14,909 bases of DNA from Promethearchaeia archaeon (GCA_029856155.1 JAHQWL010000095.1:1-14909), one strand, 5' to 3'; shown: positions 1 through 14,909, counted from the first letter of the stretch. The notes: generated by a model from the letters alone, not told the origin. Translations and numbers: made by a program.

Positions 1-279
1 TTAGAAGAGATGTCAAAAGAGTTGAAGACAATCAGTAGAGAGATCAGTTTAAGGAAGGATTCGCTTAAAAAGAACTCCGATATCCAAAATTCAATTTCGA
101 ATTTGAATAAAATTATTGATGATTTATATGAGGGGTATATAGAAAAGATGACGGTGCTTGATATCGAAGATATAAGCAGCATATTGATTACTGAAGAAGA
201 ATTAGATGCTGATGTTCAAAAAAATAAAAAAGAATTAATTCGAGTTTTAGAAGAAGAAGTTACCCGAAATAAAAAATGA
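1..279 (+). CDS. 3' end of a hypothetical helical/coiled-coil protein, probably 5'-truncated by the window edge
   Basis: The frame of ORF 10..279 is open back to base 1 (TTA GAA GAG ATG). The protein is K/E/I/L-rich with heptad-like character. Stop TGA at 277-279. Confidence 0.7.
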   Translation, partial: LEEMSKELKTISREISLRKDSLKKNSDIQNSISNLNKIIDDLYEGYIEKMTVLDIEDISSILITEEELDADVQKNKKELIRVLEEEVTRNKK

Positions 280-292
280 CCTATTGAGTCTA

Positions 293-997
293 CTATTTTC
301 TCCTAAATTCTTTTAATTTATCTGCTGGCCATGCTCGAGGAGTAAAACCATCTTTAGTATACCTGAAATCACATATTGGTGCTCCATTTCCAATTGTTTG
401 GGTACGTTTCAAACCGTATCCATATGCTTGAGCTTTGGCATAATCAGCGATACAAATTATTGGCATCAAATGCTCTGCTCCTTGATTTTTATAAAATTTA
501 TATACACCGCATTCACTGTAATCTATTCCAAAATTAAAAGTCTTTCCGTCACTTTCAACGAAATCCAATACCCAATCACCTGGGTATTTACGTATTTTCG
601 AATTTTTAGCATGTTCTTTTTCTTTAACGAGAAATTCATCAGTAAAGATATCATCTGCAGGAGGTATCACTTTATAGAAAGCTTCAAAAAGTTCATATGT
701 CAACTTACCAATCTCCTTAAATTTAAGTCCTTCTTTCTCAAAGAATCTAAGAAGTGGCAGTAGAATAGCAGCATTGATAAGATCATCTGTTAAATGGTTA
801 TCGTTACCTCCTACATAAGGGATTTGAGGGATAACTGTTTCAAATTCATTCCGAGTAGTTATAGAAATCTCATTAAATTTGGATTCCCCGAAACATTCAA
901 TCAGGACTTTTTGAACTATAGTTAGCGCAGCATCAAATGTTCTTAATAAAGTCCGTTTTTTCTTTAAATAAAAATTACTTTCTTTTTCCAATGTCAT
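293..997 (-). CDS. L-2-amino-thiazoline-4-carboxylic acid hydrolase (ATC_hydrolase) family protein
   Basis: 234 aa with the family's C-terminal pattern: YSECGVYKFY...ICIADY...GLKRTQTIGNGAPICDFRY. The actual activity is unknown. Confidence 0.8.
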   Translation of the reverse strand: MTLEKESNFYLKKKRTLLRTFDAALTIVQKVLIECFGESKFNEISITTRNEFETVIPQIPYVGGNDNHLTDDLINAAILLPLLRFFEKEGLKFKEIGKLTYELFEAFYKVIPPADDIFTDEFLVKEKEHAKNSKIRKYPGDWVLDFVESDGKTFNFGIDYSECGVYKFYKNQGAEHLMPIICIADYAKAQAYGYGLKRTQTIGNGAPICDFRYTKDGFTPRAWPADKLKEFRRK

Positions 998-1227
998 ATC
1001 TCTATTCTTTCTTAAAATTTAATCTTATTTACAATATAATTTTAAATTAAAAGGGTTTTATTAAATTTAATAATACGATGCAAAGAAAATAATCGAATTA
1101 AACTAATTTTCGATATCTCTTTTTAAAAGTTGTATATAAATCTTCATAGAAGTAAATATTATATAACCCAAAAGCCCTGTTTTGGATATAAAATTTTATT
1201 TTTCAAGAATTTAAAAAAGTAAAATAT

Positions 1228-1236
1228 AAAAAAAAA
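1228..1236 (-). terminator. Putative archaeal oligo-T terminator
   Basis: An A9 run on the + strand (T9 on -) lies about 12 nt after the stop of the 1249..1785 gene. Weak evidence in such AT-rich DNA. Confidence 0.35.
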
Positions 1237-1248
1237 TTAATATTATAT

Positions 1249-1785
1249 TTAAGCGAAACCGAAGGCGATAAATATAATTAAACCCATTGTAAGGCACATA
1301 AACCCATAAATATAATAAGCTCGGAGATATTTATCACTTAAAAACATTAGATCAGTCATGTACCAACTTACGCATCCTCCAATACCCCAGATGATTATAT
1401 CGGTTATTATATTTGCAGGGCCGTCGGGTCTCACTTTCATACCTGCAAGAAGAAGTAGTGTGTTTTCTATAAGTTCCCAAAGACCCGAGATAATAAAGAT
1501 TATTACCCAATAGAGTACGAAACTTTTGAATTCCGGTTCGTTAATCGGGTCTTTTGGTGCACCAGTTCTATTTTTGATGATCCAGCCAATTGTGAAAGCA
1601 ATCACAAAGAGTGAAACACCCCAAAGGAAGTGTCCTATTGTCCAAAAATCAAATGAGGCAATTGAGAGTTCAAGTTCGTTCATTGCTACTACAGGAACAC
1701 CAAAAACTGCTGCTATAACGGCAGTTAAAATCAATACTAGGAATAATCCCAGCATTATTAAAAGAGGTATATTTCTTTTTTTCAT
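1249..1785 (-). CDS. Multi-pass membrane protein, DUF2585/VanZ-like motif set
   Basis: About 5 hydrophobic segments with motifs DFWTIGHFLWG, LWELIEN and NIITD. ATG at 1785 is preferred over the GTG at 1797, which looks like part of the SD (GTGG). Confidence 0.7.
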   Translation of the reverse strand: MKKRNIPLLIMLGLFLVLILTAVIAAVFGVPVVAMNELELSIASFDFWTIGHFLWGVSLFVIAFTIGWIIKNRTGAPKDPINEPEFKSFVLYWVIIFIISGLWELIENTLLLLAGMKVRPDGPANIITDIIIWGIGGCVSWYMTDLMFLSDKYLRAYYIYGFMCLTMGLIIFIAFGFA

Positions 1786-1914
1786 AATTAAAACCACTTA
1801 ATTATTTTGATTTAATTAGAATTTCATTTTTAGTAACATCGAATAAGATTTCTTATAATTAATAACTTAACTTTTTTACTAAAATCATTAAATAAAAGGC
1901 AATAGAGTCTCTTT

Positions 1915-2394
1915 TTAAATGAGGGGAGTGAAATGTTTACTTTTCTTTTCTACATATTGCTGGTGATACTCCTCTGCTTGCCAAAAATCTGAAGCGGGGA
2001 CTATTTGAGTAACTATTGGCCTTTTAAAACGATTAGAAGCTTCTATCTTAGTCTTAGAATTCTCGGCTTTTTCCTTTTGCTCTAAATCTATATAAAAAAT
2101 TGCTGAACGATATTGTGCGCCAACATCAGGACCTTGTCGATTTAGGGTAGTTGGATCATGGATAGACCAGAATACATCTAGTAATTCCTCATAGGATACT
2201 TTAGATGTATCAAAGGTAACTTCTACAGCTTCTGCATGACCAGTTTTATAAGAACATACATCCTTATAAGTAGGATTAGAAAAATGACCTCCGATATATC
2301 CCACACGAGTAGATAAAACGCCTTCAATCTTTCGAAAATTCGCTTCTACACCCCAGAAACAACCAGCAGCAAAAATAGCTTTTTGAATATTCAT
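1915..2394 (-). CDS. msrA: Peptide-methionine (S)-S-oxide reductase MsrA
   Basis: Motifs GCFWG, GYxGG, NPTYxxVC, TGHAEAV, [19 protein letters not shown] and AEEYHQQY. Confidence 0.97.
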
Positions 2395-2546
2395 AGGTTA
2401 TATTAGAAAATTAAGAAAAATAAACATAAGCCTAATTTTCTATAAATTTGAGATGATTACTAGGTTTTTTTTATAAGTAATCTAAAGTAATGTTTTTAAT
2501 GTCTATAAGGCATACATTATAATATTCACAATTATTTGTGAAATGT

Positions 2547-2936
2547 ATGGAATCTAAAACAACTGAAGATAAATGGAAAAAAAAGTTAACTAAAGAACAA
2601 TATAAAGTTCTTCGTAAAAAGGGAACTGAGCCACCATTTACAGGGAAATATGTTAAGCATCATGAAAATGGAATTTATAAATGTGCAGGATGCGGAGCTC
2701 CTTTATTCTCATCCGACGAAAAGTTTAATTCTGGAACAGGATGGCCTAGTTTTTATAAAGCTATGAATAAGGATAACATAGAAGAAAAAGTAGACAAAAG
2801 TTTGGGGATGGTCCGAACTGAAGTTCTTTGTAAAAATTGTGGAGGGCATCTAGGACACGTTTTTGATGACGTACCAACAAATAAAGGATGTCGATATTGT
2901 ATCAACTCGATCTCATTAGATTTCGACAAGAAGTAG
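2547..2936 (+). CDS. msrB: Peptide-methionine (R)-S-oxide reductase MsrB, Zn-binding type
   Basis: Motifs [12 protein letters not shown] and CKNC (Zn ligands), [15 protein letters not shown] and RYCINS. Start is ATG 2547 or GTG 2538. Confidence 0.96.
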
Positions 2937-3051
2937 GAAACCTCATTATATAATTGTCATGACTATATATGAAGTTAATGCTTGATCTTGAGATCCGTAT
3001 GAAGGAAAGAATGTATCTAAATGCTTACATTTATAGATCCAAGTATAAGAA

Positions 3052-4038
3052 TTAATTTTTACTTGATAATAATTCTTCTCTTTTACGACGGTAATACACA
3101 ATGGGATTATCACCTTGAATAAGATTTTCTCCCATTTTTAATTGAGTTTTAATTGGTTGTTGTGTTAGAACAACGTTTCTATCTTGATGGAGAATAAGGA
3201 TATTAAATTTATTAGCCAACCAATTAACAAATGATTTTAAAATAGGGATTCTTAGGAATCTTTGATAAAATCTCATATAAAACTTAGTGTGTGTTTCATC
3301 TATTGGAACAAAAGCAATAAATATCCGAACTTTATCCCCCAGATAATTTTGCCAAATATGTGGAAATTTAAATTGGAGGTGAAATACCTTCATTTCATCA
3401 GTAAATTCTTCAGGTTTTAAAGATCTGGTTTTTCCGTCATCCTTTTGGTTATATACCCAAAAAGTAAATTCATTTCCGTCTTCTGAGGGCTCCACCAATG
3501 GTCCATGCACAAGTGTTTGATACCCTCGACCAATTGTATTATGATGAACGTAAGGTAAATGAACAACATCAAGCTGATTTTCGATCGCGCGGGAGTAGTG
3601 AACAGGCCATACTTCCGTGTGAGTTTTATATGAGAATTTTTTATCGATATCTTGAAAAAACGGTATTTGAGGATAATTCGCTTGAATTTCTCCCCACCAA
3701 ATCCATATAAAATCGTGTTTTTCTCTAGTAGGATAAACTACAACTTTAAAGCGTTCTGGCACCAGAGTATTTTTGCCATTTGCAGGTATTATAGTGCATT
3801 TTCCTGTCTTATCATATCTTAAACCATGGAATGGACATTCTACTGATTCTCCATTATCGTATATTTTTCCTATGCTAAGCATCGCTCCTCGATGAGCACA
3901 TTTATCTCTCAAGCATATTACATCTCCACTTTTACTTCGCCAAAAGACTAATTTTTCTCCTAATCTAGTAACTCCTATTAGTTTATCTTTTGGAACTTCT
4001 CTAGATTCCAAAACAGCATACCATTGATTCCTAATCAT
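3052..4038 (-). CDS. Rieske non-heme iron oxygenase alpha subunit (VanA/KshA-like architecture)
   Basis: Rieske CAH...CPFHG motif, mononuclear Fe motif ENQLDVVHLPYVH, distal QD and N-terminal NQWY. ATG 4038 is preferred over TTG 4065. Confidence 0.9.
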   Translation of the reverse strand: MIRNQWYAVLESREVPKDKLIGVTRLGEKLVFWRSKSGDVICLRDKCAHRGAMLSIGKIYDNGESVECPFHGLRYDKTGKCTIIPANGKNTLVPERFKVVVYPTREKHDFIWIWWGEIQANYPQIPFFQDIDKKFSYKTHTEVWPVHYSRAIENQLDVVHLPYVHHNTIGRGYQTLVHGPLVEPSEDGNEFTFWVYNQKDDGKTRSLKPEEFTDEMKVFHLQFKFPHIWQNYLGDKVRIFIAFVPIDETHTKFYMRFYQRFLRIPILKSFVNWLANKFNILILHQDRNVVLTQQPIKTQLKMGENLIQGDNPIVYYRRKREELLSSKN

Positions 4039-4214
4039 AATTAATTGATAGTTAAAATTAAACAAAATTTATGATTTTGCATTTAATAATTTATAAATTG
4101 ATATAATTAAGCCATAGATTATTTCTTAGGACATATATAATCCATTAAAAATCATGTTAAAAAAATTAAGATCTTTAAAGGGTGGTCTTCAAATGTTTTA
4201 TACTTTTTAAAAAA

Positions 4215-5486
4215 TTAAGTTTCAAGATTCTTAATTTGTGGTATTAAGGTACTTTTCCTGGTATCAAAACCAAATTTTAATACTTGGAAACTTAATATAA
4301 AGGGTACTAAACTGAATAAGCTTAATACTATCCCAAAAATATATGAATTTGGAAAAACAAGGAGAAATCCTCCAATTAATGGTCCTAAAATTTGAGAAAT
4401 GCTATCTATAGATGAGCTTATACCCATTATTTTACCTTGATTTCGGAAATCAACTGAACGACTAAGAAATCCCATGGTTATTCCTCTTGATGTAGCTCCT
4501 GAGAAACTAATAAAGAAGAGAATAATTACCAAATGCCAAGCTTGAGTTATTACTCCTAATAGGAAATATGCTAAAATATAACTTCCTAAACCTATCATTG
4601 CTGTATTTGGATCACCCAAGTAATTCCTGATTTTATTAAAGAAAAAGGCTCTAAATACAACTTGAAATATTCCCATTGATGAAAGGAGTAATCCAATAGC
4701 TTGTGCGTTTAAATTCAATCTAATATTCCCAAAAAGGCTGAAAGTAGTTTGAAATACTCCCGCAGCAATAGCTAAAAAAAGATATTGAACTAGTATAATC
4801 ATAGTTTGATAATTCTTCCATATTGAAGTTTTATTTCCCTCGATATTAATGGGTTTAGGTAAATCTTTATTATCAAATACTAAATTAATTTCTTTAGTAA
4901 ACTCATTATTACTATTTAATTTAATTGGTAATGTTTCTTTAAGAAATAAAGCAGTTAGTGTAATTGTTATACCTGCTAAAATGCTTGCTAAAATTCCGGG
5001 ACCCATAATTCCAAGAGGAGATAAAAAACCTCCTACTGCGGGTCCAATCAAAAATGCTAATGTGAAGGTAATACCAATATTAGTCATTTGCTTGGGTCTG
5101 TCATGAGGGGGGACAACGTCTCCAATTACGGCTTTTGAAATGGGAAATTGACCTCCAAATACTCCATCTACTATTCTTGCAATAAAGAGCATCTGTATAT
5201 TTTGTGAGAGTGCTAATATTATAAATCCTGCTAATGTTCCGAATTGTGAAATTAAGAGTAGAGGTTTCCTCCCATATTTATCACTTAGTTTTCCTAAAAT
5301 AGGTCCAAAGAAAAATCCAAAAATAGCGTTAGAACTTAACAAGAAACCGATAACTAAAGGAGAACTACTATATATCTCCATAAAAAATGGTAAAAAAGGC
5401 AATATGATACTAAAACCTAAAATATCAACAAATACTGCAAACCATAAAGGAATCAATCTTGGATATTTCAAGGAAAATCTCTTCAT
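4215..5486 (-). CDS. MFS transporter, TetA/DHA1-like
   Basis: About 12 TM segments, MFS motif A (GKLSDKYGRKP), ARIVDG and GPAVGG antiporter-type motif. Confidence 0.92.
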   Translation of the reverse strand: MKRFSLKYPRLIPLWFAVFVDILGFSIILPFLPFFMEIYSSSPLVIGFLLSSNAIFGFFFGPILGKLSDKYGRKPLLLISQFGTLAGFIILALSQNIQMLFIARIVDGVFGGQFPISKAVIGDVVPPHDRPKQMTNIGITFTLAFLIGPAVGGFLSPLGIMGPGILASILAGITITLTALFLKETLPIKLNSNNEFTKEINLVFDNKDLPKPINIEGNKTSIWKNYQTMIILVQYLFLAIAAGVFQTTFSLFGNIRLNLNAQAIGLLLSSMGIFQVVFRAFFFNKIRNYLGDPNTAMIGLGSYILAYFLLGVITQAWHLVIILFFISFSGATSRGITMGFLSRSVDFRNQGKIMGISSSIDSISQILGPLIGGFLLVFPNSYIFGIVLSLFSLVPFILSFQVLKFGFDTRKSTLIPQIKNLET

Positions 5487-5678
5487 AATATTAAGAAGTA
5501 GATTGTAAATTTTAAGTCTAAAGTTAATAATTCATTTAATTTCTTCATCTATATCGATGGTTAAAAAGTTAAAAAATATGATTTTGTTTTTAATTATAAA
5601 TTACTCTTATTTGGAACTATATAATCATATTTTAAACCTAACTCTCAAGAATACTTTTATGGAAAATTGTAAGTTCCC

Positions 5679-5960
5679 TTAGTTTGTATTCCATTCAGAA
5701 AATCCAAGTATACTTCCACAAAAGGGGCAATACCACATCTTTTTTCTCTTCGTATACTCCCCTTTAAATCCTCGGTATTTTTTACGTCCTTTTTTATCTA
5801 TCTCAGTAGCATAGAAATCATAAATATGAAGTTCTTTTTTACAAATTGGGCATTTTGGCTTTACATGAGATGTTGATTTGAAATCATATCCACAACTGGG
5901 GCAAATTTGTTTATCAATATCAAGATCTAATCCACATTTCCAGCAACCTTTAAGAAACAT
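5679..5960 (-). CDS. Small zinc-ribbon protein with four CxxC motifs
   Basis: CWKC, CPSC, CPIC and CPFC in 93 aa, plus a basic segment (KKGRKKYRGFKGEYTKRKK). Confidence 0.8.
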   Translation of the reverse strand: MFLKGCWKCGLDLDIDKQICPSCGYDFKSTSHVKPKCPICKKELHIYDFYATEIDKKGRKKYRGFKGEYTKRKKMWYCPFCGSILGFSEWNTN

Positions 5961-6069
5961 GAGTTATCAAATTTAATTAATTAAGTTTTGAATTTCAATT
6001 TATTATGATTAAGAATAAAGCTTTTAGGATTTATATAGATTTCAATATCAAACAAAATTTCATTAAATT

Positions 6070-7452
6070 CTAAGCATCAGATTCTTTTTTTTTTCTAGAA
6101 GATTTATTTCGAATGGTAATATCATATAGCCATTTATAAATACTCAAACTCTTAATATTCATGATAGGCTTAGTTGACACCCTAACTTCTTTAATTTTTC
6201 TCAGTAATCCGAGAACAATAGTGATTCGTAAAATTCCAGACAAGAGAAAGATGAAATGATAAGAATTCATAAAAGTGAAATTAATAAAGCTAATTAGAGA
6301 ACTCCCAAGAAGACCCCCACCAATTATCGCTAATCCAATCAAAGAGTTATAAATAGCAATATACTTACCTCTCCTTTTAGATGGAATATTATCGTAAATA
6401 AAGTTAGACGCTGCTAAATTGAATGCTGTCCAGCCAATTCCACTGAATATTTGAATGCCGAAGAAGATTTGGAGAGGATTAACGTAAATTATCCAGAAAA
6501 GGGGTAAAAAAGGTATTATAACTGCTCCAATTCGAAGCAATTTCACGTTTCCGAATCTATCAGAAAATCTACCTAATAATGGAAAAATAATAAGTCCAAC
6601 CAATGTGGAGGACAAATTAATAATCATGAAAAGAGAATATTCAAAGTTTAATTGGGTTAGCATATAAACTGAGAAGAATGGTTTCGCAATCCATTGTCCA
6701 AATGTTAAAAGAGACACAAATAAAGTAAAGTGTCCAAAATTACTCTTAGGAATTTCTTTAATGAATTGGCTAGTTTTTACATGATCATTTGTCTCAAAAA
6801 AGAAAGGAGGATAATAATGCTTAGTATAAAGAAATGCTGAAATTAAACGAGTGATCAAACCAAAAATAAATAATATGATAAATCCATAATAAACTAAATC
6901 CTGAAATTTAAACCAATCTAACAAAAAAGATAATAAGATAATTCCAATTAGCCCAATCGATTGTGTAATTAGATTCCTTTTTGCAAAATATCTGCCCCTA
7001 TTATTTTCGGGAACAATATCTCCCATTAATGAAAACCATGGAGGAGTCATAATTCCAGTAAATAACATATAAATCAAAAAAACTATAATCAATGTCCAAG
7101 GGAGATATGACTGAATAATATTAAATTGATATAAAAGAGCTATAATTATGAATAAAGGCCATATAAGAGCCTGTCCTAAAATTCCACTTATTAGAATATA
7201 TTTTCGTGACTTATTCTCAATTTGACGAGAACCTATCATTTGTCCGATTGGAGATGCTAAGTTTCCTAAAGACGATATTATCCCAGTTTGAAATAATGAG
7301 GAATTAATACTAAGAGAAAACGGGACGATATAGTTATCTGCTAAAACACTACTAAATACTCCAAAAGATCCTTCAGCAATCGAGACCTTCATTGTTTTCT
7401 TTTTGAGTTTCTCTTCAATGTAGACATCAATATCATCTATTGGAGCTGAAAT
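6070..7452 (-). CDS. MFS transporter
   Basis: About 12 TM segments, GRFSDRFGN and RGRYFAKRN motifs. The first ATG is at 7392, but the frame stays open to an ATT at 7452 (see findings). Confidence applies to the gene; the start is uncertain. Confidence 0.88.
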   Translation of the reverse strand: MSAPIDDIDVYIEEKLKKKTMKVSIAEGSFGVFSSVLADNYIVPFSLSINSSLFQTGIISSLGNLASPIGQMIGSRQIENKSRKYILISGILGQALIWPLFIIIALLYQFNIIQSYLPWTLIIVFLIYMLFTGIMTPPWFSLMGDIVPENNRGRYFAKRNLITQSIGLIGIILLSFLLDWFKFQDLVYYGFIILFIFGLITRLISAFLYTKHYYPPFFFETNDHVKTSQFIKEIPKSNFGHFTLFVSLLTFGQWIAKPFFSVYMLTQLNFEYSLFMIINLSSTLVGLIIFPLLGRFSDRFGNVKLLRIGAVIIPFLPLFWIIYVNPLQIFFGIQIFSGIGWTAFNLAASNFIYDNIPSKRRGKYIAIYNSLIGLAIIGGGLLGSSLISFINFTFMNSYHFIFLLSGILRITIVLGLLRKIKEVRVSTKPIMNIKSLSIYKWLYDITIRNKSSRKKKESDA

Positions 7453-7767
7453 TTAAATCACAAATTTTAATTATTGAGTATTATCCCCATAAAAGGAGGG
7501 TTATTATTATTCATTTTAAATGATTCAATTAATTAAAAAATGCAACATTATCATTTTTTATTTTCAATATTTATATAAAAAAAGTTTAAATACTCGATTA
7601 CATTCAAATTAAACTTAAGAATCATTAAAATAATTCATCTCTTTGTTCAATTTAGATTCTAAAAAAATCTCTGAAAAGTCTTTATTTTTTTTATTACGTT
7701 AATAAAAGTACATTATAAATATGATAATTAGACTTGTAAGATAATTATAATATTTGAGGTTATAAAA

Positions 7768-8703
7768 ATGATAAATGATATAGAAAAAAAAGATATAAGG
7801 TATTTTCAAAGTCCAAATGACCAGCAAATTATAATAACGGAACTTAAGAATGATGTTGCATCCGATAAAAGAATTTTAGAAGACCTTACTATAGAGCCTA
7901 AATTAAATGATAATTCTTTCCACAAATTCTACAATTTTCCAAAATACTATGATAAAGCTTTTACTAGAGACGTAAAGAGCGATATATCTTTTTTCAAAAA
8001 ATGTTTTCACCAATATTCAAATGTGGAAGTCAAAAGAGTCTTAGAACCTGCATGTGGTCCTGGTATGTTTTTAGAGATTCTACCAGAGTATGGATATTAT
8101 GCTTTAGGCTATGACTTAAATCCAGCAATGGTCGAATATGCTAAAGAAAAGCTGAAAAGATCTAATATGAATGCCAACCAAGCTGATGTAATTGAAGGAA
8201 ATATGAAAAACATGAAATTTGATGAAAAGTTTGATGCTGCTTTTATCTGTATAAATAGCTTAGGATATTTAAGAAGTGAAGAGGAAATTTGTTCACATTT
8301 TAAAGTTATGGCAGAGTCTTTAAAACCAAGTGGGATTTATATTATTGAAATAAGTTGCAAATGTGATGATATTAAAAATGAGAAAAAATTCGATGATACT
8401 TGGTATGTCAAAGAAGAAAATTTTGATCTGGAGTTAACTTGGGCAATAAATTGGTATGATATTGAGAAAAGAATCCGTCATGTCGACTTTCATATGGTTA
8501 TCAACGATAATGGATATACCACTAAAATTGAAGAGGCTCATGAGCTTCGACTTTGGATATTTGATGAATTTAAGCAATTTTCAAAATCGGGAGGGTTTGA
8601 AATTGTAGGAATCTACAATCAGAATTATGAAAAAATAGCTGAAAATATCCCTATTACTGGAGAATTAGGTGCATTATTTTTCATTTTGAAAAAGATAATT
8701 TAA
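7768..8703 (+). CDS. Class I SAM-dependent methyltransferase
   Basis: Motif I VLEPACGPG, GYDLNPAMV, GNM, FDAAF and LKPSGIYII. GAGGT SD lies upstream of the ATG. Confidence 0.92.
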   Translation: MINDIEKKDIRYFQSPNDQQIIITELKNDVASDKRILEDLTIEPKLNDNSFHKFYNFPKYYDKAFTRDVKSDISFFKKCFHQYSNVEVKRVLEPACGPGMFLEILPEYGYYALGYDLNPAMVEYAKEKLKRSNMNANQADVIEGNMKNMKFDEKFDAAFICINSLGYLRSEEEICSHFKVMAESLKPSGIYIIEISCKCDDIKNEKKFDDTWYVKEENFDLELTWAINWYDIEKRIRHVDFHMVINDNGYTTKIEEAHELRLWIFDEFKQFSKSGGFEIVGIYNQNYEKIAENIPITGELGALFFILKKII

Positions 8704-8738
8704 ATAATAATTTGAAATATTAAAAAACAAAATTTGAG

Positions 8739-9128
8739 TTAAGATTCATAATTAGCAAGATTATCGATATACCATTTATACAATAAGGGAATGTCTTCTA
8801 TTTTACTGAACTTCATCAATTTATCAAGCAAAACAATAAAGATTTTATCGTTCCTTTTTGTTGAATTTAAAGTTTTATCATCTGTAATCTCTATCAATGT
8901 GTTATTATGTATATCGATAAAGAACATTGAATATTTTTCAATAAATACATTTTCTGAATCTAATTCATATTCCACTTCTTCTTTAAGATCCTTGAGAAAT
9001 CGTTTTAATGTATTTCCAATTGTAATCCAACCTTGAATATAACCGCTCTGTGTCTTATTTAGAACAAAATATTTTCCAATTGATTCATTTGAATTGTGTT
9101 TATTCATATTATTAATATTTTTTGTCAA
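8739..9128 (-). CDS. Hypothetical protein, possible beta-grasp/ubiquitin-like domain
   Basis: Open frame of about 130 aa. GGTGA (9137-9141) sits 8 nt before TTG 9128, so the ORF-track GTG at 9140 is probably part of the SD. The fold guess is from pattern only. Confidence 0.6.
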   Translation of the reverse strand: MTKNINNMNKHNSNESIGKYFVLNKTQSGYIQGWITIGNTLKRFLKDLKEEVEYELDSENVFIEKYSMFFIDIHNNTLIEITDDKTLNSTKRNDKIFIVLLDKLMKFSKIEDIPLLYKWYIDNLANYES

Positions 9129-9304
9129 AAATTTTTTCACCTTATTTTGAATTTATGTTGTAACAAAAAATGAATAATAAGAGAAATATTTAACCTATTT
9201 TTTCTGGTTATTAATTTAAGATTCCTCTGGGGCGTTTTTAAATCTCTTTGTCTTGGATATAAACGTAATATCAAATTACTTGAAAAAGAGTTAAATTTAT
9301 CATT

Positions 9305-9754
9305 TTAAATTAGACCTTTAATAGATCTCTTTTTAATTATTTCAACCACTTTTTTACTTAGGAATCCTGTTGTAAAAATTTCAGCGAATTCTAAACGATC
9401 AAGATATAACCTAAGACTATTAATTTTATAATTTTCATACTCCAGGACTTCTGCTATCTTAATACTTAATTTCTTACCTTGATTAAAGGTTACATATATA
9501 ATAAATTCCTCAAAGAAGACGTTATTTTCGACCATAATAACAAGAGGTTCAAATTTGATTGTATCAAATAAGTTAAAGAACCAATTAAGCCATTTTTTCA
9601 AGTTAATATTACCTTTTAATTCTAATCCTAGAATTTCAATCTTACAATCTTCAGAGAAATAAGTAACCATTTTCTCTACATCTTGTTTTTCCAAATCATC
9701 ATCTAAGTCTGCTGCAAGTTTAATAATCTTGTCTTTATCTTGATTATCATTCAT
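9305..9754 (-). CDS. NTF2-like/SnoaL-like domain protein
   Basis: Pattern DVEKMVTYFSEDC...LKG...WF...VENNVFFEE...EVLEYENYKINSLRLYLD. Confidence 0.8.
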   Translation of the reverse strand: MNDNQDKDKIIKLAADLDDDLEKQDVEKMVTYFSEDCKIEILGLELKGNINLKKWLNWFFNLFDTIKFEPLVIMVENNVFFEEFIIYVTFNQGKKLSIKIAEVLEYENYKINSLRLYLDRLEFAEIFTTGFLSKKVVEIIKKRSIKGLI

Positions 9755-9951
9755 TTCAGAAACTTTTATTTTTTTATTATAATGATCTTTTACATCACAA
9801 AATAGAATAAAAACATAACCCTTTACGTATTTCAGATCTTTATTATAGATGTATTAGATTTACATTAATATTTTGAATTTGTGTAGATTTTTTAATGTTA
9901 AAAGTTTTTAATCTCAAAGGTAGAATAGAAATTTAAAGAAAGAAAATCAAA

Positions 9952-10347
9952 ATGTCAGATGAAGAACTTAGGGATCAAATTAACAAAATAGCAGTAGAAA
10001 TTGAGAAAATTGAAGAGACTGCCAAGCAAAAAGAAGAATACGTTAAAAATAGAATTAATGAGGAATTTGATCCAAAAATTAATGAAATCGAATCAAAATT
10101 GCAGAGAGAACAAGCAATACTTGATGAAATTCTAAAAAGCATCGAAGAATTAGAAGTAAATAAGAAAGAAATGATACCTGTTGTCAAAGATTTAGAACAA
10201 AAATATAATGATTTGAAAAAAGAAAAGGAAAAATACATTAATGAAAAGTGTAAAGCGATTTCTAAAGAAAAGAAAGTCAAGTCGAAAGAAATTGACCGAA
10301 ATATTAAATTGTTAGAAAAAGAGTTAAAAACAAAAGAAAAGAAATAA
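9952..10347 (+). CDS. Coiled-coil hypothetical protein
   Basis: 131 aa, E/K-rich with heptad periodicity and almost no Gly or Pro. Confidence 0.8.
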   Translation: MSDEELRDQINKIAVEIEKIEETAKQKEEYVKNRINEEFDPKINEIESKLQREQAILDEILKSIEELEVNKKEMIPVVKDLEQKYNDLKKEKEKYINEKCKAISKEKKVKSKEIDRNIKLLEKELKTKEKK

Positions 10348-10482
10348 CAAATCAATATTATATTAAGAAAAATTTAAAAAGATAAAAGAAATTTGAAAAT
10401 GGGAATAAATATTTCAATAAAGTAAATATGTTTTTAAATAAAGTGTGATTCTTTTTGTTGTTATATTTTAAAGAGGATTTAA

Positions 10483-10593
10483 ATGCCATATACACAATCT
10501 TTTCATCTAAACGATAATGAAATTGAAGATTTTTTAAAGAATGGTAAGAGTTGTGATAGTCAAATCTTTTTATATTGTTTTTCTTTAGAATAA
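10483..10593 (+). CDS. 36-aa micro-ORF or gene remnant (MPYTQSFHLNDNEIEDFLKNGKSCDSQIFLYCFSLE)
   Basis: ATG 10483 is preceded by GAGGA (10473-10477). Stop TAA at 10591-10593. Not in the ORF track. Confidence 0.35.
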   Translation: MPYTQSFHLNDNEIEDFLKNGKSCDSQIFLYCFSLE

Positions 10594-10637
10594 TTCGTAA
10601 AAAAACATAAATTTAAAACTTAAAAGAGGGTAATGAT

Positions 10638-10865
10638 ATGTCTGATTATTTTAAAAGTCTAAAACGTCCAATTGAAAATGTATTACTTTTCGTGGGATTG
10701 GTACTTTTCACTTTAGGTTTCTTTACATTATATTTTGCTATCCCAATGCTTATTGGTAATCCTTATATTGGATGGCCATGGACAACATATGCTTGTATAC
10801 TTCTATCAATTGGATCAAGTTTGACATATTTAGAGGTTAAATTGTCTAAAATTAAGATTGAATAA
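10638..10865 (+). CDS. Small two-TM membrane protein
   Basis: Two hydrophobic helices separated by GNPYIGWPW. GAGGGT SD upstream. Confidence 0.75.
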   Translation: MSDYFKSLKRPIENVLLFVGLVLFTLGFFTLYFAIPMLIGNPYIGWPWTTYACILLSIGSSLTYLEVKLSKIKIE

Positions 10866-10922
10866 ACTGATTTATTTTTTATTAAAATATAATTTTTAAA
10901 TATTTTTGTATCACATTATGAT

Positions 10923-11666
10923 ATGAATGATCAATTTGGGACATATGGGGATGAATTTCAACAGAAGTCTAAATATATTAGAGAAAACTTACCACGACAT
11001 CAATTAGATTGGTTAAAAAAACCTAATTCCTTTAAGGGATATCCAGATGCGATAAAAACAATTAAATTACCCAATCTTGAATTCAATAAAGAAATAAGCT
11101 TCTGGCAAGTAATCTTAAATAGACAGTCTACTCGCAAGTTTAAAAATGAACCAATAACAATTTCACAACTTAGTCTTTTATTATTTGGAATTACTGGATT
11201 AACTCGAATTTTCCCTCAAGTTGCCTTTAGGACAGTACCGTCAGCGGGGGGTTTATACCCTATTGAGGTCTATCCCGTGGTAAATAATATTGAAAATCTT
11301 AATCAAGGGATTTATCATTACGACCTAGCTAAACATAGATTAGAATTATTGAAAGAAGGAGATTTTCGATTAGAGATTGCGAAAGGGTGTCTAGATCAAA
11401 AAATGGCATTTAATTCAGCAGTAGACTTTGTATGGACCGCGATTATAGAAAGATCCAGATGGAAATATCTCCAAAGATGTTATCGTTATATTTACATGGA
11501 TGCAGGTCACATTGGTCAGAATTTTTATTTAATTGCAGAGGCGTTAGGATTAGGAGCGTGCACTATTGGAGCTATTTATGATGATGAGATCAATAAGTTA
11601 TTAGATATTGATGGTACTCATGAAACAGCTATATATGTTGGTGTTATTGGAAAAAAAATCAAATGA
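10923..11666 (+). CDS. SagB/ThcOx-family FMN-dependent dehydrogenase (nitroreductase superfamily)
   Basis: Motifs RQSTRKF, RTVPSAGGLYPIEVY, GIYHY, YRYIYMDAGHIGQN and GACTIGAIYD. A TTTAAATA box about 20 nt upstream suggests a leaderless mRNA. Confidence 0.92.
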   Translation: MNDQFGTYGDEFQQKSKYIRENLPRHQLDWLKKPNSFKGYPDAIKTIKLPNLEFNKEISFWQVILNRQSTRKFKNEPITISQLSLLLFGITGLTRIFPQVAFRTVPSAGGLYPIEVYPVVNNIENLNQGIYHYDLAKHRLELLKEGDFRLEIAKGCLDQKMAFNSAVDFVWTAIIERSRWKYLQRCYRYIYMDAGHIGQNFYLIAEALGLGACTIGAIYDDEINKLLDIDGTHETAIYVGVIGKKIK

Positions 11667-11796
11667 AATATTCAGTATTAAACACTAATTTTTAGAGATA
11701 ATTTTTGGTTTACAGAAGGATTGGTATTGAAGCTTTTAATGCACTTTTTCCTTAAAATAATTAGTAAAATCATATAAATTTAAAATTCAAAGGAGA

Positions 11797-11922
11797 GTGT
11801 TAATATACCAGAATCTTTTAAAAGTTAAGGATATGCATAATCAGTTAAGATCTGATATTTGGATTTCACTTACATATAACTTAGATGAGATAGTTAATCA
11901 AGTTTTAGGTTATGATTCTTAA
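11797..11922 (+). CDS. Candidate micro-ORF of 29-41 aa (…YQNLLKVKDMHNQLRSDIWISLTYNLDEIVNQVLGYDS)
   Basis: Open frame after AGGAG (11791-11795). Possible starts are GTG 11797, ATA 11803 and ATG 11833. Stop TAA at 11920-11922. Confidence 0.4.
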   Translation: MLIYQNLLKVKDMHNQLRSDIWISLTYNLDEIVNQVLGYDS

Positions 11923-12056
11923 ATTATTATAGTTCTGTTTTATTTTTCTATATTTAACTACTTATTTGATATCATGAAAATTTTCAAATTTAGTTAATAT
12001 GAAACTACTATTTTTGTAAGATACGTTTGAATTATTGAAATATAAATAATCTAAAT

Positions 12057-12072
12057 TAGAAAGCTTTAAATA
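12057..12072 (+). promoter_or_regulatory. Putative archaeal BRE/TATA promoter of the lysine-rich peptide gene
   Basis: Purine-rich AGAAAG followed by TTTAAATA (12065-12072), about 75 nt before the ATG, leaving room for a short leader that contains the SD. Confidence 0.5.
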
Positions 12073-12127
12073 CAAATCTAACAATAAATAACAAAAATTT
12101 AATCATTAAATAAATTTAAAAAATTTT

Positions 12128-12133
12128 AAGGAG
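12128..12133 (+). promoter_or_regulatory. Shine-Dalgarno sequence
   Basis: AAGGAG, 12 nt before ATG 12146. Confidence 0.55.
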
Positions 12134-12145
12134 ACGTATTATATA

Positions 12146-12259
12146 ATGGCAAAAAAAAAAGCACCTAAGAAAAAGGCTCCCGCTAAAAAAGCAGGACCAA
12201 AGAAAAAGGCTCCCGCTAAAAAAGCAGGACCTAAGAAAAAGGCTCCCACTAAAAAATAG
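12146..12259 (+). CDS. 37-aa Lys/Ala/Pro-rich histone H1-tail-like basic peptide
   Basis: Translates as MAKKKAPKKKAPAKKAGPKKKAPAKKAGPKKKAPTKK* (18 K, 9 A, 6 P, no acidic residues). It has an SD, a TATA box and a downstream T-tract, and is GC-richer than its flanks. Confidence 0.8.
   Translation: MAKKKAPKKKAPAKKAGPKKKAPAKKAGPKKKAPTKK
12164..12256 (+). repeat. 33-bp in-frame tandem repeat, about 2.8 copies (PKKKAPAKKAG)
   Basis: Units are 12164-12196, 12197-12229 and 12230-12256 (partial). Only two substitutions: CCT/CCA (synonymous) and GCT/ACT. Confidence 0.95.
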
Positions 12260-12283
12260 ATATAACGTATTTCAGAATCCACA

Positions 12284-12308
12284 TTTTTTTTTAATTTTAT
12301 ATTTTTTT
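12284..12308 (+). terminator. Putative oligo-T terminator
   Basis: T9 at 12284-12292 followed by T4 and T7 tracts, starting about 25 nt after the peptide's stop codon. Confidence 0.55.
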
Positions 12309-12507
12309 AGATAAGGTTTCGCAAAGAATATAATTCATTTAGAGAGCACTCTTTATTAAAAAAAAATACATACTCCTAGTGAAGTTCAATAATTTAAAAA
12401 AAGTATGTTGCGTGTGAAATAAAATATATCGAAAGATAAAAATTAAAAATCATTAATATTATATAGATAAAAATAGAATAGATAAAAATTAGAAATTTCA
12501 AATATTT

Positions 12508-12891
12508 ATGATTAAATCAATCTTGGTTTGTGATTCTCAGGGATATCCCTTCTATTCTAAAAAATTTGATCAAAGTATAGGGGAGATAGATCCAACTATT
12601 TTTAGTGGTTTAATTTCTGCAATCGGAGCTATAGGGAAAGAATTATTTAAAGAGGAGATTGCTACGATATCGTACGGTGATAAATATGAAATAGCGATTA
12701 TAACCAAAGAATTGCTTGGGGATCCAAAGTCTATCTATTTCGTTTTTATAATTGAAGGAGAGTCTGATCTTAAATTAATGAAGCAGTTGAGTACAAATAT
12801 ATTTATAGAAACAAAGCATGTTTTAAGAGATCCAAATAATGCTAAGTTAGATATAAAGGAAAAAGTGGATAAAATTTTAGCAAATTTATGA
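12508..12891 (+). CDS. Longin/roadblock-like domain protein (Asgard-type eukaryotic signature protein)
   Basis: MIKSILVCDSQGYPFYSKKF...DPTIFSGLISAIGAIGKE matches the beta-beta-alpha start of longin-type domains, followed by three predicted strands and two helices. Confidence 0.72.
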   Translation: MIKSILVCDSQGYPFYSKKFDQSIGEIDPTIFSGLISAIGAIGKELFKEEIATISYGDKYEIAIITKELLGDPKSIYFVFIIEGESDLKLMKQLSTNIFIETKHVLRDPNNAKLDIKEKVDKILANL

Positions 12892-12941
12892 TTAATATAT
12901 TTTATAGAATCAGATTTTCTAAATAAATTGAAAAATTTAAC

Positions 12942-13172
12942 ATGAAGAAAAAAGAATTACAAAAATTTTTTAATCGGTTAGAAGAATTATTAGAAGTAAA
13001 TGGATGCAATGGACGAGATTTAACTAATGCGGAAATAATTTTAGAGGAAATGAGCATTCCTAAGGATGAACGAGAAGAATTCTTACAAAATTGCAGAAAT
13101 TCAGGTGGATTTTGTGATTGTGAAATTTTTTTAAATTCTGAAGAATATTTGAGAGAAATTTATAACAAATAA
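12942..13172 (+). CDS. DUF2695 domain protein
   Basis: GC…L motif and GGFCDCEIFLN signature in 76 aa. Confidence 0.85.
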   Translation: MKKKELQKFFNRLEELLEVNGCNGRDLTNAEIILEEMSIPKDEREEFLQNCRNSGGFCDCEIFLNSEEYLREIYNK

Positions 13173-13203
13173 TCCCAATAAATGGTTATAGAATTACTAT
13201 TTA

Positions 13204-14094
13204 TTAGAACCATTTAACTTTAAGAGATTTTCGCGCTGGTATTCTGTAATAGCGTGCTTTTGGATACCCTATGGCTAATGTGTATCCCGCAATATGCTTT
13301 AATGGAAGTTTTACAATTTTTCCGACGGGTCTAAATTGATTAAAAAAAGCTGTAATATATCCAAGTGAACATGTGCCTAAACCCAAGGTTTCAGCTGCTA
13401 ACATAATATGACAAGCTGCTAATGTACAATTTTCTATTAGAGTTAAGGCATCTTGAGGGGAATGAATAATAATAATTTCAGTGTTCCAACGCCAGACTTC
13501 TATCCCCGATTTAATTCTTTTTAAAGCTCGTTTAAATGAAGGGAGGATTTCTTCAATTTTTTTTATCATAGCGGGTGGAAATGATGTTTCTAAGGTTTTC
13601 TTACCCTGAGGATCTTCAAATGTCTTAACAAGGTTCGTGACTTGATTTGTACATTCTTCAGATAATTTTTTTAGCGTTTCTCGATCCTTTACAACTGTAA
13701 AATGGACATTTTCTTGATTATGCCCTGTAGGCGAATATTTACCAGCAACCTCCAGAATCTTTTCAAGTAATTCTTTTGGAACCGGTTTATCTTTAAATTG
13801 TCTTCGAGATCTTCTAGTTTTAAATAAATTCACCAGTGAATCAAATGAGGGTAAATCTTCTTTAGCGGGAACATTTTTGAGAGTTTCTTCTTTATGAACT
13901 TTAAGTATTATAGCATTAACCGGGCAAACCGCAACACACTTCCCACACTCAATGCAAAATTCTTCCATTGTTTCATCAAACATTAATTCATCTGACTCAA
14001 AATAATAAAAATGACACTCGTCAGCACATGCTTTGCATTTTGTACAAGAATCCATGTCTATAATAACTTTTGAATTTTCTAACACCATAATCAT
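13204..14094 (-). CDS. Nitroreductase family protein with N-terminal 2x[4Fe-4S] ferredoxin domain
   Basis: CTKCKACADEC and CIECGKCVAVCP, then RRSRRQF, SPTGHNQ, LGLGTC and IGYP. AGGTGG SD upstream; the true start may be the ATG at 14088. Confidence 0.93.
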   Translation of the reverse strand: MIMVLENSKVIIDMDSCTKCKACADECHFYYFESDELMFDETMEEFCIECGKCVAVCPVNAIILKVHKEETLKNVPAKEDLPSFDSLVNLFKTRRSRRQFKDKPVPKELLEKILEVAGKYSPTGHNQENVHFTVVKDRETLKKLSEECTNQVTNLVKTFEDPQGKKTLETSFPPAMIKKIEEILPSFKRALKRIKSGIEVWRWNTEIIIIHSPQDALTLIENCTLAACHIMLAAETLGLGTCSLGYITAFFNQFRPVGKIVKLPLKHIAGYTLAIGYPKARYYRIPARKSLKVKWF

Positions 14095-14281
14095 ATTCCA
14101 CCTATTTATACACTAATTTAAACAATATGTACAATCTTTATTAATGATTTCTGAACAATTTCTATAAGAATGTTCTTGAACTTAAAAGGGGAAATTCAGA
14201 CTTTTAGCTATTATTTAAATATATATCAAAATATGGTTTAATTATTTATAGTCATTTATATAAAATTTTATTAGATTGAAA

Positions 14282-14909
14282 ATGAATGTAAACAATATTA
14301 AAGGGCGCCCCGAATTCAGCTCGAGTCAATTTTTAGGATATATATTTTGGAAACAATTAGATGGATTTCATCTGAGATGGACTTCAAAAGGCAAAAAAGT
14401 ATATATTTTTCAAGGAAAGATAATTAGCGAGTCTAAATTAAAATTAACAAAAAGGATCAGATCAGAGACTGCTGAAACCATAAATCAAATTAATGAAAAC
14501 TCCATTGAATGGAATACTAGTGAACAAAATGAATTAGATGGATTAGATTTCCTTACACCAGGAAATTTCACAATAGAGCTAAGAATAAACAAGAAAAAAG
14601 TCAAGACTAAAAATATTTTTTTGGGACCTCAAATGGAGCAACCGGAGAAAAATCCCTTTATTATAAGCCAAATTACTGTCGAAAAGGAAATAAAAATAGA
14701 TAAGAAGAAAATAAAAAAAGAAACTAAATTTAAAAAAGAAGAAGAGATAGAAGTACTTGTATATAGAACCGAACCAGAACCTATATATGAGCCCGAACCA
14801 GAACCTGTGTATGAACCCGAACCAGAACCAGTATATGAGCCTGAACCAGAACCTGTGTATGAGCCCGAACCAGAACCAGTATATGAACCCGAACCAGAAC
14901 CTATATATG
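14282..14909 (+). CDS. Hypothetical protein (3'-truncated): globular N-domain, Lys/Glu linker and EPEP[V/I]YEP repeats
   Basis: Uninterrupted 209-codon frame from ATG 14282 (MNVNNIKGRPEF...GYIFWKQLDGFHLRWT...DGLDF...IFLGP...NPF...) to the window end. TTTATATA lies about 20 nt upstream. Absent from the ORF track, presumably because no stop is reached. Confidence 0.88.
   Translation, partial: MNVNNIKGRPEFSSSQFLGYIFWKQLDGFHLRWTSKGKKVYIFQGKIISESKLKLTKRIRSETAETINQINENSIEWNTSEQNELDGLDFLTPGNFTIELRINKKKVKTKNIFLGPQMEQPEKNPFIISQITVEKEIKIDKKKIKKETKFKKEEEIEVLVYRTEPEPIYEPEPEPVYEPEPEPVYEPEPEPVYEPEPEPVYEPEPEPIY
14771..14909 (+). repeat. 24-bp in-frame tandem repeat, 5 full copies plus 1 partial, running off the window
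   Basis: Consensus GAACCAGAACCWRTRTATGARCCY. Units start at 14771, 14795, 14819, 14843, 14867 and 14891. Confidence 0.95.

Follow-up and report, generated by a model that had tools for sequence, protein, structure and literature searches.

The window, by which we mean the whole 14,909-nucleotide stretch of DNA analysed here, is contig C95 of a 4.10-Mb assembly (30% GC, 104 contigs, 97% complete) from a member of Promethearchaeia, the Loki-type class within the Asgard phylum. Between a nitroreductase gene (10923-11666) and a gene for a 127-aa protein with no Pfam match (12508-12891, + strand), the ORF track has a gap of 841 bp (11667-12507), which holds a small transcription unit on the same strand as the 127-aa gene, the next one downstream. 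The TATA box TTTAAATA with a BRE-like AGAAAGC before it (together 12058-12072, read directly from the + strand) is located ~80 nt 5' of the start codon, and an A-rich 5' leader of ~50 nt would extend from 12097 to 12145 (+ strand) given the TATA-ATG spacing, its start being an unmapped estimate assumed to lie ~25 nt past the TATA box. The Shine-Dalgarno (SD) sequence AAGGAGACGTA at 12128-12138 (+ strand) precedes an open reading frame of 37 codons plus TAG, read from the + strand (12146-12259, with ATG at 12146 and TAG at 12257-12259), and an oligo-T terminator region, likewise read directly from that strand, occupies 12284-12308, with nine T at 12284-12292 and seven at 12302-12308. The initial annotation of this DNA had described such a mini transcription unit, a 37-aa product with a charge of about +18 and a gap of roughly 840 bp, and all of these are found where it had placed them.

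The predicted peptide (~3.8 kDa) consists of 18 Lys, 9 Ala, 6 Pro, 2 Gly, 1 Thr and 1 Met, with neither Asp nor Glu, for a net charge of about +18. In its coding sequence, Tandem Repeats Finder detects a 33-nt unit that is present in 3.2 copies and translates to KKAGPKKKAPA (12152-12256, + strand; period 33, 91% matches, score 175), and this is the only ORF of K/A/P polycation composition in the source genome. The product is expected to be an intrinsically disordered polycation; it has no winged-helix or other globular domain, and its 37 residues are too few for the ~74-residue fold. We dismissed a structured RNA gene at this position, as the region of the peptide gene has no Rfam match and its RNA fold is not significant (z -1.2).

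Close relatives of the 127-aa protein are encoded on contigs labelled as Promethearchaeota, Promethearchaeia, Hermod-, Hod- or Thorarchaeota MAGs, including the closed chromosome CP070831.1, and the same small ORF lies upstream at about half of the relatives' 127-aa-gene loci. Since the contigs of these relatives are Asgard and carry the same ORF at those loci, we take the window to be an Asgard contig and the ORF not to be a contaminant, in agreement with the origin initially proposed; the syntenic contigs belong to Promethearchaeota and Promethearchaeia MAGs, among them CP070831.1, and a non-archaeal contig is excluded. Genes neighbouring the peptide gene encode nitroreductases, the 127-aa protein, DUF2695, Ras-like GTPases and a ZIP transporter, none of them linked to chromatin, and at the loci examined neither ribosomal nor polyphosphate genes stand beside it. 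The identity, distance (about 250 nt to 2.9 kb) and orientation of the downstream gene vary between orthologous loci, and synteny is only partial with the DUF2695 gene and with the 127-aa gene, which the initial annotation had called longin and which has no Pfam match. Genes homologous to those that the window carries at 9952-10347, 12942-13172 and 13204-14094 nevertheless lie near the peptide gene in other genera, a residual cross-genus synteny that favours a single origin followed by rearrangement.

Two further features of the neighbourhood deserve mention in their own right. Genes for Ras-family small GTPases are found ~0.3-3 kb from the peptide gene at seven of ten loci examined in other genomes (L158-L167), a proximity that may just mirror the abundance of these GTPases in Asgard genomes. 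An ORF at 14276-14908 (+ strand), 2 kb from the polycation gene and running past the end of the window, has a basic middle and an acidic tandem repeat, (EPEPEPVY)n, at its end, with a weak Pfam match to the trypanosome procyclin repeat.

Database searches with the peptide

The gene had been called unannotated, which holds for a 15-billion-protein collection, where exact look-up finds neither the peptide nor five of its orthologues, but not for the ESM Atlas, which contains the exact peptide as an unnamed hypothetical protein. Its nearest clusters there are unnamed hypothetical proteins of 30-38 aa, and the nearest named cluster (score 0.92) carries the bacterial H1-like family HC2 on 17% of its members, which is only a lead. 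In Pfam, the peptide has no match up to E 10, including to PF07382, PF00808 and the ribosomal families; NCBIfam returned nothing significant (Rv3852_fam reached only 12.3 bits, at E 0.18, where the cut-off is 100), nor did a PDB sequence search. A profile search of 1.84 billion representatives gave zero matches, an outcome that says nothing for a low-complexity profile of 33 columns, and a word-index protein search with a 40-aa family member gave no scored match, low complexity being what defeats HMMER. PF00538 has no match in the source genome, and the control genomes for the same search were equally silent.

Distribution of the peptide gene

Intact orthologues occur in at least 48 of the 135 genomes of the source's Asgard family, across four genera, in answer to the question of whether relatives carry homologous ORFs. 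Genome HMM searches were insensitive, one of them missing the source genome's own copy, and we relied on DNA patterns instead; a census by protein, HMM and DNA-pattern searches together catalogued 47 copies in 46 of the 135 genomes, beyond which lie a variant in G013 and a copy at a contig end in G018. The latter (G018:C5:1-44, L170) is severed by the end of its contig, which suggests that the repeat may break assemblies and that counts of absence are upper bounds. An SD-plus-start pattern recovered intact copies from 12 further low-GC contigs in JGI metagenomes.

The orthologous ORFs span 27-38 codons and begin with MAKK, except for MGKK in one tandem duplicate. All are built of tandem KK(K)AP(A)-type units without acidic, aromatic, Cys or His residues, their net charge ranges from +12 to +19, and residue usage over the 47 copies is 48.5% K, 26.5% A and 17% P, with Arg at ~0.3% and acidic residues at zero. 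The signals around the ORF are conserved with it: the motif AGAAAnCTTTAAA lies at an equal distance from the start in orthologues, a TATA-like heptamer stands 70-100 nt 5' of the start in 36 of the 47 copies, an SD-like core lies between -16 and -4 in 43, and a tract of at least six T follows within 60 nt of the stop codon in 43, while the SD sequence of the window is almost invariant in genus g1. Averaged over the 47 copies, GC content is 39% in the coding sequence versus 16-18% in the flanks. In one genome, two tandem peptide genes lie ~200 bp apart (L059, G096:C29, ~4517-4609 and ~4823-4933), each with a TATA-like element of its own, and the second copy is divergent (MGKKGPQRKPAPKKK...).

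A 400-genome sample of the phylum included 265 Asgard genomes from outside the source family, and by the start pattern described below none of these contains the peptide gene. That pattern matched 82 of 134 other family genomes versus one of the 265 outside the family, and the single outside match, in a sister-family genome of 6.0 Mb, is to a tailed histone; a generic KKAP...KKAP pattern had no match in five sister-family genomes. The cultured Loki strains appear to belong to a sister family in which the peptide gene was not found. Within the genus, DNA patterns found no copy in some congeners that are 97-99% complete (G003, G012, G078), and since none turned up in such near-complete genomes we regard the gene as dispensable. 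So far as our searches reached, the gene appears to be accessory and restricted to one Loki-type family.

Coding status and selection

Among 14 distinct 37-codon orthologues of the same genus, dN/dS in the sense frame is 0.054 at a dS of ~1.1, and of the 37 columns for each codon position, 32 third, 11 first and 15 second positions vary. The antisense frame that shares third positions gives a dN/dS of 0.10, and the remaining frames exceed 2 or are closed. We dismissed the corresponding antisense ORF (12139-12282), which is held open by base composition, has no conserved start signals and shows the higher dN/dS. The reading frame is intact in all 47 catalogued copies and its length shifts only by whole codons, so that frame-breaking variants of the repeat, which would have spoken against a gene, are absent from the catalogue. 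Its unique composition, its GC contrast with the flanks and the intact copies in many species indicate a coding gene and not a chance ORF. We conclude from these sequence comparisons that the ORF represents a protein-coding gene under purifying selection on composition and periodicity, and that annotation mostly overlooks it; the orthologues and their conserved flanking signals bear out the initial view of a genuine, conserved, stand-alone K/A/P polycation gene that gene callers tend to miss.

A recurrent variant of the gene is shortened at its 3' end. In four genomic copies (L005, L009, L049, L052) and four metagenome loci (L185, L186, L190, L192), a Lys codon at position 32 or 33 has become TAA, which cuts the product to 31-32 aa, and the former last repeat and stop codon are still legible 3' of the change. 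It occurs in species with differing upstream sequence types and may therefore have arisen repeatedly.

A tailed histone shares the start motif of the peptide

We scanned the 135 family genomes with a start pattern, ATGGCNAARAAR(NNN)GCNCCNNNNAARAAR, which matched in 83 of them, including the source genome; a reversed control matched in none. The matching genes fall into only three classes, namely the peptides, a histone of 76-94 aa, and AAA_5 ATPases with a K/P-rich N-terminus. The histone class has a core ...YIAKAPIRRLMKKEGA...KRKRVTAADIR... and, within it, the histone-fold core APIRRLM...RKRVT. Its representative in the source genome (G000:C11:36320-36553, equivalent to L080:1501-1734) encodes 77 aa, matches PF00808 at E 1e-9 and is a tailed histone of the Loki HLoB type. 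Of the six histone-fold genes in that genome, only this one carries a K/A/P tail (MAKKKAPAKK-SEGY), and its tail motif MAKKKAPAKK is identical to the peptide's own, M-A-K-K-(K)-A-P-x-K-K. The likeness comprises ~10 low-complexity residues and could reflect convergence or shared composition.

In relatives, the histone tail is extended by the same repeat units, reaching 24 aa in L150 for example; because the tail lengthens by these units, its coding DNA behaves like the peptide gene. Members of one sub-lineage within genus g22 have tails with the sequence MAKKKPAPKAKK or MAKKKAAPKAKK, and the peptides of these genomes are built of KKKPAP and KKKAAP units. The fraction of tail 5-mers recurring in the peptide of the same genome is 0.30 versus 0.254 when shuffled, with 68 of 5000 shuffles reaching 0.30; as the test is crude and the relatives are not independent, we regard this co-variation as only suggestive. 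We dismissed a tie between histone tail length and presence of the peptide gene, the median tail being 14 aa in genomes with it and 13 aa in those without.

The histone genes of the source genome have the same leader and promoter layout as the peptide gene. When the 110 nt upstream of the peptide gene were compared with the upstream regions of 447 SD-bearing genes, those of histone genes ranked 9, 14, 17 and 29 (four of five scored), and alignments of the peptide and histone promoters showed an A-rich leader in common but no demonstrable homology. The upstream region of the tailed histone, with its TATA box, leader and SD sequence AGTGGAGGAAT, is nearly invariant across the family, and this histone is older and more widespread than the peptide gene.

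The third class, confined to a small number of genomes from other genera, comprises AAA_5/MoxR-type ATPases 420-450 aa long in which a MAKKKAPAKK start is followed by 50-100 K/P-rich residues (L067:1501-2850 in G069, L063:10-1272 in G052, L136:151-601 in G125). The source genome contains no orthologue at E 1e-20, and we dismissed a fusion between ATPase and peptide gene, there being no sign of one and the ATPase upstream region being unlike that of the peptide gene. Separately, several tailed-histone ORFs are truncated or altered after 18-70 residues (L082 in G083, L115 in G104, L106 in G095, L133 in G122, L093 in G067, L094 in G075), possibly through frameshift, pseudogene formation or assembly error, and some keep little beyond the tail. 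The source genome also encodes five SIR2 paralogues (C8:25147-25674, C56:22248-22778, C26:162700-163233, C22:15034-15549, C52:110163-110678).

Recent work provides a context for these tails. In cultured Loki strains, HLoB is abundant and located on the nucleoid, and its tail lysines are methylated and acetylated (Cho et al., 2026 preprint, bioRxiv 10.64898/2026.07.02.735847); a modified tail peptide, AKKKTPAKK, was detected for L. ossiferum HLoB.2, and histone tails were substrates of Asgard acetyltransferases (HATs) and SIR2 enzymes, including deacetylation by SIR2 (bioRxiv 10.64898/2026.07.02.735847). A 2024 review describes short lysine-rich tails on some Asgard histones, with no discernible homology to eukaryotic tails, and gives H1 a separate history (PMC10919886). 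Neither of these sources (PMC10919886; bioRxiv 10.64898/2026.07.02.735847), nor the other literature that we searched, makes any reference to a tail-like peptide standing alone or to a linker histone in archaea.

Discussion

Our analysis points to a small Asgard gene that codes for nothing but the tail motif of a histone. We infer that the gene would be transcribed and translated, and that the peptide would bind nucleic acid, act in chromatin and be modified there. The reading that we favour, with moderate confidence, is that it would diffuse as a disordered polycation and bind to DNA or chromatin much as a free histone tail might. Chromatin is the likeliest target because the peptide's motif is identical to the tail of an abundant, DNA-bound histone. 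Binding would be purely electrostatic, to linker or otherwise exposed DNA or to the surface of histone-DNA superhelices, and by neutralising phosphate charge the peptide would favour compaction or bridging. It would in effect supply a histone tail in trans, working as protamines or the C-terminal domain of H1 do while being homologous to neither.

Small polycations of this kind have precedents elsewhere. Protamines and Coxiella ScvA are tiny, foldless, basic peptides that condense DNA and are thought to do so by neutralising charge. Like them, the archaeal peptide belongs among stand-alone basic peptides of about 30-50 residues without a fold; unlike it, they are rich in Arg (or in Arg and Gln) and stage-specific, whereas the archaeal peptide is based on Lys. 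Kinetoplastid H1, which lacks the globular domain, illustrates that a polycation consisting of a tail only can act as a chromatin protein.

Comparison with HLoB itself yields likenesses at the level of both protein and gene. The tails share the start and repeat motif of the peptide, are rich in Lys and presumably disordered, and change in length by whole K/A/P units; HLoB and peptide genes alike are preceded by a TATA box at about -85, an A-rich leader and an SD site. In contrast to HLoB, the peptide has no histone fold (no PF00808 match) and exceeds the usual tail of 10-13 aa two- to threefold in length. Its gene has a locus and a promoter of its own and another SD sequence, and it occurs in only about one third of the genomes of the family, across which the tailed histone is widespread. 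As the peptide copies the tail motif, it could be a substrate of, or competitor for, the lysine acetyl- and methyltransferases and the sirtuins that act on tails. More tentatively, and as a possibility to which we attach a good deal less weight, it may be a trans-acting copy of the HLoB tail that lies on histone-DNA fibres and is written and erased by the tail's own lysine-modifying enzymes.

Polycations make no distinction between DNA and RNA, and the peptide might instead bind the ribosome or RNA, neutralising rRNA or serving as an RNA chaperone in the manner of eL41, bacterial THX or the K/A/P-rich extensions of eukaryotic ribosomal proteins. Its size, charge and strong translation signals would suit a very small ribosomal protein, and Asgard rRNAs bear large expansion segments. 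The patchy distribution within a genus would, however, be unusual for a ribosomal component, the gene has no ribosomal-gene context and its product no ribosomal family in Pfam even at E 10, and the motif that it shares is that of a histone tail; we consider this alternative unlikely, yet worth keeping in view.

A polyanion other than nucleic acid, such as the polyphosphate of granules, is a target that we consider distinctly improbable. Its model is Pseudomonas AlgP, a K/A/P-repeat protein that reportedly associates with polyphosphate granules (PMC9239181), and the composition of the archaeal peptide is of the same kind; against it stand the absence of polyphosphate genes nearby and the motif held in common with a DNA-bound histone tail. 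AlgP is one of several bacterial proteins, with Chlamydia Hc2 (PF07382), the mycobacterial HupB tail and Rv3852, that resemble the peptide in their PAKK/KKAP-type repeats. These proteins differ from it in their length, from 100 to over 300 aa, or in their fusion to folded domains, and none gave a significant match to the peptide; presumably, they and the peptide arose independently.

Tandem repeats of this sort readily expand and contract as DNA, and some assemblies contain truncated histone ORFs with only a tail (L082, L115), so the peptide gene might be a non-functional by-product, either an expanded microsatellite or the decaying 5' fragment of a histone gene. A dN/dS of 0.05 at saturated dS, 47 intact frames among 47 copies and signals conserved across four genera weigh heavily against such an origin. 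Export as an antimicrobial-type cationic peptide finds as little favour, there being neither a signal peptide nor a hydrophobic segment in the product and no export gene in the neighbourhood, and we judge this pair of explanations very unlikely.

The initial annotation had likened the peptide to the tail of histone H1 and suggested that it might bear on the origin of H1. The first half of that comparison survives as a matter of composition: like the H1 C-terminal domain, the peptide is rich in K, A and P (in percentages resembling those of that domain), strongly positive and expected to be disordered. The second half does not. The peptide has no winged-helix domain (PF00538) or detectable homology to H1, is much shorter, and has no match in Pfam, NCBIfam or the PDB, its nearest relative being a histone tail; the Asgard group nearest to eukaryotes is a different lineage from its own, and copies were found nowhere else in Asgard, in none of the 265 genomes sampled outside the family. 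Low-complexity similarity is unable to establish homology, and the HC2-bearing cluster of the ESM Atlas, which might otherwise be cited in favour, is only a lead. Judged by its sequence, the peptide is not a member of the H1 family, and we find a true homologue or precursor of the linker histone's C-terminal domain scarcely credible; given its narrow range, confined to one Loki-type family as far as our searches reached, a role in H1 ancestry is unlikely. Equally hard to credit is a cis-regulatory leader peptide or uORF in which pausing at Lys and Pro codons controls whether the T tract is read through into the gene behind it. In favour of this are a short ORF directly before an oligo-T terminator and a next gene on the same strand in the window; against it count the variable downstream gene, distance and orientation, the strong purifying selection on the peptide and its own promoter.

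Eukaryotic chromatin is marked out by its histone tails and linker histones. A conserved gene for the tail motif only, enlarged about threefold, would add a new component to the chromatin of Asgard archaea, and since trypsin cuts after every lysine, proteomics based on it should overlook the product. In this lineage K/A/P tail modules pass from gene to gene, appearing on a histone, on an AAA_5 ATPase and as a free peptide, which bears on the origins of tails. The finding probably has no bearing on H1 ancestry itself. The peptide can be synthesised, and its action in trans on archaeal hypernucleosomes, as well as the recognition of the motif by acetyltransferases and sirtuins without an accompanying fold, are thus addressable. 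If the peptide does act as a free HLoB tail in trans, it would constitute a tunable "soluble tail", a linker-like layer of chromatin control, and would offer a living example of the modular step between free polycation and fused tail, in either direction, by which histones may gain or shed their tails.
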